Source of the DNA: a virus | IMG/VR virus record: IMGVR_UViG_3300009124_000003 | Length of the DNA stretch: 64,000 nt | Reading direction: 5' to 3' (one strand) | Shown: positions 1 through 64,000 of the stretch, one piece after another | How the letters are laid out: every line of letters starts with the position of its first letter | Numbering within the stretch: position 1 is the first letter of the stretch | Translations under genes and position numbers: made by a program | The notes under the pieces: model-generated | The model's database searches: none | What the model saw: only the letters and a program-made list of their open reading frames with translations | Told to the model about the DNA's origin: nothing

Positions 1-28
1 CTCCGTAAACAATAATTTGCTCAGTCAT
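1..28 (-). CDS. Partial ORF running off the left edge (MTEQIIVYG...), possibly glutaredoxin-like
   Basis: ATG at 28 just downstream of the thioredoxin stop; only 9 codons visible; product is a guess from the IIVYG start and context. Confidence 0.3.
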
Positions 29-36
29 GACAAACC

Positions 37-393
37 TCAGTCGTTTGGTACTTCCAGCGACTTAACAGCCATACGGTTCACACCGGCCTTAACCCAGCTA
101 CGAACCTGCGTTTCGGACATGACGCCCTCAATGGAGTCAAGGCAGAGGCCCTTGTAGATCAGAAACGTGGTAGGAACGGACTCTACGCCCATGTGCAAGG
201 CAAGCTCGCGCTCTTCGTCAATATCAACGGAGATCGTGATGAACTTGCTGTCGTCTTCCGCCAACGACTTGATGGTCGGAGCGAACTCTTGACAGGGCGG
301 ACACCACTCGGCGCCAAACTTGGCGACGATTGGCTTATTGTTCGTGTCGTCTTTGATGAGTTCAAAGAACTCTTTAGTGGACTTGTGTTCCAT
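37..393 (-). CDS. trxA: Thioredoxin (118 aa)
   Basis: WCPPC active site, VDIDE and VPT cis-Pro motif; start moved to ATG 393 (SD AGGAG), since the longer ORF-track extension overlaps dut. Confidence 0.9.
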   Translation of the reverse strand: MEHKSTKEFFELIKDDTNNKPIVAKFGAEWCPPCQEFAPTIKSLAEDDSKFITISVDIDEERELALHMGVESVPTTFLIYKGLCLDSIEGVMSETQVRSWVKAGVNRMAVKSLEVPND

Positions 394-394
394 G

Positions 395-835
395 TTATAC
401 TCCTGTCGATCCGAGTCCGCCTTCGCCACGCTCTGTATCGTCAAGTACGATGCCGTCGTGGAGACGGATGTTGCTAGTAAAGTTTTCAACGAATCGGATT
501 TGAGCGATGCGCTCACCGATTCCGTAACGGAAGGTCTTGTAGGGATCAGTGTTGTGCAAGATGACCTTAATTTCGCCACGGTAACCTGGGTCGATAAGAC
601 CAGGCGTGTTGAGTACGGTAACACCGTTCTTGGCGGCGAGGCCACTACGGGGATGAACCAGAGCAGCGACCGTAGGCGGCAGCTCAAGCTTGATACCCGT
701 GGGCACGACTGCACGACCACCCGGCTCAATGAAGCCTCCCTCGACGGCGCAGATATCGAACGCTGCGTCGTCTTGAGTAGCTCTAACAAGAGCGGCTTCC
801 TCGTGGGTCTTCTCTACAACGATGTTGTAGTTCAT
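395..835 (-). CDS. dut: dUTPase (trimeric)
   Basis: Motifs [35 protein letters not shown]. Confidence 0.97.
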
Positions 836-1818
836 GCGGGCAGCTCCCCGTCGTGCGTGGCGGCCCAGACAAGCTTGTAGATTTCCTGCAAGGTATCTTC
901 GTTTTCCTTGAGGTACTGCTTAGCGTTTTCACGGCCTTGACAGTTCATGCCGTCCCCGTACTTGATCCAAGCGCCGGACTTGTTGATGATGTCGAGTTCG
1001 ATTCCCATGTCAAGAACTTCGGATACGAACGAGATGCCTTCACCGAAGACGATCTCGAAGAAAGCCTCACGGTACGGAGGAGCGACCTTGTTCTTGACAA
1101 CCTTTACCTTGGTGATGTTGCCCACGAACTCGTCACCGTCCTTCTTGGACTCCTTGCGTCGCACATCTAGACGGACCGAAGCAGCGTACTTGAGGGCACG
1201 GCCACCGGGCTGCGTCTCGGGCGAGCCGAACATGACGCCGACCTTCTCACGGATCTGGTTAATGAAGATAACCGTGGTGTCAGTCTTAGCTGCGGTACCG
1301 GTGATGATACGTAGAGCCTGCGACATGATACGTGCAAGCAGGCCGACATGTGCATCACCGATCTCGCCCTGAAGCTCCTGACGGGGCACGAGCGCTGCGA
1401 CGGAGTCAAGAACGATCAGTCCGACCTCGCCGGTCTCGGTGAGACGCTCAACAATGTTGAGAGCATCCTGAGCGTTGTCAGGCTGCGTCACCAAAAGTGT
1501 GTCAGTGTCGACACCAAGAGCCTTTGCGTACAAGGGGTCGATGGCGTGCTCAACGTCGATGAACGCGCAGGTCTTACCTAGCTTCTGTGCAGAAGCGATA
1601 GCGTGGAGAGCAACTGTAGTCTTACCTGAAGACTCAGGTCCATAGATCTCCACGACTCTACCAGACGGGATTCCTCCGACACCCAGAGCCATGTCAAGGT
1701 TCAGCGATCCGGTCGAGAAAGCGGTGACTTCAAGCGACGGCTGGCCGCTCAGCTCAGCGATAGTGCCTGCGCCAAAGTCCTTATTGATTTGATCGAGTGC
1801 CTTTTCCAAGCTACCCAT
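832..1818 (-). CDS. recA: RecA recombinase
   Basis: GPESSGKTT Walker [44 protein letters not shown]. Confidence 0.98.
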
Positions 1819-1844
1819 ATTCTCTCCAATCGTACTGTGTTTAC

Positions 1845-1879
1845 CTCTCTACCCTATTAAATGTGCGCTTAAATGTCAA
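1845..1879 (-). promoter_or_regulatory. SigA-type promoter for recA-dut-trx
   Basis: Minus strand TTGACA-N17-TAGGGT; the -35 overlaps the upstream terminator stem. Confidence 0.6.
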
Positions 1880-1912
1880 GTGGCCCGCCAGTCGAAACTA
1901 GCGGGCCACTTG
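1877..1912 (-). terminator. Intrinsic terminator after the DUF932 gene
   Basis: 12-bp inverted repeat caagtggcccgc / gcgggccacttg. Confidence 0.75.
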
Positions 1913-1951
1913 CTCTTTTAGGTTCCCCGACTACGCCCGGGGTTAAGCGTC

Positions 1952-2968
1952 TTAGGCGAGAGCCAGGACCCGGTCACGGATCGACTCGTGGGCCGTGATC
2001 TTGCCCTTCGAAGCAACCGACCCGAGGGTCATGCTGTCGAGCGCAGCCTTGTCGGCGTCGAGCCCACGACCATGGTCGAAGTGCTCGGTGATGGCCTGAA
2101 GGAGCGACCAGGCGTTGTTGCCGTGACCACCAGCGTTCTTGCGGCTACCGAGCCGACTGCGGACGCTGACGATGTTCTCGTCACGGGTACGGGCCTTGCG
2201 GTCGGTGTCGGCCTTCTTCTCGGGCCAGATGTCGTCCAGCACTCGGGAGATGTCAAAGTCCGAGACCGGAGCGGCGAGGAGTTCCTCGGCCTCGGCCTTG
2301 AAGGCGACAGCCCACTCGTTGGAGATGCCAAGTACAAGACCTGCCTCAGCAAGCTTGTTGGCAACGTTGGTGGTGTGGCGAGCGGTGAACATGCTCTGGG
2401 CCGACATGCGGGCGAACCGAACGGTGTTGGCGCAGACGGCGCGAACGTCGGTGTTGATGTAGCGGATCGGGGTGGTGCCGTCGTGCGACGACTCAACCAC
2501 GAGGTTGCGCTTGATGACGTCGTTAACACCGAGCGGGTCGATGACGAGATCTTCCATGTTGATGGTTGCGAAGAAACGCTTACCGTCGTTCAAGACACCG
2601 AGGGTGTCGATGACAGCGTCGCCCATCGACGAGCCAACAACAGCAAGAGCCTTCTCAAGAACGACATCGTTCTGCACGACAGCGTAACGACCCTTTACGG
2701 TTTCCCACGGCTCGAACCTTCCGGTCTGCTTGGAAACACGACCCGTCACGAATCGGTCCTCGACCAGTTCCTGAGGGGTAACGTCGCCAGGATCTCCTGC
2801 GTAGCAAGGCCGAAGAACGACTTCGTAGTCAGCGTTGGCAGCACGGAGCATGGTGTGTGCGTCCTGGTCGCCGTCCATGGCGACGCCGAGGCGGTGCCAG
2901 GGGAGTCCCCGCTTGCTGTTGAATGCGAAGCTTGCGTCGCCGTTGATCATTTCGAGTTCGTGTGACAT
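1952..2968 (-). CDS. DUF932/DUF945-family phage/plasmid protein
   Basis: PWHRLG, YAVVQN, GVLNDGKRFF, SSHDGT, VRAVCANT, RHT pattern typical of this family. Confidence 0.85.
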   Translation of the reverse strand: MSHELEMINGDASFAFNSKRGLPWHRLGVAMDGDQDAHTMLRAANADYEVVLRPCYAGDPGDVTPQELVEDRFVTGRVSKQTGRFEPWETVKGRYAVVQNDVVLEKALAVVGSSMGDAVIDTLGVLNDGKRFFATINMEDLVIDPLGVNDVIKRNLVVESSHDGTTPIRYINTDVRAVCANTVRFARMSAQSMFTARHTTNVANKLAEAGLVLGISNEWAVAFKAEAEELLAAPVSDFDISRVLDDIWPEKKADTDRKARTRDENIVSVRSRLGSRKNAGGHGNNAWSLLQAITEHFDHGRGLDADKAALDSMTLGSVASKGKITAHESIRDRVLALA

Positions 2969-3049
2969 GTGTGTTTCCTTTCGGGTGTTTGTTTGTTGTT
3001 CACATCTTACGGTGTGGCTGTGACATTCACAACTTTACCGTCTGAGATT

Positions 3050-3079
3050 ATTCTATATCAATGATCTGACTACTGTCAA
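3050..3079 (-). promoter_or_regulatory. SigA-type promoter for the DUF932 gene
   Basis: Minus strand TTGACA-N18-TAGAAT, followed by an A/C-rich leader and SD AAAGGA. Confidence 0.7.
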
Positions 3080-3090
3080 GTAGTTTAATC

Positions 3091-3238
3091 TGAGCACGTC
3101 TACGAGGAGTCGAACCTCACTTCCTTCGGTCGATTGCCGCCGACCAACCGGGTTTCCACCACCGCCCCTAACGCTGCTAGCGGCAACTAGCTTCGCCAAT
3201 AGGGCGTATCTTCCATCTTCACGAAGGTGGTAGACGTG
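3091..3238 (-). ncRNA. Candidate structured ncRNA with a tRNA-like acceptor/T arm and kissing loops
   Basis: 9-bp closing stem CACGUCUAC/GUAGACGUG; T arm GAGG-UUCGACU-CCUC; loops UUGCCG and CGGCAA are complementary; has its own promoter; no ORF. Confidence 0.7.
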
Positions 3239-3244
3239 AGAGTT

Positions 3245-3274
3245 ACCTTAGCACGCGTCAAATCATCGTGTCAA
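3245..3274 (-). promoter_or_regulatory. Promoter of the candidate ncRNA
   Basis: TTGACA (3274-3269)-N18-TAAGGT (3250-3245), with TG upstream of the -10. Confidence 0.75.
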
Positions 3275-3348
3275 GCCCGACTATCGAGAAAACTTGATTT
3301 AGATGAAACATGCAGGCGATACAATAAGAATAACGTGTTTTTGCTTTT

Positions 3349-6036
3349 GTGTGGGGGCAGGCGATCGTGGTGAATAAACTTGCAAAGTCATTTAAACGTA
3401 TGGCTAAGGCTTCTTTTGCCATGCTTCTAATTACGGCGTGGATGGCTCCTGTCCCCGCAGCCGCAGCTTCTTACACGGTTACTGAAGAATCCGACTGGTA
3501 CTTTGAGGTCACGGAAGACGATACTAATGTTGTTATCTATGGCAACTCAAACAGTTCTTGCACCCAGTTGGCATCTGACCCGTTCTTGTGGCTGTACGAC
3601 TTGTCGGGCACGGTACTCGCATCAAATGATGACGGTAACCACAATAATGAAACACAATGTGTTTCATCAAAGATCGACACAACGCTAGACGCTGGCGTGT
3701 ATCGCCTCCATGCAGGGTACTGTTGTAGCCAAAGAGGAAACGGTTACGACGGTGGCGAGTACACGCTTGTCACCGATCAAACTCTTGCCGCAAACTTCAG
3801 TACTTGGAACGGAATACGTTTCACTTCAGATCCCTACTATGTTGATCAGGACATTGATATTTCAGAGTATGCCGGAAACATAAATTCACTAATTGTCACA
3901 CCAGTAGTGAGAAGTTCTGGAAGCACTAATGACTATGTTAGAACCACCTACACAGTTTTTGATGCAGATGGAAATTGGAAAGCAGGGTTCTGGCTTCACG
4001 AACCCCCCGTTGCTTGGCATTTAGTGGGGCAGAACTGGTTTCAGGCGTCTGTTTCAGCGAACGTGGGAAATACCCAGGATTGGCACACATTAAAGATACG
4101 TGTTTGGGGTAAATCTGGTGAGCAGGGTGGGGGAAACTATGGTCTTGAGCTGAAAGAAGTGCAGTTCAAAATGAAAGTCAACAACTCTACTCAATGGATA
4201 GACTTTACTGATTCTTTAATTAATCCTTATTTCAATTCTATCAACAGTAGCTCAGCTCCTGATGGTTGGTCATCCAACGCCTCGTGGGACACATGTCAAG
4301 GTTTGACTTCTTCTACTCTGTGCGGGTTTACACAGAACACTTGGACTTGGGCAACGCCTGCTACCACTACAACGACGACTACAACCACGACGACAATTCC
4401 TCAAACAATAGGCGATCCTACCAACTTGACTTTAACCGTTGACTACTACAGCGGTACGGTGAAGGCTAATTGGGATGCCCCAACTGACGGAAACGTTGAT
4501 CCAGAACGTTACGCTATAGGGTTTGGGCTGAATGACGATGGGAACGCTGGACCGTATGGTGTGGCGACTGGCAACGTGGGAGACGAGAACGCTTTAGTTA
4601 CCGAGTATACGTTTAACGCTTCTTACATAGAGCAGTTATTCAACGAAGCGCATGGTTTGTTTAATGTTAAGGTCCGTTCGGACAACGACACGGACGCTTT
4701 GTACTCTAGTTGGACATCCGTTGCCTCCACGTCCATCATGAATATGCCCGACGTAGTTGACAACCAGACTTACGAGCGGGATGACGCTACTGGCGATCTC
4801 ACGTTTAGTTGGGATGCTTCTAGCGACGGCTTTGTTGATCCTGCGCATTATAAGATCGCTTGGAATCAACTTGGCAATCCGTGGGAAATAGATGAGTCTA
4901 ACATTACTTACACTCAAAACATTTCTTCGACTTCTTACACGGTTGCTTACGATGATTTAGGAACGGCTGTATGGTACTTTAACATTCTTGCTTGTGGCTC
5001 TGAGAATGATTGCCATGTTGGTGAGACTATGGAAATTCAAGTTTCAGAAGGCACTCCTCCGACGACAACGACCACTGTTCCGCCGACCACAACTACGACA
5101 ACAACCACAACAACTACAATACCTGTAACGACAACAACGACGTTGCCGCCTACTACCACAACAACTACGACGGCAGCGCCTACAACCACAACTACGGAGG
5201 CACCGCCATCAACGACAATCGTACCGCCCACGACCACAACTTCACCACCCACGACGACTACGGTAACCCCAACTACGACTACGTCAACGACCACTACAAC
5301 CACAAGCACGACAACAACGCTACCGCCAACAACAACAACGTTAGCACCGCCGACTACAACGACGACTCCTCCTGAGCCAGAGCCTGAAATTGTTACCGTA
5401 GACGGCGAAGACATTGAGTTTGAGTTTGTTGACGAAGACACGGGTGAGTCATTAACCGTTGCAGAGTTCTTTGAAGAATTTGATGTTGAAGAGGAAGATC
5501 AAGAACTAGCGCTGGAACTAAACAGCCTTGGGCTTGACATTGAAGGTGTAGAGTTGGCTGAAGTGGATGACGCAGAAGAAAAAGTCATTGAGGAGCTGGA
5601 CACCTTGGATGAGGAACTTGCTGAAGATTTCTTGGATGTTGTTGATGGTCAAGTCACTGTAGAAGAAATTGAAAGCCTCGTCACTGACGAAAGCTTTGAC
5701 GAGATTTCTGATGACGCCAAAGTCGTTCTCGTGGCCGCTGTTAACGATGCTGATGATGAAGTTAAGGCTGAGTTTGAAGAGACTGTAGACATCTTTGACG
5801 ATGAAGCTTTTAACGAGTATATCGCTGAGGGTTCTGTGGTCGATACGGAAACTCGTCGTACTGTTGTTGCTGCTGCCGCTGCCGTAACTGTGGCTACTGC
5901 TGCGACATCTGCTGGCCCTGCCGGTCCTGCCAGTGGCGGTGGCGGCTCCTCGGGGGGCGGAGGCGGAGGCAGCGCCGGAGGCGACTCCGGTGGCGGTAAA
6001 GGCAAAAAGGGTAATTCTAGAAGAAAGTCTCGATGA
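3349..6036 (+). CDS. Large secreted/surface protein: signal peptide, PPC-like and lectin-like domains, FN3-like repeats, Thr/Pro stalk, acidic domain, hydrophobic/Gly/basic tail
   Basis: 895-aa ORF; signal peptide ending PAAAA; DPFLWLYD..NDDG PPC-like motif; long T/P tracts; start may be ATG 3400. Confidence 0.75.
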   Translation: MWGQAIVVNKLAKSFKRMAKASFAMLLITAWMAPVPAAAASYTVTEESDWYFEVTEDDTNVVIYGNSNSSCTQLASDPFLWLYDLSGTVLASNDDGNHNNETQCVSSKIDTTLDAGVYRLHAGYCCSQRGNGYDGGEYTLVTDQTLAANFSTWNGIRFTSDPYYVDQDIDISEYAGNINSLIVTPVVRSSGSTNDYVRTTYTVFDADGNWKAGFWLHEPPVAWHLVGQNWFQASVSANVGNTQDWHTLKIRVWGKSGEQGGGNYGLELKEVQFKMKVNNSTQWIDFTDSLINPYFNSINSSSAPDGWSSNASWDTCQGLTSSTLCGFTQNTWTWATPATTTTTTTTTTTIPQTIGDPTNLTLTVDYYSGTVKANWDAPTDGNVDPERYAIGFGLNDDGNAGPYGVATGNVGDENALVTEYTFNASYIEQLFNEAHGLFNVKVRSDNDTDALYSSWTSVASTSIMNMPDVVDNQTYERDDATGDLTFSWDASSDGFVDPAHYKIAWNQLGNPWEIDESNITYTQNISSTSYTVAYDDLGTAVWYFNILACGSENDCHVGETMEIQVSEGTPPTTTTTVPPTTTTTTTTTTTIPVTTTTTLPPTTTTTTTAAPTTTTTEAPPSTTIVPPTTTTSPPTTTTVTPTTTTSTTTTTTSTTTTLPPTTTTLAPPTTTTTPPEPEPEIVTVDGEDIEFEFVDEDTGESLTVAEFFEEFDVEEEDQELALELNSLGLDIEGVELAEVDDAEEKVIEELDTLDEELAEDFLDVVDGQVTVEEIESLVTDESFDEISDDAKVVLVAAVNDADDEVKAEFEETVDIFDDEAFNEYIAEGSVVDTETRRTVVAAAAAVTVATAATSAGPAGPASGGGGSSGGGGGGSAGGDSGGGKGKKGNSRRKSR
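5066..5370 (+). repeat. Low-complexity ACN/CCN codon repeats encoding a Thr/Pro mucin-like stalk
   Basis: Runs such as acaacaaccacaacaactac translate to PPTTTTTT arrays. Confidence 0.85.
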
Positions 6037-6269
6037 AAGGAGGCACCGTGAAAAACACAATTAAACTAGTAATCGGAGCTGTCCGTCGTATGGGTAGAGA
6101 GATGCTTTATCTTGGATGGACACTAGCGGGCACAGGGTTGGTGCTAATCACTTTGTCATCAACCACGCTCAAGCAAGGAATTTACATTTCGCTTGCAGGC
6201 CTTGCACTGCACCTACTGGGCACTGTACTAGACTATGTAGATGATGAGAGAGAAAATGAAAGCAACTAA
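6033..6269 (+). CDS. Holin-like membrane protein (2 TM)
   Basis: Two hydrophobic segments and an acidic C-terminus; lies upstream of the endolysin. Confidence 0.6.
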   Translation: MKGGTVKNTIKLVIGAVRRMGREMLYLGWTLAGTGLVLITLSSTTLKQGIYISLAGLALHLLGTVLDYVDDERENESN

Positions 6270-6510
6270 TAAACTTGTGTGGAACACGCTGGGCCGTATC
6301 GCGGCAGTGTTCTGTATGAATGCCATGGCTATTGTTGGCAGCTCTAGTCTTATTGGTGGTATTGATCCGTGGAAGGCTGCCGTATTGGCAGGCGCTACGT
6401 CTGCTGCGACTGTTATTCAGAAGCTTGCTGCTGCGTATGCTGATGACGGAAAGATCACTGCTGATGAGATTGACGCTGCTTTCAGCATGAGCCAGCCAAA
6501 GAAGGATTAG
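6256..6510 (+). CDS. Holin-like membrane protein
   Basis: Hydrophobic helices then DDGKITADEID; directly upstream of the endolysin. Confidence 0.6.
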   Translation: MKATNKLVWNTLGRIAAVFCMNAMAIVGSSSLIGGIDPWKAAVLAGATSAATVIQKLAAAYADDGKITADEIDAAFSMSQPKKD

Positions 6511-6608
6511 ACCAAGTAGCTCTTGTGCTTTGTCAATAAAAGTTCATCCTGTAAAATACATTTAGAAGCAACCTCTTCTAATATTTATCCCTACTGAGGA
6601 GAAACGTA

Positions 6609-7343
6609 ATGAGTAAGATTCCAGTCACGTCCAGCCGGGTAAAGCTTGACGGTCTTCACCCCCGATTTATTGCCCGACTTGAAGCTTTCTTTGCTGACCC
6701 ACGAATCAAGGGCCGTGTGGCTGTTGTGTCTGGTGTTCGTTCCTATGCTCAGCAGAAGTACCTGTACGACGGCTATAAGGCAAAGAAGCGTGGCTTCAAT
6801 CTTGCGGCTAACCCGGATCGTAAGCTTCGCAACGGATTCCAAGGCTCTTATCATATGGCTCAGCCAGCGTTTGAAGGTTTTGGTTATGCCGTTGACTTTC
6901 GGATCGTCGGAACCGGTATCAGTACGAACGAGGTAAAGCGTATTGCGACTGAATACGGTATGCACGCTCCTGTCCGTAGCGAGTGGTGGCACCACACCCC
7001 GGGTAGTGTCAAGGGTTCGAAGTTTGATTGGCTCCCCTATGACGCTTCTGCTGAGCCTCCGCACCCAGAACCCAAGAATGTTTTGGCTGAGGTCGCAAAG
7101 TTTGTGGAAGCCTGCAAGGGAACAGTTGTTCGTATGGGAGACCGCGGTCCTGTTGTTGAGTTCCTCCAGACGCAGCTTGATAATAATGGTCACCGTCTTT
7201 CTCGTAAGGGAAATCCGGGCGCTGGTATCGACGGTCACTTCGGAAAGATGACCATGAAGGCAGTCAAGCAGTTCCAGCGTGACGAAGACCTTACCCAGGA
7301 TGGCGTTGTTGGCCCTAATACCTGGAATGCACTCCTGGACTAA
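6609..7343 (+). CDS. Endolysin: M15-type Zn peptidase plus peptidoglycan-binding domain
   Basis: SGVRS..Q, SYHM, AVD, EWWH motifs; C-terminal IDGHFG..T..AVKQFQ..DGVVGPNTW. Confidence 0.9.
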   Translation: MSKIPVTSSRVKLDGLHPRFIARLEAFFADPRIKGRVAVVSGVRSYAQQKYLYDGYKAKKRGFNLAANPDRKLRNGFQGSYHMAQPAFEGFGYAVDFRIVGTGISTNEVKRIATEYGMHAPVRSEWWHHTPGSVKGSKFDWLPYDASAEPPHPEPKNVLAEVAKFVEACKGTVVRMGDRGPVVEFLQTQLDNNGHRLSRKGNPGAGIDGHFGKMTMKAVKQFQRDEDLTQDGVVGPNTWNALLD

Positions 7344-7350
7344 AAGCTAG

Positions 7351-8082
7351 CTACCCGCACCAGCTACCACTCATATACCAGGGTTGCCATTTACAGCCAG
7401 CCCAGCTAGCAGCCGAATCGGCAATGTATTTGGCCTGTACCAGATTAGTGTACGGGTCGAGCAAGTCTTCCCGTGTGAGGCCAATGCTTGTCAGTCGTGC
7501 CCCGTGTGCGGCCCAGTTGATCTGGGTCAAACCATAATCTCTTGTTGGGCTAATGGCTCCTGGGCGGCATGTAGATTCCTTGTACATGATTTGCCCGAGT
7601 TTAGGCAGGTCTTCTTCGGCCCATCCGGCAGATCGGGCAACATCCCACCATTCAGTACATTGCGGTGTAGGGTTTGAGTTTGAGGATGATCCTGAACTTC
7701 CAGCCGGAGCGCCGGGAACGTTGTCTGTGCTCCAGCCCATGCCTTCTAATAGTTCAATGTGGGCCACTCTGGTTTGAGGCCCGTACTGGCCATCTGCGGT
7801 TACACCCAAAACAGCCTGTAGCGCCTCTACGTTTTCTCCTCGCCCCCAGTCGTAATCGTCTAGCACGACTTCTGTAATCGGTTCTAAAACACTTAAATCA
7901 ATGGGTGTTGTATCTTCGAGCAGTGGGGAAGGCATCGTAACTTCTTGCACTTCCTCAACAACTTCAACAGGCGTAAGGTCGGGTTGCACTTCAGGTTCGT
8001 TGATGTTCAGCGGGTCGTCAGCAGCGCAGCTAACTGCGGCTACGGCGATAAGGCCTGTGGAAAACTTCGTCAGTGTATTCAT
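7351..8082 (-). CDS. Lipoprotein with PG-binding motif and lysozyme-like (SLT-type) transglycosylase domain
   Basis: Lipobox AVSC; LQAVLGVTADGQYGPQT; IMYKES, YGLTQIN, LLDPYTN, WQPW; leaderless start at 8082. Confidence 0.75.
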   Translation of the reverse strand: MNTLTKFSTGLIAVAAVSCAADDPLNINEPEVQPDLTPVEVVEEVQEVTMPSPLLEDTTPIDLSVLEPITEVVLDDYDWGRGENVEALQAVLGVTADGQYGPQTRVAHIELLEGMGWSTDNVPGAPAGSSGSSSNSNPTPQCTEWWDVARSAGWAEEDLPKLGQIMYKESTCRPGAISPTRDYGLTQINWAAHGARLTSIGLTREDLLDPYTNLVQAKYIADSAASWAGCKWQPWYMSGSWCG

Positions 8083-8140
8083 CCCAATAGGATACATGAG
8101 TTTACGGTCTATGGCAACCCTGCCCCACTAGACTATCTGT

Positions 8141-8452
8141 ATGAAGTCAGGACCTTTGCGTAAAGTTACACGCCAGAAGAAAAACGGGCTGCACGGTAAA
8201 TCTCGGTGGAACATTGAGATGGAATGCGGTCATGTTGATCGCGCATCACGCAGGTCTCCTCGAAGCCAGCGTCGATGTTCGCACTGCCTGAAGGAGCAAA
8301 CTGCCGAGATGAGTTTCGAGCTTGTTGATTACTCTCATATCGAAGCAAAGATCACTAGCGTTCTAGACTTGGAACCGGGTCAAGTAACAGTCAATGAGTT
8401 TGGCGGTCAGATTATCTTGACACCGTTTGATGTAGCCCGGCTTACTAGCTGA
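8141..8452 (+). CDS. Small basic protein with a putative Zn ribbon
   Basis: ECGH...CSHC; -10 TAGACT 6 nt before the ATG. Confidence 0.65.
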   Translation: MKSGPLRKVTRQKKNGLHGKSRWNIEMECGHVDRASRRSPRSQRRCSHCLKEQTAEMSFELVDYSHIEAKITSVLDLEPGQVTVNEFGGQIILTPFDVARLTS

Positions 8453-8474
8453 TTTTGGGCGTAGAGGTCCTACC

Positions 8475-8940
8475 CATTCGTTTGACAAGAGAGAAACATA
8501 ACTCTATCAGGCGAATGCTCTAGGGGGTCCCCGTAAGCGTTAGCAGCTTTTCCATCATCTCCACGATCTCTCATGGGGGTACTAAGCTGTTGGTGTCCAT
8601 AAACCACGCTTTCCAACTAGCCCTTACTATCGGGTCTAGCCATTCTCCCTGGATTCCTCGGCTCCAGTGGCCGGTTTGCCCCAGACCTCTCGGTTGTGCG
8701 GGGAACTCCCTAGTGCTCAAGTCCTAATGTTCAGCGTGCAGAGCCCTTTCGGGTTATCGTGCGATTCAGATCATCACTCTTTGCTGGCGGAAGTCACTTT
8801 AGCTCCCCTGCTTTTGCAGGTTCATGTCAATACGTAACGAATGTCCCACATCGGTGCGTTTATGGCTTGTATGTCATGGAGCCTTGCTCCGAGTTGTTGA
8901 TGTTGATTGGTCTCCTAGGCAGACGGGTGGTGAATACTTT
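8475..8940 (-). ncRNA. Candidate large structured ncRNA
   Basis: No credible ORF in about 570 bp; own promoter; nested long-range helices and GNRA hairpins found by hand. Confidence 0.6.
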
Positions 8941-8946
8941 GCTGGT

Positions 8947-9023
8947 AACCTATGCAAGCAGCTCGCGAATGTCAAGGGTCGGGTTTTCGTGACCTTGACA
9001 CTTTGTGAAATTCTTCATAAGAT
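8947..9023. promoter_or_regulatory. Back-to-back divergent SigA-type promoters (ncRNA leftward, whiB rightward)
   Basis: Minus TTGACA(8975-8970)-N17-TAGGTT; plus TTGACA(8995-9000)-N17-TAAGAT; the two -35 boxes form an inverted repeat. Confidence 0.8.
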
Positions 9024-9029
9024 AGATGC

Positions 9030-9266
9030 ATGTTAGATCTTGGCTTCCCTTCATTCTTTAGAACCGCTCCGTGTTCTACTGCTGAACATAGGGAAATCTT
9101 CTTTTCTCGACGCCCAACGGATCAGCGAGTGGCGCAGCAAGTCTGTGCCAACTGTCCGTTTCTTAGTGAATGTAAAGATTATCTTGACACGGGCGAGTAT
9201 GGCGACTATGGTGTCGTTGCTGGGATGACCCCGGCTGAACGACGCCGACTGAAGAAAGGTAAGTGA
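9030..9266 (+). CDS. whiB: WhiB-family Fe-S transcription factor
   Basis: C..(x)..CxxCP...C, GVVAG turn, TPAERRRL basic tail. Confidence 0.92.
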   Translation: MLDLGFPSFFRTAPCSTAEHREIFFSRRPTDQRVAQQVCANCPFLSECKDYLDTGEYGDYGVVAGMTPAERRRLKKGK

Positions 9267-9766
9267 TGGCATCTATTGAAGAAATTAAAGAAGCAATTGC
9301 ATCTCTGGATGCGATGATCGCTACTACAGGAAACCTTATCGGTGACGGCATTCCTTCCGTCGATCGAACTGAGGTTGCTGAGGTGGCAGTACAGTTCAAC
9401 AACTCGCTTGCTGCGATGAAGGACGTGTTTGCGATCCTGTCGTCTGATGCGATCAGTCAGCTTGAGTACACGCCCGATCCTATTGAGGTTGAGGGCGGTT
9501 CGGTTGAAATCAAGGCGGGTTCATCTCGCAAGGCTTGGGATCATGAGCGGCTCGCTTCGGTAGTTGCTAAGCGCATCCACGACTCTTCAGTTGATCTCAC
9601 TACAGGTGAGGTTCTTATGACTACGGAGCAGATGATCCAGGAGATCCTCAAGTATGCAGCCGTCTCGTATTGGCGTGTCGGTGCTCTCAAGGATCTTGAT
9701 CTTACGGCTGACAACTACTGTGAAGTCAGTGAACCAAAGACTAATCTCGTTATCAAAAGGAAGTGA
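9266..9766 (+). CDS. Hypothetical protein (recombination operon)
   Basis: Coupled TGATG overlap with whiB; host-like codon usage. Confidence 0.8.
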   Translation: MASIEEIKEAIASLDAMIATTGNLIGDGIPSVDRTEVAEVAVQFNNSLAAMKDVFAILSSDAISQLEYTPDPIEVEGGSVEIKAGSSRKAWDHERLASVVAKRIHDSSVDLTTGEVLMTTEQMIQEILKYAAVSYWRVGALKDLDLTADNYCEVSEPKTNLVIKRK

Positions 9767-9768
9767 AC

Positions 9769-10401
9769 ATGACTACTCAACAAGAAAAGCTTAACATCGA
9801 GTTTCCCGCAGAGGTTTGCCAGGAGTTGCCAAAAGCAGGCCGTCGGCTTACCTATGTTCCTGTGGCCGAGGTTATCACTCGGCTCAACGACGTTCTTGGT
9901 ACTGCCGGTTGGTCGTACACCGTGGAAGCGCGCTGGACTGACACGCACGAGTCGAAGTACGGCACCGAGGTTTGGGCCATGACTCACGTTCGCCTCGTCG
10001 CCACGATTGACGGCCAGCAGTGTGCCCGTGATGGCATTGGCGGGTACAATACTTCTAAGCCGGGAATGGATTACGCTGACGGCTGGAAGTCCGCCACGTC
10101 CGAGGCTCTCAAGAAGGCTGCTCAGGCGCTTGGTGTTGGCCTGCACCTTAGCCGCAGCGAGGAAGCTATCGCTATGGCTGCTGACCTTACTGTCGAGCGT
10201 GCGGATGCTGCTGAGCTTCAGGCATTTATTGCTGCGATGAAGGAAGCTAACTCGGTTATTGCGGGTGCTGTGAAGCAGCGCGCTCAAGAATTGGGTGCTA
10301 GCTGGAACGACATGCGCGCAGAGCACCTTACTGAGCTTAAGGCTATGGCTCAGGAGTACGCCGACAATGGTGTCGGTTCTACTGCGGAGCTACAAGCCTG
10401 A
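9769..10401 (+). CDS. Rad52/Rad22-family single-strand annealing protein (Sak-like)
   Basis: LTYV..AEVITRLNDVLG..GWS, RDGIG, KSATSEALKKAAQALGVGLHL. Confidence 0.88.
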   Translation: MTTQQEKLNIEFPAEVCQELPKAGRRLTYVPVAEVITRLNDVLGTAGWSYTVEARWTDTHESKYGTEVWAMTHVRLVATIDGQQCARDGIGGYNTSKPGMDYADGWKSATSEALKKAAQALGVGLHLSRSEEAIAMAADLTVERADAAELQAFIAAMKEANSVIAGAVKQRAQELGASWNDMRAEHLTELKAMAQEYADNGVGSTAELQA

Positions 10402-11156
10402 TGTACGACGTACCCGCTTACTTTTCGCCGTCGAGCCTATCGACATTCATTCAGTGTCCGCAACGTTTCAAGTTTGAGAAGATTGACAAGATCCGTTCGG
10501 CAGACACTGAGGCGACTGTGCGCGGGTCTTTTGTCCATGAGATTTTGGAAGAGCTGCTGAAGCTTGAGCCAGAACATCGAACTATCGAAGTAGCTAAAAA
10601 CCTTTCTCGTGAACTGTGGAACCAGCGTTGGGCTGAGAAGGCTCAGCCTGTTTCTGGTGGCGATATGTCTAAGTTCATGTGGTCTTCTTGGTGGTGCGTG
10701 GAAAACTACTTCCAAATGGAGGACCCAAAGCAGATTGAGCCGATGGGTCTTGAAGTAGAAGTTCAGGGCCTGATCGAAGGTGTTCCGTTGTATGGCATCG
10801 TTGACCGTTGGATCATGGAAGACGGTAAGATCATTGTGCAGGACTACAAGTCGGGTAAGGTACCCAAGCCGCAGTACAGCCGTGACAAGAAGCTTCAGAT
10901 TATGATTTACGCCGACCTGCTGGAGAAGCAGACCGGGCTTGAAGCCGGTCGCATGGATCTTCTTTATGTGAAGGAAGGCAAGGTCGTCTCTTACGAACCA
11001 ACGTCGGAACTTCGACAGTCTGTCGCTAATGATGTGGCTAACGCTTGGGACGAGATGGTTGCTAGCTGTTCGGATGAAGATTTCGAGACGCGCACCGGGC
11101 CGTTGTGTAACTGGTGCGATCATAAGCCGTACTGTCCGGCCTTCGGAGGTTCGTGA
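10401..11156 (+). CDS. PD-(D/E)XK RecB/Cas4-like exonuclease
   Basis: SPSSL..F.QCP, GIVDR, IVQDYKSGK, C-terminal CNWCDHKPYC. Confidence 0.9.
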   Translation: MYDVPAYFSPSSLSTFIQCPQRFKFEKIDKIRSADTEATVRGSFVHEILEELLKLEPEHRTIEVAKNLSRELWNQRWAEKAQPVSGGDMSKFMWSSWWCVENYFQMEDPKQIEPMGLEVEVQGLIEGVPLYGIVDRWIMEDGKIIVQDYKSGKVPKPQYSRDKKLQIMIYADLLEKQTGLEAGRMDLLYVKEGKVVSYEPTSELRQSVANDVANAWDEMVASCSDEDFETRTGPLCNWCDHKPYCPAFGGS

Positions 11157-11596
11157 TGCGTGACCTTGTGATCGGTGATGTTGAAGCCCGGTCCAAGGCT
11201 GCTATTGACCCTACAGCAGCTTATGGAGGACACACGCCTCCGCCTGCGTTGGTTGCTTCACCAGACCGTTGGCTTAGTGAGCTTGACGTGCGGATTATGG
11301 AGTTGCAGCGCAAAGAAGAGAAGCTTGCAGAGGCCGTCAGTTTTTGGACAGAGAAAGGTATCGACCCCGATGAGGATTGGTCGGTCTATCAAAACCTGAC
11401 GAAGGTACGCCACGAAATTACTTGGACTGCTCTTCGCAAGTCTGAGGTTCAGCGTCGTGTCGGCATTGACAACAGTGATCACCATTATGTAAAATTTCTA
11501 AAGGCAGCGATTGCAGAACATCGTAGCCAAAAAGTCGATCCTGATAATGTTGACAAGGCGTTGTGGGCTGCTATCGACGGCGAGTTTAATTTCTAG
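11156..11596 (+). CDS. Hypothetical protein
   Basis: Coupled to the upstream gene; 146 aa. Confidence 0.75.
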   Translation: MRDLVIGDVEARSKAAIDPTAAYGGHTPPPALVASPDRWLSELDVRIMELQRKEEKLAEAVSFWTEKGIDPDEDWSVYQNLTKVRHEITWTALRKSEVQRRVGIDNSDHHYVKFLKAAIAEHRSQKVDPDNVDKALWAAIDGEFNF

Positions 11597-11603
11597 GAGA
11601 ATC

Positions 11604-12725
11604 ATGAAGATAGGATTTGCGACAGTAGACTGGTCAAAGAACGTCCGAGATGAACAGCTTGACATGCCTGCCATGGGCGGTTCGAACTGGATTCGTTTCG
11701 GTCAATACTTGCCGTACATGCAGCAGATCACTCCTGTGCATGGCTCTCCCGTTTGGAACTCTAAGAAGCAGATCTTCGGTGTTGACACCGAGTGTGGTTG
11801 GGACATCGGCTCTTACGATGACAGCGATGAGCGCTACGACTTCGACATCCCCGTGATCTTCATTCAGCGCATCATGGACCGTGGTATCGGTGAGCAGATC
11901 GCTATCGCACGCTCCAACGGTCAGATCATCATTCAGGACATTGACGATGACTTCTGGGCGATCCCAAAGTGGAATAGTGCGTACTGGCACACTCACCCAT
12001 CGAAGAACCCGGAGTCCAACATCAACTTCTACGCTGAGGCACTTGCCAACAGTAACCTGATCGTTACCTCCACGCCTCACCTCACTGAGAAGATGGGGCA
12101 GATCAACGACTTCGTTGTGCAGATCGAAAACCATGTTGATGTTGACCGTTTTGCTCAGGCCCGCAAGGACATGGAAGAGTGGGACGGTGTACGTATTGGA
12201 TGGACCGGATCTGTTGGTATGAAGACAGTTGACCTTGATTGCGTCAAGTCGTGGGCCGGTATGTTCAACTGGCACCACATCGGCCACGTGGATATTGTTC
12301 CGTTGACCGGTGTAATTGGCGAGCATGTTAACGTAAGCACTTCCCCACTTTGCGCTTCAAGCGAATACGCCAAGAACTTCTTGTTTGATGTTGGCGTTGT
12401 GCCTCTGAAGCACGACGCCGAGTTCAACGCCGCCAAGTCCTTTATCAAGGGACTTGAGTACAGTGCCGCTGGTCTACCGTTCGTTGCAGCTCCGGCACCC
12501 GAGTACATCCGTTTCAACGAAGAGCAGGGCGTCGGCTTTATCGCTTATGACAACAAGGCAAAGCACTGGATTAAGCACCTCAAGGCTCTCGTCAACGATG
12601 CAGATTATCGTGAGTTCCACGGAGTCGCCGCTCAGGAAAAGGTCCGTCATACTTACGACGTCCGCATTGGTGCCGCTAAGCTGGAGGGCCTGGCTCTTCA
12701 GGCTCTGCAACACTCGGACTTCTGA
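11604..12725 (+). CDS. GT-B fold glycosyltransferase
   Basis: DIDDDFW, VTSTPHL, IENHVD, IGWTGS, GVVPL..FNAAKSFIKGLEYSAAGLPFVA; SD AGGAGA before ATG 11604. Confidence 0.88.
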   Translation: MKIGFATVDWSKNVRDEQLDMPAMGGSNWIRFGQYLPYMQQITPVHGSPVWNSKKQIFGVDTECGWDIGSYDDSDERYDFDIPVIFIQRIMDRGIGEQIAIARSNGQIIIQDIDDDFWAIPKWNSAYWHTHPSKNPESNINFYAEALANSNLIVTSTPHLTEKMGQINDFVVQIENHVDVDRFAQARKDMEEWDGVRIGWTGSVGMKTVDLDCVKSWAGMFNWHHIGHVDIVPLTGVIGEHVNVSTSPLCASSEYAKNFLFDVGVVPLKHDAEFNAAKSFIKGLEYSAAGLPFVAAPAPEYIRFNEEQGVGFIAYDNKAKHWIKHLKALVNDADYREFHGVAAQEKVRHTYDVRIGAAKLEGLALQALQHSDF

Positions 12726-13270
12726 TGGAGCGCCGTAAGCCCTTACGCGCTAAGAAAGGGTTGCAAGCAAAGAAAAGTTTGCAGGCCAAAAAGGGATTGA
12801 GCGGCAGGAAAGGTTTGTCGCAGAATAAGCCATTGAAGGCTAACAAAGGTCTGGAAGCTCGTACGCAGCTTAAAACGTCTAAAGGCGTTAATGCTCGGTC
12901 GAAAAAGACTACTGATAAGTATGTTGAGCGGCGAAAGCTGGTAGCTGACCTTCTGAAAAGGCGCCCACATTGCGAAGCTTGCGACCTATACAACATGTTT
13001 AATTTCGCAAATCTGGGACAAGTGAACGATTCCAGTGAGGTCCACGAGATTGTTCTTCGTAGTCAAGGCGGCGATATTCTTGATGAGTCGATTTGTCTGG
13101 CTGTTTGCAGGCGCTGTCATGCGCGTGTTGATGAAGATCGAGACGTTGCAAAGCTGCTTGGGCTGTATGTGCCTGGCTTTGCTTACACTGACGAAGTTAT
13201 TAAAGAGGCACGGTATCTACGCATGGCGATCCTTGCGGGTGCTCCCTTCATTCCAAGCTACGTTAGGTGA
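12725..13270 (+). CDS. HNH-type nuclease with an N-terminal Lys-rich hexapeptide repeat
   Basis: CEAC, VHE..RSQGG, AVCRRCH; N-terminal LxAKKG repeats. Confidence 0.7.
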   Translation: MERRKPLRAKKGLQAKKSLQAKKGLSGRKGLSQNKPLKANKGLEARTQLKTSKGVNARSKKTTDKYVERRKLVADLLKRRPHCEACDLYNMFNFANLGQVNDSSEVHEIVLRSQGGDILDESICLAVCRRCHARVDEDRDVAKLLGLYVPGFAYTDEVIKEARYLRMAILAGAPFIPSYVR

Positions 13271-13290
13271 TAATCGCATAGTCTAGTAGC

Positions 13291-13671
13291 ATGGCTGCTA
13301 ACTATGGTAAGGCCGCAAAGGCCAAAGCAACAAAACTTCATTCTCTTCTTGTTCGTACCAGAGACGGGTTTCGATGCCGTTGGTGCGGTGTTCATCGTGA
13401 CGACGGCAAGCAGATCCAGTGCGCGCACATCATTTCCCGTTCAGTTTCTGCCACGAGAACAGACGAGCGCAACGCCGTGGCTTTGTGCGCTAGCTGCCAC
13501 TGGAAGCAGTCTAAGAACCCGCTGGTGTGGGCACGGTGGATTGAGGAAGAGCTTGGTAAAGACCATTTGGATGACTTGTTGGAACGTGGGGTTCCCGGAG
13601 TGAAGGTTGACTGGGAAGAAGAGGCCGTTCGACTAAAAGCAGCTCTTGACAGTTTGCCAGATTTTGAATAG
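13291..13671 (+). CDS. NinG/Rap-like HNH recombination endonuclease
   Basis: VRTRDGFRCRWCG, QCAHIISR, NAVALCASCH. Confidence 0.8.
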   Translation: MAANYGKAAKAKATKLHSLLVRTRDGFRCRWCGVHRDDGKQIQCAHIISRSVSATRTDERNAVALCASCHWKQSKNPLVWARWIEEELGKDHLDDLLERGVPGVKVDWEEEAVRLKAALDSLPDFE

Positions 13672-13680
13672 GATACCCGT

Positions 13681-14058
13681 ATGAATACTAGTTGGGATAA
13701 GTGGAATAATCAGCAGTCTCAGGGCCGCAACGCTCCGATCAGCCAGGTTGAGGTTGAGGAGCGTATTGTCGCGCTTACGTCCAGCTTGGAGAACGAAACC
13801 GAGGCTTTCGAAGCGTTGTCGATTGATCATGCTAAGAAGGAAGCCGAGTATAAGCGTGCGTGGCACAGCGAGTATCTTCGTGCGGAAGGGCCGGTGAAGG
13901 AGCGTGAAGCTCACGCCGGTTATCGTACTGCTGAGCAGCACATGGAGTCGCAAGTTGCTGAAGCCGTTATGAAGGCTAAGCGTGAGAAGCTGCATACTAT
14001 CCGCACTGCACTCGACTCACTACGAACTCTAGCAGCTAACGTTAGGGCACAGTCGTGA
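13681..14058 (+). CDS. Hypothetical coiled-coil protein
   Basis: Leaderless behind TTGACA-N17-TAGGAT; heptad-rich. Confidence 0.8.
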   Translation: MNTSWDKWNNQQSQGRNAPISQVEVEERIVALTSSLENETEAFEALSIDHAKKEAEYKRAWHSEYLRAEGPVKEREAHAGYRTAEQHMESQVAEAVMKAKREKLHTIRTALDSLRTLAANVRAQS

Positions 14059-14864
14059 TTCATAACGTGCCGGACGAGCTTACGAATTTGTTGGTTGACA
14101 TTACCACGCTAGAGCATTTGCCTGGCAACCCTCGTAAGTCTGATGTTGAAGCTATTGCTAAGTCGTATCGAGAGTTCGGTCAGCTTAGCCCGATCGTTGC
14201 TACCCGTGGCGATGGCGGGGAGATTGTGGTGCTGGCTGGTAACCATCAGCTTCGTGCTGCCCGTGACGTTCTTGGATGGACCCATATCGCTGCGGCTGTC
14301 CACGAAAACCTTTCTGAAGAGCAGGCACTTGCATTCGCCGCCCTTGACAACCATTGGCATACCGTTGGTGGTATTGACGATGAGCTTCAGTACGAGCTTA
14401 TCAAGGCGGCAGACGGTGCCGCTGCTGATGTTATGGACGCTGTTGGCTGGGACGACTTTGCTATGGCCGCTATGGAAGACGTTATCGAAGCTACCACGAT
14501 GGCTGCGGTCACTACAGACAACGGAGTTGGTTGGGAGGCGCCGACGATTATTGCCCCTGACACTACTCCTACTCCAGCTAATCCTATGGACGCTTCTGGT
14601 GGTGAAGCTTCGGCTGAGCCGTCTCCCGAGCCAGTAAAGGTTCAAAGCGATCTATCGGATGATGAGATCCTTACGCAGGGTTCTACGGCTGTTGTCGAAC
14701 CAACCCGTAATGTTAAGATCCAGTACACTATCGTGTTTGATACTGCCGAGCAGCAAAGTCAGTGGTATCGTTTCCTTCGCTTCCTCAAGGAGTCGTCTGT
14801 TTACGAAGGCGACACTTCTGCTGAGATGATTAGCGAGTTCATTGCTGCACACTCGGAGGCCTGA
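14055..14864 (+). CDS. ParB/Srx-like N-terminal domain protein
   Basis: LPGNPR, YREFGQLSPIV, VLAGNHQLRAA, ALAFAALDN. Confidence 0.85.
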   Translation: MIHNVPDELTNLLVDITTLEHLPGNPRKSDVEAIAKSYREFGQLSPIVATRGDGGEIVVLAGNHQLRAARDVLGWTHIAAAVHENLSEEQALAFAALDNHWHTVGGIDDELQYELIKAADGAAADVMDAVGWDDFAMAAMEDVIEATTMAAVTTDNGVGWEAPTIIAPDTTPTPANPMDASGGEASAEPSPEPVKVQSDLSDDEILTQGSTAVVEPTRNVKIQYTIVFDTAEQQSQWYRFLRFLKESSVYEGDTSAEMISEFIAAHSEA

Positions 14865-14866
14865 TC

Positions 14867-16039
14867 GTGCCTAGGCGCCGCATGTTCCTAGAAACAAACG
14901 TTGTAGATGCTGCACGTGCGCGTCTTCGCCACGTTTACGATATTGGTGATACCGTTTGTATCCAATATTCGGGCGGTAAGGATAGCACCGCTGTTCTGCA
15001 CCTGGCCCGTGAGATTCATGAAGAGCGAAACCTTGGCCCGGTCAAGGTAATCTTTCGTGATGAAGAGTTTCTGTCGCCGTCGATTGAGAAGCACATCAAC
15101 ACAGTTGCAAGCTATGACTGGGTTGACATGGAGTGGTACTGTCTGCCGCAGGCGCAGGAAGTTTGGACCTTGGGCCTGCGTGAGCCTGTCCTGCTTTGGG
15201 ACAAGGCCCGTGAAGAAGAGGGCCGCCTCTTCCGCCCTGTCCCTGAAGGCGCTATCACTGCTGAGTCGTTCGGTCTCGACCCTTACAAGGGCATCGAGAA
15301 GCCGATCGACCACTATACAATGCAGGGCAAGAAGGGAATGACATATTTCGTTACTGGCGTGCGCGCTCAGGAGTCGATGATCCGCTATCGTTCTGTCGTC
15401 CAGAAGCTCAACGAAAACTACATCAATCGACCCTACAAGCTTAGCAAGGCCATCCCGATGCGCTTCGCTAAGGTCATCTACGACTGGGGCGTCAACGACG
15501 TTTTCAAGTACATCCACGACATTGGTGCCGACTACTGTGACTTTTATGATTATGCTGCCCTGTCTGGAGCTAATCAGCGAGTCGGCATTCCGCTTCACTC
15601 GGTTGCCGCCCGCCGCCTGGAAGACGTGGTTTGGACTGAGCCTGAGTTCTACGACCAGCTTCTTCATTGTTTCCCGTGGGTTGATGCTCAGCGCCGTCTT
15701 TGGAAAGACTTCGACACTGAGAAGTTCCTTGCCCGCTACGTTGCCCGTGGATGGGACGGCATCCGTGACATGATCGACTACTGTATGTTGACTGACGAGT
15801 TCAAGAAGGAAGCAATGACTTTTGCTCACAAGTGGAAGCAGAAGCACGCTATTGACCCCCACTCGTACCCTCTTGATGCTTTGGCCAGAACCTTGTTCTT
15901 GAACGAGTTCCGGCATACAGCACCAAACCCTGTAGGCCCTAAGACGCGTGCCCATGCAATCCGTATGGCTGCCCTTGAGTCAGAGCATCAGATGGACATG
16001 GATGCTGACTCTCTTGACATGCAAGACGACAACAGGTAG
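14867..16039 (+). CDS. PAPS-reductase/PP-loop family protein (IbrA-like)
   Basis: SGGKDS PP-loop, FRDEE, GVRAQES..R, IYDW, QRVGIP. Confidence 0.88.
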   Translation: MPRRRMFLETNVVDAARARLRHVYDIGDTVCIQYSGGKDSTAVLHLAREIHEERNLGPVKVIFRDEEFLSPSIEKHINTVASYDWVDMEWYCLPQAQEVWTLGLREPVLLWDKAREEEGRLFRPVPEGAITAESFGLDPYKGIEKPIDHYTMQGKKGMTYFVTGVRAQESMIRYRSVVQKLNENYINRPYKLSKAIPMRFAKVIYDWGVNDVFKYIHDIGADYCDFYDYAALSGANQRVGIPLHSVAARRLEDVVWTEPEFYDQLLHCFPWVDAQRRLWKDFDTEKFLARYVARGWDGIRDMIDYCMLTDEFKKEAMTFAHKWKQKHAIDPHSYPLDALARTLFLNEFRHTAPNPVGPKTRAHAIRMAALESEHQMDMDADSLDMQDDNR

Positions 16040-16048
16040 GTTATGAGT

Positions 16049-16579
16049 ATGGATATTCAAAACATTGCTATTGCAGACCTCAAGCCTTATCAGTTCAGTA
16101 CAACGTACCTTGTTCGTTCAGACTTCCGCAGTTTGACAGACTCGATCCGCCGTTTTGGATTGCTGAACCCTCTGATTGTTCGCAAGGACACGATGGAGGT
16201 TATTGACGGTAAATACAGGTTGAGCGTTCTGCATACTGATGGTGTTGAAACTGCGCCGTGTGTGGTCCTGGATCTAGATGAAGCTGATGCTATGGTTCTC
16301 CATGTTCAGGTTAACCGATACCGTTCAGAAGTCATCACTAAAGACCTGTCAAGGCTAGTGAAGCGAATTATCCGTACCCGAAAGTACACTCAGGACGAGC
16401 TAATGGCGCTTTTCTCAACAACGGAAGACGAGTTTCAGGTTTTGCTTCAGGGCACTGTTATTCGTCAGCGTAACATTCCTGAGCACACATATAGCCATGC
16501 TTGGGTTCCTGTCGAGTCTGACTCTCCTGAAGATTTCAAGATTGAGCGACCGACCGGTAAGCCTGAACAGAAAAAGTAG
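16049..16579 (+). CDS. ParB-like protein (IbrB-like)
   Basis: SIRRFGLLNPLIV, VIDGKYRL, VQVNRYR; leaderless start at 16049. Confidence 0.82.
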   Translation: MDIQNIAIADLKPYQFSTTYLVRSDFRSLTDSIRRFGLLNPLIVRKDTMEVIDGKYRLSVLHTDGVETAPCVVLDLDEADAMVLHVQVNRYRSEVITKDLSRLVKRIIRTRKYTQDELMALFSTTEDEFQVLLQGTVIRQRNIPEHTYSHAWVPVESDSPEDFKIERPTGKPEQKK

Positions 16580-16614
16580 ACGTTTCCTCATCGGGGTGTT
16601 ATAGTAAAAAAACT

Positions 16615-17136
16615 ATGGTTAACGACCCTATGCAAGAATCGGTTTATGAAGCTGAACGTCAATTCTGGCGTGGCTCCATGTACAAGAACGATTTCCCGAC
16701 AGCCGACAGCATCGCCCGAATGATGGCGTCTGTGCTGGAGTCTAAAGCGGTAAATGATGTGGCTCCTGTTGCAGTCAAACGCCTCAAGCCTATCGTGAGC
16801 GGAACTTTTGAAGAGACATCTCCGGGTCTTTTTGTTTCAGACGTTATGTGCGGGGATCGCAAGTTCTTCTTACAGCTACCCCACTATTCGCCCATGTCAG
16901 AATTCAAGTGTACCTCTAGCATGATTGGTATCAAGTTTCCTGAGCATGGAAGGAACGCCCCAGTCATTTCCCACGAACTGGCTCACCTGTTGAGATTCCT
17001 TGAGCTTGGCTTCAGTAAGTATCTTTTAGAGGAAGATCATGGTCAAGAGTTTCAAGAGACTTATGTGGCTGCGGTAAGCGGCTCGGATTTAACAGCTTCT
17101 ACAAGGCTAAATTGCATGTTGAGGAACGCTGTTTAG
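16615..17136 (+). CDS. SprT-like HExxH metallopeptidase
   Basis: ISHELAHLL ... DHGQEF. Confidence 0.6.
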   Translation: MVNDPMQESVYEAERQFWRGSMYKNDFPTADSIARMMASVLESKAVNDVAPVAVKRLKPIVSGTFEETSPGLFVSDVMCGDRKFFLQLPHYSPMSEFKCTSSMIGIKFPEHGRNAPVISHELAHLLRFLELGFSKYLLEEDHGQEFQETYVAAVSGSDLTASTRLNCMLRNAV

Positions 17137-17199
17137 TGCGATCAAGAGCGCTCTAGACCTGATAAAATAGTAATGTGTGGCCATTCAAAGGAGAGGTTA

Positions 17200-17490
17200 A
17201 TGGACGCTAATCAAGCTGCCCGTCAGGCGGCGGCTATCGCCAGCAAAATTGATGATCTCGAAAAAGACATTGAAAAGCTAGAAGAAAAGCTTGAAACGAT
17301 CTCTGTCAAAATGTACAAGCACTTTGCTGCAAGCCAGGTAGATTCGCTGAGACTTGCTCAACTAATTGAAGATGTTAACGCTCTTCAAAGCTCTATCCGT
17401 TATGCTTCGCGTACAGCAGCGGTTATTGTCGCTACAGCCCTCTTTGGTGCTTTCTTTATGATTATTTCATCCGGCGCTAACGTGATGTGA
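17200..17490 (+). CDS. Coiled-coil protein with a C-terminal TM helix
   Basis: SD GGAGAGG before ATG 17200; coiled coil then hydrophobic tail. Confidence 0.7.
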   Translation: MDANQAARQAAAIASKIDDLEKDIEKLEEKLETISVKMYKHFAASQVDSLRLAQLIEDVNALQSSIRYASRTAAVIVATALFGAFFMIISSGANVM

Positions 17491-17495
17491 ACCAG

Positions 17496-18809
17496 CTAGA
17501 GTATGATCTCTAGCTTTCTACGGAAGCCCCCATCGAGACCTGCCGTATAGTTGAACGCATGGACTGCGGAGTCTACCTGATCGTCATGAACCTGACCCTC
17601 GGGGAAAGCCGAATGCTCATCAATCCAATCGGTGTTCCATGGAGCCATCTTTAGACGGACATTGCCGTTTGCTGCGGCCGAAGACATTGGCTTAGCACGA
17701 ACTTCCTTAGCACCCGTGGCGCGAACTCCGGTGAAGTCAAGACCTGGCAGGACGTAACGAGCGTATTGATCAAGAAGGTTCTTGCCAGCCGATCCAGGTT
17801 CCTGCTCCATACGGATCGGCACTTCAGGTCCGTCTTCCATAGCGGTCTGTCTGATGCGGCGCTCCACTTCATCGCCTTCTTCACGGAAGCGCACAACATC
17901 CATCACGTAGGCAATACCTTCGTGGAATGCCATTAGCGTGCCCACCGACCAGTCAGGGTCAGGGTTACTGTGAGAGGGCTTTGTCGCTGCTAGATCCCAG
18001 AAGCGCACCCAACGGGTGTCTTTGTTAAAGTCGGGCAACTCGTTGTCTTCAAGGATCGTGAAGTTTTCACGGGGGAACATCGAACCGAGGCTAGACGCCC
18101 ACCAGTCACCGAACTCCAAACGCTTACGTTCCACAGGATCTAGTTCTTGCAGCGTCTCACGATATGATTCCACGTTGATGCCTGGGTTGTCTTCGAGAGA
18201 CGAAGGGATAAACAATCGACCCTTTTCTTGTCCTTCAACGATGAATCGTTGTCGGACCCAGTTTGGTGCAGGGTTGGTCGTGGCGCGCATTCGCAACGGA
18301 ATCTGGGACAAGGGGCCGGTTGCGGGCTGACGCAAACGGGAGAACAGGTATAGATAGTCGTCTTGCCGAATTTCGGTGACCTCATCGAAACCACAGAACT
18401 GAAATTCAGAGCCCTTGTAGCGAAGCTTGTCGTTGATGTTGTTGAGGTAACCGAATGTGACACGGGCGCCGGATGGGAACGTGGCGGTGTAGCTGTTGTT
18501 GTTCCATGTCACTTCGGGGTACTCAGACATCCAGTCTTTGAATCGGTCCATAAGGGCACCGGGGAGGGCAAGGTCGGAGTATGTTCTACGGAACATGATT
18601 GCCGAGTAGCCGGGCACATCGACGTATTGGAGCGCTGCCATGATAAGGGCGCTGGACTTACCACCACCGGCTGCGCCACCAAACAAAACTTCTCGTTGTT
18701 TTGTCATCAGGAACAGCTTTTGCTTAAGAGATGGGGTTTCTAGCCAGTAATCGCTTGGCCTTGGGGCCAAATGATCGTAGATTTTTTGCCAATCTGGGGG
18801 CTGTTGCAT
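17496..18809 (-). CDS. terL: Terminase large subunit
   Basis: GGAAGGGKS Walker A, FDEVTEI Walker B, ATTNP, WDLA and HDDQVDS nuclease motifs; SD GAGGA before ATG 18809. Confidence 0.95.
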   Translation of the reverse strand: MQQPPDWQKIYDHLAPRPSDYWLETPSLKQKLFLMTKQREVLFGGAAGGGKSSALIMAALQYVDVPGYSAIMFRRTYSDLALPGALMDRFKDWMSEYPEVTWNNNSYTATFPSGARVTFGYLNNINDKLRYKGSEFQFCGFDEVTEIRQDDYLYLFSRLRQPATGPLSQIPLRMRATTNPAPNWVRQRFIVEGQEKGRLFIPSSLEDNPGINVESYRETLQELDPVERKRLEFGDWWASSLGSMFPRENFTILEDNELPDFNKDTRWVRFWDLAATKPSHSNPDPDWSVGTLMAFHEGIAYVMDVVRFREEGDEVERRIRQTAMEDGPEVPIRMEQEPGSAGKNLLDQYARYVLPGLDFTGVRATGAKEVRAKPMSSAAANGNVRLKMAPWNTDWIDEHSAFPEGQVHDDQVDSAVHAFNYTAGLDGGFRRKLEIIL

Positions 18810-18859
18810 GATTTCCTCGGTTGTTGACGTTCGGCCGTTATATACCATACAATAGATGT

Positions 18860-19036
18860 ATGATGATGAACTGGCTCGTCAGGGTAATGACTTCTGTGGC
18901 TGCACCGTTTATTTCGGTGTTCCTTGGTATTATCCTAGTTGGTGTGGGCCTTAGTTTGTGGGTTCATCCCGGTCTCGGGATGGCATCGGCTGGTATTTTG
19001 CTGGTCGTTCTTGGTAAGCTTCTTGGAGATGATTAA
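18860..19036 (+). CDS. Small membrane protein preceding the portal
   Basis: Two hydrophobic helices; leaderless start behind TACAAT. Confidence 0.65.
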   Translation: MMMNWLVRVMTSVAAPFISVFLGIILVGVGLSLWVHPGLGMASAGILLVVLGKLLGDD

Positions 19037-20517
19037 TGGCTTGGAATAGCAAGGCATATAACTTGACAAATGTCCAGCCTCTTCAAGAGAAGAAGGTTCC
19101 TTTGGGCGCTCCCGCTGCTGTAGTGAATCGCACGGGATACGGTACTGTCGATCGTGGTTACAGGGATGGTTGGGACAGCGAGCGCGCTTACTCGGAGGCC
19201 ATGTCTAAGGTTACGTGGGTTTATCGCGCGATTGATGCTATTGCTTCGAATCAAGCTAAGCTTCCGATGATTCTTCGCTCCGATAACCGTCGTGACGGCG
19301 CTATCGTCACTGAGCACCCTCTACTCAGCCTGTTGAACAACCAGTCGAATATGGGCGAGGACGCCTATAACTTCCGTTACCGACTTTCTACGCAGCTTGC
19401 TCTAAGCACCCGTGGCGTGTTTATCGAAGTTATCCGTGATGGGTCTGGCGCTCCTTTGGCGCTTCAGCTTTTGCCGCCGCAGAGCACTGCTCCGGTACCC
19501 GACCCCAAAAAGTTTGTTAAGTATTTCGAGGTTAAGCTGACCGATCACAAGACCGTTAAGCTTCCCAAAGAAGATGTGATCTGGATTCGTCGCGCTCACC
19601 CACTGGACCCGTACTTGTCTATGACTCCGTTGGAGCCTGCTGGCATCGCTATCGAGATTGAGATGCTTGCTAAGATGTATAACCGAAGCTTCCTTCAGAA
19701 TGACGGCCGCCCTGGCGGTCTTTTGGTTGTTCGTTCGGAGATCAGCGACGAAGACAAGATGGAGCTGCAAAGTCGCTTCCGTGGCAATATTGCCCGTGCT
19801 GGCGCTGTCGGCGTTATCTCATCTGACGACGGCGCTGATTTCGTGGACACTGCCACTTCTCCTCGTGACGCCAACTACCAGGCAATGCGTGAGATCACTA
19901 AGGAAGAAATCCTTGCCGCATTCGGCGTGCCAGAGTCGATTATTGGTAACTCCTCCGGCCGTACGTTCGCTAACGCTGCTGAAGAGGGTAAGGTGTTCTG
20001 GCGTGAGACGATGCAGCCGCACATGGAGCTTATTGCCCGTCCACTGTCAATGCTCTCCCACGATCACGTGTTTGAGTTTGACACAAGCACGGTTCCTGTT
20101 TTGGTCTTGGCCAAGCAGGAGACGGCAATGTTCGCTATGCAAGAGTACCAGGCTGGCCTTATTAGCGTCAATGAGTATCGTGAGAATGTCGGCTTGAAGA
20201 AGGTCGAGTCTGATCTTGCCGATTCGTTGTTGTCTAACCCGAACCTTACCCCGTTGGCAAATACTGAAAAGCCGATGGATCAAGGCGGCGCCCCTGGTGC
20301 TCCCGGTGCTCCCGGCGCTCCCGGTGCCCCTGGCGCTGGACCGATCAATGATCAAAGCAGCATTCAGCAGCAAGTGACGGAATTTAATCCGGCAACTGGC
20401 CAGTTTGAGCCTTTGTCTCAAGGAACACAAAGCGTGGAGCTTGCTGCCGCCGCTGTTCCCGGTGAGGTTGACGAGTCTACTGAGCTGACCGGCGAGTCTG
20501 TTGTTCCAGGGTCCTAG
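19036..20517 (+). CDS. HK97-family portal protein
   Basis: VYRAIDAIA, RSFLQNDGRPGGLL, EILAAFGVP, ANAAEE; C-terminal (GAP)n repeat. Confidence 0.95.
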   Translation: MAWNSKAYNLTNVQPLQEKKVPLGAPAAVVNRTGYGTVDRGYRDGWDSERAYSEAMSKVTWVYRAIDAIASNQAKLPMILRSDNRRDGAIVTEHPLLSLLNNQSNMGEDAYNFRYRLSTQLALSTRGVFIEVIRDGSGAPLALQLLPPQSTAPVPDPKKFVKYFEVKLTDHKTVKLPKEDVIWIRRAHPLDPYLSMTPLEPAGIAIEIEMLAKMYNRSFLQNDGRPGGLLVVRSEISDEDKMELQSRFRGNIARAGAVGVISSDDGADFVDTATSPRDANYQAMREITKEEILAAFGVPESIIGNSSGRTFANAAEEGKVFWRETMQPHMELIARPLSMLSHDHVFEFDTSTVPVLVLAKQETAMFAMQEYQAGLISVNEYRENVGLKKVESDLADSLLSNPNLTPLANTEKPMDQGGAPGAPGAPGAPGAPGAGPINDQSSIQQQVTEFNPATGQFEPLSQGTQSVELAAAAVPGEVDESTELTGESVVPGS

Positions 20518-20519
20518 TC

Positions 20520-21248
20520 ATGGACTGGGATATCGAGACTAAGGACGGTTTCGTTCCCGACGCCGTTGAGTCGCGCATTGACCGGGTTTATAATGAGTTT
20601 CTGAATGAGCTTGAGAGTGATATGATTAAGGCTGTTGATGATTCTGCTCCCGCTCTTCTTCTTGGCGCTGGTACCGCCGGTCTGTTTTTGCCTTTGGCTG
20701 TGGCTAAGACGAACTTTCGTGCTGCTGTAATTCGTGGTGCTGAAGATGCCGCTATTGCAGGTGCCGAGTCTGAGGGCGCTGATGATTTTCCAATCTCTGA
20801 AGCCCGGATTGCCGCCGAGCAAGCTCTGACCCAATCAGAAGCGTCAGTCACCACGACTTACAGTTTGATTAATGCAGAGATTGAAAAGGCGGGTGACTTG
20901 TTGGGTGATGACGTTGATGTGGCTGCAAAGATCGTTGTGTTGAAGATGTTGATTCGTAAAGTGCTTGGCCGCCGCCGCCGCAACTCCATGTCTACGTCTA
21001 CGTTTATTGCTACTGCATCGTTTAATGCTGGTGTTTTGGTGACAGGGGCGCTACTGGGTAAGACAAAGAAGACTTGGTATACGTCCAGGGACGAGCGAGT
21101 TCGCGGTACGCACGCCACATTACATGGACGGACGGTTGATTTGTTCGAGTCTTACGATACGCCTTCTGGGCCGTTGCGTTTTCCTGGCGATCCGTTGGCG
21201 CTGCCTAGCGAAACAATTAACTGCCGTTGCAGGTTGCGTCTGTCGTAG
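20520..21248 (+). CDS. MuF/SPP1 gp7-like minor head protein
   Basis: KTWYTSRDERVRGTH..LHG, LRFPGDP, ETINCRC. Confidence 0.9.
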   Translation: MDWDIETKDGFVPDAVESRIDRVYNEFLNELESDMIKAVDDSAPALLLGAGTAGLFLPLAVAKTNFRAAVIRGAEDAAIAGAESEGADDFPISEARIAAEQALTQSEASVTTTYSLINAEIEKAGDLLGDDVDVAAKIVVLKMLIRKVLGRRRRNSMSTSTFIATASFNAGVLVTGALLGKTKKTWYTSRDERVRGTHATLHGRTVDLFESYDTPSGPLRFPGDPLALPSETINCRCRLRLS

Positions 21249-21371
21249 TTTATTGAAAAGGCCGCAAATAGTTTATTGAAACTACCGCTGTTGTGCTGAA
21301 TTGCTTGGGATAGAATAACTGTAGTTAGTTCGCCGCTAGCCAAGCTAGCCATTCCAAAAGGACCTATTCTG

Positions 21372-22535
21372 ATGGACATCAGTGAAGAGTTGAATCTGCG
21401 TACGGGCACCAAGGGCGCTCAGATCCTGAATGAAGCCGAAGGCATTGTTGAGGCTTTTGTTTCCGGTATTGGCAACAAGGATAGCGTGGGCGATATCGTT
21501 GAGCCTGGGGCTTTTCAGAAGTCTCTGGAACGTCGTCATCCTCGTGTGATCTGGTCGCATGACTGGAACCTGCCTGTCGGTAAGGTTCTGGAGATTTACG
21601 AGGTTAGTCCTGACGATCCGCGTCTCCCGGCCAAGATGAAGAAGGCCCGAATCGGCGGCCTCTACGCCAAGGTTCAATTCAATTTGCTTAGTGAGAAGGG
21701 CCGTGAGGCTTTCGCCTCTGTTGCTTTCTTCGGCAAGGATCAGGAATGGTCGATTGGTTACAAGACTCTTCGTTCTAAGTTTGACCCGATGGTAAAGGCT
21801 AATCGTCTTCAGGAAGTCGAGCTGTTTGAAGTTTCTCCTGTTCTCCACGGTGCGAATCAGCTCACGGGTACCGTTTCTGTTAAGACCGGCGAAGAGCTTG
21901 TTGATGAGAAGGGCGGCATGGGCGGTATGGCTCCTTCGGTTCTAGTTCCGGTCATGGACGAAGACGAAGAGAAGTATGGCGCTCCGGTTCCTGCTCCTGT
22001 TATGGACATGGATGAGGAAAAGCCTTACCATCATGGTGATGATGACGATGAGGAAAAGGGTCACATGTCTAGTATGATTCCCGCCATGCTTTCCCGCATG
22101 ATGGGTAACGCTGAGATTACTGTTCTCATGAAGGACAGCGAGAAGCTCGTGTTCCGTGCTGGCGATAAGACTTACATGATTCAGCTTGCCAAGGTTAATG
22201 GGCGAATGATGTTCTCTCTTCCGCTGCCGGTTACGGTTAATGTGGAGCCGATGGTTATGACTCGCAAGGAAGAGGAAGAGTATGAGGAAGAGGAAGTGGA
22301 AGAGATGCCTCAGGCTGATTCCGCTGCCGCTCCCACACCCATGGGCAACCTTGTTGTCAAGGTGAATGACGACGTGGATCTCGCTGAGATTGACGCTCTC
22401 AAGGTTTTGAATGTCAAGGTCGACGGTAACGAGATTTACTTCTTGTCAACCGACGGCGAGGACGTTCTGAAGAAGATGGTCTCCGAGGCGTTGTTCTCGG
22501 CAGGCGTTAAGTCCGTCGAAGGCCGCAGGGTCTGA
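21372..22535 (+). CDS. HK97-type prohead protease with acidic C-terminal extension
   Basis: DSVGDIVEPGAF, WSHD..PVG, WSIGY, LFEVSPVLHGAN. Confidence 0.95.
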   Translation: MDISEELNLRTGTKGAQILNEAEGIVEAFVSGIGNKDSVGDIVEPGAFQKSLERRHPRVIWSHDWNLPVGKVLEIYEVSPDDPRLPAKMKKARIGGLYAKVQFNLLSEKGREAFASVAFFGKDQEWSIGYKTLRSKFDPMVKANRLQEVELFEVSPVLHGANQLTGTVSVKTGEELVDEKGGMGGMAPSVLVPVMDEDEEKYGAPVPAPVMDMDEEKPYHHGDDDDEEKGHMSSMIPAMLSRMMGNAEITVLMKDSEKLVFRAGDKTYMIQLAKVNGRMMFSLPLPVTVNVEPMVMTRKEEEEYEEEEVEEMPQADSAAAPTPMGNLVVKVNDDVDLAEIDALKVLNVKVDGNEIYFLSTDGEDVLKKMVSEALFSAGVKSVEGRRV

Positions 22536-22589
22536 GGTTGACATCAAGTTAATGGTCCAATAGACTAGCTATAAAGTCTTTATTTAGGA

Positions 22590-24269
22590 GTGATTATGTC
22601 CGAATTGAACGAAAGCATTGAAGCCCTGGAGGCTTTCTCTGCACAGCTTATTGAGGCCGAGACCGATGTCAAGGCTGAAGATAGCGACGGTAAGTTGTCT
22701 TTTGAGTTTGACACTGCCAAGGAAGCTGAAATGATGGCTGAAAAGATCGGCTGCACTGGCTCCCACGAAGGTCGCGATGGTGTGTTTATCCCGTGCGCTA
22801 CCGAAGAGCGGTTCCAGGCTATCCTTGACGCCGAAAAGAGTGTTGAGGATGACGAAGTTGAGGTCAAGGAAGTTGATCGTGACGACGCTGCTGGTACCCG
22901 TGAGATGATCGAGGGTATCATTGATCTTGCTAATTCTGATGATGAGCCTGCTAAGGCTGCTGCGGCTCAGATGGAGTTTGATTCGGAGTCTGAGGCTGTT
23001 CTTGCTGCTGAGGTTCTGAAGTGCTCTGGTGTTCATCCTGGTGAGGGCGGGAAGTTCATGCCTTGCGAGACACATGATGCTCTTGTTGAGGCTGTTGCTG
23101 GTTTCGAGGCTCCGGCTGAGCCTATGGACATGAACCCTGAGAAGTCTGAAGATGAGGATGATCTTGAGGTCAAGTCTGAAGATGTTGAGGCTGCTGAGGC
23201 TGCTGACGCTGAGACCGCCGAGTTTGTTGAGGCCGAGGAAGAGGTTGTCGAAGAGAAGACTGCTGACGATCTACTTGACATGATGGAAGTTGAAGAAGAC
23301 GCTGAAGTTGAAGTTAAGTCCGAAGATCTCGCTGAGATGATGGACCCGTCCGATGAGGAAGAAATTTCCGAACTTGCTACTATTGAGGCTCTCGCTGTTA
23401 AGTCTGCTGGTGAAGGTGCTGAGGTTATCAACTCTGGTTTCTCACCTGCCGACAACACTTACGTCATCGACGTGAAGACTGGTGATGACACGATTCGTGA
23501 GTACTTCTACAGTGGCGACGGCGTCGAGAAGGGCTACCTTGTTGTTGAGGCTGCTGGCACTTCTGAAGACTTCATCTCCGAAGAGAAGGCGGCTGAGATC
23601 GCCGTTCAGTACAAGTCGGGCGAAGTTGTTTCGATCGAGCCGGGCCTGATTCTTGGCAACGACGCTTTCGTTGTTGAAATTGACGAAGTCGAGGGCAAGT
23701 CCTACGATGTGTTCGTTTCTCTGAAGGGCGAGATTCTTGGCCATGACGAGTACGAGATGTCGGTCATCCACGACGAGGAAGAGCTTGCTGAGATTAAGGC
23801 GCTTGAGGCTGAGCTTGAGATTAAGCGAATGTATGGCCGTCAGAAGCGTGAAGAGATGGCTGAGTCTGGTGAAGCTATGCAGGACGGTTCGTTCCCGATT
23901 GCGGACGAGGCTGATCTTAAGAACGCTATTCAGGCGCACGGCCGTGCCAAGGACATTGACGCTGCCAAGAAGCACATTGTGAAGCGTGCTAAGGCTCTTG
24001 GTCTTGAGGCTTTGATTCCTGCCGAGTGGGGCATGTCTCCCAAGGAAGATGATGAAGAAGAGAAGGGTCTTGAGTCGGCCGAGGAGATTGACGAGAAGAT
24101 CGCAGTCGCTGAGGTTGAAGGTGTTGTAGACACTGCCCTTGCAGATGCTGAGGTCGAGGTGGTTCCTACTGCGACTGAGGCCACTGAAGAAGAGGCCGAG
24201 GCTATTGAGGCTCTTGAGTCTGACGATGACCTGCTGGCTGAGTTCGCTGACTTGATGCGCGACATCTGA
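22590..24269 (+). CDS. Acidic modular head-associated protein (2 GCxGxH..PC micro-domains, PepSY-like repeats, DGSFPI domain)
   Basis: 559 aa, E/D-rich; promoter TTGACA-N17-TAGACT upstream. Confidence 0.7.
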   Translation: MIMSELNESIEALEAFSAQLIEAETDVKAEDSDGKLSFEFDTAKEAEMMAEKIGCTGSHEGRDGVFIPCATEERFQAILDAEKSVEDDEVEVKEVDRDDAAGTREMIEGIIDLANSDDEPAKAAAAQMEFDSESEAVLAAEVLKCSGVHPGEGGKFMPCETHDALVEAVAGFEAPAEPMDMNPEKSEDEDDLEVKSEDVEAAEAADAETAEFVEAEEEVVEEKTADDLLDMMEVEEDAEVEVKSEDLAEMMDPSDEEEISELATIEALAVKSAGEGAEVINSGFSPADNTYVIDVKTGDDTIREYFYSGDGVEKGYLVVEAAGTSEDFISEEKAAEIAVQYKSGEVVSIEPGLILGNDAFVVEIDEVEGKSYDVFVSLKGEILGHDEYEMSVIHDEEELAEIKALEAELEIKRMYGRQKREEMAESGEAMQDGSFPIADEADLKNAIQAHGRAKDIDAAKKHIVKRAKALGLEALIPAEWGMSPKEDDEEEKGLESAEEIDEKIAVAEVEGVVDTALADAEVEVVPTATEATEEEAEAIEALESDDDLLAEFADLMRDI

Positions 24270-24286
24270 TTCGGGGAGACGCTGAC

Positions 24287-25474
24287 ATGATGCGTCCTTC
24301 CGATGCAGAGTCGAGAATCAGACTTGCATCCGAGCTGTCCGGTTACCTTAATTCTAAGGTAGACGGCAGCTCCACTCCTGCTGCTACCCCGGAAACCGGA
24401 CTCGCTGGAAACAGCGACCCGGACCGGGGTAGTGGTCTTGAGGCAATGGTGGCTGTTTCAGCTAATCATTTGCGTGCTGGGTTTGATCCCACGCCTTCCA
24501 TTAATCGTTATGAGCCTGTTACTGATTCAAAGATTGAAGAGTATGGTATGGCTTTGCTTGATGGTGCTCCGATTGGGCAGGTGCCTGACAGTCATTTGAT
24601 GGGCGCTTTGGAGTTTGCTTCTGAGCGGTTCGATAAGCAGGTGCTGGTTTCAAAGGGTGGCCGAGAGTTGACAGTCCGTTACATTGACCGCCGTGATGAC
24701 GATAAGGCTTACTTTGTGTCTCACTCTCCTGCTGAGTGGGGCAGCCCGGATCAAGACTATCATTGTTTGATTGCTAACGAGGTCGCTTTCTTGCTTGGTC
24801 TTCCGGCTGCTTATATGCGTCCGGCTAACGCAGGTACTGATAGCGACACGCTTTTTGTTTTGACGCAATCTATTCAAGATGCTGTCGTGGGTGATATGCG
24901 TGAGCTGGAGGCTGACGTTCAAGACGGTACTTATGATCCGGTCGCTACTTTTGAAGCGGATGATTCGTCGGGTGTTCCTGAGCATCTTCTTAGTAATGTT
25001 GCCACGATGGCTGTGTTCGATTGGGTGACTGGTATTAACCGTATCACTACTAACATGTTGGTTATTCAGGACCGCAGCGGTAAGGCGCATTTGGTTCCGA
25101 TCGACAACCGTCGAGCAATGTCAGATGTTGCTTCGGCCGAGGAGGGTTTTGGTAACGAGTTCATTAAGAAGTTGAAGTCTAGCGGTTATTTGGCTTTGAT
25201 GGCTAACGAGGTTCAGGCACAGCGCGCGTCGGTTGACGGCGCTGTCGATGCGGTAATGGATGCTATTCGACGTGTTAACGATATGGATTTTGATATGCTG
25301 GAACGTCGTTTTGATGAAAACATTATGAAGCTGTATGTGCCCAGCCCGGACAGTGCCGCTTATGTTATTTACGGCGGATTCATTCCTGCTATTCAAGACA
25401 GGGCAGAGTCTCTTTCGAGGTTCCAGCCAATGAGGGATAGGTTGACGTCTGCGATTCGGGAGATGGTGCTGTGA
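24287..25474 (+). CDS. HipA/PI3-4-kinase-like fold protein with a degenerate catalytic loop
   Basis: ANEVAFLLGLP, VFDWVTGINRITTNML, LVPIDN resemble E..A..LG, D...N.DR..N and IDhG. Confidence 0.55.
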   Translation: MMRPSDAESRIRLASELSGYLNSKVDGSSTPAATPETGLAGNSDPDRGSGLEAMVAVSANHLRAGFDPTPSINRYEPVTDSKIEEYGMALLDGAPIGQVPDSHLMGALEFASERFDKQVLVSKGGRELTVRYIDRRDDDKAYFVSHSPAEWGSPDQDYHCLIANEVAFLLGLPAAYMRPANAGTDSDTLFVLTQSIQDAVVGDMRELEADVQDGTYDPVATFEADDSSGVPEHLLSNVATMAVFDWVTGINRITTNMLVIQDRSGKAHLVPIDNRRAMSDVASAEEGFGNEFIKKLKSSGYLALMANEVQAQRASVDGAVDAVMDAIRRVNDMDFDMLERRFDENIMKLYVPSPDSAAYVIYGGFIPAIQDRAESLSRFQPMRDRLTSAIREMVL

Positions 25475-25821
25475 AGTACGCAAAGTTTGAAGGACCAATG
25501 TTTCAAGGCGTTGTGCCGTCGCCTTTCGTTATTGTGTTCAAGAAAGGTGAGCTGCACGGTCACTATTTGGGCAAGCGCAAGCTACCTGTCTTGGGATACA
25601 TGAAAGCTGAGCTTGCTAAAGATCCAGAAGGGTTTGATTTCGAAAAAGCTGCTCACCGTGTTGGTGGGGTTTACTACAGAATCGGCGTGTACGACTTGAC
25701 CCCCCAGGTTGAGGAGGCTCTTCATCGCATGTATCCCATCAAAGATGCTCCTGAGAAGATGATTTCTTCTTCCCTAGAAGCCGCTGCTAAATGGGCACGT
25801 GGTGCCCGGAAGATGGGGTAA
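25471..25821 (+). CDS. Hypothetical protein coupled to the kinase-like gene
   Basis: GTGA overlap with the upstream stop; 116 aa. Confidence 0.7.
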   Translation: MKYAKFEGPMFQGVVPSPFVIVFKKGELHGHYLGKRKLPVLGYMKAELAKDPEGFDFEKAAHRVGGVYYRIGVYDLTPQVEEALHRMYPIKDAPEKMISSSLEAAAKWARGARKMG

Positions 25822-25830
25822 ACTATGGGT

Positions 25831-28800
25831 ATGGACCAGTTCGCAAACGACGACGATTTTAATCTCAAAGAAGAGGTCGCTGCCCTTTTTGAGTTGTGGG
25901 ACGATCCAGATTTCGCCGTCAAGGTGGGTCCTGAGATTGGTCCTAATGCTGACGCGCTCACGAGCCTGACTCGTGGTCGTGGCCCTCGTCGTGGTAACCT
26001 TGAAGATCTGTTGAAGTACTGGCGTCCTATTATGAAGAAGCCTGGCGGCTTCCGCCGTTGTGTTGTTATTCTTATGGATAAGCCGCAGTTTGGGGGTCGC
26101 CCTCAGCGTATCTGTGCGTGGCTTCACCACGAGATTACTGGCAAGTGGCCAAATGAGGGGAACCATCATGGCCGAGGCAAGGGAAAGGGTAAGCGCAAGC
26201 GCCGTGGGTCTCGCACTCGCAGTGTTCGTCGTGCTGGCCGCCGTTTGAAGACTGTTGACATTCTCCAAAGTGAGATTATGTTCATGCCTCTAGATGGTTC
26301 ACAAGAGATGGTTGATTTTAAGGTTAAGCGCGGTTCGCTTATCCCTAATGCCATTACTACTCCTCGCTCGCTGGGTCCGGTGGGTACGGCTGCGACCGGC
26401 GCTTTTTCGTTTGCTCTGCCTGGCGACTTGAGCGATATTCGCAGCCCAGTTCGTTCCGCTATTTTCGAAGCTTTGACTCCGGGCCTTCCCTCAGTTGGTG
26501 GCCGTCGTGGTATTGGCCGTCGTGGTGGTGGCGCTCGTAACAAGTTCCGTTGCCCTCCAGGTTTCCAGGCTGGCGGTACGTTCACGAACTCTAACTTCTC
26601 CACGTGTGGTCTGCGCGTATTGGGCATTCCTATGTCTGGTCCAGGTTCGTTTAAGGATTTCGAAATTATTCGTTCGTTGGCTGATGATGCAGATCTACGT
26701 CGTTCGATTGGCGATCTTCGCACGAACCGCAATTCTCGCGCGATTATCGAAAACTCTCAAATCCCTGCCGCCCCGAAAGAAGTCTCCATCGGTAAGCGTC
26801 AGTCGTCTATTGATTTGGTCGTGTCTTTGATTGATGCCGAACCGAACCTTGACCTAGGTCGTCGTTTCGTTCGTCGTGACGGCGTAATTCTCGACATTGT
26901 TCTACCAAACAATACTATTGCGGGTCTTGGTGAGTTTGACGACATGAATGACGGTGTTATTGTGTTGAACGAGAACCTTCGCAAGGAAGGTCAGATTGGT
27001 CAGGATCTTGTCCCTGTCATGGTGACCGGTCTTCGAGCTATCGTTTTCCATGTCCCAGGTCAAGGCACCATGTCGCTTCGTCGTGTCGGCGGCGACATGA
27101 CCGATGACGAGCGCAACGGTTTGGCCGCTGCTTGGGCTGCTGCTTTGACTTCTAGTCAGCGTCGGCCTGATGACCCGACTGCTGCGCTTCGCAACTTTGT
27201 TGAGAACAGCGACGGCCGGTATGTTCTGGACGAGAATATTTCGTCTGGTGGTGCGGGTGAAGACGCTGAGACGGAGTTTAACCGTGAGCTGATCGTGGTT
27301 GAGAGTAGCGCTGGCGCTAAGATCACTGTTCCACGTTGGGTGTATGAGTTGTATCTGAGTCGTGAAGCTCCTCGCCGTGAGGAAGAAGACACGATTTATT
27401 CTCTTGTTGAAGATGCCACGAAGATGGATGAGCTTTCTCGTTTTTCTGTCGTGAAGCATGACGTGGTGCCGGACGCTACGTTTGATTGTCACGGCTGGTC
27501 TGATGCTGCTGAACGTGTTGCCTGGTTTAATCAGGTGAAGGGTCTTGGGGGAAAAGCGGGTCGTGCGATCCCTGATCCTTCGGGAAAATTTAGGTGCCCC
27601 CTCGGTACTGGCGGGGGCGGTCAGTTCACCGATTCGAATGGGACGACGTGTGGTGCTCGCCTTGCTGCTAGCTTGATTGACAGTTTGTATACTGTTGGTC
27701 GTTCTTTGCGTGTGGCTGATCATGATATTGGTCGTGGGTCTAAGCGTCAGAAGCCTGTTAGGACACCGGAGGACGGTCAGGTTGTTGATCGTTTGCGGGC
27801 TGCTGGTCACGATATTGATGGTGTCGCTGAGATGACTGCTATGACTGTTGAGCAGATGCGTGAGTCTGTGAATGTTGCCCGTAACGCTGGTTTGGAAAAT
27901 GAAACAGGTTTGGGTGCTACTATCGGTCAGGGCGTTCCTGACCGTTCGGTGCTTTCGCCTGAAGATGCTTTCATGTTGCAGGGCGACGCTTTGATTGACG
28001 CTCTGGCTGACGTGCAGGACATGGTCAGCAATCCTGCGTTTGCAGATGCGGATCAGCCGTTGCGTTTGGAAGTGTTTGGCCAGCTTGAGGACTTGGCTAA
28101 CATTGAGGCTGCTCGTCGTGGGGTGGCGGAGTCCAATGATCGCGAGATCGGTCATCAACGACTGTTTGATACTATGCTGGGAGAGACGCTGGTTACGGTT
28201 GCTCCAGGTTCTGACACTGGCGATTCTCGCACTGTTGGAACGGCTCAAAGCGCTCGTGAGTTTTCGGGATCTGAAATGCTTGCGGCTATGCCTGAGCGTA
28301 TTGTTATTACGCCTGAAGAGTCTGAGCGGGCCAGGCGAGACGCCGAGAATCAGCGTCGTTTCGAAGAGGAAGAAGCTCAACGTCAGCGAGACATGCGCGG
28401 TGGGAATATCCCACTGCCAGATACGTTTGAGCCGTCGTCCGATTTTCAACCGCTTCGTATGGGCACTGGGTCGGATGACACATCCGCTGCGCCTCCGGTT
28501 CGTGAGTTCACCGCCGAAGAGCTTAACCTGCCAGAGGGTGTCGCTGCTCCTCCTCCACGTCAGTTGACTCCTGAGCAGTCAGCTCAGCGAGAGACCGATT
28601 GGGCAGAGACGCTTAGTGCCCTTGGCATTGCCGAAGTTGACGGCGTTGACATCGACAAGGTTGCTCAGAGCGCTGAAGAGTGGAATGCGTTTAACCGGTC
28701 GCAGGAAGATAGCGCCGCCCGCCTAGCTAAGGTGTCAGAGTTCCTGCAAGAGCGTTACCCTGATAAGCCTTGGGAACAGTGGACCGACAAGGGTCTTGAT

Positions 28801-29898
28801 CTGGGCCGTCTTTCGCCAGAAGAAATGACCGATTTGGCAGCTAAGATGTGGTCTATGGATGTAGAGTTCGAAGGCGGAATCCAAAAGGTACGGCTTGCAG
28901 ATGGCACTGAGCGCGATGTCCGCATGACTGTTACTCCACGGGCTGGAGGGTCTAGTTCTTTCATGACTGATAGTTTTGACGAGACCAAGCCTTTTGAAGT
29001 TGATGTTGATTATGATGCTGACGGTACCGTAAATATTAGCAGCCTCGGACATTTCGAACGCCGCTATTACGATGTAGAGACTGGCGAGTTGCTGGGAACT
29101 CAACACACTGGCGCATACGACCGATCTCTCAGTGTAAACGCAGAGACTGGCAAGTTCGTGGTTTACCATGAGTACATGCGTAACGATGCCGAGATTCAGT
29201 TCGGGGAGTTCGAAGGCTCGTCTCCTATTGGCGGAGGCTTGGCAAAAGAACTGAATTACCCGGCGTATGCTTACTACGAAGCCTTGACCGGTGATGCTCT
29301 CGTGGAGATTGGTGCTGCATATTCGGGACGATGGATCTGGCCCCGACAAGGCGCCGTTTCTCCTATTGACGACAGCCCTTCCAAAGAGGCGGCTTTCGGG
29401 CGCTTGACTGGCATTGCTAGCAACCCAATCTTCTCAGGAGGTAGGGCTGGTCCTGATGGCCGCAGTCAGAAACCTTCGGAACGACTTGCAGCCGCCCTGA
29501 TTGCTCCCACGCCAGAGCACCGATCCCGTTACGAAGCTCTAGGGGATCTGCGTGAGCGTGGCGCAGTTATTGACACTCGTGACGTTCAGCTTGCTATTGA
29601 AGCTCCTGTCGACGGTTTTGACGTGGATTCTGGGGCTATGATTGATGTGTCTCGCAACTCTATGATTGACCAGTCAAGTTTCTTGGAGATGAGTGACGGA
29701 ATGATCGACGTTCTTAGAAAGAGCGACGCTAACATCAATGGTCAGAGCTTCAGCGAATATTGGGACAGTATGTCGCCCGAAAATCAGGCACAGTTGGCTG
29801 CGGATATTGTGAAAGACCTAAACAAGATGTTCAAGGATCTGGGCATGGGCACTTCTCAGACCCCGATCACTCGTCTAGTTGACACGGGTGTCCGTTAA
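25831..29898 (+). CDS. Very large modular head-associated protein with Cys motifs and a C-terminal GNAT-like region
   Basis: RRCV..ICAWLHH motif; two RCPxG..GGxFT..TCG motifs; IGGGLA..Y..VEIGAA..GRWIW; leaderless start at 25831. Confidence 0.7.
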   Translation: MDQFANDDDFNLKEEVAALFELWDDPDFAVKVGPEIGPNADALTSLTRGRGPRRGNLEDLLKYWRPIMKKPGGFRRCVVILMDKPQFGGRPQRICAWLHHEITGKWPNEGNHHGRGKGKGKRKRRGSRTRSVRRAGRRLKTVDILQSEIMFMPLDGSQEMVDFKVKRGSLIPNAITTPRSLGPVGTAATGAFSFALPGDLSDIRSPVRSAIFEALTPGLPSVGGRRGIGRRGGGARNKFRCPPGFQAGGTFTNSNFSTCGLRVLGIPMSGPGSFKDFEIIRSLADDADLRRSIGDLRTNRNSRAIIENSQIPAAPKEVSIGKRQSSIDLVVSLIDAEPNLDLGRRFVRRDGVILDIVLPNNTIAGLGEFDDMNDGVIVLNENLRKEGQIGQDLVPVMVTGLRAIVFHVPGQGTMSLRRVGGDMTDDERNGLAAAWAAALTSSQRRPDDPTAALRNFVENSDGRYVLDENISSGGAGEDAETEFNRELIVVESSAGAKITVPRWVYELYLSREAPRREEEDTIYSLVEDATKMDELSRFSVVKHDVVPDATFDCHGWSDAAERVAWFNQVKGLGGKAGRAIPDPSGKFRCPLGTGGGGQFTDSNGTTCGARLAASLIDSLYTVGRSLRVADHDIGRGSKRQKPVRTPEDGQVVDRLRAAGHDIDGVAEMTAMTVEQMRESVNVARNAGLENETGLGATIGQGVPDRSVLSPEDAFMLQGDALIDALADVQDMVSNPAFADADQPLRLEVFGQLEDLANIEAARRGVAESNDREIGHQRLFDTMLGETLVTVAPGSDTGDSRTVGTAQSAREFSGSEMLAAMPERIVITPEESERARRDAENQRRFEEEEAQRQRDMRGGNIPLPDTFEPSSDFQPLRMGTGSDDTSAAPPVREFTAEELNLPEGVAAPPPRQLTPEQSAQRETDWAETLSALGIAEVDGVDIDKVAQSAEEWNAFNRSQEDSAARLAKVSEFLQERYPDKPWEQWTDKGLDLGRLSPEEMTDLAAKMWSMDVEFEGGIQKVRLADGTERDVRMTVTPRAGGSSSFMTDSFDETKPFEVDVDYDADGTVNISSLGHFERRYYDVETGELLGTQHTGAYDRSLSVNAETGKFVVYHEYMRNDAEIQFGEFEGSSPIGGGLAKELNYPAYAYYEALTGDALVEIGAAYSGRWIWPRQGAVSPIDDSPSKEAAFGRLTGIASNPIFSGGRAGPDGRSQKPSERLAAALIAPTPEHRSRYEALGDLRERGAVIDTRDVQLAIEAPVDGFDVDSGAMIDVSRNSMIDQSSFLEMSDGMIDVLRKSDANINGQSFSEYWDSMSPENQAQLAADIVKDLNKMFKDLGMGTSQTPITRLVDTGVR

Positions 29899-29914
29899 GG
29901 TTAGGATAAAAGGT

Positions 29915-30202
29915 ATGGATGAAAAGATTGAATATATCAGGACATTCGAGCACAGCCAGGTCGATCGCGCCGAATTGAAGCAGATGTTTGACTCTGTCGC
30001 CATTTTCGTGGCGATGGAACAGGGCGCTACCCCGGAGCAGGTCGCTTCGCAAGAATTCGCGTCTGCCGACCCTGAGGCTTACGAGAAGCGGTACATTGAA
30101 GTGATGTACAATAGTCTTAGGAAGGTTGAAGAAACCGGAAACTCCGCTATTGTTTCCGGCTGGGTTCAAGCTTTCCCTCCGCTTAAGCAGCCCGCAGACT
30201 GA
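29915..30202 (+). CDS. Small acidic hypothetical protein
   Basis: TAGGAT -10 lies 7 nt before ATG 29915. Confidence 0.7.
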   Translation: MDEKIEYIRTFEHSQVDRAELKQMFDSVAIFVAMEQGATPEQVASQEFASADPEAYEKRYIEVMYNSLRKVEETGNSAIVSGWVQAFPPLKQPAD

Positions 30203-30211
30203 GGATTTCTC

Positions 30212-31489
30212 ATGGCCGATCCGATTGATGACCAGACAGTTCCCACGGAAGAGATGGCTAAAGAGCTGTCGAAGATTCTAGGCTGTACTGGCGCGCACAA
30301 GATCGAAGACGGTAAGTGGGGTCCGTGTCCTTCACGAAAGCATCTTGATTATCTGATCAAGAACGGATCTCCTGCTTATCGTGAGTGGGTGGCTGCCCGC
30401 CGTAAGGCCGGTAAGAAGATGTTCCTCGTGGTCGAGGGCGCTTCTGTCGAATACACTGCCGACGATCTTAAGGCTGGAGAGCGGAAGATGAAGCCGTTCA
30501 AGTCTCGTCAAGCTGCCGAAATGCGCGCTCAAGAGATCGGGTGCTCCGGCGCTCACCAAAACGGACAGGGTCGCTGGTTACCGTGTCAGTCCTCTGAGGA
30601 GCTGAACGCACACCGAGCGAACCCTTCCCGTGTGGCTCGTCTTGCTGAGGCTCGTCGCCGTCAGGAAGGCGAGTCGTACGACTATGCAGGCGTGGGTATC
30701 GAAACCTTGCCTGGCGGCGGTCTTGTCTCTGCTAAGATTGGCCGTTCAGATTCTTTTAAACCGACCGCAGGTATGGTTACCGAGGCCGAGCGTGGCTTGG
30801 AATGGCGTCGGGAGTTTGGCCGTGGTGGCACGAGCGTCGGCATTTCTCGTGCCCGTGACATCAAGAACGGTAGAAACCTTCCGTTTGCCACGGTGAAGCG
30901 CGTCAAGGCGTTCTTTGATCGTCACCAGTCGGACAAAGAGGCCGAGGGTTGGCGGCCGGGCGAGAAGGGTTACCCTTCGAACGGCCGTATCGCTCACGCC
31001 CTTTGGGGCGGCGACGCCGGTTACACTTGGGCGAAAGACATTGTTGAGCGTGTCGAGAAGGCGGAGATGAAGGAAAAGGCTGCCCGGGGTGGCGATCCGA
31101 AGACTCCAGCTAAGCCGTCTGAGCGTGTCTCTGGTTCGAGCCGCAACAAGCCCGGTTCTGCTTCTGGTGCCCGTGGAGGTATTGAGCTTAGTGCCTCGGT
31201 TGAGAAGTCGCTTGAGAATAAGGTCAAGGACCACAACGAAAAGATGAAGGAGCAGGACAAGGGTAAGGGCTCTCGTGCTACTCTTGGCGCTTTGAAGGCT
31301 GTGTGGCGCCGCGGCGCTGGTGCTTTCTCTAGCACGCATCGTCCTGGCATGGGACGTCAGCAGTGGGCTATGGGCCGTGTCAACGCATATCTGCATCTGC
31401 TTTCCACGGGTAAGCCGAAGAACGCGAAGTACACGACTGATAACGATCTGCTTCCTAAGGAGCATAAGCGTTCCACGAAGAAGAAGTGA
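30212..31489 (+). CDS. Basic modular head-associated protein (2 GCxGxH..PC micro-domains plus two further domains)
   Basis: 425 aa; RGGTSVG..RARDI..RHQ..GRIAHALWGGDAG and VWRRGAGAFS..HRP..WAMGRVNAYL segments. Confidence 0.75.
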   Translation: MADPIDDQTVPTEEMAKELSKILGCTGAHKIEDGKWGPCPSRKHLDYLIKNGSPAYREWVAARRKAGKKMFLVVEGASVEYTADDLKAGERKMKPFKSRQAAEMRAQEIGCSGAHQNGQGRWLPCQSSEELNAHRANPSRVARLAEARRRQEGESYDYAGVGIETLPGGGLVSAKIGRSDSFKPTAGMVTEAERGLEWRREFGRGGTSVGISRARDIKNGRNLPFATVKRVKAFFDRHQSDKEAEGWRPGEKGYPSNGRIAHALWGGDAGYTWAKDIVERVEKAEMKEKAARGGDPKTPAKPSERVSGSSRNKPGSASGARGGIELSASVEKSLENKVKDHNEKMKEQDKGKGSRATLGALKAVWRRGAGAFSSTHRPGMGRQQWAMGRVNAYLHLLSTGKPKNAKYTTDNDLLPKEHKRSTKKK

Positions 31490-31496
31490 GCCGGTT

Positions 31497-31934
31497 ATGG
31501 CTGCTTTGAACTTTCCCGCTAGCCCTAGCGTAGATGATACGTATAGTTTTGGCGACCGTACTTGGCGTTGGGACGGTACTGTTTGGGTCACTGTTAACGG
31601 TTCTAATTTGTTTCATGACGCTGGCGCGCCGTCGGACTCTGTTGGCCGTGAGGGTGATTTTTATCTTGACACGTCGGCTGGTAAGCTGTATGGGCCGAAG
31701 GGTGCTTCGTCTTGGGCGGTTGATGAGTTGGCTTTGATCCCTAAGCGTTTCTCGTTTTCTCAACCTGTTGCTGCTGCCACATGGAACATTACGCATGATT
31801 TGGACGGGTTTCCGTCTGTGTCGGTCGTGGACAGTGCAGGATCAATCGTTGTGGGTGATGTAGAATATAATAGTACGAGCAGTATCACTGTTAGTTTCGA
31901 AAGTGCTTTCGCTGGAACTGCATACCTTACCTGA
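31497..31934 (+). CDS. Virion structural/fibre-associated protein
   Basis: LNFPASP..WRWDG, GDFYLDT..KLYGPK, WNITHDL..PSVSVVD; start moved to ATG 31497. Confidence 0.75.
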   Translation: MAALNFPASPSVDDTYSFGDRTWRWDGTVWVTVNGSNLFHDAGAPSDSVGREGDFYLDTSAGKLYGPKGASSWAVDELALIPKRFSFSQPVAAATWNITHDLDGFPSVSVVDSAGSIVVGDVEYNSTSSITVSFESAFAGTAYLT

Positions 31935-31951
31935 TTTGATTTGGAGGAGCT

Positions 31952-33778
31952 GTGGCTCAGAAATTCCTGACTAATCTGGACCTCAACAAGAACGAGTTGC
32001 AGAACGCTAAGATTCAGAATCTTGGCACGGCTCCTTCTACTCCTGCTGATGGTCAGATTTATTTCGATACCAGCGATAATGCGCTGAAGATTTACGATGG
32101 CACTTCCTGGGTTAACCTTCAAGAGGGTGACATTTCTGGCGTTACGGCTGGCACTAACCTAAACGGTGGTGGCACTTCAGGCGCTGTTACCCTAAACCTG
32201 GACACTACGATTACGGGTCTAACGTCCGTGACGTCGACAGGCTTTACTGGTTCTCTTACGGGTAATGCCGACACAGCTACTGCTCTTGAAACTGCCCGCA
32301 CCATTGGCGGTGTTTCGTTTGATGGTTCTGCGAACATTAATTTGCCGGGTGTTAACACCGCTGGCAATCAGGACACGAGCGGTAACGCTGCGACGGCCAC
32401 GGCCCTGGAAACGGCTCGAACGATTGCTGGTACGTCCTTTGACGGCACAGCGAACATTAGCATCGACGCCAATAACCTTTCAGGTACTACTCTTAACTCT
32501 GGTGTGACAGGCTCGTCTCTTACGAGTGTTGGCACGCTTGGGAGTTTGACTGTTTCAGGTCTAATTACTGCTAACGGCGGTCTTACAATTCAGGCCACTG
32601 ACACGTTTACGTTTGACAGTGTGGCGTTGACCACGGTCCAGACAAGCGCTGAGTCTTTTGCCGATAACGACACGTCGCTTATGACTTCAGCGGCGATTAA
32701 CGACTTGGTTGGTTCTAGCGGTGTCACTAGCCTTACGGGTACCGCAGGCGAGGTTGAGGTAAGTGCGGGTACTGGCGATATTACGATTGGGCTGCCTGAC
32801 AATGTTACGATCGCAGGTAACCTTACTGTAAACGGCGATACGACCACGGTAAACACAGCTACGCTTTCGGTTGAAGACCCGCTGATTGTTCTTGCTAACG
32901 GAAACGATGCTGCTGACTCGGTAGACATCGGTTTCTACGGCCTGTACGACACGTCTGGTTCTCAAGATCTTTACGCTGGTCTGTTCCGTGACGCTAACGA
33001 CAGCGGCAAGTTCAAGCTGTTTGCTGATCTTCAGGCTGAGCCGACTACGACGGTTAACACAGGTGGAGCGGGTTACACGGCCGCTACGCTGGTCGTGGGT
33101 ACCCTGGAAGGCGCTGTCACTGGTAATGTGACTGGTGATGTTACGGGTAACGCTGATACTGCTACGGCTCTTGAAACGGCTCGCACTATCGGTGGCGTCT
33201 CGTTCGATGGCACCGCAAACATCAACTTGCCGGGTGTTAACACCTCCGGTACGCAGGACACAAGCGGCAACGCTGCCACTGCTACCGCTTTGGAGACTGC
33301 CCGGACGATCAACGGTACTTCGTTCGACGGTACAGCTAACATTACTGTAACCGCTGCTGCTGGCACGCTGACCGGTACCGAACTTAACTCTTCGGTTGTC
33401 ACCTCGTCTCTGACTGCTCTGGGCACAATCGCCACGGGCGTGTGGGCTGCGACTGACGTTGCTGTCGCCCACGGCGGTACTGGCGCTTCTGACGCAGCCA
33501 CTGCCCGAGATAACTTGGGCGCTACGGCTTCTGGCCTGTCGGGTACTACGCTTGCCCGAATCGCTGCTGTTGACTGTGCCGCCGATACGGCTGGCACTAG
33601 CACCACGACGGTTACCCACAACTTCGGTACTGCTGATGTGATGGTTCAGGTTTACGATGTGGCTACTGGCGCTACTGTTGTTGGCGACACTGTTCGTACG
33701 TCTACTAACGTGGTGACTGTGACGCTGCTTGGTACGATCACTGCTGGCGATTACCGAATTGTGGTTACCGCTGCCTGA
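31952..33778 (+). CDS. Fibre-like virion protein with ATALETARTI repeats
   Basis: T/G/A-rich; repeated GNADTATALETARTIGGVSFDG; C-terminal THNFGT..VQVYD. Confidence 0.8.
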   Translation: MAQKFLTNLDLNKNELQNAKIQNLGTAPSTPADGQIYFDTSDNALKIYDGTSWVNLQEGDISGVTAGTNLNGGGTSGAVTLNLDTTITGLTSVTSTGFTGSLTGNADTATALETARTIGGVSFDGSANINLPGVNTAGNQDTSGNAATATALETARTIAGTSFDGTANISIDANNLSGTTLNSGVTGSSLTSVGTLGSLTVSGLITANGGLTIQATDTFTFDSVALTTVQTSAESFADNDTSLMTSAAINDLVGSSGVTSLTGTAGEVEVSAGTGDITIGLPDNVTIAGNLTVNGDTTTVNTATLSVEDPLIVLANGNDAADSVDIGFYGLYDTSGSQDLYAGLFRDANDSGKFKLFADLQAEPTTTVNTGGAGYTAATLVVGTLEGAVTGNVTGDVTGNADTATALETARTIGGVSFDGTANINLPGVNTSGTQDTSGNAATATALETARTINGTSFDGTANITVTAAAGTLTGTELNSSVVTSSLTALGTIATGVWAATDVAVAHGGTGASDAATARDNLGATASGLSGTTLARIAAVDCAADTAGTSTTTVTHNFGTADVMVQVYDVATGATVVGDTVRTSTNVVTVTLLGTITAGDYRIVVTAA

Positions 33779-34597
33779 TAGCGCAGTTTCAATTGATTCA
33801 AGTTAGGGAAGAGGGTCGGCTTACGCTGGCCCTCTTTCTTGTTGTAGAATAACAGTGTACGTTGCGTTTCGGCTTGAGGGCTGATTCTTACAGGAAGGGC
33901 GGTTGAGGCCGTGGCTCAGAGTTTTAAGACTGGTATTACTGTTGATGATGCGACTGCGGCTTCTTCGCAAGCGCTTGCTACTAACGTTAATGGTGATACG
34001 AATAACCGTTTGATTATTGATGCGGGTGGTAAGATCACCTGGGGTTCTGGTTCTGCTACTGGCGATACTACGTTGTATCGCGATAGTGCTGATACTTTGA
34101 AGACGGACGATGCGTTTACTGCTGCTTCTTTGGCTGTCACGGGTGCTTTTACGCTGCCGACTTCTGATGGTTCTTCAAGTCAGGTTTTGGTGACTGATGG
34201 TTTGGGTGCTGTGACGTGGCAGAATCAGGCTGGCGGTGGTGGTAGCCCTGGCGGTTCTGATGGTCAGGTGCAGTACAATAACGGTGGTGCGTTTGGCGGC
34301 GCTTCGTCGCTTTACTACGACGATGTGAATAATCGTGTAGGTATCGGCAACGCTGTTCCTTCGACGGTTTTGGATGTCACGGGTACTGTGACGGCTACTG
34401 CTTTCTCGGGTCCTTTGACGGGCGCTGTGACTGGTAATGCTTCCACGGCGACTGCTCTTCAAACTGCCAGGACGATTGGTGGCGTGTCGTTTGACGGCAC
34501 TGCCAACATCAACTTGCCGGGTGTGAACACTGCGGGTAATCAGGACACGTCGGGTAACGCTGCTACGGCGACTGCGCTAGCTACGGCCCGCACGATT
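32261..34597 (+). repeat. Three diverged ~165-bp fibre repeat copies (about 32261, 33146, 34433)
   Basis: Each encodes GNA.TATAL.TARTIGGVSFDG.ANINLPGVNT.G.QDTSGNAATATAL; differences are mostly synonymous. Confidence 0.85.
33809..33840 (+). terminator. Intrinsic terminator
   Basis: aagagggtcggc-ttac-gctggccctctt followed by T-rich tail. Confidence 0.75.
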
Positions 34598-35608
34598 GAT
34601 ATTACGGGTGATATTACGGCTACTGCTGTGGCGTTTGATGGTACGGCGAACATTGCGATTTCGGCTGCGGTTAACAACGATTCCCACACGCACGACACTC
34701 GGTATTACACCGAGTCGGAGTCTGACGCTAAGTACCTGTTGAATACGACTGACTCGTTGAGCGGCGACTTGACGGTTACGGGCCGCACTATTGTCGGCAA
34801 CGGCAGCGCAAGTGCCCCCAGTCTGTCATTCTCTGGAGACTCCAACACGGGTTTCTACATCACAGGCAACAACGGCGTTATCTGGTGGTCAGGCAACAAC
34901 AACTCGGGCGGTTACTTGTGGAACGGCGGCATCCGCACCGATAACGGGACAACGGGCACGCCGTCGCACTCGTTTACTGGCGATGCTAACACGGGCATGT
35001 ACCTTGTCAGCGCTGATCGCCTTGGTTTCACTACGGGCGGCGCAGCCCGCATGTACATCCAAAACAGTTCGACGGGTTTGAGCGGCAACGGCACCCGTGC
35101 GTTCTCGGTGAAGGCCAGCGGAGCGCACGAAATGTACCGCACCAACACCAGCGCTACAGCAGGCATTCTTGCGCTTTACTCTGACAACGGTTCAACTGCT
35201 GACCTTCAATGGCTCGTGTACGGCGACGGCGACACCGCCTCCGACACAGGCAGCTACGGCGGCATCTCCGACAACCGTCTCAAGACGAACATCGTTGCGT
35301 ACAAAGACCCGACCGATGATCTTATGGCGATCAACGTTATTAAGTACGACTTGTCTAAGACTTCGACTGGCATTGACGACAACGGCGACCCGATCATCGT
35401 GGATCGAAACGAATCGAAGACGATGACGGGTTGGGATGCCCAGCAGGTCCAGAGCGTCAAGCCTGGGTTCGTGAAGCTGGATGCTGAGCGAGGCATTTTG
35501 TCGGTGAAGTCGTCGGTGTTTCTTCCGTTGCTGCACCGTGGTTTTCAAGTTCATGAGGACAAGATTGCGGCGCTTGAGGCTCGGATTGCTGAGCTAGAGG
35601 CCGGATGA
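33911..35608 (+). CDS. Fibre protein with a C-terminal S74 intramolecular chaperone
   Basis: GTG start; beta-repeat fibre body; SDNRLKTNI...GWDAQQVQ...LEARIAELE. Confidence 0.85.
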   Translation: MAQSFKTGITVDDATAASSQALATNVNGDTNNRLIIDAGGKITWGSGSATGDTTLYRDSADTLKTDDAFTAASLAVTGAFTLPTSDGSSSQVLVTDGLGAVTWQNQAGGGGSPGGSDGQVQYNNGGAFGGASSLYYDDVNNRVGIGNAVPSTVLDVTGTVTATAFSGPLTGAVTGNASTATALQTARTIGGVSFDGTANINLPGVNTAGNQDTSGNAATATALATARTIDITGDITATAVAFDGTANIAISAAVNNDSHTHDTRYYTESESDAKYLLNTTDSLSGDLTVTGRTIVGNGSASAPSLSFSGDSNTGFYITGNNGVIWWSGNNNSGGYLWNGGIRTDNGTTGTPSHSFTGDANTGMYLVSADRLGFTTGGAARMYIQNSSTGLSGNGTRAFSVKASGAHEMYRTNTSATAGILALYSDNGSTADLQWLVYGDGDTASDTGSYGGISDNRLKTNIVAYKDPTDDLMAINVIKYDLSKTSTGIDDNGDPIIVDRNESKTMTGWDAQQVQSVKPGFVKLDAERGILSVKSSVFLPLLHRGFQVHEDKIAALEARIAELEAG

Positions 35609-35792
35609 TCCACAACTTTCACTGACACATTTGTATATCATCGGATAGACTATAAGTGTCTACTTTGCCTAGAGTTTCACTAAAGTGCCTCAAGGCTTTG
35701 GTAGTATAATCATTGACAGTAACAGTCGTCGCTTTTTGCATTGACTGGGTCTGTCATCCGTATAAGTAACCCCTATTTCAGGAGATGAAAAG

Positions 35793-37058
35793 ATGACTGA
35801 TTCCAGTCGCATGAATGAGCTTAACGCCGCTCTCTCTGAGAAGGTTGCTCAGAACCAGGAAATCGCTGATGCGGTTGAGGTTGTCGATGGCACCATGCAG
35901 ATCGACGCCGCGCACCGTGAGGTTTTCCAGGCCAACATGGCAGAGATCAAGCAGATCAAGGGTCTGCTTGACGACCTTGGCGTGATGAACGAGGCCACCG
36001 CTTCGTCCGTCGCTGCTGAGTTCGCTGCTAAGGGCGCTGGCGAGCCGGTTTCCGCTTCTGAGTATTCCTCCATCGGTGACGCGTTCGTTAACTCGCACGA
36101 GTTCAAGTCCCTCGATGCCGGTACCAATGGTCTCACCATGCCGACCGCTTTCGAGGTTAAGGATGTCTACTCTGGCCTTCCGACCGGCACCCCTGCCTCG
36201 TTCGGTACCATCCAGCGTGAAGACATTGTCGGTCAGGCCAAGCGCACCACTCGTGTGCGTGACCTGTTCCCGGTCCGCCGCACCAACGCTGCTGTGATCG
36301 AGTACTTCCGTCAGACCGGCTTCACCAACAACGCTTCGACCGTCCCGGAGTACGACTCCCCGGACTTCGGTCTTAAGCCTCAGTCCACCATGACCTTCGT
36401 TGGCGAGCAGGCTCCGGTCCGCACCATCGCCCACTGGGAAGCTGCACACCGCAACGTGCTTGCCGACGAGCCTCAGCTCCGTTCGATCATCGACAACGAG
36501 CTGCTCTACGGCCTGCGCCTTGAAGAGGACGATCAGATCCTCAACGGTTCCGGCTCCGGCGAGGACCTCACCGGTATTCTGAACGTGTCCGGCATCCAGA
36601 CCTACTCCTGGTCGTCCGGTCCGTCTACCGCTCCGGTGGCTGACACCAAGGCTGACGCTATCCGTCGTGCCATGACCCTTGCTTTCCTTGCTTACTACGA
36701 GCCCACCGGCGTCGTGGTCCATCCCTCGGACTTCGAGGACATGGAGCTTACCAAGGACTCCAACGGTCAGTACCTCATGGCTGTCAACATCCAGCAGGGC
36801 GCTCAGGCCCGTGTCTGGAACGTTCCGGTCATTGACACCCCGGCTATCGCTGAGGGTACCGCTCTTGTTGGTGCGTTCGGCACCGGCGCCCAGCTTTACG
36901 ATCGTGACGAGGCCTCCATCCGTGTGGCCGAGCAGCACAGCGACTTCTTCGTCCGCAACGCTGTCGTCATCCTCGCTGAGCAGCGTCTGGCTCTTGCTTG
37001 CAAGCGCCCGGAGAGCTTCGTCAAGGTCACCTTCGACGCCGCCCCGACCGTCGGCTAA
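35793..37058 (+). CDS. Major capsid protein (HK97 fold, with N-terminal delta domain)
   Basis: RVRDLFP, RTIAHW, EDDQILNGSG, VVHPSD, FVRNAVVILAEQR. Confidence 0.96.
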   Translation: MTDSSRMNELNAALSEKVAQNQEIADAVEVVDGTMQIDAAHREVFQANMAEIKQIKGLLDDLGVMNEATASSVAAEFAAKGAGEPVSASEYSSIGDAFVNSHEFKSLDAGTNGLTMPTAFEVKDVYSGLPTGTPASFGTIQREDIVGQAKRTTRVRDLFPVRRTNAAVIEYFRQTGFTNNASTVPEYDSPDFGLKPQSTMTFVGEQAPVRTIAHWEAAHRNVLADEPQLRSIIDNELLYGLRLEEDDQILNGSGSGEDLTGILNVSGIQTYSWSSGPSTAPVADTKADAIRRAMTLAFLAYYEPTGVVVHPSDFEDMELTKDSNGQYLMAVNIQQGAQARVWNVPVIDTPAIAEGTALVGAFGTGAQLYDRDEASIRVAEQHSDFFVRNAVVILAEQRLALACKRPESFVKVTFDAAPTVG

Positions 37059-37111
37059 TCATAGCTGATAGTTAAGGTGCGTCGCTAGAACCTAGCGATA
37101 AACTTTGAGAG

Positions 37112-37140
37112 AGGCCCCCTCCTTCGGGAGGGGGCTTTTC
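37112..37140 (+). terminator. Intrinsic terminator after the capsid gene
   Basis: aggccccctcc-ttcg-ggagggggc followed by tttt. Confidence 0.9.
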
Positions 37141-37190
37141 CGTTTCCGGGTTGTTGACAGGCCTGGGCTTTATTGAGTAAGGTATAGGTT

Positions 37191-37382
37191 ATGAGCGTAT
37201 GCGAAGTTTGTGGATCAGCCTATAAAGAAGTGCATGAGCGGCAGAGGTTCTGTAGCCGTGAGTGCTACGCTGAGGGTGTTGTGATCCCCACGTTCGAACC
37301 CACAGGTAAAGATTTCCTGGACTGGGCAGAACAGAACCATCCTGAATGGGTTGCCGAATGGCGGAGCTTCATTGATGATTAA
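37191..37382 (+). CDS. Small Cys-rich (Zn-finger-like) protein
   Basis: CEVCG...FCSRECY; leaderless behind TTGACA-N18-TAAGGT. Confidence 0.7.
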   Translation: MSVCEVCGSAYKEVHERQRFCSRECYAEGVVIPTFEPTGKDFLDWAEQNHPEWVAEWRSFIDD

Positions 37383-37473
37383 AGCCACAGTCCGATGGTT
37401 GCTGACTATGACTGTAGCGTTAAGCTCTGCTGTTGGCGTGCTTACCATGCTTGCATTGATCGCTTTCAAGTAA
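37375..37473 (+). CDS. 32-aa single-TM peptide (MIKATVRWLLTMTVALSSAVGVLTMLALIAFK)
   Basis: Not in the ORF track; overlaps the upstream stop and fills the gap. Confidence 0.55.
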   Translation: MIKATVRWLLTMTVALSSAVGVLTMLALIAFK

Positions 37474-37482
37474 AATAAAAGT

Positions 37483-37728
37483 ATGAAACAGACACGACCT
37501 AACTTTCATGGCGAAAGAGCTTGGGCGGTGCTGGTCGCTGGCGTCGCTGTTTATGATGCTTATGCTATTCTGCGCGAGAAGTCCACGATGAGCACTGCCT
37601 TTTATGAAGCCACTCGTGGGGTGCGTGGACGTTTGTTTTTGATTACTGTGTGGGGTGTGTTGACTGGACATTTGTTTCGGCTTATTCCGAAGCGTTTTGA
37701 TCCTATGCGTTTGTGGTTTGAAGATTAA
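37483..37728 (+). CDS. Small membrane protein
   Basis: Two hydrophobic segments; leaderless behind TAAAAT. Confidence 0.7.
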   Translation: MKQTRPNFHGERAWAVLVAGVAVYDAYAILREKSTMSTAFYEATRGVRGRLFLITVWGVLTGHLFRLIPKRFDPMRLWFED

Positions 37729-37875
37729 GTGACGAGTGCCACTGGAGTCTAAGTTACTGAGTGGTATATACTACAAGTGAGCTTGGGAAGCTGGCCCCCG
37801 CTGAGTTGTTTCGCTTGGCGGGGTTTCTACTGCCCAACATTTGTATAGTGAGTTTTGCAAGGAGCAAAAATAGAA

Positions 37876-38010
37876 ATGAAGTATTATTGGGAAGACGCAG
37901 TTCGCAACTGGGGCAGTGGTGTCCGTCGCGAGTACTGGACCCGACAAGATCATGATCTGCATTGGCGTTTGCGTTCGGAGTTGTACGCTGCCTTGGCGAG
38001 GTATGTGTGA
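37876..38010 (+). CDS. 44-aa Trp-rich small protein
   Basis: SD AAGGAG; MKYYWEDAVRNWGSGVRREYW...; coupled to the next ORF. Confidence 0.5.
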   Translation: MKYYWEDAVRNWGSGVRREYWTRQDHDLHWRLRSELYAALARYV

Positions 38011-38090
38011 TGGATAAGGTTATCGACTGGTTTGATTGTTTTCTGGATAAGCTGCCGCAGATTTGTAAGCAGCAGCAGATCTGGTGGTGA
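38010..38090 (+). CDS. 26-aa small protein
   Basis: TGATG overlap; MDKVIDWFDCFLDKLPQICKQQQIWW. Confidence 0.4.
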   Translation: MDKVIDWFDCFLDKLPQICKQQQIWW

Positions 38091-38140
38091 CCTGCTTGCC
38101 ATAAGGTGAGTGTCTTGGCTATCATATGAGTACAAGACAT

Positions 38141-38216
38141 TCCTGGGTAGCACAATTGGCGGTGCGTTCGACTGTTAATCGAAGGGTTGTAGGTTCGAGT
38201 CCTACCCCAGGAGCCA
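38141..38216 (+). tRNA. trnN: tRNA-Asn (GTT) with encoded CCA
   Basis: Acceptor TCCTGGG/CCCAGGA, D arm GCAC/GTGC, anticodon arm TTCGA-ctGTTaa-TCGAA, T loop TTCGAGT; promoter TTGCCA-N18-TATCAT. Confidence 0.97.
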
Positions 38217-38989
38217 TGGACGAAGAGTTCGATACTATCATCCAAAAATCTTATGAAGAAGAAGGCACGTTGGATCGGAAACTTTCCGATGTGCTTTCAG
38301 TGACTCGTGTACCTGATGAGTCTAAGTTTGCGGTGATGTATTTGGCTGAGTTTGTTTCAAGTATGCCGGGTATGGAGATTTGGGGTTCTATGGAAGACCC
38401 GCTCAACCCAGAGCTGACTCAACTGTTCGAGCCGTTTGCTTTTCCTGAAGAGTCTTGGCGCGAAGCAGTGGCTGTCGGATCAGAGTTTGGTATTCTACGC
38501 GCCCGGATGTTTGGCAACGGCGAAATGCTAGCAGTTGAAGTCAGGCCTAACTACGTTCCGTTCTGTGTAGAAAATCAAGATTTCATTAATGCTATTCTGG
38601 CTGCGGTTTCTTTCAACAAGATTCGGGAGACGGTAGACGACCCCGAGTTGCACGCTTACGAAGATGATCACATTGCTGCGTTGGGCGTGTTTGGCGATTG
38701 GCGGAAGCTGGCGTTTGACTGCATCGAACAGTTTGCCAATTGGGGAGATGTTGCAGTCAACATGACTCCCATTATGTCGAAATGTTACACGAAGTACAAT
38801 CTGGGTGATCTTAAAGAGCACCCGTGGTTGGTAAACGGCGATGCTATTTGGAGTATCCTAAAGGACGCCGGGCTGTTCTCCGGCAATGTCCAAGCCGCTA
38901 AGCTAAGTGTCAATAGTGCATTGAACTTGTGTCTTCTAGGCGGCAACTTTGTACTGGCCGAAAAGATTGCGAGTGTGTTTAATGACTGA
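38216..38989 (+). CDS. Hypothetical protein
   Basis: Likely start ATG 38216 (MDEEF); the ORF-track extension reads through the tRNA. Confidence 0.75.
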   Translation: MDEEFDTIIQKSYEEEGTLDRKLSDVLSVTRVPDESKFAVMYLAEFVSSMPGMEIWGSMEDPLNPELTQLFEPFAFPEESWREAVAVGSEFGILRARMFGNGEMLAVEVRPNYVPFCVENQDFINAILAAVSFNKIRETVDDPELHAYEDDHIAALGVFGDWRKLAFDCIEQFANWGDVAVNMTPIMSKCYTKYNLGDLKEHPWLVNGDAIWSILKDAGLFSGNVQAAKLSVNSALNLCLLGGNFVLAEKIASVFND

Positions 38990-39467
38990 ATCTAGTTTTC
39001 GTTTGGTAGCTACCCCTGTTAGACTATCACCGCTTGCTGAACTAAAGATTGCTGCTGGTGAAGACTCGACCAACCTGACTTCTGCCGAGTGGGAAACGTG
39101 GGTACTAGAAAGCCCTGCCAAAGGCGTGTTCACCTGGGCCGGTACAGATTTTCACGTTGAGGTGCCTGAGGGGTTCTTGACTGACTTTGCGTCTATCCCG
39201 TTTTTTGCTCGCTGGTGGCAGCGTGGTGGTGTTGGGTCGCAGCGTATCGCAGCGTACTTCCACGACTACATGTATGCTGGCACTAATGCGTTTTCACGCC
39301 GTCAAGCCGATGCGGCGTTCTATCAGGTGATGAAGTCGGTGGATGGCCGTAAGGGCTGGTTTAAGCGTGGTGCGATGTGGGCTGCGCTTCGGATGGGCGG
39401 CTTCTTGCCGTACCGTTCGGGTCAGACTAATTATGACAAGAACCCGCTTCATAGGCACCTGTGGTAG
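38982..39467 (+). CDS. DUF1353-family protein
   Basis: VPEGFLTDFASIP, AAYFHDYMY, RRQADAAF. Confidence 0.85.
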   Translation: MTESSFRLVATPVRLSPLAELKIAAGEDSTNLTSAEWETWVLESPAKGVFTWAGTDFHVEVPEGFLTDFASIPFFARWWQRGGVGSQRIAAYFHDYMYAGTNAFSRRQADAAFYQVMKSVDGRKGWFKRGAMWAALRMGGFLPYRSGQTNYDKNPLHRHLW

Positions 39468-39507
39468 AATATATTTAGTTAGTACAAGCTTCCTGAAAGG
39501 GATTTTT

Positions 39508-39804
39508 ATGCGTATTGCAATTAAGGACCTCAAGGTCGGCTCCAAGTTCTCTATGAGCGAGGGCGGCGCGGTTCTTGAGGTGGTTGCTGCTGATGCCGAG
39601 ATGATCGTTGCCAAGGGCGGCGAGGCTGGCCTGAAGCGTCTTCCTGCTCAGGATCGTGCTGTGTGGTTGACTGAAGCGCCTAAGGCTGCTCCGGCTCCGA
39701 AGCCCGAAAAGAAGGCTGACGAGGACTGGGCACCGAAGGTAAAGAAGGCTGCGAAGAAGAAGGCTGCTGCTGCTGAGGAAGCTGAGGCTTCTGAAGCTGA
39801 GTGA
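39508..39804 (+). CDS. Small protein with a Lys/Ala-rich tail
   Basis: SD AAAGG before ATG 39508; KVKKAAKKKAAAA. Confidence 0.75.
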   Translation: MRIAIKDLKVGSKFSMSEGGAVLEVVAADAEMIVAKGGEAGLKRLPAQDRAVWLTEAPKAAPAPKPEKKADEDWAPKVKKAAKKKAAAAEEAEASEAE

Positions 39805-39826
39805 TTCTCTTCAGCTAGTTCTGGTC

Positions 39827-39856
39827 AAGGCCCGTCCCTCCGGGGGCGGGCTTTTA
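39827..39856 (+). terminator. Intrinsic terminator
   Basis: aaggcccgtccc...ggggcgggc followed by tttt. Confidence 0.85.
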
Positions 39857-40020
39857 CTTTTCCACAGCATTGTGGATTCCTTTCAAGATACGCGCTTGCA
39901 GTTGGCATTCGTTCTTTGCTAAGATACACTTACCCCCTGAGATGAGTCGAGCCCCCTGAAGGAGGAGCGGCGGCTCATCTCTTTTCTATCTACAAAGACA
40001 TTCACGAGAGGATATTTATT

Positions 40021-41967
40021 ATGGAGTTCGCAATCTCTGACAACTTCGCAGAGGCTTACGCTGACAAGGACCCCGGTTGGGGTTTCAACGGTCTTGGTTA
40101 CATCGTGTACAAGCGCACGTATGCGCGCCCGGTCGCTGAGGGTGAACGCACCGAGGAATGGCACGAGACGATTCAGCGTGTTGTCAACGGCGCTCAGGCT
40201 ATCGGCGCTGGCCTCACCCAGGAAGAAGCAGAGGTTCTTTACGACAAGCTGTTCTATCTCAAGGGCAGTGTTGCTGGTCGTATGCTGTGGCAGCTTGGAA
40301 CCGACAACAACACCCGCATCGGCGGCGACTCGCTGGTGAACTGCTGGTTCGTTGACGTCCAGTGCCCTGAAGATTTCTCGTGGGCAATCGACCGCCTTAT
40401 GCTTGGCGGCGGCGTCGGCTTCTCTTGCAATCAGCCGGAGCGTCTCGGTATGGTCCGTAACGCCACGGTCATTCACTCCGACGTGAACGACGCTGATTTC
40501 ATCGTGCCTGACACCCGTGAGGGATGGGCAGAGCTTATTGAGCGCGTCGTCGAGACCTTCGTTGGCGGCCCCGAGGTCAAGGACTCCCTGACTTTCGCCA
40601 CGCACCTTGTCCGTCCGTACGGCGAGCCGATCCACGGCTTTGGCGGTACCGCTTCTGGCCCGGACATCCTGATCCAGGGCGCCCTTCAGATCGCTGACGT
40701 GATGTCTGGCGCTGCTGGCCGTCACCTCACTTCGGTCGAGGTTCTCGACATCCTTAACATCATCGGTTCGATCGTGGTGGCCGGTAACGTGCGTCGTTCG
40801 GCCGAGATCGCTCTGGGCGACGTTGAGGACGAGTCGTACATGATGGCCAAGCGTTGGGACCTTGGTAACGTGCCGAACTACCGTGCCATGTCCAACAACT
40901 CGGTGTTCGTGTCGAACGAGCAGATGGCGCGTCTTGCTCTTGACCCCGAGGCCAACATCTGGTCTGGCTACAAGGGCAACGGCGAACCTTACGGTTTCTT
41001 CAACCTTGAGAACTCTCGCGAGTTCGGACGCATGGGCGAGATCCGCCGTGACGATTCGGTCGTTGGCGTTAACCCCTGCGCTGAGATCCCGCTGGCTCAC
41101 CGTGAGTCGTGCAACCTGTGCGAGATTTTCCTGCCTCGCATCGAGTCGGTCGATGAACTGATTGAGGTTTCGTCGCTGCTGTTCAAGGTGCAGAAGGCTA
41201 TCGCCGCCATGCCGTACATTGACCACCAGTCGGATGTTATTACCAGTCAGAACATGCGTCTCGGTCTTGGCGTGACCGGCGTTGCTCAGGCTCTCGACAA
41301 GATCGACTGGCTGGACGAGGCTTACGTTTCGCTTCGCAAGATGGACGAAGAGTGGTCTGCTGAGCGTGGCTGGCCCGAGTCGGTCCGCCTGACCACTGTC
41401 AAGCCTTCCGGTACCCTTAGCCTGCTTCCTGGCGTCACTCCTGGCGTTCACCCGGGCTTCAGTTCTAAGTTCGTCAAGCGTATGCGTATCGCCGCTGACC
41501 ACCCGCTGGTTCAGTTCTGCGCCGACCACGGTTACGACACCTACCCGGTGCTGAACTTTGATGGCACTGAGGACGCACGTACTTCGATCATCGACTTCCC
41601 GTGTGAGTTCCCTGAGGGTACTGTGTTGGCTGAAGACATGACCGCTATTGAGCAGATGGACCTTGTCCGCAAGCTTCAGCGTGTCTGGGCTGACAACGCT
41701 GTCTCGGTCACAGTGTACTATCGCATGGAAGAGCTTCCGGGCATCATGGAGTACCTGGGCAAGTACTGGAAGGAGATGAAGTCGGTTTCGTTCTTGCTTC
41801 ACTCGGACCATGGTTTCGCTCAGGCTCCGCTTGGTGAGCTGACCGAGGAAGAGTACGCTGAGATGGTTGGCGCTCTGACTCCGTTCGGTACGGACCACGT
41901 CGAAGAGAACACCGCTATGGAGCTTGACGACGCTGATTGTGCCACGGGTGCTTGCCCTGTGAGGTAG
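40021..41967 (+). CDS. nrdJ: Class II (AdoCbl) ribonucleotide reductase, monomeric RTPR type
   Basis: NCWF, GNVRRSA, NPCAEI, SCNL, TTVKPSGT, C-terminal CATGACPVR. Confidence 0.95.
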   Translation: MEFAISDNFAEAYADKDPGWGFNGLGYIVYKRTYARPVAEGERTEEWHETIQRVVNGAQAIGAGLTQEEAEVLYDKLFYLKGSVAGRMLWQLGTDNNTRIGGDSLVNCWFVDVQCPEDFSWAIDRLMLGGGVGFSCNQPERLGMVRNATVIHSDVNDADFIVPDTREGWAELIERVVETFVGGPEVKDSLTFATHLVRPYGEPIHGFGGTASGPDILIQGALQIADVMSGAAGRHLTSVEVLDILNIIGSIVVAGNVRRSAEIALGDVEDESYMMAKRWDLGNVPNYRAMSNNSVFVSNEQMARLALDPEANIWSGYKGNGEPYGFFNLENSREFGRMGEIRRDDSVVGVNPCAEIPLAHRESCNLCEIFLPRIESVDELIEVSSLLFKVQKAIAAMPYIDHQSDVITSQNMRLGLGVTGVAQALDKIDWLDEAYVSLRKMDEEWSAERGWPESVRLTTVKPSGTLSLLPGVTPGVHPGFSSKFVKRMRIAADHPLVQFCADHGYDTYPVLNFDGTEDARTSIIDFPCEFPEGTVLAEDMTAIEQMDLVRKLQRVWADNAVSVTVYYRMEELPGIMEYLGKYWKEMKSVSFLLHSDHGFAQAPLGELTEEEYAEMVGALTPFGTDHVEENTAMELDDADCATGACPVR

Positions 41968-42073
41968 CGGATAAAAGGACCGCATGGGTTAACAATTCCA
42001 TATATCGTTAGCAGTAACCTTTGGTTATCGTGTATCCTATAGATACATACCGTTTGACTATGGAGGTTTACCC

Positions 42074-42172
42074 ATGTGGTCCTTTGATGCTTCTACTGTT
42101 TCTTCGTCCGGCGTTTCTTCCGCCCGAGTACAGCGATCTGGTCAGACAGAGATTAATACCCTCTTCGGCTAA
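42074..42172 (+). CDS. Putative 32-aa small ORF with a sequestered SD and start codon
   Basis: GGAGGT 6 nt before the ATG; MWSFDASTVSSSGVSSARVQRSGQTEINTLFG. Confidence 0.4.
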   Translation: MWSFDASTVSSSGVSSARVQRSGQTEINTLFG

Positions 42173-42267
42173 TTATTAGGTTTTTACGGCCTAGTTTGTA
42201 GTCGAGGAGGTGATGAGCCGCTCTCCTGTAGCCCTTTGCAGAGGCCGGGGGGTGAGGAAGCGGGCTC

Positions 42268-42301
42268 TCACAAGCCACCGGTTTATGCCGGTGGCTTTGT
42301 G
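42268..42301 (+). terminator. Intrinsic terminator
   Basis: aagccaccgg / ccggtggctt stem followed by tgt. Confidence 0.7.
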
Positions 42302-42323
42302 GGTTGTGGGCTAAAATAAGTGT

Positions 42324-42626
42324 ATGTGTTTGCCGTTGACTGTTCGTCGTAGTGAGGCTGTTGCTTTGTTGGATCGCGCTGTGAGTCGTTGCGTTTCAGG
42401 TAGTGATGTTGTTTCAGGTCTTCAGCTTGCGGCGGGTATTGAAGCTTCGATGATTTCAGATGATTTTTACTCAGCGTTGTCGTTGTTGGACGGCGAAAAG
42501 CGTTTGGTTTTTGGCATTTGTTGGGATTATCTAGAGGCTATGGCTGGAGAAGATCTTGTAGATTTGGAGCTTGAAGATACGGCAGACTGGATGCGCCGCT
42601 GCGCCCGTCTAGCCGAATGGGCTTGA
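42324..42626 (+). CDS. Hypothetical protein
   Basis: Leaderless behind TAAAAT; 100 aa. Confidence 0.65.
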   Translation: MCLPLTVRRSEAVALLDRAVSRCVSGSDVVSGLQLAAGIEASMISDDFYSALSLLDGEKRLVFGICWDYLEAMAGEDLVDLELEDTADWMRRCARLAEWA

Positions 42627-42688
42627 CACTGCCAACAGGCCCGGCATAGAATATGAGTTATTAGTCGATTTTTCCTCAGGAGGATACT

Positions 42689-42967
42689 ATGAACACTTTT
42701 GACCGTGAAGAGCGTATGCGCCGCCTTATGGGCGGCTTTAACCAAGAACCCGAACAGCCGAAGGCATCGGGTATCGCAGTTCTGCTCATGATTGTTCTTC
42801 GTCTGGCCCTGGCAACCGCTGCTGTGGCCCTAGTTGACGTCGGTTTGGACAACGAATACGACCTGTCGCTTTGGAATATGGTGCGTGTGGCGTTCGGTGG
42901 TTTGATTGCCACCGCCCTGTTTACCTCAGCGATGGCTGAAACTATTGCCCAGCGATTGAGTCAGTGA
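42689..42967 (+). CDS. Small membrane protein (2 TM)
   Basis: SD AGGAGG; promoter TTGACA-N18-TAGAAT upstream. Confidence 0.75.
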   Translation: MNTFDREERMRRLMGGFNQEPEQPKASGIAVLLMIVLRLALATAAVALVDVGLDNEYDLSLWNMVRVAFGGLIATALFTSAMAETIAQRLSQ

Positions 42968-43551
42968 TGCCTACCGTTATAGGTATTATGGGGCGCAAGC
43001 GCGCCGGTAAGAACGAGTTCGCTGAGGCCGTGGCTGGAGCTTCGGGTAGCGCTGATGACGTACATGTGTTCGCTTTTGCTGACGCTATCCGTGAAATTAT
43101 GTATGCGGTAGACCCTATCATTGGCTACGAGGACGGCGAGTTTGTTCGTTACGCCACGGTTATTGATGAGCATGGTTATGAGACTGCTAAGGAGTACCCG
43201 GAGTTTCGTCAGTTTGCTCAGCGTTTGGGCACTGAGGGCGGGCGTATTGTGTTTGGTAATGATGTTTGGGTTGATCTAGTTATGGGTAGGGTTGTAGACC
43301 TTCCTGAGGATTCTTTGGTTTTGATCCCAGATGTGCGTTTTCCGAACGAGTATGACGCTATTAAGGATTCCGGTGGCTATGTGGTTCGTGTTGATCGGCC
43401 GTCGCTTGATGAAGATGAGCATGACGTTCATGCTTCTGAGACGGCCTGGTTAGGCCTGGAGCCTGATACTGTTGTCCGTAACGATGGCCCTTTGAGCGAT
43501 TTGCGGTTGAAGGCGCATGTGTTGTTGGAGGCTGTAGGTTTTTTTGATTGA
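42967..43551 (+). CDS. Deoxynucleoside monophosphate kinase
   Basis: GRKRAGKN P-loop, FADAIR, RQFAQRLGTE, DVRFPNE, HASET. Confidence 0.93.
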   Translation: MPTVIGIMGRKRAGKNEFAEAVAGASGSADDVHVFAFADAIREIMYAVDPIIGYEDGEFVRYATVIDEHGYETAKEYPEFRQFAQRLGTEGGRIVFGNDVWVDLVMGRVVDLPEDSLVLIPDVRFPNEYDAIKDSGGYVVRVDRPSLDEDEHDVHASETAWLGLEPDTVVRNDGPLSDLRLKAHVLLEAVGFFD

Positions 43552-43604
43552 GTCTATGGTAGAATAGACTTGTAAGGTTTTTCTCTGTCCGAAAGGTTTT
43601 GATC

Positions 43605-44033
43605 ATGGCTATCCCGTTGTGGCGCCAATACACTCGTTTGACGCCTGAGCAGCGCCGTGAGATTCTTGAGCGTCGTCGTCGTCGTTTGGACGAGGCTTCT
43701 ACTCGCGAAGAAATTGAAGAAGCGTTTGAAGCGGATGCTCGTGATGTTCGTGAGAAGTACCGTGAGCGTAACAATGATGCGCCTGGTTCAGATGAGGCTG
43801 ATGCTCCCGCTGACGCTGGAAGCGGATTCGTTTCTCCCGCTACGGCCGCCGCCGCAGAGCGTTTGGGTATCCGACCCGATCAGGTTGCTGACGCTCGTGA
43901 CCGGATCGCCGGTGTTCTTGAGCAGGAATACAACCGACGTCAGCAGACAGTGCCTGCGTCGCAGCGGACGCCGTTCAAGCGTCCCAGTGACCAGGCTTTG
44001 GATGACGAGCTTGCCCGACGCTTTAACCGCTAA
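43605..44033 (+). CDS. Hypothetical charged protein
   Basis: First gene of the neck/tail operon; R/E-rich. Confidence 0.7.
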   Translation: MAIPLWRQYTRLTPEQRREILERRRRRLDEASTREEIEEAFEADARDVREKYRERNNDAPGSDEADAPADAGSGFVSPATAAAAERLGIRPDQVADARDRIAGVLEQEYNRRQQTVPASQRTPFKRPSDQALDDELARRFNR

Positions 44034-44052
44034 TCATTAAAGAGGTAGTGAC

Positions 44053-44706
44053 GTGGCTAACCTTGTTACGGTTGACGACATCCTAACCTACATGGATATC
44101 GACCTGTCGAATCGTCAAGAAGACGCAGCAGAGTTCATCCTAGACGGACTCGAAAGCGACCTTGAGCTGTACCTCGGCAGGCCCGTAACGAAGCGCGACT
44201 TCACTGAGCATCATGTCGTTCCGTCTACCCACGTTTCCGCCCCTTACGGCTCCTACCTTGGTAGCGCCCTAACTGGCAATCAGTACATTGATAACGCACC
44301 AGCTATGCGTAACCCGCACGTGGTGTACCTAAAGAATAGTCCAGTTCATTCTGTGGCTACGGTGACGTCTACGGCTGCTAACGTGGGCGCTACGGTTCGC
44401 ACGTTGACTGAAAACAAGGATTATTTCGTCCACGATTACGGTATTGAGATTCCGTATGCGTATGCGCGTGAGAAGATCACTGTGACGTATAATGCTGGCT
44501 TGGACGGCGCTAACATCAAGGTGTTTAAGAGCATTATTTTGCGTGCTGCTTCTCGTGAGATGCAGAACATGCATGATGACGTGTTGGGTATTAAGGATCT
44601 TGAGACTCGTAATGTGGGTCCGCTTGACACGGGTTTTTCGGATACTGAGCTTCGTGCTGTGAAGCGTTATCGTCGTGTGAAGGTCGGCTTTGGATTGACG
44701 GGCTGA
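44053..44706 (+). CDS. Head-tail adaptor (gp6-like)
   Basis: LVTVDDILTY..LELYLGRP..ITVTYNAG..ILRAA; position in the neck module. Confidence 0.8.
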   Translation: MANLVTVDDILTYMDIDLSNRQEDAAEFILDGLESDLELYLGRPVTKRDFTEHHVVPSTHVSAPYGSYLGSALTGNQYIDNAPAMRNPHVVYLKNSPVHSVATVTSTAANVGATVRTLTENKDYFVHDYGIEIPYAYAREKITVTYNAGLDGANIKVFKSIILRAASREMQNMHDDVLGIKDLETRNVGPLDTGFSDTELRAVKRYRRVKVGFGLTG

Positions 44707-44708
44707 TC

Positions 44709-45212
44709 ATGGCGCGCCGCCGTACTCGTGTCAGGTCAGATGTTGACCTGCGTCCGTTTTATAGGTATATCCGTGGAGTTCGTCTCCGCAGCAGGAACTT
44801 CCGAGGCGTCTTTAAAGCCGCTATGAAAGATTTGGAAAAGGCTCACGCTCAGAACTTCGCCAGCCAGGGTGGTTTGGTTGGAGGTTGGAAGCCTGCGTAT
44901 TCTGATTGGAAGCTTGAGGATTATGGTGCGGGCGGTACTTTGGTCCGCACAGGTGCTTTGAGGAATTCGTTGACAGTTTCAAATGCTCGTGGTGCTGTCC
45001 GTGATATTGGCCTCAAGCAGGCAGAGTTTGGCACTAGTCTTAATTATGCTCATTTCCATCAGACAGGTACTGAAGATATGGCTGCTCGTAAAATTGTGTT
45101 TGTTCCTCGCTCGTTCGCTGAGGGACTCGGCAGGGACGCTTTGGATCATGTCGCTTATGGAGAGAACCCGGTTGGGGCGTTTAGACGCGCACTTAACATG
45201 GTGCGTCGCTAA
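44709..45212 (+). CDS. Virion morphogenesis protein (Mu gpG/HK97 gp10-like)
   Basis: LVRTGALRNSL, FGTSLNYAHFHQTGT..MAARKI. Confidence 0.85.
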   Translation: MARRRTRVRSDVDLRPFYRYIRGVRLRSRNFRGVFKAAMKDLEKAHAQNFASQGGLVGGWKPAYSDWKLEDYGAGGTLVRTGALRNSLTVSNARGAVRDIGLKQAEFGTSLNYAHFHQTGTEDMAARKIVFVPRSFAEGLGRDALDHVAYGENPVGAFRRALNMVRR

Positions 45213-45243
45213 TCGACTAACATAAGGGAAGAGGTGATTTATT

Positions 45244-46119
45244 ATGATGCTTGGTGCAAGAAATGCGAGAATGGCTGTTTCACGGTTCTTGGCTGACGCT
45301 ATGCCTCCGCGCATTGCCCAGTATCGAAATGAGTGGAACTACAGCTCCTCTGATCTTCCTGATCCCCGCCGTTATTACCCGTACGAGCCGACCGCTGTTG
45401 ATAAATGGCCGTCGCTAATTACTGTCGTTATGGGAATGGGCGGCCTGGCGGTTGATGATTACGCTGAGCATGAACCTGAGTACGGTGTCATTTACCAGAT
45501 GCGAACTTATGTTTGGGCGCGTGGCGAAGGCGCTGTCCGTGCGACTGATGTTCGTGATGACCTTACCACGGTTGTTCGTGACTTGTTGATTGATAACCCT
45601 CGGCTTCAGAACTCTAATCATGACAACGCATACGACTGCAATTATCGTGTTGACGACACTAGCCTTCGAGAAGAATATTCTGATTTGACCTTGTTGAAAG
45701 GTGATCGTGTGGCCTGTGCGTCGTTCATTGCTTATGATCTTCGCGCTCAAGAAACACCGACTCGTGCTTCTCTAGGTACTGTTCGTGCTTCTGGTGTCGA
45801 GTTGGAAGTTGAATTGATGGATTGGTTGCCGAACGCCCCCACTCTACTCACAGCTATCGCTACGGGCAGCTCTGTTGCTCTTGACTGGCATGCTCCCACC
45901 TGGCAGGGTGGTCGGTTGGGTGTGACAAGCTATTCGCTGCAACAGACTACTGACGGCGGCACCAACTGGTCCACGATTACAGGCCCTGAAGGTAATGTGA
46001 CTGAGCATACGGTTACTGGTCTTACAAGCGGAACTACGTATCAGTGGCGTGTTGCTGGCGTGACTTCTGATGGTACAGGCGCCTATTCTGTGGCTTCTAA
46101 CGCAGTTACCATTTCTTGA
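45244..46119 (+). CDS. Tail terminator-like protein with a C-terminal FN3 domain
   Basis: Precedes the sheath; PNAPT..LDWHAP..YSLQ..VTGLTSGTTYQWRVAG FN3 motif. Confidence 0.75.
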   Translation: MMLGARNARMAVSRFLADAMPPRIAQYRNEWNYSSSDLPDPRRYYPYEPTAVDKWPSLITVVMGMGGLAVDDYAEHEPEYGVIYQMRTYVWARGEGAVRATDVRDDLTTVVRDLLIDNPRLQNSNHDNAYDCNYRVDDTSLREEYSDLTLLKGDRVACASFIAYDLRAQETPTRASLGTVRASGVELEVELMDWLPNAPTLLTAIATGSSVALDWHAPTWQGGRLGVTSYSLQQTTDGGTNWSTITGPEGNVTEHTVTGLTSGTTYQWRVAGVTSDGTGAYSVASNAVTIS

Positions 46120-46193
46120 GCCGATAAATTGGTACAATATACAGTAGAGGCCGATGCCTCTGTCCTGTTTTATTTCCCTATATTGGAGGCATC

Positions 46194-47666
46194 ATGCCCG
46201 GTGTTGTTGTTACCACCGCTGTCCGCTCCGGTCCTACCGGTGTGGGTGCTGTTGAATCTAGCCAGATGTTTATTGCTGGCGAGTTTCAGCGTGGCCCCAC
46301 CGATGAGGCTAAGCTGGTCCGAAGCTTCAGCGAGTTCAAAACGTACTATGGAGAGTACACTACTTCCACTACTGCGTGGGTTCCAGTAAAGACTTTCTTC
46401 GAGAATGGCGGCTCTCGTGCTTATGTCGGCCGCGTTGTTAATGGCGGTGCTGTTGCTGAGGGCACGCTTAATGACGGTTCGCTAGATACGATCGACTTCG
46501 ATGCCGCTGATGTCGGTACTTGGGGCAACGATCTAGTAATCGCTGTTATCGGTGCTAACTCGCTCGCTGGCGGTTTCCGCATTACGGTGACCCTGGACGG
46601 CGATCTTCTCCTGACCACCCCTGACCTTGCCGACGTTGCTGCTGCTGTCTCGTACATCAACACCTCTTCGGTTTCGCACCTCGTTGTTGCTGAGAACAAC
46701 ACTGATAGCACCAGCAATCCGGCTGAAGGTTCGGTTACGCTTTCTGGCGGCACTGACGGTTCGGCTACCACTGACACTGAATACAACACTGCTCTCGGCC
46801 TGTTCACTTACGACCTTGGTGCTGGCGTTGTGTGTATGCCAGGTCAGACCTCCACGACGGCTTACGCAAACCTTGAGAGCCACGCTACGGCTAACCACCG
46901 TATCGCTTTCTGCGCTTTGGCTGCTGGCACCGATGTGGACGTTGCTAAGACGAATGCTGCTGCTGCTGGAACGGCTGCTGGTGATGAGGCCCGTCGTATG
47001 GCTTTCTTCTATCCGCACATCAAGGTTGAGGACCCGGCTGATGCTGGTCTCACGGTGACGATCTCCCCGGAGACGTTCGCTGCTGCGGCCCGCTCAAAGG
47101 CGATTAACGAGGCTGGTTCTCCGCACCGTGCCGGTGCTGGCCTGATTTCTGCTGCTTCTTCCTATGTGAAGGGCATTGAGGACGGTTATGCGGTCGACAA
47201 GGCTGCTGGCGATCTACTTGACGAGGCCCGAGTCAACGCTATCCGCTCGATTGGCGGCTCGATTCGAGTTTACGGCGCTCGCTCGCTTTCGACTGACGAA
47301 GCCAACTGGCGTTTCATCACTTTCCAGGATATGGTTAACCATATTGCGGTTGAGGCTGAAGAGCGACTGGAAGACTTTGTCTTCTCTACGATTGATAGCC
47401 GCGGTGGTTTGTTTGGCCAGATTCGTGGTTCGATGATTGCCATGCTTGATCCTCACCGGATCTCGGGTGGCCTTTATGAAGCCTTCGATGCCGGTGGCGA
47501 GCGTGTTGACCCGGGTTACTCTGTCGTCGTGAACGACGATAACAACCCTGCTTCTCAGCTTGCTAACGGCCAGGTTAAGGTTGATGTTGGTATCCGCGTC
47601 TCTTCGGTTGGTGACAAGATTAATGTTACTATCACTAAGAGCAACCTTACGGCTTCGGTCGTCTGA
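46194..47666 (+). CDS. Tail sheath protein (contractile tail)
   Basis: MPGVVV, FFENGG.RAYV, RVNAIR..RVYGARSL..WRFI, VGIR. Confidence 0.95.
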   Translation: MPGVVVTTAVRSGPTGVGAVESSQMFIAGEFQRGPTDEAKLVRSFSEFKTYYGEYTTSTTAWVPVKTFFENGGSRAYVGRVVNGGAVAEGTLNDGSLDTIDFDAADVGTWGNDLVIAVIGANSLAGGFRITVTLDGDLLLTTPDLADVAAAVSYINTSSVSHLVVAENNTDSTSNPAEGSVTLSGGTDGSATTDTEYNTALGLFTYDLGAGVVCMPGQTSTTAYANLESHATANHRIAFCALAAGTDVDVAKTNAAAAGTAAGDEARRMAFFYPHIKVEDPADAGLTVTISPETFAAAARSKAINEAGSPHRAGAGLISAASSYVKGIEDGYAVDKAAGDLLDEARVNAIRSIGGSIRVYGARSLSTDEANWRFITFQDMVNHIAVEAEERLEDFVFSTIDSRGGLFGQIRGSMIAMLDPHRISGGLYEAFDAGGERVDPGYSVVVNDDNNPASQLANGQVKVDVGIRVSSVGDKINVTITKSNLTASVV

Positions 47667-47683
47667 TCTAAGGAGGAAATACA

Positions 47684-48148
47684 ATGGCTGGTAAGAAGGC
47701 TTCACAAAGGCAGATTGTTGCATCAATTCGTCGTGTCAATGAAGAGGGTCATCGTAAAGGCCCCATTGTTGATGGTAAGTTTGCTCAGGTTTCGGGTGGT
47801 GAAATTACTGCTAATGTCGAAAAGATTTACGATGGCGGTGCTTTGACCCCTGAGGTGCTGTGTGCCCCTGCCGAGATTGGCGATATTACTGTTACCCGTC
47901 ATTTTGACGTGGATCGTGATGGCGGTCCTCTGCGCAAGCTTCGTCAAGTGGTGGGCCAGGTGTACTACGATGTTTCGATTTTCACTCTGGACTGTGATCT
48001 TGCGAACGACAAGGCGGACCGTATTTACCATCGGGCTCTGCTGGTCGGTATCTCTGAGCCCGACGGCGATTCGGCTTCCGGCGCTCCGGCTACTTTCTCG
48101 CTGACTTTCTCGGTTGGCGCTGTGGCTGCTGACACGCAGGACGACTAG
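47684..48148 (+). CDS. Tail tube protein (T4 gp19-like)
   Basis: FAQVSGGEI, GDITVTR, position after the sheath. Confidence 0.85.
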   Translation: MAGKKASQRQIVASIRRVNEEGHRKGPIVDGKFAQVSGGEITANVEKIYDGGALTPEVLCAPAEIGDITVTRHFDVDRDGGPLRKLRQVVGQVYYDVSIFTLDCDLANDKADRIYHRALLVGISEPDGDSASGAPATFSLTFSVGAVAADTQDD

Positions 48149-48172
48149 TTCAACATAGGGTAAACAGGCGCT

Positions 48173-48207
48173 GAGAGGCCCGCTCCTGTAGGGGGGCGGG
48201 CTTTCTC
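48173..48207 (+). terminator. Intrinsic terminator after the tube gene
   Basis: gaggcccgctcc ... gggggcgggctttc. Confidence 0.8.
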
Positions 48208-48250
48208 GCGTTTATTGACATTTGTTTCTTTGATGCATTAGGATATGGGT

Positions 48251-48769
48251 ATGAGTGATTTTCAAGAAACTTTCAGCTCTGAGTTGGGCGATGTCCCCTC
48301 GGAGGATAAAGACAGCAAAAACGTCCTTGCTCAGCTTCGAGCTATTGTTGCGGAAGAAGTCAATCTTCCCGACGTGGAGATTGAGGTTAAGCAGCGTACG
48401 GGCGTTTCGGTAGTTTATTCGCCTAATATTTCGAACGCTCAGCTTAAGTCTTGGCGGAAGAAGTCCAGCAACCGAAAGACTGGTGAGCTTGACAACATCA
48501 AGTTTGCGTGTCTCGTGGTTGGTGATACGGCTCAGGAAATTCATGTAAATGGTGAGCCTGCTCTCTGTGATAATGGCTCTCCTCTGGTCTTCAACTCGCA
48601 AGAGTTTGCCGACATGATGGATGTCGAGAAGTTTGAGATTGTTCCCCACGGTATTCGCGACTTCTTCGGTGTTGACGCCCATCTTGAGGCTACTGCTATG
48701 TTGATTCTCGATAACTCTGGCTACGGCGATGATGTTGAGGCTGAGGAGGACCCTACGAGCGGGTCCTAG
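48251..48769 (+). CDS. Tail assembly chaperone (G-like)
   Basis: Between tube and tape measure; ends EDPTSGS; leaderless start behind TTGACA-N18-TAGGAT. Confidence 0.8.
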   Translation: MSDFQETFSSELGDVPSEDKDSKNVLAQLRAIVAEEVNLPDVEIEVKQRTGVSVVYSPNISNAQLKSWRKKSSNRKTGELDNIKFACLVVGDTAQEIHVNGEPALCDNGSPLVFNSQEFADMMDVEKFEIVPHGIRDFFGVDAHLEATAMLILDNSGYGDDVEAEEDPTSGS

Positions 48770-48939
48770 ACTTGCTGACCGATGATGCCCGGATTCAGAC
48801 TGCGGCTAGATTCGGTGAGCTTTGGGGTACGGACCCTGTAGCAATTCTCGATTGCTCTGAAGAAGAGTGGATGATTCGTCTGGCTTGCGCTCAGATAATT
48901 ATACGGGATCGAGAAGAAGAAAGGCGCAAGCGTGGTTAG
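48745..48939 (+). CDS. -1 frame extension of the tail chaperone (T-like, frameshift product)
   Basis: Not in the ORF track; frame open only from 48745; LLTDDARIQTAARFGELWGTDPVAILD..WMIRLACAQII. Confidence 0.65.
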   Translation, partial: GGPYERVLDLLTDDARIQTAARFGELWGTDPVAILDCSEEEWMIRLACAQIIIRDREEERRKRG

Positions 48940-48960
48940 TCTTAGTGCTTGATCCGGTCA

Positions 48961-48986
48961 AAGGCCGCCCTTCGGGGTGGCCTTTG
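48961..48986 (+). terminator. Intrinsic terminator
   Basis: aaggccgccc-ttcg-gggtggcctt followed by t. Confidence 0.85.
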
Positions 48987-49045
48987 TCATTCTACAGTAG
49001 TGCCTATGCGCTAAACTATAAATAGTAGTCTACTAAGGAAGTGTC

Positions 49046-52000
49046 GTGGCAGTTGTAGAGCGCGTTACGCTAAAACTTGATGTCGATACGAATACGTCGT
49101 CGCTGGCCAAAGCTACTGGCCAGTTGAAGGCGTTTGAACGCACTGCTAAGTCGAATGATCGTTCGATGAAGAACATGGGCCGCAGCATGAGCCGTGCTGA
49201 TCGCCGTTTTGGTAAGCTGGGTAGGACTTTCCAACGTGTCGGTCAGATGGCTACGAAGTTCTTCGCTATCTTTACCAAGTTTTCGTTTATTGCGTATGCC
49301 GGTCAGGTGGCTGTTCTCACCACGGCTTTGTTGGGGGCTAAACTGGCGATGGCGACAGGTAGAGTAGCGGCGCAGGGTTACTCGATTGCTCTTAAGGGCG
49401 TTGCTGCTGCTGCTATTGCTGCGGCTACGGCTGTGTCTATTGCTGCGGCATCTATGAGGCAGTTCCAGGAAGCTCAGTTGTCTCCGTTTACTGGCGGTGT
49501 TGGGGGCGCAGCGGTGCGTAACCGCACTGTTAGCCCCATGCTTCGTGGTTTGATGGGCTCTGAGGTTACTCAGCAAGCTTTGCGTGGCCTTGCGAAGTCT
49601 GGTGTGGGTGTTAGCCAACAAAACGCTGTTTTGTCTGAGTTGTTTAACATTAGTGGCGGCGACAGTAAGCAGATGACGTCGTTGATTGGTGCGATTAGCG
49701 GCGATCCGGGCACGTTTAAGGAGGCTGTTGGTAAGTCTGCTGGTGGTGCTGCTGCGGCTGGGCGTGCTGGCGATTTGCAAGGGCAGCAGCTTATTCAGTT
49801 GCTTGCTAGTGGCGGCCTGACGTCAGGTACAGGTTTCTCTGGTTTGCAGAACGTTATGGGTGCTACTGTGATCGGCACGTTAAAGACTGAAATGCAGTCA
49901 CTTCTTTCTGTTTTTGCTGATGTGGGCGAGGGTTTGTTGGGTCCGACTCGTGACACTATTCGTTTGATGAGTAGCACTTTGACAGTATTTTTCCAGCGCT
50001 CGATTCCACTGATTATGAAGTTTGGCGATATGGTTTTGGGTTCGAACGGTTTGGCTTCTGGTTTGCAGAAAATGTCGAACTCGTTGTTCCGTCTGATAGA
50101 CAAGACGCTGCCTGGTTTGGAGGGTTTTGTTAGCCGCATGTCTGACATGGCATCCTCCACGAGGATGTTCTTCCGCAGCATGGGTAACGCTTTGCGTCCG
50201 TTGGAGTCCGGCGCTGAAGTACTCATGTCGGTGTTTGGCGAGATCTTTGGCGGGATGGGAGGTAACGGCGTTCTGGATCGTTTCAACAGGACGCTGACTC
50301 AGAACGCTGACACGTTCAGGGAGTTTGGTGCGTCTATCGGTAACGTGTTCGAGGCGTTCTTTTCTGGTTCTGGCGGCGGCGACAGCATGGTGTCTGTTGT
50401 TGAGCGTATGACGGCTGCGTTTAATCAGTTCGCCACGGATGTGGTTCCTCCTATGAAGGAGATCGCTACCACACTGAAGGACATTGTTCTGAATGGCTTG
50501 CCTGGCGTGTTGGCGATCTTGAGCAACCTTATGCAGGTGATTGCTCCTGTGCTTGGTGGTGTGAGTTCTTATGCTGGCCGCTTTGGTGATGTTGGTCCTG
50601 CTGCTTTGTTGATGGGCGGCATGATGCTGAAGGGTCGTTTTGGTAGGCGAGGTAGGCAGCGTCGTGCTGACGGCGTGAATAGTTTGGGCGCCGAGCTGGG
50701 GATGTACATGGCGTCCACTAATTTGGGTAATAGGTTTATGCAGCGGCTGTCTCCGGGTTACGGAATGCTTGATACGAAAGGCAATGTGCAGCGAAACTTC
50801 TTGAGAGGTTTGGGCCAGAACCGAATGTACGGTGTAATCAATGCTTTGGATACTGCCGCAGGGTCTGTGACTGGTACTGGGAAAAGCCCTGCGCGCTTTA
50901 ACCGAATTTCTAAGCTTGCCGGTGGCGCCACGATGGCTGGTGGCATGATCGGCGCTATGAGCATGATGAACGCTTTTGGTGATGCCCGGGCTACTGGCGA
51001 CACGTCTGCTTTCAACATGCTTCAGGGTGCCGGTGGTGGCGCTGCTCTCGGTTTCATGCTGGGCGGTCCTTTGGGCGCTCTTGCTGGTGGCGCTATCGGC
51101 GGTCTGGGCACTTTGTTTACGGCAGGTCGGGCCAAAAGACGTCGAACCAACAACCTGAATCGTTTCACTCAAGAGTCATTGACTACCACTTCTCTTTCTG
51201 CTGAAGAAGCGTTGGCTAACTTTAATCATACTCTGGAAAACTTTGAAGAGGTCGCCAAGCAGGGCGATATGAGTGCTGAAGAGCTTAAAGAGCGTCTGGA
51301 CGATTTGAAGCCTGTGTTTGACGACCTTAGTCGTCAGATCGAGACTAAGGTTGGTTCTAGAGTCGAGTTGCTTACTGAAGTGTTCGGTTACGCAGCGGAT
51401 GAAGCCGATCAGCTTGCTCGCAGTTTGAACAATATTGACTTTAATAGTTTGGCCGCTGAAAACTTTAACAATGTTGCTAGGGATGCTACGGGCGCTTTTG
51501 GTTTCAATGTTATCGCTGCGGACACTACGGCTAACAGGAATAGGCTTCAACAAACTCAGGGAGGTTTGGAAGCTCAGATTCGATCTATGTTCGGTGGCGA
51601 TTTGGATTTGGCTGCCCAGTCTGAAGAGGGCATGAGGCTTATTGAGGCGTTGTATACCAATATCTTCACTCAGTCTATGCTGGAAGAGGGTCAGGAAGCC
51701 AGGGGTGCCGAATTTACTGCTGGCCAAATGTTGGAGACTATCTTTGGCCCGTCTCAGTTTACCCAAGAGTTTATTGATAACAATATAGATTTGCTGGAAG
51801 AAAACAAAACCATTGCACAGTTGATTGGCGAAGGCAATACCAGTTTGGAAGTTATTGCAGAAAGGTTGGACTTTGCTTTCGGTGGTCGCGCTGAAGATGT
51901 GCTGCGTGATAGGTTGGGAGAGAAATTCGATCGAGAGTTTGCTGGTAATGTTATGGGCGGTGCTTACACTCAAGCCCGGCAAGCCTATATTGATCAAAAT

Positions 52001-52315
52001 ATTGGTACTGCTATGGGCAACATGCTGAGTATTAGCAATCCTATTACTGTGGGTCTTGAGATCAACGGCTTGATAACTGAAGATGTTAAGCAGCAGATCA
52101 TTGAAATTGTTGAGACGCAAACGGCTAGAATGGGTGAAGATGTGACAGATGCTGTTAACGACGCTGTCGAATCCAACGGAATTTCCGTTGTTGGTACTAG
52201 GGGTAGAGTTAGCGTTAACGAGTCGGGAGAAAGAGTTACCCAGCCGGGCACTAATAGCAATAATAGCAATGGGCCACGAGAGCCGACGCCTGGGTTTCGG
52301 GGTCGCGATACCTAA
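49046..52315 (+). CDS. Tape measure protein
   Basis: 1089 aa, A/G-rich helical repeats, directly after the chaperone. Confidence 0.9.
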   Translation: MAVVERVTLKLDVDTNTSSLAKATGQLKAFERTAKSNDRSMKNMGRSMSRADRRFGKLGRTFQRVGQMATKFFAIFTKFSFIAYAGQVAVLTTALLGAKLAMATGRVAAQGYSIALKGVAAAAIAAATAVSIAAASMRQFQEAQLSPFTGGVGGAAVRNRTVSPMLRGLMGSEVTQQALRGLAKSGVGVSQQNAVLSELFNISGGDSKQMTSLIGAISGDPGTFKEAVGKSAGGAAAAGRAGDLQGQQLIQLLASGGLTSGTGFSGLQNVMGATVIGTLKTEMQSLLSVFADVGEGLLGPTRDTIRLMSSTLTVFFQRSIPLIMKFGDMVLGSNGLASGLQKMSNSLFRLIDKTLPGLEGFVSRMSDMASSTRMFFRSMGNALRPLESGAEVLMSVFGEIFGGMGGNGVLDRFNRTLTQNADTFREFGASIGNVFEAFFSGSGGGDSMVSVVERMTAAFNQFATDVVPPMKEIATTLKDIVLNGLPGVLAILSNLMQVIAPVLGGVSSYAGRFGDVGPAALLMGGMMLKGRFGRRGRQRRADGVNSLGAELGMYMASTNLGNRFMQRLSPGYGMLDTKGNVQRNFLRGLGQNRMYGVINALDTAAGSVTGTGKSPARFNRISKLAGGATMAGGMIGAMSMMNAFGDARATGDTSAFNMLQGAGGGAALGFMLGGPLGALAGGAIGGLGTLFTAGRAKRRRTNNLNRFTQESLTTTSLSAEEALANFNHTLENFEEVAKQGDMSAEELKERLDDLKPVFDDLSRQIETKVGSRVELLTEVFGYAADEADQLARSLNNIDFNSLAAENFNNVARDATGAFGFNVIAADTTANRNRLQQTQGGLEAQIRSMFGGDLDLAAQSEEGMRLIEALYTNIFTQSMLEEGQEARGAEFTAGQMLETIFGPSQFTQEFIDNNIDLLEENKTIAQLIGEGNTSLEVIAERLDFAFGGRAEDVLRDRLGEKFDREFAGNVMGGAYTQARQAYIDQNIGTAMGNMLSISNPITVGLEINGLITEDVKQQIIEIVETQTARMGEDVTDAVNDAVESNGISVVGTRGRVSVNESGERVTQPGTNSNNSNGPREPTPGFRGRDT

Positions 52316-52327
52316 CGAGGAGGAATA

Positions 52328-53029
52328 ATGCCTAACGTAAATTTTACTAGAATTAACCAAACAACAGGCGCCCGCCGTGTAGTTAACCGTACAACGGCTC
52401 CGATGCGCGCTGTCTTGAAGCAGGTGCCTCAGCGTACCGGTCAAAGGCTAGATATTCCTGGAGATAAAGCCGTGGTTGCTATGCGCGAGGAATCCGGGCT
52501 AGAGGTTGAGTTCCCGTACGGACCCGTAGACGTCAAATACGCCAACATTGCGTTGCGGTACTCGCAGATTTCCCGGCCGGGACTTCAGCCTTTGCTGGTT
52601 CATACTGCTCCTCAGTTGAACGTGGTGACTTTTACTGCGATGATTGCAGATAAGCGTACGGGCGGTAAAGATATTGTTGAAGACACTCTCTCCACTCTTA
52701 GAGAGATGGCTGCTGCTGACATAGACTGCGAGTTTATCTATGGCTTGTCAGCGCTACCTTATCGTGTTAGAATCACACAAATGGATATTAACTCTCGATA
52801 CCGCAACTTGGAAGGCCAGTTGACTCAGGCAAACGTTTCTATTCAGTTGACGGAGGCTCCTGAATTTGACCCGTTGCTGGGTGAGCTTACTGCCGTTACC
52901 CCTATCGGCGCTCCTCCCCCGGTTAGCCCGGCAGTTGCGTCTCCCGAGCCTGAAAACCCGGAGGATCTTTCGTTTACGCCGATTAATCATATCATTATTC
53001 GGCGGCAGGACGTTGCGGTGGAGCCGTAG
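52328..53029 (+). CDS. Tail tube initiator/baseplate protein (P2 gpU-like)
   Basis: Follows the tape measure; FPYGP..YSQISRPG..RITQM..VSIQLTE. Confidence 0.65.
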   Translation: MPNVNFTRINQTTGARRVVNRTTAPMRAVLKQVPQRTGQRLDIPGDKAVVAMREESGLEVEFPYGPVDVKYANIALRYSQISRPGLQPLLVHTAPQLNVVTFTAMIADKRTGGKDIVEDTLSTLREMAAADIDCEFIYGLSALPYRVRITQMDINSRYRNLEGQLTQANVSIQLTEAPEFDPLLGELTAVTPIGAPPPVSPAVASPEPENPEDLSFTPINHIIIRRQDVAVEP

Positions 53030-53031
53030 TT

Positions 53032-54603
53032 ATGTCCGACACGTTTATTCCGCCAGCGCTTGATACCGCTGCTGCTTTTATTGATTGGGCGAAGTCCAGT
53101 AAGGTGCCGTTTCGCGATGGTTCTGGCAATCTTATTGTTTGGAATCCTGACCTGGGCGATTTTGAAGAGATCGAGTCGTACGGGCGAGAATCTTTTTACC
53201 TTGGAGAGATCGGTGAACTCAACGTTAGTGTTCGTCAGCATATTATTTCATGTGAACAGCGACTTACTGCTAACTCTGTAAGCGGTCTAACTGTGCAGCT
53301 TTATGACCCCGAGTTTCAAATGTACAAAAACGGATACTTTGACTTGGAACGAACTATGAATTATAACGGTTATTTCTACAGGCTCACCAAAGTTTCAATG
53401 CAGTATCGTGAAGGCCGTCAGATAGTGCAGCTAAATGGCCGATCCTACAATGCTTACAAACTAATGGAAGATCGAGGTAATCAAACCTGGACCGGCATTT
53501 CTCCGACCCAGTTCGCTCAGATCAAAGCCGCTGAGGCTGGCATGGAGTTTTTTGGTGAGGTCACTGCTGTCGGTGACCCTATTCAGCGCGTCCAGAAAGA
53601 CAACACCGACGAGTCTACGTGGGACGTTCTCAGCAAACTGGCTAAAGAGAACGAGTTCTCGTTGTTTGAGGCAAACAACAAACTCTTCTTCGCTACCGAC
53701 AAAACAATTATTGCCAACCAGAACCCGGAGATTGTCCGTATTCCTGCCACGACCGACGACACACTTGTTTTGCTAGACGCCGATTTTAAGCGTAGCGTGG
53801 ACGACAAGTATAGTGGTGGCGTGGACATCCGTTTCCATAAGACCGCTGTAGCTACCAAGCTTACCCCTGGCATGGCTATCCGCATTATCGGTATGGGTGA
53901 TTTTGACGAGATTGATTTGATGGTTGAGAACGTGCAGGTTGATATTAAGCCTGAGTCTCAGGTGCGTATTTCGTGTCGTTCCACGGAGAATCTGGGTGGT
54001 TGCGCGTTGCAGACGTTCCAGCGTGGCGATCGTGGCGAGTGCGTGAAGCGTATTCAGCGTGCGGTTCGTGAGTTTACGTCGACTGTACGGCCACAGCGTC
54101 AGCAGACTCAGACTACGGAAACTGACCTTGCAGATGGACCGGCTCTGACGCTATCGGCTGGAGGTTTAACGCTACGTGTTCCGGTACCTTCTACTCCTGT
54201 TACTAGAACACCTAAGGAGACTGCGCTGTTGCAGGCGACGTCTGGTTATGGGTCAGGTAACACGGTCGCTCCTAATACTAAAGCTACAGGAGAAGCCGTC
54301 GGTACACCGAACCCGATTAGCGGCGGGCCTCCGTCACAGAATCGTTCTGAGGGCCGTGGTGGTGTCGTTAACCTAGGTCCTCCGGCTCATACGATGACGG
54401 GTGACCCGGGCTCGGCTTGGAACTCCGCAAAGCAGTCTACGGAGCCGTTGCCTTCTAAAACGGTTAACCGCCTATTGAGTATCGACGGCGTGTTTGGTCG
54501 CAACACCGAAACTGCTGTCAAGCAGTTCCAGACCAAGGTCGGTCTGCCTTCTACGGGCATCGTGGACCGTGACACTTGGGAAGCGATCGAGAGGAAAACC
54601 TGA
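53032..54603 (+). CDS. Baseplate hub (gpD/gp27-like) with a C-terminal PG-binding domain
   Basis: ESTWDVLSKLAKE..FEANNKLFF; IDGVFG.NTETAVKQFQ..GL..TGIVD. Confidence 0.8.
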   Translation: MSDTFIPPALDTAAAFIDWAKSSKVPFRDGSGNLIVWNPDLGDFEEIESYGRESFYLGEIGELNVSVRQHIISCEQRLTANSVSGLTVQLYDPEFQMYKNGYFDLERTMNYNGYFYRLTKVSMQYREGRQIVQLNGRSYNAYKLMEDRGNQTWTGISPTQFAQIKAAEAGMEFFGEVTAVGDPIQRVQKDNTDESTWDVLSKLAKENEFSLFEANNKLFFATDKTIIANQNPEIVRIPATTDDTLVLLDADFKRSVDDKYSGGVDIRFHKTAVATKLTPGMAIRIIGMGDFDEIDLMVENVQVDIKPESQVRISCRSTENLGGCALQTFQRGDRGECVKRIQRAVREFTSTVRPQRQQTQTTETDLADGPALTLSAGGLTLRVPVPSTPVTRTPKETALLQATSGYGSGNTVAPNTKATGEAVGTPNPISGGPPSQNRSEGRGGVVNLGPPAHTMTGDPGSAWNSAKQSTEPLPSKTVNRLLSIDGVFGRNTETAVKQFQTKVGLPSTGIVDRDTWEAIERKT

Positions 54604-56834
54604 TGGACCCTTCACGTTACGGCTCGCCTGCTAGCCGAAGTGTATCTACTGAACCGACGGGTTTCTATCGTGGCGTGGTGAAAGCTGTCGATGGTGATAC
54701 TGTCACGGTTCAGGTTCCACGTTTGTTTGGTGGCGCGCAGATTCCTGATGTTCCTGTTGCTGGTCCTGGGTTGTCGGTTGATGATCCGGTGTTTGTTTCG
54801 TTTATTGAGGGTCGTCGTGGTGCTTTGTTGGCGTTTGCTGCTGCGGGTGCTGCTGCTGTTGGTGATATTACTTCGGTGACGGCTGGTACAAATTTGAATG
54901 GTGGCGGCACGTCGGGTCCTGTTACGGTTAATTTGGATTCAGATATTACTTTGACTTCGGTAACGGCTGACGATTTTTACGGTGATTTGCATGGCGCTAT
55001 TCATTTGCAAGTGAAGAACGTGGATAGTGTGGCTTTGTCGCAGGGCGATCCTGTGTATGCTACTGGCGCTGTGGGGGCTTCTGGGGCTATTGAGGTGCAG
55101 GGGTCGTCTGCTGGTTCTGCGGGCACGATGCCTGCTATGGGTTTGTTGGATCAGGATTTGGTTGTTAATGGCCAGGGTGACGTTGTTGTTTCTGGTGTTT
55201 TGCAGAATTTTGATACGGATACTCCGGGTTATAGTGTGGGTGACGAGTTGTATGTTGCTGTGTCTGGTGGTTTGACGACGACTCGGCCTTCGGGGTCTTC
55301 TGAGTTGGTTCAGAAGATTGGTAAGGTTATTCGTGTTCAGCAGCAGACTGGTGAGATTTTGGTTCAGGGCGCTGGTCGTACAAACGACGTGCCAAACAAC
55401 ATTGTTGCTGGTGGGTTGACGGTTGATACGGACACGTTGCATGTGGATGCGACGAATGATCGTGTCGGTATTGGCACCACGTCGCCTGACTCGCCTTTGC
55501 ATGTTGCTGGCACTATTGACGCCAACGGCAACTTGAACCTGAAGCAGTCAAACAACAGTTCGTCGGTCAACTTGATGGACACGCTTGACGGCACGTTCTG
55601 GCATCTTTCAGGCCCACGCACCAACAACAACAACTTCAACCTGTATTGGTACAACGGTTCTAGTTATGCGTTGAACACGTCGTTTACGGATGATGGCAAG
55701 GTCGGTATCGGCACCGAGTCGCCGGTCGCCGGTCTCGACATTGCGACGACCGCAGGCGACACGTGGACGACGAACGGCTGGGACTCCGGCCTGATCCTGA
55801 ACGCCGCGTCGGCGCTTCGTTGGCGGACCGCTAGCGGAGTCGATTGGGGAATCGGCAACTCCGGTTCGACCCTCTACTTCATGTCGTCCACTGACTCTGG
55901 GACTGGCGCTGCGGCGGACTATCGGATGGTGATCAACAGCAGCGGTCAGGTTGGTATTGGCACCACGGCTCCTACTGCGGGTTTTGAGCTGGATGTGATT
56001 GGTGATGGCCGTTTCTCCAGTTCGGTTTACGCTCAGTTGCATAACTCCAACAGCAATCAATCTCGGGACAAACTGCGAGTGTGGAACAGCGGCTCCTACA
56101 CTATCGGGATGAAGACCGGCTACAAGTTCGGCTATCTCGGCGGTACTGGTACTGGCTCGGATTACGCTATGTCGTTCCAGATGAATAACAATATCAACCG
56201 TGGATTCTGGTGGGGCGATGACGGCCATAGCGACTCTCAGGGCGCTATGTCGCTGACGACGGGTGGCCAGCTTTACGTCGCCACCCGCATTCATGTCGGC
56301 GCTGGCGAATCGAGGACCGATCCGCTGACGACGTACAACTTCGTCAACAGCGGCACGACGTACCTGTACGGCAATGTTTCAGCACCCGGCATTTACAACC
56401 TCACGACAGCAGCGACCACGCCATACATCCACCTGAGTTCAAGCACCTACGCCTACAAGCTTTACCGCTCGACCTCGACGCTTGCGTCCAAGCGAAACAT
56501 CGAAGAATTGAGCGACACCTACGCCGACTTCATGCTTCAGTCTCGGCCCGTTTGGTATCAGTCGGCAATTGAGACTGACGACCCTGGCTGGTCATGGCTC
56601 GGCTTGATCGCTGAAGAACAGGCCGCCCTTGATCCTCACCTTGCCAACTGGCAGGTGCGGGAAGATTGGGACGGCGAGGAGTTCGAGCACCTGTCGATGT
56701 ACCCAGCCGAAGCACTTGAAGTTTCAGGTGTTCCCTACGAAAGATTGTCGGTGCCTCTGTTGTTGCTGTGCCAGCGTCAGCAGCGAGAGATTGACGATCT
56801 TCAGGCACGACTAGCTGCGCTAGAAGCACAGTAA
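54603..56834 (+). CDS. Baseplate spike-like OB domain fused to a fibre and an S74-like chaperone
   Basis: GFYRGVV..VTVQVPRL..DPVFVSF.EG; TLHVD..NDRVGIGTTSP repeats; SKRNIEEL..GLIAEE..YERL..LLL..Q. Confidence 0.8.
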   Translation: MDPSRYGSPASRSVSTEPTGFYRGVVKAVDGDTVTVQVPRLFGGAQIPDVPVAGPGLSVDDPVFVSFIEGRRGALLAFAAAGAAAVGDITSVTAGTNLNGGGTSGPVTVNLDSDITLTSVTADDFYGDLHGAIHLQVKNVDSVALSQGDPVYATGAVGASGAIEVQGSSAGSAGTMPAMGLLDQDLVVNGQGDVVVSGVLQNFDTDTPGYSVGDELYVAVSGGLTTTRPSGSSELVQKIGKVIRVQQQTGEILVQGAGRTNDVPNNIVAGGLTVDTDTLHVDATNDRVGIGTTSPDSPLHVAGTIDANGNLNLKQSNNSSSVNLMDTLDGTFWHLSGPRTNNNNFNLYWYNGSSYALNTSFTDDGKVGIGTESPVAGLDIATTAGDTWTTNGWDSGLILNAASALRWRTASGVDWGIGNSGSTLYFMSSTDSGTGAAADYRMVINSSGQVGIGTTAPTAGFELDVIGDGRFSSSVYAQLHNSNSNQSRDKLRVWNSGSYTIGMKTGYKFGYLGGTGTGSDYAMSFQMNNNINRGFWWGDDGHSDSQGAMSLTTGGQLYVATRIHVGAGESRTDPLTTYNFVNSGTTYLYGNVSAPGIYNLTTAATTPYIHLSSSTYAYKLYRSTSTLASKRNIEELSDTYADFMLQSRPVWYQSAIETDDPGWSWLGLIAEEQAALDPHLANWQVREDWDGEEFEHLSMYPAEALEVSGVPYERLSVPLLLLCQRQQREIDDLQARLAALEAQ

Positions 56835-56897
56835 TTCCACGGTTTGACAGACCCGACATGCGCTAAACTATAGATAGGATCTTCAAAAGGATTTATT

Positions 56898-57197
56898 GTG
56901 GCTTCTGTGATTTCATTCCCTATCAAATTTGAAACTAATGGGTCGTTTGCTAAGGTCGAGCAAGGCTCAGACCTTCACAAAGCGCAGCAAGTTTCGGGTT
57001 TTGTTAAGACTGAACTGGGCGAACGTCCTGTTTTTCGCGAGTTTGGGATTACAGATCCGACGTTTGATCGTTTCGATGCTGAAGGTTTCACCGAACGTTT
57101 CCAACTGTTTTACAAGTCTGATAGGATTAAACTTACCAACATCGAACTTGCCGAGCAGGCCGGTGCCGTCGTTGAAATTGATATCGAATTCGAGTAA
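56898..57197 (+). CDS. Baseplate wedge gp25-like protein
   Basis: T..GERP..EFGI.DP motif; directly before the J-like gene. Confidence 0.8.
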   Translation: MASVISFPIKFETNGSFAKVEQGSDLHKAQQVSGFVKTELGERPVFREFGITDPTFDRFDAEGFTERFQLFYKSDRIKLTNIELAEQAGAVVEIDIEFE

Positions 57198-57208
57198 GGT
57201 ATATAAAT

Positions 57209-58429
57209 ATGGCTACTTCACCTGATTTCTCCGAATACGTCGACCTGACCATCTACGACACGGACGCCGAGTCCTTGTTGAACCAGATCATCACGTACGG
57301 TCGCGCTATCATTCCCGAATGGTCTCCCGCTGCTGGCGAGGTCGAAATGATGCTTGCCGAGGTTTTTGCTGTCGGCGCCGCCGACCTAGCTAGCTACATC
57401 AACCGTCTCCCAGGCGGTATTTTGGAAGCTGTCATCGCCCTGTTCGACGTTGAGCGTTCAGACGGTGTCGCAGCTACCGGTACAGTGCAGTTCACCATGG
57501 TGGATACAAACGGCCATACGATCCCTTCGGGAACTAACGTCGTTTACACGGGCGGTCTAGTTCCTTTGGTTTTTTCCACGGACTCCGACCTTGTAATTTC
57601 TTCAGGATCAAGTACTGGTTCGGTTGCGGTTACAGCCCTTACTGTGGGATCTGCACACAACTCAGTTCCTGCTTCTGCGACAGTTCAAGCGATTTCTAAC
57701 ACCGACTATGTTTCTACCGTGGAGTTCACTTCTACGAATGGCGCTACGGGCGGTGAAGACCCTGACACTGACGAAGTGTTCTTGTCGCGAGTCACCAACA
57801 CTTTCTCGACGTATTCGTCGGCACTAGTCACTCCTTCACAGATTCGTGCATCCGTTTTGGACAACTTCCGCTCTACGGCATATCGGTGTGCGGTTTACGA
57901 CAAGGAGCGCTACCTTGACCGTGCCGTTTTCAGCACGACTGAGCACCCGGGCTATGTGTTGGTTGCTGTCGCAAGTCAAAATACTACAAACTCCAGTGGT
58001 AACTTCTCTGACACTACCTTGTCTGCCTCCGAGATCTCCGACATTCGAACCCATCTAGAAGACCGGATTCCTGCTGGTCTCCAGGTCGATATTATGTCTG
58101 CCGAGGTCGTGTCTGTGAGTGTAACAGCTTCGGTAGTTACTTTGGACGGCTCTGACACATCAGTAGTCGAAACTGCTATCAACAATGCTTTGGCAGTATA
58201 TTTTGACCCTAACGTTTGGGACTGGACCAAGAGTGTGGTTCGAGTCAACGAAGTGATCTCTCTTATCGACGGTGTTACTGGTGTCGACTATGTTAGCTCT
58301 GTTTCTCTTGCGGGCAATGCAGAAATCTTCCCTGCCGGTGCCGATAACTTTACTGTAAGCACCGACCTTCAGCTTAATAACCTGGGAACTTTGGTTGGTA
58401 ACGGTACGCACACGCTGACGGTGACCTGA
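57209..58429 (+). CDS. Baseplate J-like protein
   Basis: TVQFT, IPSGT, GGEDPDTDE.FL.R, LIDGVTGVDYV. Confidence 0.9.
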   Translation: MATSPDFSEYVDLTIYDTDAESLLNQIITYGRAIIPEWSPAAGEVEMMLAEVFAVGAADLASYINRLPGGILEAVIALFDVERSDGVAATGTVQFTMVDTNGHTIPSGTNVVYTGGLVPLVFSTDSDLVISSGSSTGSVAVTALTVGSAHNSVPASATVQAISNTDYVSTVEFTSTNGATGGEDPDTDEVFLSRVTNTFSTYSSALVTPSQIRASVLDNFRSTAYRCAVYDKERYLDRAVFSTTEHPGYVLVAVASQNTTNSSGNFSDTTLSASEISDIRTHLEDRIPAGLQVDIMSAEVVSVSVTASVVTLDGSDTSVVETAINNALAVYFDPNVWDWTKSVVRVNEVISLIDGVTGVDYVSSVSLAGNAEIFPAGADNFTVSTDLQLNNLGTLVGNGTHTLTVT

Positions 58430-58431
58430 TC

Positions 58432-61401
58432 ATGGCGATCTCAAACGCTATCGGAGGTGTAAACACCACGTTCGCTACCGGGGTGGGCGACTGGTTAGCG
58501 ACGAACGCTACCGCTGTAAGAGATCTAAACAGATCTTTGTACACAAACGCTATCAAGTACAACTCAAGCACTGCAAAAGTGCGAGAGCACGCTGCAAAAG
58601 TTACCGCCACCAGCACGACAGCTCCAACATTCGAGCTAGACTCAATTGCCGTGTCTGGCGGCAAAGTCACTCTCGCTTCCTGTACTGTGGCTAGTTCAGT
58701 CATCGGTACTGCCTATGCACGCATGGACCTGGCTTTCTACGATGCGGTCGGCACCCAGACTGGTTCCACGGTTACGGGCACCTCGACAGATGTCGAAGCT
58801 CAAGCTAGCTCGCTTGTTTGGAGTTTGCTTATGGTGTCTGGTCAAGCTCCAGATGATGCTGTTACTGCTAAAGTCACTTTGACGTTTGGTCGGAACAGCG
58901 TCAGTGACGTTATTTCGACTGCTGTTGTTGGTGATTATTGGTTGGTTGCTAGCCCTGGGCTAGTGTCGTTCACGAACTTTGACTGGTTCATGGAGTACGC
59001 ATATCAGAACCTTCCCGGATTCGTAAGAAACGGAGATGAAGATTCTCGCTTCCTCAACCGATTCATGACTACGCTGTTTAAGCCTTCGTCTGAGATTAGA
59101 GAGATTGCTAAGAATTTGCGTTATGATCGTGCCGCTGAAGGCACCGAGCATCTTCCTGTTTTGGTAGACCCTGATAACATGTCGTATCTGTATTTCGAGT
59201 GGCTGGCCAGTATTCTAGGCGTGAAGCTGGGTGCTTCTGCTTCTGCTGCTGGTTCTAATTGGTCTACGTTGTACACGCTGGCTGACACGGATGCTGGCCG
59301 TGTGCATAACTCTGCTGATGGCACAAAGGGTGACGGCATTGTTACGTGGGCTGAGTGGAATCGCGAGTTTGGTACTATCTCTTCGGGAACAGCGGATTTC
59401 ACGCAGTCCGATGACACATGGACGACAGCTTCAGCTCACGGGTTGAATGTTGGTGATAGCCTTGAGTTTACTTCGTCGGACACGAACCCTTCGGAGTACA
59501 GCACTGGAGTGACGTACTATGTTGTTGCGGCCGACACCACTACAACGTTCCAGCTTTCTACGACTCCGGGCGGCAGCGTTCTTGCTGGCACGGTAGACAG
59601 CGGAGCTAGTTGGGGCTACGATGCTTTGGCTTCGTTCGAGTGGTCTGAGATTGCGGGCGCTAATGCAGGTTCGTTCGACGGTGTTGCTGCCACACGTTTG
59701 CTACTGAAGCACGCCGCTAGTGGTGTTCACGCTGGTAAGTTGCCCACGATGGATACGTTTTTGCGTGAGTTTGTGGACCCGGCGTATCAGTTTTTGTTGA
59801 AGCCGTTGGAGTATTCGAGCCCTCAGTTCACGAAGCTTGTTGCTGATAACCGTGATGTGACTGATGGTGGTTTGGTTCTTGATAACTTCTTGGATTTGAT
59901 TTCGCCTGCTGGTACTTCTACGGTGGTTTCGGCTTCGTCTACTCCGATGAAGGAGTCGGCAACGTTTGCTTTCTTGAGCAACTATTACGGTGAGGCCGGT
60001 GCTCCGTTCGGTCCGCAGGGTCTTGTCAACGAGGCTGGCGGTGCTATTACTGGCTCGCTGATGCAGTATCCGACAGCGTTGGGCGAGCTTCCTTTGTTGG
60101 GCGGTATTATCGGCCCTGCACCGTTGGGTCCGGGTTGCGCGCTTTTGGCCGGTCACCGGGTGTCTCTGAAGCCTGACACGGCCGACATTGTTTATGACTT
60201 GGGCAATGGCGATTCTGAAAACTTCGATATCATTGTCGGGCTTTCGTCTGTGACGCTTCCGGCTTCAGGCGCTCGTACTGTCGCTAGTGGCACGAACTGG
60301 GCTTTGAAGCTGGAATCTACCGGGGCCGTAACTTTGGATTGGGGTGCTGCTTCTCACACGAGTACAGCCACTTATGACTTCGATAACAAGTCTGATGTTG
60401 CTGTCCAGTATGTTCGAATCAACAAGGTCGATACCACCTTAAAGGTATTTGTTCAGGACTCGCTGTTTTCAGACTGGGACGATAATCAGCTTGGCGACGA
60501 CATTACGGTTGCGTCTACAGTCGCTTCGGCAGGAGCCACCGACTTTATCATCTTGGCTCACGCCGATCCGACTAGCGATGTCGAACTAGGTTCGTTGTCT
60601 TGTGCAGTTCACCGAGTTCTACTGTTTACCGCCAGTAATGGTACTGCTGCTTGGTCGGAGTCGACAGGTGAATACTACGATTACAGTACCGCCGATTTGG
60701 ATGCCAACCTGGGAGAACTGTCCTCATCTGACTACTATGCCACGACGGGCATCACGATGAATGCTGTAGACTTCGACATTACCGATAGCGGAGATGCTAA
60801 CGAGCTTGCAGACAGCACTACAGCTAACGATTTGACGATCGCTAACGACGGCACGTACGACTATGTCAATATCAGCACTCAAGAGTTCTCAGTGTATGAC
60901 GACGAACCCCTGTTCGTGCATGACGAGTTCTCAATGAGTGTCACGGTCATGGACCCCTTGTCTACGTCAGCTTTCGATCTTGTAGACTATGCCCACACTG
61001 ACATTAGCACCAATTTCACGATCGAGTTCGTACAGTCTAGCGGTCTTAAGCTTCGTGTTAGCCTGACCGACGGGACGAACACGCTGACCCATGACGTTGA
61101 CGCTAGTAGCTGGAGTGGCACTACGGACTGGCACGCAGTCACCGCCACGTATTCGACAGGCAACGGATTGACTGTTTATGTGGACGGTGTGGAAGATGGT
61201 TCTGATGACTCGGCCGACTTGGTATTTGTGGATACTTCCCAGAATGATCCTGCTGTTGATCTGGGGCGCTTGTCTAATGTGATGATCGGTGGAGGTTCTG
61301 GTATCACGGGAGACGTTGATTGTCGTTACGTGGCGTTCCACAAGTTCGAAATGACGGCTGCTCAGGCGCTGGCTTTGGCCGGTGAGCTTGGCACTGTGTA
61401 G
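58432..61401 (+). CDS. Baseplate/tail protein (gpI-like region plus LamG-like domains)
   Basis: LPGFVR..D..FLNRFM, YFEWLASILG; WHAVTATY..VYVDG. Confidence 0.7.
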   Translation: MAISNAIGGVNTTFATGVGDWLATNATAVRDLNRSLYTNAIKYNSSTAKVREHAAKVTATSTTAPTFELDSIAVSGGKVTLASCTVASSVIGTAYARMDLAFYDAVGTQTGSTVTGTSTDVEAQASSLVWSLLMVSGQAPDDAVTAKVTLTFGRNSVSDVISTAVVGDYWLVASPGLVSFTNFDWFMEYAYQNLPGFVRNGDEDSRFLNRFMTTLFKPSSEIREIAKNLRYDRAAEGTEHLPVLVDPDNMSYLYFEWLASILGVKLGASASAAGSNWSTLYTLADTDAGRVHNSADGTKGDGIVTWAEWNREFGTISSGTADFTQSDDTWTTASAHGLNVGDSLEFTSSDTNPSEYSTGVTYYVVAADTTTTFQLSTTPGGSVLAGTVDSGASWGYDALASFEWSEIAGANAGSFDGVAATRLLLKHAASGVHAGKLPTMDTFLREFVDPAYQFLLKPLEYSSPQFTKLVADNRDVTDGGLVLDNFLDLISPAGTSTVVSASSTPMKESATFAFLSNYYGEAGAPFGPQGLVNEAGGAITGSLMQYPTALGELPLLGGIIGPAPLGPGCALLAGHRVSLKPDTADIVYDLGNGDSENFDIIVGLSSVTLPASGARTVASGTNWALKLESTGAVTLDWGAASHTSTATYDFDNKSDVAVQYVRINKVDTTLKVFVQDSLFSDWDDNQLGDDITVASTVASAGATDFIILAHADPTSDVELGSLSCAVHRVLLFTASNGTAAWSESTGEYYDYSTADLDANLGELSSSDYYATTGITMNAVDFDITDSGDANELADSTTANDLTIANDGTYDYVNISTQEFSVYDDEPLFVHDEFSMSVTVMDPLSTSAFDLVDYAHTDISTNFTIEFVQSSGLKLRVSLTDGTNTLTHDVDASSWSGTTDWHAVTATYSTGNGLTVYVDGVEDGSDDSADLVFVDTSQNDPAVDLGRLSNVMIGGGSGITGDVDCRYVAFHKFEMTAAQALALAGELGTV

Positions 61402-61439
61402 TAAACTATAACTAGGTACTCTTTGGAGAGGTTTTTCGT

Positions 61440-62933
61440 ATGGCTACAACCCGATTTAGCTTGATTCAGTGGGACGACGACACGGCCGCTGTTGATCGTA
61501 CGCAATTCAACGACGCGTTTGCCAGCATCGACAACCTCGGTGCCGGTTACACGCAGACTACTGGTGCCCCTGCTGCTGCTTCGGCAGACAAGGTCGGTTT
61601 CTTGCATTTCAACATCACCGATGACACGCTGTTTTATTGCGACGGTTCGACCTGGCAACAGATCAATATTTTTGCAAACACCACGGACTCTACGATTTCT
61701 GCCATTACCCCTGGCGATTCTAAGTCTGCTGGTGCCTCCACGGACGTGGCTAAAGCCGATCACGTTCATGAGATGCCCGCTTTCGGCACTATCGCCAACC
61801 TTGCTTCTTCAGCTACCTCATCTAACGGCTCCGCTACGACGTTTGCTAAGTCTGACCACGTTCACGGTATCCCGAACAACACGATCACCAACGACATGCT
61901 TGTGGGCAACATCGCCGGTTCGAAGCTGGTTAGTAGCACGGTGACTACTACTCAAATTGCTTCTAACACGATCACGGGTTCTAACATTAACTCTGCTACT
62001 ACTATCACTGCGGCTAATATCGGTGTAGGTGCAAGCCCAAGCTACCCGCTAGACGTTGACGGTGAGGTGAGGGCGAGTGGTGTTGTCCGGGCTGAAGGCG
62101 ATATTCGGGTCGGTGTAAGCGGTGGTGGTGACAGCGTCATCTACTTCCATGATGACAACTCGAACACGTGGCGGGTGTTCGGCTGGGATGACGATGAGAA
62201 CAGGTTCAACCTCAATGATAATACGAACGTCACAGGTAACATTACTGCTACCGGTACGATCACTGGAACATTTTCTGGTAATTTGACTGGTAACGTGACC
62301 GGTACTGCATCCAACGCTGCTTTGCTTGACACCCTGGACTCGACACAGTTCCTGCGGTCTGACACTGAAGACACAGCGACGGGTCGTTTGACGATCGACA
62401 CTTCAAACGTCGGCGCCGCAGGTCTTCAGTCGCTCAACATTGAAGATGACAGTACTAACGGCACGGCAGGCATCAGCATCCGATACCCGAACAACACTGG
62501 GTTTGGGCAGCACGGCGTGTTCCGCATGTCGAACGCCAGTATTCACCGATGGGTGTTTTTGCAGGAGGACAACGCCACCCTTGCCGACGCTCAGCTTCAG
62601 AGCTTGTATTACTCGGGTTCGTTGACCAGCACGTCAGACGAAACGCTGAAGAACAACGAAGGCCCGGCGTTGGGTCTGTCGTTTGTGAACCGTCTTGCAC
62701 CGTTTACTGGTACTTGGATTGACGGTGACGGCGAGAAACATCAGTTCCTTGGTGCTCAGTCGGTTGAGGCTGCGTTGACTGCTGAAGGCGTCGACGCAGC
62801 CGATTACGGCATGATCGGTAACGATTCTGAGATCGGGCCTCGCACCATGTCGTACATGGAGCTTGTGCCTGTGCTGGTGAAAGCGGTGCAGGAACTCGCT
62901 GATCGACTTGAGGCGGTTGAGGCTGGTTCCTGA
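61440..62933 (+). CDS. Tail fibre with a C-terminal S74 chaperone
   Basis: SDETLKNN...FLGAQSV..Y.ELVPVLVKAVQEL. Confidence 0.85.
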   Translation: MATTRFSLIQWDDDTAAVDRTQFNDAFASIDNLGAGYTQTTGAPAAASADKVGFLHFNITDDTLFYCDGSTWQQINIFANTTDSTISAITPGDSKSAGASTDVAKADHVHEMPAFGTIANLASSATSSNGSATTFAKSDHVHGIPNNTITNDMLVGNIAGSKLVSSTVTTTQIASNTITGSNINSATTITAANIGVGASPSYPLDVDGEVRASGVVRAEGDIRVGVSGGGDSVIYFHDDNSNTWRVFGWDDDENRFNLNDNTNVTGNITATGTITGTFSGNLTGNVTGTASNAALLDTLDSTQFLRSDTEDTATGRLTIDTSNVGAAGLQSLNIEDDSTNGTAGISIRYPNNTGFGQHGVFRMSNASIHRWVFLQEDNATLADAQLQSLYYSGSLTSTSDETLKNNEGPALGLSFVNRLAPFTGTWIDGDGEKHQFLGAQSVEAALTAEGVDAADYGMIGNDSEIGPRTMSYMELVPVLVKAVQELADRLEAVEAGS

Positions 62934-63298
62934 TGGTTCCCGCCGAATATGACCTGAGAGTGGTTTCAGGTGAAGAGTTCACTCGCGAATTCTGCCTGTT
63001 CAACTACGAAGATGCTGATGATCTAAGTACAGACGTTCCAGCACCGTTGTTCGACACGGATGTGGTTATTTCAGTGAAGCGCTACCTATCTGACAGTCAG
63101 GACACGTTGTACACGTGGGATTCTGCCACGGATGACCGCATCGCAGTTACCCCTCACGAGGGTTCTTTTACGTTGACTTTGAGCGCAGAAGATGTGAGCG
63201 CGTTTGATAAAGAGCATGTTTACGATGTGTTTTTGAGAGCGCCCGAAGGGATGCTTTGCATCATCCAGGGCAAGATCTTTCCTGCCTATCCCGTCTGA
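62933..63298 (+). CDS. Hypothetical virion-associated protein
   Basis: TGATG coupling; YDL....GE.F..., GSFTLTL..., YDVFL..IIQG. Confidence 0.7.
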   Translation: MVPAEYDLRVVSGEEFTREFCLFNYEDADDLSTDVPAPLFDTDVVISVKRYLSDSQDTLYTWDSATDDRIAVTPHEGSFTLTLSAEDVSAFDKEHVYDVFLRAPEGMLCIIQGKIFPAYPV

Positions 63299-63346
63299 TA
63301 CCTGCTGTTTGTGGTATCCTATCTGTAGAGCTTCTAGGAGATTGCT

Positions 63347-63790
63347 ATGACCACTAATCTTTACGGCCTGGGTTTGAAGGCTATTGTTACTGGAGATGTT
63401 GATTGGGAGAACGACACAATTAAAGTCGCGCTCACGAACAACTATCTTTTCACTGAAGCTAACAAAGATTCGCATGACTTCTGGAACGATGTCGAGGGTT
63501 ATGAGGTCGCTGCGTCTGGCACGTATTCTGCTGGCGGCGCTACCCTTACGACTTCTGCCCCGACCTACAGCACCTCTCTTAACGCCGTTCTGTTGAGCGC
63601 CACGGCTAACGTGGTTTGGACCGGCGCTACGATTACCGCTACGGGCGCTATCGTCTATAAAGACACTGGAGTGAACACGACTTCGCCGTTGATTGCCCAT
63701 ATTAACTTTGACGGCTCCAAGGCCGCTACTGACGGTTCGTTCACTCTGGACTTTACTACTAACCCCGTCGTTAAGATCACTGCCACCTGA
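63347..63790 (+). CDS. Virion structural protein
   Basis: VDWENDTIKVAL..., YSAGGATL, ITATGAIVYKDTG. Confidence 0.75.
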   Translation: MTTNLYGLGLKAIVTGDVDWENDTIKVALTNNYLFTEANKDSHDFWNDVEGYEVAASGTYSAGGATLTTSAPTYSTSLNAVLLSATANVVWTGATITATGAIVYKDTGVNTTSPLIAHINFDGSKAATDGSFTLDFTTNPVVKITAT

Positions 63791-63802
63791 TAGGAGTCCG
63801 CA

Positions 63803-64000
63803 ATGACAGATGTTTCTGTTGTGGTTTCTTCCGCTTCGGCTACTGCGCTATCGGACGGCATTGCTGTCGGCACCGATAACAGCGAGTGGTTTGTGGATGC
63901 TGGTGCCGGAACGTACGATATTTTGACTGATCGTGGTAGCGTGGTGAACTTTGAAATGGTTTTGAAGGACACGAACGATGTTGCTCGCAACCTTGAGAAC
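63803..64000 (+). CDS. Partial ORF running off the right edge
   Basis: SD AGGAG, ATG 63803, frame open to the window end (MTDVSVVVSS...). Confidence 0.7.
   Translation, partial: MTDVSVVVSSASATALSDGIAVGTDNSEWFVDAGAGTYDILTDRGSVVNFEMVLKDTNDVARNLEN

Follow-up and report, generated by a model that had tools for sequence, protein, structure and literature searches.

What kind of RNA does this virus encode ahead of its DUF932 gene, and does it resemble anything already known? The window, that is, the whole 64,000-nucleotide stretch of viral DNA analyzed here (IMG/VR record IMGVR_UViG_3300009124_000003), carries on its minus strand a multi-helix RNA (3238-3095) closed by a 9-bp helix that adjoins a T-arm-type hairpin. 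The RNA has its own promoter, with a −35 hexamer TTGACA (3269..3274, minus strand) followed after 18 nt by a −10 hexamer TAAGGT of the TAnnnT type (3245..3250, minus strand), 6 nt before the first paired base. This TTGACA-N18-TAAGGT promoter, like every other sequence element listed in a preliminary description of the DNA, was found where it had been placed. A consensus promoter scan did not list the −10 hexamer, only 3 of whose 6 bases agree with TATAAT. The −35 hexamer is kept in all homologues of both lineages described below, and the −10 hexamer reads TAAAGT, TATAGT or TAYGAT at the same place, giving a conserved TTGACA-N18-TAnnnT arrangement 5-6 nt before the first paired base. Thus, across two unrelated contexts, both hexamers and the fixed 5-6 nt distance to the closing helix are conserved and the spacers are variable. 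Judged from this spacing, transcription likely starts at, or 1-2 nt from, the first base of the closing helix (3238).

The homologue set comprises 10 distinct metagenome variants, from two lineages and two unrelated genomic contexts. Across the ten, 99.4% of the 480 pair cells are kept paired, and nine pairs show compensatory double changes, three each in the closing helix P1, the long arm b and the short arm d. Nine such pairs were reached in 0 of 500 shuffles, and slid controls give 0-2. The fold has a z-score of −2.6; a loop-loop complement of at least 6 nt appears in 4 of 2000 dinucleotide shuffles and the T-loop motif GGUUCRANYCC, which the hairpin here fits, in 12 of 20000. The observed features are more than chance. 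The preliminary description had proposed covariation as a check on stems and loop pair alike, and the outcome is divided: P1, arm b and arm d covary (the nine pairs), and the loop pair UUGCCG/CGGCAA is invariant and shows no covariation. Because both loops are invariant, covariation within the family neither backs nor contradicts their pairing; the putative kiss and the stems of the GNRA and T hairpins, all invariant or nearly so, are compatible with the model, and the fold of the three covarying helices is established. Uncompensated changes comprise a C-C mismatch in arm b together with an altered T-loop in L183, and a U-U mismatch in L190. The earlier proposal is borne out in that the RNA is structured and non-coding, is driven by a promoter, and combines complementary loops with an acceptor/T minihelix of tRNA type.

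Read from its 5′ end (all elements on the minus strand), the RNA begins with the 5′ strand of P1, CACGUCUAC (nt 1-9, 3238-3230), which pairs with the 3′ strand, GUAGACGUG (nt 136-144, 3103-3095); compensatory changes affect 3 of the 9 pairs and all cells are paired. The junction strand J1/2 (nt 10-32, 3207..3229) consists of a conserved CCACCUUC-UGAAG followed by a variable part; in L183 both this strand and the T-loop are altered. Here the preliminary description had placed a short hairpin between closing helix and long arm, an assignment that is not confirmed, the pairing being ambiguous: a CUU/AAG hairpin, CACC:GGUG and CCUUC:GAAGG compete and none covaries, the latter two being invariant among the homologues. 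Arm b (nt 33-76, 3163..3206) is built of helical segments of 6+5+5 bp with a 2-nt bulge and a 2×2 internal loop; three of its pairs show compensatory changes, 98.8% of its cells are paired, and its apical loop UUGCCG (3186-3181) is invariant in the 10 variants. It is followed by the GNRA hairpin c, GGU-GGAA-ACC (nt 79-88, 3151..3160), whose stem is nearly invariant (one G-C pair becomes G.U in L185/L184), whose loop changes from GGAA to GGGA with the GNRA pattern kept, and which competes with CACC:GGUG in energy models. The short arm d, GGUCG-G-CGGCAA-U-CGACC (nt 94-111, 3128..3145), has a 5-bp stem, 3 of whose 5 pairs show compensatory changes (GGUCG/CGACC versus GACUG/CAGUC), and an 8-nt loop, G-CGGCAA-U. 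Within this loop, the invariant CGGCAA (3139-3134) is, as had been reported, the exact 6-nt complement of the arm b loop. Arm b has 16 bp and arm d 5 bp (~11 bp apart), and because these lengths are so unequal, an intramolecular kiss would need a sharp bend.

For the purine-rich, Shine-Dalgarno-like junction J(d/T), GAAGGRRGU (nt 112-120, 3119..3127), two partners are possible: CCUUC in J1/2, and the 3′ half of the hairpin that follows the junction, GAGG-UUCGACU-CCUC (nt 121-135, 3104..3118). This T-arm-type hairpin adjoins P1 without a spacer, so that P1 and the T stem form 9+4 = 13 contiguous stacked pairs. Its stem is invariant in the 10 variants; the loop in 9 of 10 differs only at tRNA positions 57 (G/A) and 60 (U/C) and retains the tRNA T-arm residues G53, U54, U55, C56, R57, A58 and C61, and in L183/L187 it reads CUCGCAA, with the tRNA consensus lost. 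With 93% pairing and a single covarying pair, GGRRGU/ACYCCU is an alternative helix that would preclude the T hairpin. We rejected it as the main fold, since it is broken at three pairs in L183, where the T stem is kept; it is possible as an alternative conformer. The encoded 3′ tail is CUCA (3091-3094) in the window and CUAC in lineage 2, with only CU in common, and is thus not CCA, in contrast to the phage's own tRNA-Asn, which encodes CCA. This tRNA (38141-38216) is the sole one in the window; none lies within several kb of the RNA.

Does this architecture fit a described class? Rfam searches at gathering thresholds and at E up to 10 gave no match in the region, and ARAGORN, by default and with introns allowed, found no tRNA or tmRNA there; models obtained at relaxed ARAGORN thresholds contradict the covarying helices and were discarded. 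The D arm, anticodon arm and 7-nt anticodon loop of a tRNA cloverleaf are absent. With tRNA-Sec the RNA shares a 13-bp acceptor/T stack (9/4 or 8/5 in tRNA-Sec, 9+4 here). The further features of tRNA-Sec (~95 nt), namely a long variable arm, a UCA anticodon arm and a D stem of 6 bp, are all absent from the covariation-supported fold, and the Rfam tRNA-Sec model RF01852 gave no match at E up to 10. In tmRNA, too, the two ends of a larger RNA form an acceptor/T minihelix without an anticodon arm; the hallmarks of tmRNA, namely a 12-bp stack, the G3:U70 alanine identity pair, CCA, pseudoknots and a tag reading frame, are all lacking here. YrlA, a Y RNA-like tRNA mimic bound by Ro60, is likewise a non-coding RNA with a tRNA-like T arm found in actinobacteria and their phages. 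However, YrlA is defined by ends that form the Ro-binding stem with its GNCGAAN0-1G motif, at the position of the anticodon stem, and by an acceptor-like stem that is loop-closed (PMC4201824), whereas here the ends form the acceptor-like helix. A GGCGAAG match to the YrlA motif in arm b is not conserved (GGAGAUU in L002), and no Ro60/TROVE gene was found among 34 window ORFs scanned with Pfam or the called genes of homologous loci. With no Ro60 and a permuted topology, we rejected a YrlA identity. The earlier judgement that no Rfam family, tmRNA, tRNA-Sec or YrlA fits this RNA thus stands.

A counterpart that the preliminary description did not name does exist, and the RNA is not without precedent. 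Phage T4 encodes rnaC, also called species 1 RNA or ‘RNA C’, whose function is unknown (PMC3014915). Known since the 1970s, it comprises 139 nt (NC_000866, 70908-71046), and the annotation of that record gives it as a small stable RNA that is free. Both RNAs are phage-encoded and ~140 nt long, and in both the two ends form an acceptor-like helix adjoining a canonical T arm, and where a tRNA has its D and anticodon arms both have a long arm and then a hairpin just before the T arm; the module order (acceptor-like helix, long arm, short hairpin, T arm) is the same. The loops of both conform to a UUGNCG/CGNCAA complement: UUGACG/CGUCAA in T4 and UUGCCG/CGGCAA here have 5 of 6 pairs identical, the sixth being A-U in the former and C-G in the latter. 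The T4-type loops are invariant in five Tevenvirinae genera, in two of which the sequence of the long-arm stem is replaced. The T-loops read UUCGACU here and UUCGAAU in T4. There are differences as well. The T4 minihelix is 7+5 with two U-U mismatches, compared with 9+4 here; rnaC lies in a tRNA cluster beside rnaD and tRNA-Arg, whereas the actinophage RNA starts at +1 of a promoter of its own; only the latter has the GNRA hairpin and the junction strand of 23 nt; and T4 infects enterobacterial hosts, unlike the window phage with its Actinobacteria-type host (WhiB, leaderless genes). Neither RNA is in Rfam. Our covariance model reached at most 7 bits on rnaC with filters off, so that profile homology is not demonstrable, and gave no significant match on rnaD; in the absence of significant homology at the sequence level, common ancestry is unproven, and the two RNAs could have come to resemble each other by convergence. 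We read the RNA as an actinophage variant of an rnaC-type “tRNA top half plus loop-loop lock”.

The genomic surroundings mark the RNA as accessory and mobile. In the window, whose phage has a T4-type large terminase, it precedes a DUF932-recA operon on the same strand. The syntenic relative L141 (DUF932 77% identical) is without exactly the RNA, homology resuming past the 3′ tail at 3090, and at this downstream border, outside the RNA, the DUF932 gene has a separate promoter, TTGACA-N18-TAGAAT (3050..3079, minus strand; 11 of 12 consensus matches), which is kept in L141; metatranscriptome contigs stop at 3046, 3033 and 3022. The association with DUF932 genes suggested earlier is not general: no RNA was found upstream of DUF932 relatives with 55-77% identity, and lineage 2 has another gene. 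There, the RNA lies within the 5′ leader of an ORF for a 40-aa membrane peptide; PHROGs searches with ten neighbouring lineage-2 proteins gave no matches, and the element is phage-like by layout only. The copies in the window and in L144 share 91% identity, although they differ in flanks and in GC content. As an accessory cassette, the RNA moves among phages that infect estuarine actinobacteria, without any constant neighbour gene. Its known distribution is narrow, comprising the two lineages. Megablast and blastn of the intergenic region against INPHARED (50,697 phage records) gave no match, nor did exact 24-mer and DUF932-based searches of IMG/VR; pattern scans of IMG/VR returned one viral contig, L015, of the same sequence as L002, with two loose patterns yielding only coding-sequence false positives. 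Among 185,579 GTDB species genomes, a pattern scan returned 11 matches, all false by covariance model, and no host copy with the RNA's conserved blocks.

We propose, with about as much trust as doubt, that the locus encodes a small, stable RNA of ~146 nt, non-coding and of the same architectural kind as T4 rnaC, that acts in trans as a tRNA look-alike. Its expression is supported by metatranscriptomes, whose contigs show neither strand nor ends: five runs contain at least half of the RNA's words, and one contig covers 2826-3221. Transcription would begin at, or a nucleotide or two from, the first base of the 9-bp terminal helix, which would stack end to end on the T hairpin into a 13-bp acceptor/T-like minihelix, with the multi-helix body taking the place of the D and anticodon arms. 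The arm b loop UUGCCG and the arm d loop CGGCAA would then form a 6-bp loop-loop helix that either locks this body or joins two copies. Host tRNA enzymes could handle the minihelix, trimming the 3′ end close to or at the conserved C that follows the helix, with CCA addition and T-loop modification as possible further processing. There is a precedent for the action of tRNA enzymes on tRNA-like parts of actinobacterial non-coding RNAs: in M. smegmatis, RNase P cleaves this module of YrlA, and CCA is added to it (PMC4201824). The mature RNA may finally serve as a non-decoding tRNA look-alike, its presumed function being mimicry towards host factors, by occupying or diverting one that recognizes the tRNA top half or elbow.

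Several other readings were weighed against this one. The RNA could act in cis as a 5′ leader, making RNA polymerase terminator-resistant, as the HK022 put and EAR RNAs do, protecting the 5′ end, or controlling translation of the next gene. It always lies directly after a promoter and shares the strand of the gene that follows. In lineage 2 it ends ~20 nt ahead of the Shine-Dalgarno sequence belonging to the 40-aa ORF, no promoter intervenes, and the contigs retrieved with the 40-aa peptide all carry the RNA. One metatranscriptome contig joins the RNA to the DUF932 5′ region, and no terminator follows the RNA in the window. On the other hand, the downstream genes are unrelated between the lineages, DUF932 has a strong promoter and 5′ UTR of its own that work without the RNA in L141, no alternative terminator or Shine-Dalgarno sequestration is seen, and the closest look-alike, T4 rnaC, is on record as a free RNA; the constant downstream gene class and the expression platform of a riboswitch are not found. 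We regard a leader function as unlikely, though with a real share of the weight. Self-assembly, in which the loops might pair between molecules to give closed dimers or rings displaying several minihelices, in the manner of phi29 pRNA, which uses its loops, and of the homo-oligomers ROOL, GOLLD and OLE, is quite unlikely on our analysis. The loops are perfectly complementary and invariant, and the ~11-bp difference in arm length disfavours an easy intramolecular contact. The lysine riboswitch nonetheless shows that a bent long arm can reach a shorter one, in a 6-bp intramolecular kiss. Like phi29 pRNA, ROOL, GOLLD and OLE, the RNA combines a phage setting with complementary loops on one molecule that could drive oligomerization, and natural RNA homo-oligomers have precedents (PMC4201828, PMC12286853). 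It has a tRNA-type minihelix and is much smaller than ROOL or GOLLD; and the packaging motor of phi29-like podoviruses cannot do without pRNA, a role that the present RNA does not have because it is dispensable, being absent in L141.

Two further readings fare worse. A translation-active tRNA or tmRNA derivative, processed at its 3′ end, CCA-added, aminoacylated and entering the ribosome, would accord with the 13-bp stack, the conserved C at the discriminator position and the T-loop consensus in most variants. It is largely refuted, and we hold it to be very improbable, given the negative ARAGORN result and the negative Rfam tRNA, tRNA-Sec and tmRNA searches at E up to 10, and the lack of a free anticodon loop, of G3:U70, of a degron-type tag frame (by sequence reading) and of CCA. 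That the locus is non-functional, be it a chance fold, a decaying tRNA remnant or a small protein gene, has the slimmest prospects of all: the narrow distribution, the uncompensated changes in L183 and L190 and a ~48-codon frame open in the window's RNA region could be taken in its favour, but the covariation contradicts it, with nine compensatory pairs where 0 of 500 shuffles reach nine, as do the conserved promoter and the 91% identity across unrelated flanks. A protein-coding gene was rejected, the long frame being stopped in L002 and shifted between the lineages and thus not conserved.

The preferred reading of a tRNA look-alike of the rnaC kind places the same combination of a tRNA top half with UUGNCG/CGNCAA loops in phages of another bacterial phylum than that of T4's host, and this recurrence across phyla suggests a selected phage RNA device rather than a T4 oddity. 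The single compensatory loop difference relative to T4 is a first cross-family hint that the loop-loop pairing matters. Each with a promoter of its own, the actinophage copies behave as a cassette that is accessory and mobile, and as a compact family starting at +1 with natural variants (the L183-type T-loop, the GNRA hairpin) they are convenient for probing and could bear on rnaC itself. It may be noted that the loop of the long arm resembles that of an anticodon arm (U-U-GCC, or U-U-GAC in T4) and the partner loop the matching codon followed by AA (GGC-AA here, GUC-AA in T4). As a long shot, rnaC-type RNAs might form one ancient pan-phage class, spanning T4-like phages of enterobacteria and phages of marine actinobacteria, in which a codon-anticodon-like loop-loop lock presents the tRNA top half and an anticodon or codon mimic to a host factor. 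If so, the candidate targets would be the ribosome, an enzyme that modifies tRNA, or a defence nuclease directed at tRNA, an rnaC-type RNA would be a programmable decoy or sensor that works by opening and closing the lock or by pairing between molecules, and the 50-year-old question of what T4 species 1 RNA does would be open to comparative genetics.

Every element that the preliminary description had placed within 3091-3274 of the minus strand is present: a -35 box TTGACA (3274-3269) and, 18 nt further on, a -10 box TAAGGT (3250-3245) followed by 6 nt to the first paired base; a closing helix exactly complementary over 9 nt (3238-3230 with 3103-3095); a long arm (3206-3163) with loop UUGCCG at 3186-3181; a GGU-GGAA-ACC hairpin (3160-3151); a 5-bp short arm (3145-3128) with loop G-CGGCAA-U; and a T hairpin, GAGG-UUCGACU-CCUC (3118-3104), joined with a 0-nt spacer to the 3' strand of the closing helix. 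TTGACA recurs in every copy of the RNA, with TAAGGT, TAAAGT, TATAGT or TAYGAT as the -10 box. Spacers vary, while the distance from the -10 box to the first paired base is 5-6 nt in all copies and both genomic contexts, which puts the expected transcription start on, or adjacent to, the first base of the closing helix. The suggestion that the RNA has its own promoter is borne out by this conservation across two contexts.

Folded as a single sequence, the RNA gives z = -2.6; a Watson-Crick complement of at least 6 nt between two hairpin loops arose in 4 of 2000 dinucleotide shuffles, and the GGUUCRANYCC motif in 12 of 20000. Relatives were gathered by moving from the DUF932 protein to its contigs and then to a covariance model, with further copies from one metagenome pattern scan and from the 40-aa peptide neighbouring the RNA, giving 14 copies, 10 of them distinct. 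Among the distinct copies standard pairs occupy 99.4% of 480 pair cells, and both-sided changes fall at nine pairs, three each in the closing helix, long arm and short arm; 0 of 500 shuffles matched the observed pairing and covariation values, and slid controls gave 0-2 double-changed pairs. Although the model guided the alignment, the copies are 75-99% identical and unambiguous in the covarying helices. On whether the predicted fold exceeds chance, we regard this comparative sequence evidence as decisive. The GNRA hairpin changes from GGAA to GGGA in its loop and from G-C to G.U at one stem pair, both of which fit the hairpin. The covariation anticipated for stems and loop pair alike thus holds for three helices; the T stem and both complementary loops show zero variation among family copies and are therefore, within the family, neither supported nor refuted.

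Rfam returned no match to the RNA, whether at gathering thresholds or with E allowed to rise to 10, and ARAGORN made no call, including with introns allowed; very relaxed ARAGORN models were rejected, as they conflict with the covarying helices. A tag frame, a G3:U70 pair and CCA are all absent. YrlA, the ends of which form the Ro-binding stem (PMC4201824), was likewise discarded: the topology of the RNA is permuted relative to it, and the window ORFs scanned contain no Ro60/TROVE gene. The proposed lack of fit to tmRNA, YrlA and tRNA-Sec thereby stands, the latter on the Rfam result. A protein-coding reading was also rejected, the sole long frame being interrupted by a stop in one relative (L002) and shifted between lineages. 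At least 55% of the sampled words of the RNA occur in five metatranscriptome runs; one metatranscriptome contig spans 2826-3221 and three more end at 3046, 3033 and 3022, beside the transcription start predicted from the DUF932 promoter. Because such contigs reveal neither strand nor ends, their support for expression is modest.

The RNA lies inside a 380-bp intergenic region between divergent genes, the DUF932 gene (1952-2968, minus strand; Pfam E = 5e-38) and, on the far side, a plus-strand 895-aa ORF. DUF932 has a separate, strong promoter, TTGACA-N18-TAGAAT (3079-3050, minus strand), and its 5' UTR of ~75 nt (in the 2969-3079 region), including a GUGAAUGUCAC-type hairpin region, is conserved in L001, L002 and the syntenic relative L141, making it a possible cis-regulatory leader of DUF932. 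On gene content the window is a phage-like genome (GC ~52%), encoding RecA, Rad52, a Cas4-like nuclease, ParB/PAPS-reductase, class II ribonucleotide reductase, T4-type terminase, portal, S78 protease, HK97-type capsid and baseplate J. A comparison with 50,697 phage records yielded no near relative, and the public runs containing the RNA stretch are estuary metagenomes. Elsewhere in the window, tRNA-Asn(GUU) (38141-38216) has an encoded CCA, the last base of which doubles as the first base of an ATG (GGAGCCATGG), the possible start codon of the next ORF, so that 3' processing of the tRNA could yield a near-leaderless mRNA. A 96-nt ARAGORN 'tRNA-Asp' on the opposite strand within the DUF932 coding region (L002 3035-3130; L015 12312-12407, minus strand) is probably spurious.

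In L141 the DUF932-recA-dCTP deaminase-thioredoxin-methylase synteny is kept, with DUF932 77% identical, and the RNA is absent. Homology restarts exactly past the 3' tail of the RNA, at GAUAAAACUACUUGACA; the equivalent space (L141 3483-3770) holds the apparent end of a protein-coding frame, with its stop at ...GCAAGUGA, directly preceding the conserved DUF932 promoter, and the cassette boundary is sharp. More distant DUF932 loci examined also lack the RNA. A second lineage (L143, L144, L183-L192) carries it at 91% identity in very different, GC-richer DNA, in the order preceding gene's terminator, promoter, RNA, ~20 nt, Shine-Dalgarno, 40-aa membrane-peptide ORF and terminator. The expectation that homologues would lie near DUF932 genes therefore does not hold generally. 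At least four promoters of contig L191 (9775-9803, 10350-10378, 12198-12226 and 16238-16265), one of which drives the RNA, have in common a box, ATGTTACAGTTT, located 8-14 nt upstream of TTGACA (chance expectation 0), within a 20-kb field of 40-130-aa ORFs and long intergenic gaps adjoining a SNF2 helicase; the set looks co-regulated, possibly as an early class of promoters in an uncharacterised element. PHROG and Pfam gave no phage hallmark in this field, which is thus 'phage-like' by layout alone. The conserved blocks found no host copy in 185,579 species genomes, and the distribution of the family is narrow. As judged from these comparisons, the RNA is an accessory, mobile cassette.

The T4 tRNA region encodes two small stable RNAs without known role (PMC3014915). 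One of these, rnaC (species 1 RNA; NC_000866 70908-71046, equal to L193 4909-5047), is absent from Rfam and folds with a 7-bp acceptor-like helix containing two U-U mismatches, an abutting 5-bp T arm (loop UUCGAAU), a long-arm apex UUGACG and, directly before the T arm, a hairpin with loop CGUCAA, the two loops being 6-nt complements. Its loop pair is unchanged in five Tevenvirinae genera, in two of which the long-arm stem is replaced. Module order is identical to that of the new RNA, and the loop pairs (UUGCCG/CGGCAA against UUGACG/CGUCAA) differ by a single base pair, in which both partners have changed; by our own arithmetic, identity of at least 5/6 between random 6-mers has a chance of ~0.005. 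The covariance model of the new family scores just 7 bits on rnaC, for which reason we count the relation as architectural; it may reflect distant homology or convergence. In the rnaC homologue of Klebsiella phage KaAlpha (L196 127-266) complementarity between apex and second hairpin extends to ~15 nt, so that the minimum-energy fold is one long helix, not two kissing hairpins. The long-arm loops, U-U-GCC (3181-3186) and U-U-GAC (T4), resemble anticodon loops, presumably those of tRNA-Gly and tRNA-Val, and the partner loops hold the matching codon plus AA (GGC-AA, 3134-3139, and GUC-AA).

Parts of the fold admit alternatives. Three competing pairings, none of which covaries, are conceivable for the 23-nt strand that follows the closing helix. 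A helix GGRRGU/ACYCCU (3105-3124, RNA nt 115-134), which could not form together with the T hairpin, is 93% paired among the variants and has one A-U/G-C/G-U pair. It may represent an alternative conformer, but three of its pairs are disrupted in L183 (1330-1488) and L187 (931-1089), where the T stem is retained. These two variants differ from their nearest relatives chiefly in the T-loop, CUCGCAA replacing UUCGACU, and in the 5' junction strand (CCGCCUUUGUGAGAAGACG...), and have a C-C mismatch in the long arm. The double change may reflect joint decay or contact between T-loop and junction strand; in tRNA, D and T loops touch each other. The purine tract AAGGRRGUGAGG (3115-3126, RNA nt 113-124) resembles an extended Shine-Dalgarno, and CCACCUUC of the 5' junction an anti-Shine-Dalgarno; no start codon follows the tract at a usable distance, and the likeness may have arisen by chance from the purine richness of the helices or may relate to the ribosome.

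Direct support covers the covariation of three helices, the conserved promoter, the mobility of the cassette and the rnaC likeness. Beyond these, the 13-bp minihelix would be handled by host enzymes as a tRNA top half, for which M. smegmatis YrlA offers a precedent (PMC4201824); the RNA would be released from any read-through transcript near the conserved C past the closing helix; and it would act in trans on a host factor as a non-decoding tRNA look-alike. To this whole package, a stable rnaC-type RNA so handled, released and acting, we give about even chances, with the stable rnaC-type RNA accounting for most of the weight and the decoy step for far less. That the RNA is a cis-acting leader, adjoining DUF932 with its separate promoter in one lineage and the membrane-peptide ORF in the other, we consider unlikely. 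The long arm has ~16 bp against 5 bp in the short arm, so that an intramolecular kiss needs a bend at the bulge or internal loop; an intermolecular kiss (dimer or ring) is an equal candidate. Self-assembly of the RNA appears less probable still than the leader role. These two roles are live rivals, partly compatible with the look-alike reading. The RNA constitutes a genuine family not catalogued before, a variant of the rnaC kind, and its interest lies in an old, unsolved phage RNA design now extended to a distant phage group, with a loop pair that gives the first cross-family compensatory change.

What the first reader, a model, noticed from the sequence alone, without database searches (positions are those of the whole stretch)
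8475..8975. Candidate large 'ornate' ncRNA (~370-470 nt) transcribed divergently from whiB
Seen: about 570 bp with no credible ORF in a gene-dense genome. A leftward TTGACA-N17-TAGGTT promoter (start about 8940) has no minus-strand gene to drive before the convergent 8141 gene. Hand folding of the minus strand gives nested helices: 8843-8825 with 8487-8475 (13 bp around a 6-nt bulge); 8713-8699 with 8533-8520 (13 pairs); 8611-8606 with 8540-8535; 8589-8584 with 8549-8544; and CCAUGA-GAGA-UCGUGG. There are also hairpins CCC-GAAA-GGG, ACC-GAGA-GGU and CCUGC-AAAA-GCAGG, and a perfect 8-nt long-range complement (8865-8858 with 8604-8597) that could be a pseudoknot. The GNRA loops read correctly only on the minus strand. 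Established: phages carry large structured RNAs of unknown function (GOLLD, ROOL). Inference: a new RNA of that class from an actinophage; a replication origin is the alternative.
Basis: partly seen in the sequence, partly recalled or inferred. Interest (0 to 1): 0.8.

Follow-up and report, generated by a model that had tools for sequence, protein, structure and literature searches.

The report
New large structured phage RNA
The gene-free gap next to whiB holds a real, roughly 480-base, intricately folded non-coding RNA that matches no catalogued RNA family, is conserved in at least a dozen related uncultured aquatic phages, and has an unknown job.

Summary
Window 8453-9029 has no conserved ORF. 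It carries a leftward TTGACA-N17-TAGGTT promoter, followed on the minus strand by a structured element of about 480 nt (about 8940 to 8452).

I found homologues in 17 further metagenomic or viral contigs, forming three clades. The core is about 95% identical where flanking genes are 72-79%. At least ten helices keep pairing through compensatory changes, including a long-range helix (8865-8854 with 8607-8597) that closes a multi-way junction.

Wobble pairs and folding energy do not identify the strand. The minus strand is chosen on four grounds:
- a leftward promoter conserved in 11 of 12 lineages;
- no plus-strand promoter where the neighbouring genes differ;
- GAAA, GUAA, UUCG and CUUG tetraloops exchanging at one hairpin;
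- A-rich unpaired bases.

Rfam 15 gives no match, and the element is not homologous to GOLLD, ROOL or the L5/D29 Pleft RNA. Metatranscriptome contigs cover the element. This scan has not seen the sequence elsewhere.

Best reading: a new class of large, early-expressed, trans-acting phage ncRNA. The closest functional analogue is the abundant, roughly 500-nt Pleft RNA of mycobacteriophages L5 and D29. The mechanism is unknown.

The parts
8947..8975 (-). Leftward promoter of the RNA: -35 TTGACA (8975-8970), 17-nt spacer, -10 TAGGTT (8952-8947). Predicted start is about 8940.
   Evidence: Read from the sequence. The hexamers and the exact 17-nt spacing are kept in 11 of 12 lineages while the spacer sequence varies. 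The tool calls the equivalent site in L030 (TTGACA-17-TAAATT) and in L024 (TTGCCA-17-TATCGT). The window's own -10 falls below the scan's 4-of-6 rule.
8995..9023 (+). Rightward promoter of whiB and the early operon (TTGACA-17-TAAGAT), back-to-back with the RNA promoter.
   Evidence: Found by the promoter scan. Conserved in the alignment.
8891..8940 (-). Variable A/C-rich 5' leader. It starts near AAAGUAU and carries a conserved GGAG (8915-8912) with no start codon after it.
   Evidence: GGAG is present in 11 of 12 lineages; L001 has GGGG.
8871..8890 (-). Hairpin H0 (8890-8886 pairs with 8882-8878), followed by the conserved AUGACAU (8877-8871).
   Evidence: Five Watson-Crick variants: GGAGC/GCUCC, CGGCC/GGCCG, CGGC/GCCG, UAGGA/UCCUA, CGAGA/UCUCG.
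8854..8865 (-). 5' strand of the long-range helix LR (CCAUAAAC-G-CAC).
   Evidence: Pairs with 8607-8597. Eight distinct Watson-Crick variants across lineages, for example CCAUACUU/AAGUAUGG, CCUAUGAA/UUCAUAGG and CUUGCU/AGCAAG. The real stems are as long as the best shuffled-partner stem in fewer than 1 of 200 shuffles for most lineages.
8597..8607 (-). 3' strand of the long-range helix LR (GUG-GUUUAUGG).
   Evidence: As for the 5' strand.
8807..8853 (-). H2 (8853-8843 pairs with 8833-8823) and H3, the hairpin CCUGC-AAAA-GCAGG (8820-8807).
   Evidence: H2 shows the series G.U / G-C / A-U and a U-A to A-U change. H3 occurs only in the window's clade and does not covary.
8704..8795 (-). H4 (GACUUCC 8795-8789 pairs with GGGAGUU 8710-8704), enclosing the H5 arm. 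The arm contains CAAAGAGUGA (8783-8774), CGCACGAU (8763-8756), hairpin H5c CCC-GAAA-GGG (8753-8744), CUGCACG (8741-8735) and AGGACUUGAG (8725-8716).
   Evidence: H4 has seven variants, for example GGCCUCC/GGGGGCU, UCCAC/GUGGA, UUCAC/GUGAA and CCUAC/GUAGG. H5b shows AU:11 against GC:4. All three pairs of H5c covary, and its loop is GAAA, GUAA, GACA, CUUG or UUCG, or the stem is extended. The pairing of GUGA with UCGC is ambiguous against H5a.
8679..8703 (-). H6 (CCCCG...UGGGG) with the inner hairpin ACC-GAGA-GGU.
   Evidence: CCCC/GGGG changes to CCUC/GAGG, CGGAUC/GAUCCG, CUGAUC/GAUCAG, CGAAUCU/AGAUUCG and CGGAAC/GUUCCG.
8649..8678 (-). Conserved linker CAAACCGGCC plus H8 (CUGGA 8667-8663 pairs with UCCAG 8653-8649). 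A possible H-type pseudoknot joins CGGC (8673-8670) to GCCG (8662-8659).
   Evidence: H8 has six variants and three covarying pairs. For the pseudoknot, three pairs are invariant and one reads CG:10, AU:1, GA:4, which is weak support.
8608..8641 (-). H9 (GGCUAG-a-CCC ... GGG-CUAGUU, 8641-8615) and the conserved GGAAAGC (8614-8608).
   Evidence: CUAG/CUAG changes to CGGAAG/CUUCCG, CUAGAG/CUCUAG, CGUGAG/CUCACG, GCGUCAC/GUGGCGU and GCGCAC/GUGCGU.
8473..8596 (-). Variable 3' domain: H10 (8589-8585 pairs with 8548-8544), the hairpin CCAUGA-GAGA-UCGUGG (8576-8561), H11 (8537-8518), and H12 closed by CAUUCG (8517-8512) with CGAAUG (8480-8475). It ends in the conserved ACGAAUGGG.
   Evidence: H12 has nine variants, including CAUCCGU/ACGGAUG and UAUCGU/ACGAUA. 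H10 changes U-A to G-C. The middle part is deleted in distant homologues.
8450..8472 (-). 3' tail: the hairpin GGGUAG...CUACGCCC followed by AAAAUCA. It abuts the stop codon of the convergent 103-aa gene.
   Evidence: GCCCAAAA(U/A)CAG is shared with L013, L008 and L030, even though L030 has no convergent gene. The exact 3' end is not determined.

Best explanation
Window ~8940 to ~8452, minus strand, encodes an independently transcribed, highly structured non-coding RNA. It is about 480 nt here and 420-430 nt in distant relatives.

Anatomy, as shown by comparison:
- A host-type promoter (TTGACA-N17-TAnnnT) sits back-to-back with the promoter of the phage's early whiB / recombination operon. The RNA should therefore be made by host RNA polymerase from the start of infection.
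- The RNA has a short unstructured leader carrying a conserved GGAG, then a 5' hairpin.
- A core follows in which an 11-bp long-range helix closes a junction of five or six arms. The arms are joined by near-invariant, purine-rich strands: AUGACAU, CAAAGAGUGA, CGCACGAUAA, AGGACUUGAG, GGCAAACCGGC and GUUGGAAAGCG.
- A more variable 3' domain ends in ACGAAUGGG.

Inferred: the RNA acts in trans as a stable early RNA, and its conserved tertiary core binds a host or phage macromolecule as a scaffold or decoy. This would resemble the abundant, stable, host-toxic ~500-nt RNA made from the early Pleft promoter of mycobacteriophages L5 and D29.

My odds: real structured RNA about 0.95; minus strand about 0.85; independent trans-acting unit about 0.6; any specific partner is unknown. 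The confidence figure given (0.6) is for the whole statement including the trans-acting reading.
For: Conservation
- The core is about 94-95% identical to L001, where the flanking genes are 72-79%.
- nhmmer or the covariance model finds the element in 17 other contigs in three clades. Hits score E 1e-16 to 1e-165 and 146-196 bits.

Structure
- RNAalifold on the window's clade gives 104 pairs, 32 with changes on both sides.
- With distant homologues added, 29 of 54 pairs have changes on both sides.
- The marine clade folded on its own gives the same helices.
- Official count on 19 pairs: 97.2% paired against 88.4 +/- 0.9 in shuffles. The covariation score is 0.305 against 0.122, reached by 0 of 500 shuffles. 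Slid controls give 19-43% paired.
- Each main helix has five to nine distinct Watson-Crick variants.

Strand
- The leftward promoter is conserved.
- In L030 and L024 a second minus-strand promoter follows the element, and no plus-strand promoter precedes it.
- The loop of H5c changes between GAAA, GUAA, CUUG and UUCG, and two other loops are GAGA. None of these is a GNRA or UNCG loop on the plus strand.
- Unpaired bases are 40% A and 17% U.

Other
- No ORF is conserved.
- Contigs from four metatranscriptome runs lie on 8447-8767. In three of those runs almost nothing else within 7600-10000 is covered. Six RNA runs hold parts of the element.
- Analogue: the L5/D29 Pleft RNA (PMC5712189).
Against: - Minus-strand folding energy equals that of shuffles (z +0.38), while the plus strand gives z -2.28.
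- Alignment folding energies are close: -83.8 for minus against -78.4 for plus.
- A fair test of G.U against A.C is a tie, 55:55 and 32:29. The strand choice therefore rests on promoters, loops and base composition.
- The window's own -10 hexamer fails the scan's threshold, and L008's -10 is degenerate.
- The RNA evidence consists of assembled contigs with no strand information. It could include DNA carry-over, or it could favour the element merely because the element is the most conserved part.
- There is no canonical terminator at the 3' end.
- Relatives L002 and L003 lack the element, so it is dispensable for some phages.
- No direct evidence bears on the function.
Confidence: 0.6

Rival explanations
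1. The element is a cis-acting 5' leader of a leftward early operon. It would act as a processive antiterminator like HK022 put, as an attenuator, or as a riboswitch-like element controlling recA and other leftward genes, rather than as a free RNA.
For: - In the marine clade (L030 and relatives) recA lies directly downstream on the same strand. In L024 an epimerase gene does.
- The window also has leftward genes further on: SLT at 7351-8097, DUF932, recA and thioredoxin.
- There is no canonical intrinsic terminator after the element.
- In L5, about 10% of Pleft transcripts read through.
Against: - In the window's clade, L028 and L029, one or two convergent plus-strand genes follow the element.
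- In L030 and L024 a strong separate promoter (TTGACT-17-TAGAAT; TTTACA-17-TAGAAT) sits between the element and the next gene.
- 420-480 nt with ten or more helices is far larger than known antitermination RNAs. That size comparison is from my own knowledge.
Confidence: 0.15
2. The functional RNA is the plus strand. It would be a long structured 3' UTR and terminator region of the upstream small genes, ending at the H0 hairpin plus U-rich tract before the whiB promoter.
For: - Plus-strand folding energy gives z -2.28, against +0.38 for minus.
- Alignment folding energies are similar, and each strand has equal wobble support.
- The scan calls a plus-strand terminator-like site at 8877-8891.
- The tract after H0 is U-rich on the plus strand in two clades.
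Against: - L030 and relatives, and L024, have no plus-strand gene or promoter upstream of the element, yet they keep it.
- The tetraloops are GNRA, UUCG or CUUG only on the minus strand.
- Unpaired bases would be 40% U on the plus strand.
- A leftward promoter is conserved at a fixed place in 11 of 12 lineages.
- The U-rich tract is absent in L024, L029, L028 and L010.
Confidence: 0.07
3. The region is a replication origin, and the promoter-driven structured transcript serves as a primer or R-loop former.
For: - It lies between divergent early promoters, beside recombination and replication genes: Rad52-like, Cas4-like nuclease and recA.
- Transcription-primed origins are known, for example ColE1 RNA II and the T7 primary origin. 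This is from my own knowledge.
Against: - There are no iterons or repeat arrays.
- There is no AT-rich tract; GC is 0.49-0.53 throughout.
- Selection acts on RNA-type features: exchange of stable tetraloops, a junction of ten or more helices, and invariant purine-rich linkers. This goes beyond what priming needs.
- Relatives with the same replication genes lack the element.
Confidence: 0.05
4. The element is a decayed gene or a recently spread mobile DNA element with no RNA function.
For: - High nucleotide identity among close relatives could reflect recent transfer.
- A 25-nt exact match lies inside an unrelated phage gene in L005.
Against: - The element keeps its position, orientation and promoter in three clades whose flanking proteins are only 49-69% identical.
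- Helices are kept by compensatory changes.
- No ORF is shared.
- The element has no terminal repeats and occurs once in the window.
- The L005 protein shows no further similarity.
Confidence: 0.01

Closest known systems
Early Pleft non-coding RNA of Cluster A mycobacteriophages L5, D29 and StarStuff (Dedrick et al. 2017, PMC5712189)
   Same: It is an ORF-free stretch of about 500 bp immediately downstream of an early host-type promoter in an actinophage. It is made within minutes of infection, is very abundant and stable, and mostly ends after about 500 nt. It has no known function and is toxic to the host when cloned. Our element has the same size, the same position behind an early leftward promoter and the same lack of ORFs.
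   Different: There is no detectable homology. The covariance model scores at most 3.2 bits on L5 50700-52297, nhmmer finds nothing, and none of the conserved blocks is present. No conserved secondary structure has been reported for the L5 RNA in that paper. Ours lies mid-genome beside whiB, not at a genome end. The abundance, stability and toxicity of ours are untested.
GOLLD and ROOL, the large ornate RNAs of phages and prophages (Kretsch et al. 2025, PMC12286853)
   Same: They are large, multi-helix, phage-borne ncRNAs with their own promoters and strong covariation. They code for no protein and have no known function.
   Different: No Rfam family, GOLLD and ROOL included, matches the window or any homologue, even at E up to 10. 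Ours is smaller and is not next to tRNA genes; the only tRNA is at 38141. It shows no evidence of the self-assembly into homo-oligomers that the abstract of that paper describes.
phi29 pRNA and HK022 put RNAs (phage RNAs made from early promoters; from my own knowledge)
   Same: They are structured RNAs encoded just behind an early phage promoter, and they act as RNA: pRNA in the packaging motor, put in antitermination.
   Different: Both are much smaller and simpler, and neither gives an Rfam match here. The host groups differ. Nothing links our RNA to packaging. Separate promoters downstream argue against antitermination.

Membership tests
GOLLD / ROOL / OLE / raiA / HEARO and every other Rfam 15 family | Match to the family's covariance model (sequence plus structure). 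| tested here: not met
   cmscan at gathering score finds only tRNA-Asn in the whole window. No relevant hit appears at E up to 10 in 8300-9150, in seven homologue loci, or in four small loci with lax filters.
GOLLD / ROOL | Frequent placement beside tRNA genes in phages or prophages (from my own knowledge). | tested here: not met
   The only tRNA in the 64 kb is at 38141-38216. The element always sits beside the early operon.
GOLLD / ROOL | Homo-oligomeric RNA-only assembly. | not testable with these tools
   This needs native gels or cryo-EM of the transcript.
L5/D29 Pleft early ncRNA | Sequence or structure homology to the L5 51,140-51,672 transcript. | tested here: not met
   Covariance model R1 with filters off scores at most 3.2 bits. 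nhmmer finds no hit at E up to 10, and none of the conserved blocks is present.
L5/D29 Pleft early ncRNA | An ORF-free region of about 500 nt directly downstream of an early sigma-A-type promoter of an actinophage. | tested here: met
   Promoter at 8975-8947, ORF-free transcript region 8940-8452. The actinophage assignment rests on whiB and on a Gordonia-phage-like terminase at about 40% identity.
L5/D29 Pleft early ncRNA | Very abundant, stable early transcript that is toxic to the host. | tested here: inconclusive
   Metatranscriptome contigs lie preferentially on the element. They carry no strand, timing or abundance information. Toxicity is untested.
Structured ncRNA (generic) | Helices maintained by compensatory substitutions beyond controls. 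| tested here: met
   In one search, 0 of 500 shuffles reach the observed pairing or covariation, and slid controls give 19-43% paired against 97%.
Replication origin | Iterons and/or an AT-rich unwinding tract. | tested here: not met
   No repeat arrays. GC is 0.49-0.53 across the gap.

The most novel reading that the evidence does not exclude
This is a new class of large RNA whose conserved multi-helix core has an activity of its own. It might be a ribozyme, or a self-assembling RNA-only particle like ROOL and GOLLD. It might instead be a decoy that captures a central host machine early in infection, such as RNA polymerase (fitting its place beside a phage WhiB) or the ribosome (through the conserved GGAG leader). 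It is specific to uncultured phages of aquatic Actinobacteria.
Probability: 0.25. Interest if true: 0.9.

Novelty: new variant of a known kind. Interest (0 to 1): 0.75.

Why it matters
Bacterial and phage ncRNAs longer than 400 nt with complex conserved folds are rare. Each class found so far (RNase P, group I and II introns, OLE, GOLLD, ROOL) has turned out to be a catalyst or an unusual assembly.

This element adds a well-supported new class with a clear transcription unit. It has three diverged clades suitable for structure work, and it occurs in marine, estuarine and freshwater samples.

It also gives a structural counterpart to a long-standing puzzle in actinophage biology: the very abundant, host-toxic early non-coding RNA of L5 and D29, whose function is unknown. 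Early promoter-proximal large RNAs may be a general actinophage strategy. If the RNA binds a host machine, it would be a new type of phage takeover factor made of RNA.

Tried and rejected
- **Database searches that found nothing.** Rfam at gathering and at lax thresholds gave nothing. blastn against 50,697 phage records gave nothing. No whole genome is held for this window.
- **Chance pattern hits.** L005, L006 and L025-L027 share no further similarity.
- **Wobble-pair strand test.** G.U against A.C came out tied, so I dropped it as evidence.
- **Single-sequence folding z-score.** It favours the wrong strand and was not used.
- **Full-length MAFFT alignment of all 18 sequences.** It loses most helices, keeping 25 pairs. 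I relied instead on clade-wise folds and anchor-based stem tables.
- **Covariance model R1.** It carries only 19 pairs. I did not type a long structure string, so there is no full-length model.
- **T-loop or tRNA-like idea for UUCGGAU.** Rejected: those bases are the adjoining strands of H4 and H6.
- **Pairing of AUGACAU with UGUCAU.** Rejected: no covariation.
- **Helix H5d (GCACG/CUGC).** Doubtful: it is broken in L028, where GUGA/UCGC changes to GAGA/UCUC instead.
- **Small ORF behind GGAG.** No start codon follows.
- **Host or prophage copies.** None in 401 sampled Actinomycetota genomes. The scan across all species representatives gave only chance hits.
- **Homology to the L5 Pleft RNA.** None.
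- **Catalogue of candidate structured RNAs (PMC10690425).** Its supplement is not held, so I cannot tell whether fragments of this RNA are listed there.
- **This scan's earlier notes.** No look-alike sequence.

Full report
**What is there**

The window is a tailed-phage genome. It encodes a terminase, portal and capsid, a B12-dependent ribonucleotide reductase, RecA, a Rad52-like annealase, a Cas4-like nuclease, ParB and WhiB. No cultured phage is close: the terminase is about 40% identical to those of Gordonia phages, and blastn of the gap against 50,697 phage records finds nothing.

A 577-bp gap lies between a 103-aa gene (8141-8452, +) and whiB (9030-9266, +). Its ORFs are at most 77 aa. 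It stands back-to-back with the whiB promoter, TTGACA-17-TAAGAT at 8995-9023.

**Homologues**

Neighbouring proteins and DNA patterns led to 17 further contigs that carry the element:
- Close relatives from estuary and aquatic samples: L001, L008-L011, L013-L015, L017 and L021-L023.
- A middle group: L024, L028 and L029.
- A marine clade: L030-L035 with L039/L040, plus L038 and L041-L043.

The core (about 8583-8886) is 94-95% identical to L001, where the flanking genes are 72-79% identical. Across clades the adjacent 167-aa protein is only 49-69% identical. Even so, nhmmer finds the element at E 1e-16 to 1e-38, and a covariance model of the central domain finds all 18 copies at 146-196 bits. 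The model finds nothing in relatives L002, L003 and L036, which have no gap there.

The element always lies directly upstream of, and divergent from, the early operon: whiB or the 167-aa gene, then the Rad52-like and Cas4-like genes. What lies on its other side varies.

**It is a structured RNA, not a gene or an origin**

- No ORF on either strand is shared in position and frame across lineages.
- Insertions and deletions fall in hairpin tips. H5c is a 3-bp stem with a tetraloop in the window but an 11-bp extended hairpin in the marine clade.
- RNAalifold on the window's clade gives 104 pairs, 32 of them with changes on both sides. With distant sequences added, 29 of 54 pairs have such changes.
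- The marine clade folded alone (5 sequences, -96.8 kcal/mol) returns the same helices at the same places relative to the conserved blocks.
- On the 19 pairs carried by the model alignment, 97.2% of cells pair against 88.4 +/- 0.9 in shuffles. The covariation score is 0.305 against 0.122, reached by 0 of 500 shuffles. Sliding the partners gives 19-43% paired. My own controls on a MAFFT alignment of 18 sequences agree.
- Stem tables anchored on the conserved blocks show 5-9 different Watson-Crick versions of each of H0, LR, H4, H5c, H6, H8 and H12. H9 varies in the same way.
- There are no iterons and no AT-rich tract.

**Architecture (window coordinates, minus strand)**

- Leader, 8940-8891, with a conserved GGAG.
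- H0: 8890-8886 pairs with 8882-8878. AUGACAU follows.
- Long-range helix LR: 8865-8854 pairs with 8607-8597. It closes a junction that holds:
  - H2 and H3;
  - the long H4/H5 arm (8795-8704);
  - H6 (8703-8679);
  - the conserved linker GGCAAACCGGC;
  - H8 (8667-8649), possibly knotted to the linker through CGGC/GCCG, which has one compensatory event and is weak;
  - H9 (8641-8615).
- A variable 3' domain follows, with H10-H12 and the conserved ACGAAUGGG, then a tail that reaches the stop codon of the convergent gene.

The strands that join the helices are near-invariant and purine-rich. That pattern suggests a specific tertiary fold or a binding surface.

One region is ambiguous. GUGA/UCGC, which changes to GAGA/UCUC in L028, competes with H5a (GAGU/ACUU), which changes to GAGC/GCUU in L015.

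The CCAUGA hairpin is also right.

The pairings 8843-8825 with 8487-8475, and 8713-8699 with 8533-8520, are not kept in distant homologues. Their strands have better-supported partners: H12 for the first, H4 and H6 for the second.

**Which strand**

This needed care. The usual tests do not separate the strands:
- The minus strand folds no better than shuffles (z +0.38), while the plus strand does (z -2.28).
- Alignment folding energies are close, -83.8 against -78.4.
- A symmetric test counted G.U against A.C in helices shared by both predictions and in the pairs stacked on them. It is a tie, 55:55 and 32:29.

I choose the minus strand on these grounds:
1. The leftward promoter keeps both hexamers and exactly 17 nt of spacer in 11 of 12 lineages, while the spacer sequence changes.
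2. In L030 and L024 the left-hand neighbours are minus-strand genes. There the scan finds the minus-strand promoter upstream of the element, a second one just after it for the next gene, and no plus-strand promoter on the left.
3. The same hairpin carries GAAA, GUAA, CUUG or UUCG in different lineages, and two other loops are GAGA. Their complements are not stable-tetraloop families.
4. Unpaired bases are 40% A and 17% U.

**Expression**

Six seawater metatranscriptome runs hold parts of the element. I laid four of them on 7600-10000. In three, contigs fall on 8447-8767 and almost nowhere else. In the fourth, the deepest contig (23.9) lies on 8546-8732, against 3-9 on the flanking genes.

These are assembled contigs without strand information. 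The element is also the most conserved part, so this is supportive rather than decisive.

**What it is like**

Nothing in Rfam 15 matches. It is therefore not GOLLD, ROOL, OLE, raiA, HEARO, pRNA, 6S, tmRNA, RNase P or an intron.

The best analogue by position and size is the ~500-nt non-coding RNA made from the early Pleft promoter of mycobacteriophages L5, D29 and StarStuff. That RNA is the most abundant phage transcript, it is stable, and it is toxic to the host. About 90% of its transcripts end after 500 nt, and its function is unknown (PMC5712189). The two are not homologous.

The element was not found in bacterial genomes. An all-species pattern scan returned only chance hits, and 401 sampled Actinomycetota genomes gave none.

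**Mechanism**

Shown by comparison: an independent transcription unit behind an early host-type promoter, and a conserved complex fold.

Inferred: a stable trans-acting RNA whose core binds a host or phage macromolecule.

A cis role on leftward genes is the main rival (about 0.15), followed by a plus-strand element (0.07) and an origin (0.05).

**Verdict**

This is a real and well-supported new class of large phage ncRNA. Its function is open.

Noticed in passing
window 8453; L001:2944-3213; L009:1226-1498; L013:481-750: Most close relatives carry an extra 89-90-aa ORF between the 103-aa gene and the RNA's 3' end. The window and L010 lack it, so this is a ~270-bp indel right at the RNA's 3' boundary.
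   Followed up: partly
window 8915-8912 (minus strand): A Shine-Dalgarno-like GGAG is conserved in the otherwise variable 5' leader in 11 of 12 lineages. It lies about 25 nt from the predicted start, and no start codon follows. It could be a ribosome or protein contact, or part of a small 5' hairpin.
   Followed up: partly
window 8592-8616; L005:6993-7017: A 25-nt exact match (GGTGTCCATAAACCACGCTTTCCAA) lies inside a 785-aa gene of an unrelated viral contig. There is no further DNA or protein similarity. It is longer than chance predicts and remains unexplained.
   Followed up: partly
window 8722-8735 and 9081-9094: A 14-nt inverted repeat (86% match) exists at the DNA level. As a result the ncRNA junction strand GCUGAACAUUAGGA nearly repeats, in the same sense, a stretch of the whiB mRNA. 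The two cannot pair with each other. The meaning is unknown and it may be chance.
   Followed up: no
window 9184-9212 (+): A second strong promoter-like site (TTGACA-17-TATGGT) lies inside the 3' part of whiB, pointing at the next gene.
   Followed up: no
L008:3552-4136: In this 96-kb relative the gene caller extended WhiB to 194 aa across part of the RNA element on the plus strand. Other lineages have 74-78-aa WhiB proteins, so this is probably an annotation artefact.
   Followed up: partly
L030:2293-2321; L024:1747-1775: Strong promoters (TTGACT-17-TAGAAT; TTTACA-17-TAGAAT) sit immediately after the RNA's 3' end and serve recA or an epimerase gene. The conserved tail GCCCAAAAUCAG lies just before them.
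   Followed up: partly
window 3091-3274: Another first-stage note describes a promoter-driven tRNA-like RNA on the minus strand, upstream of the DUF932 gene. ARAGORN and Rfam do not call it. I did not examine it.
   Followed up: no
window 8416-8430 and 8994-9008: A direct repeat, CTTGACACCGTTTGA and CTTGACACTTTGTGA. The -35 region of the whiB promoter is echoed inside the end of the 103-aa gene.
   Followed up: no
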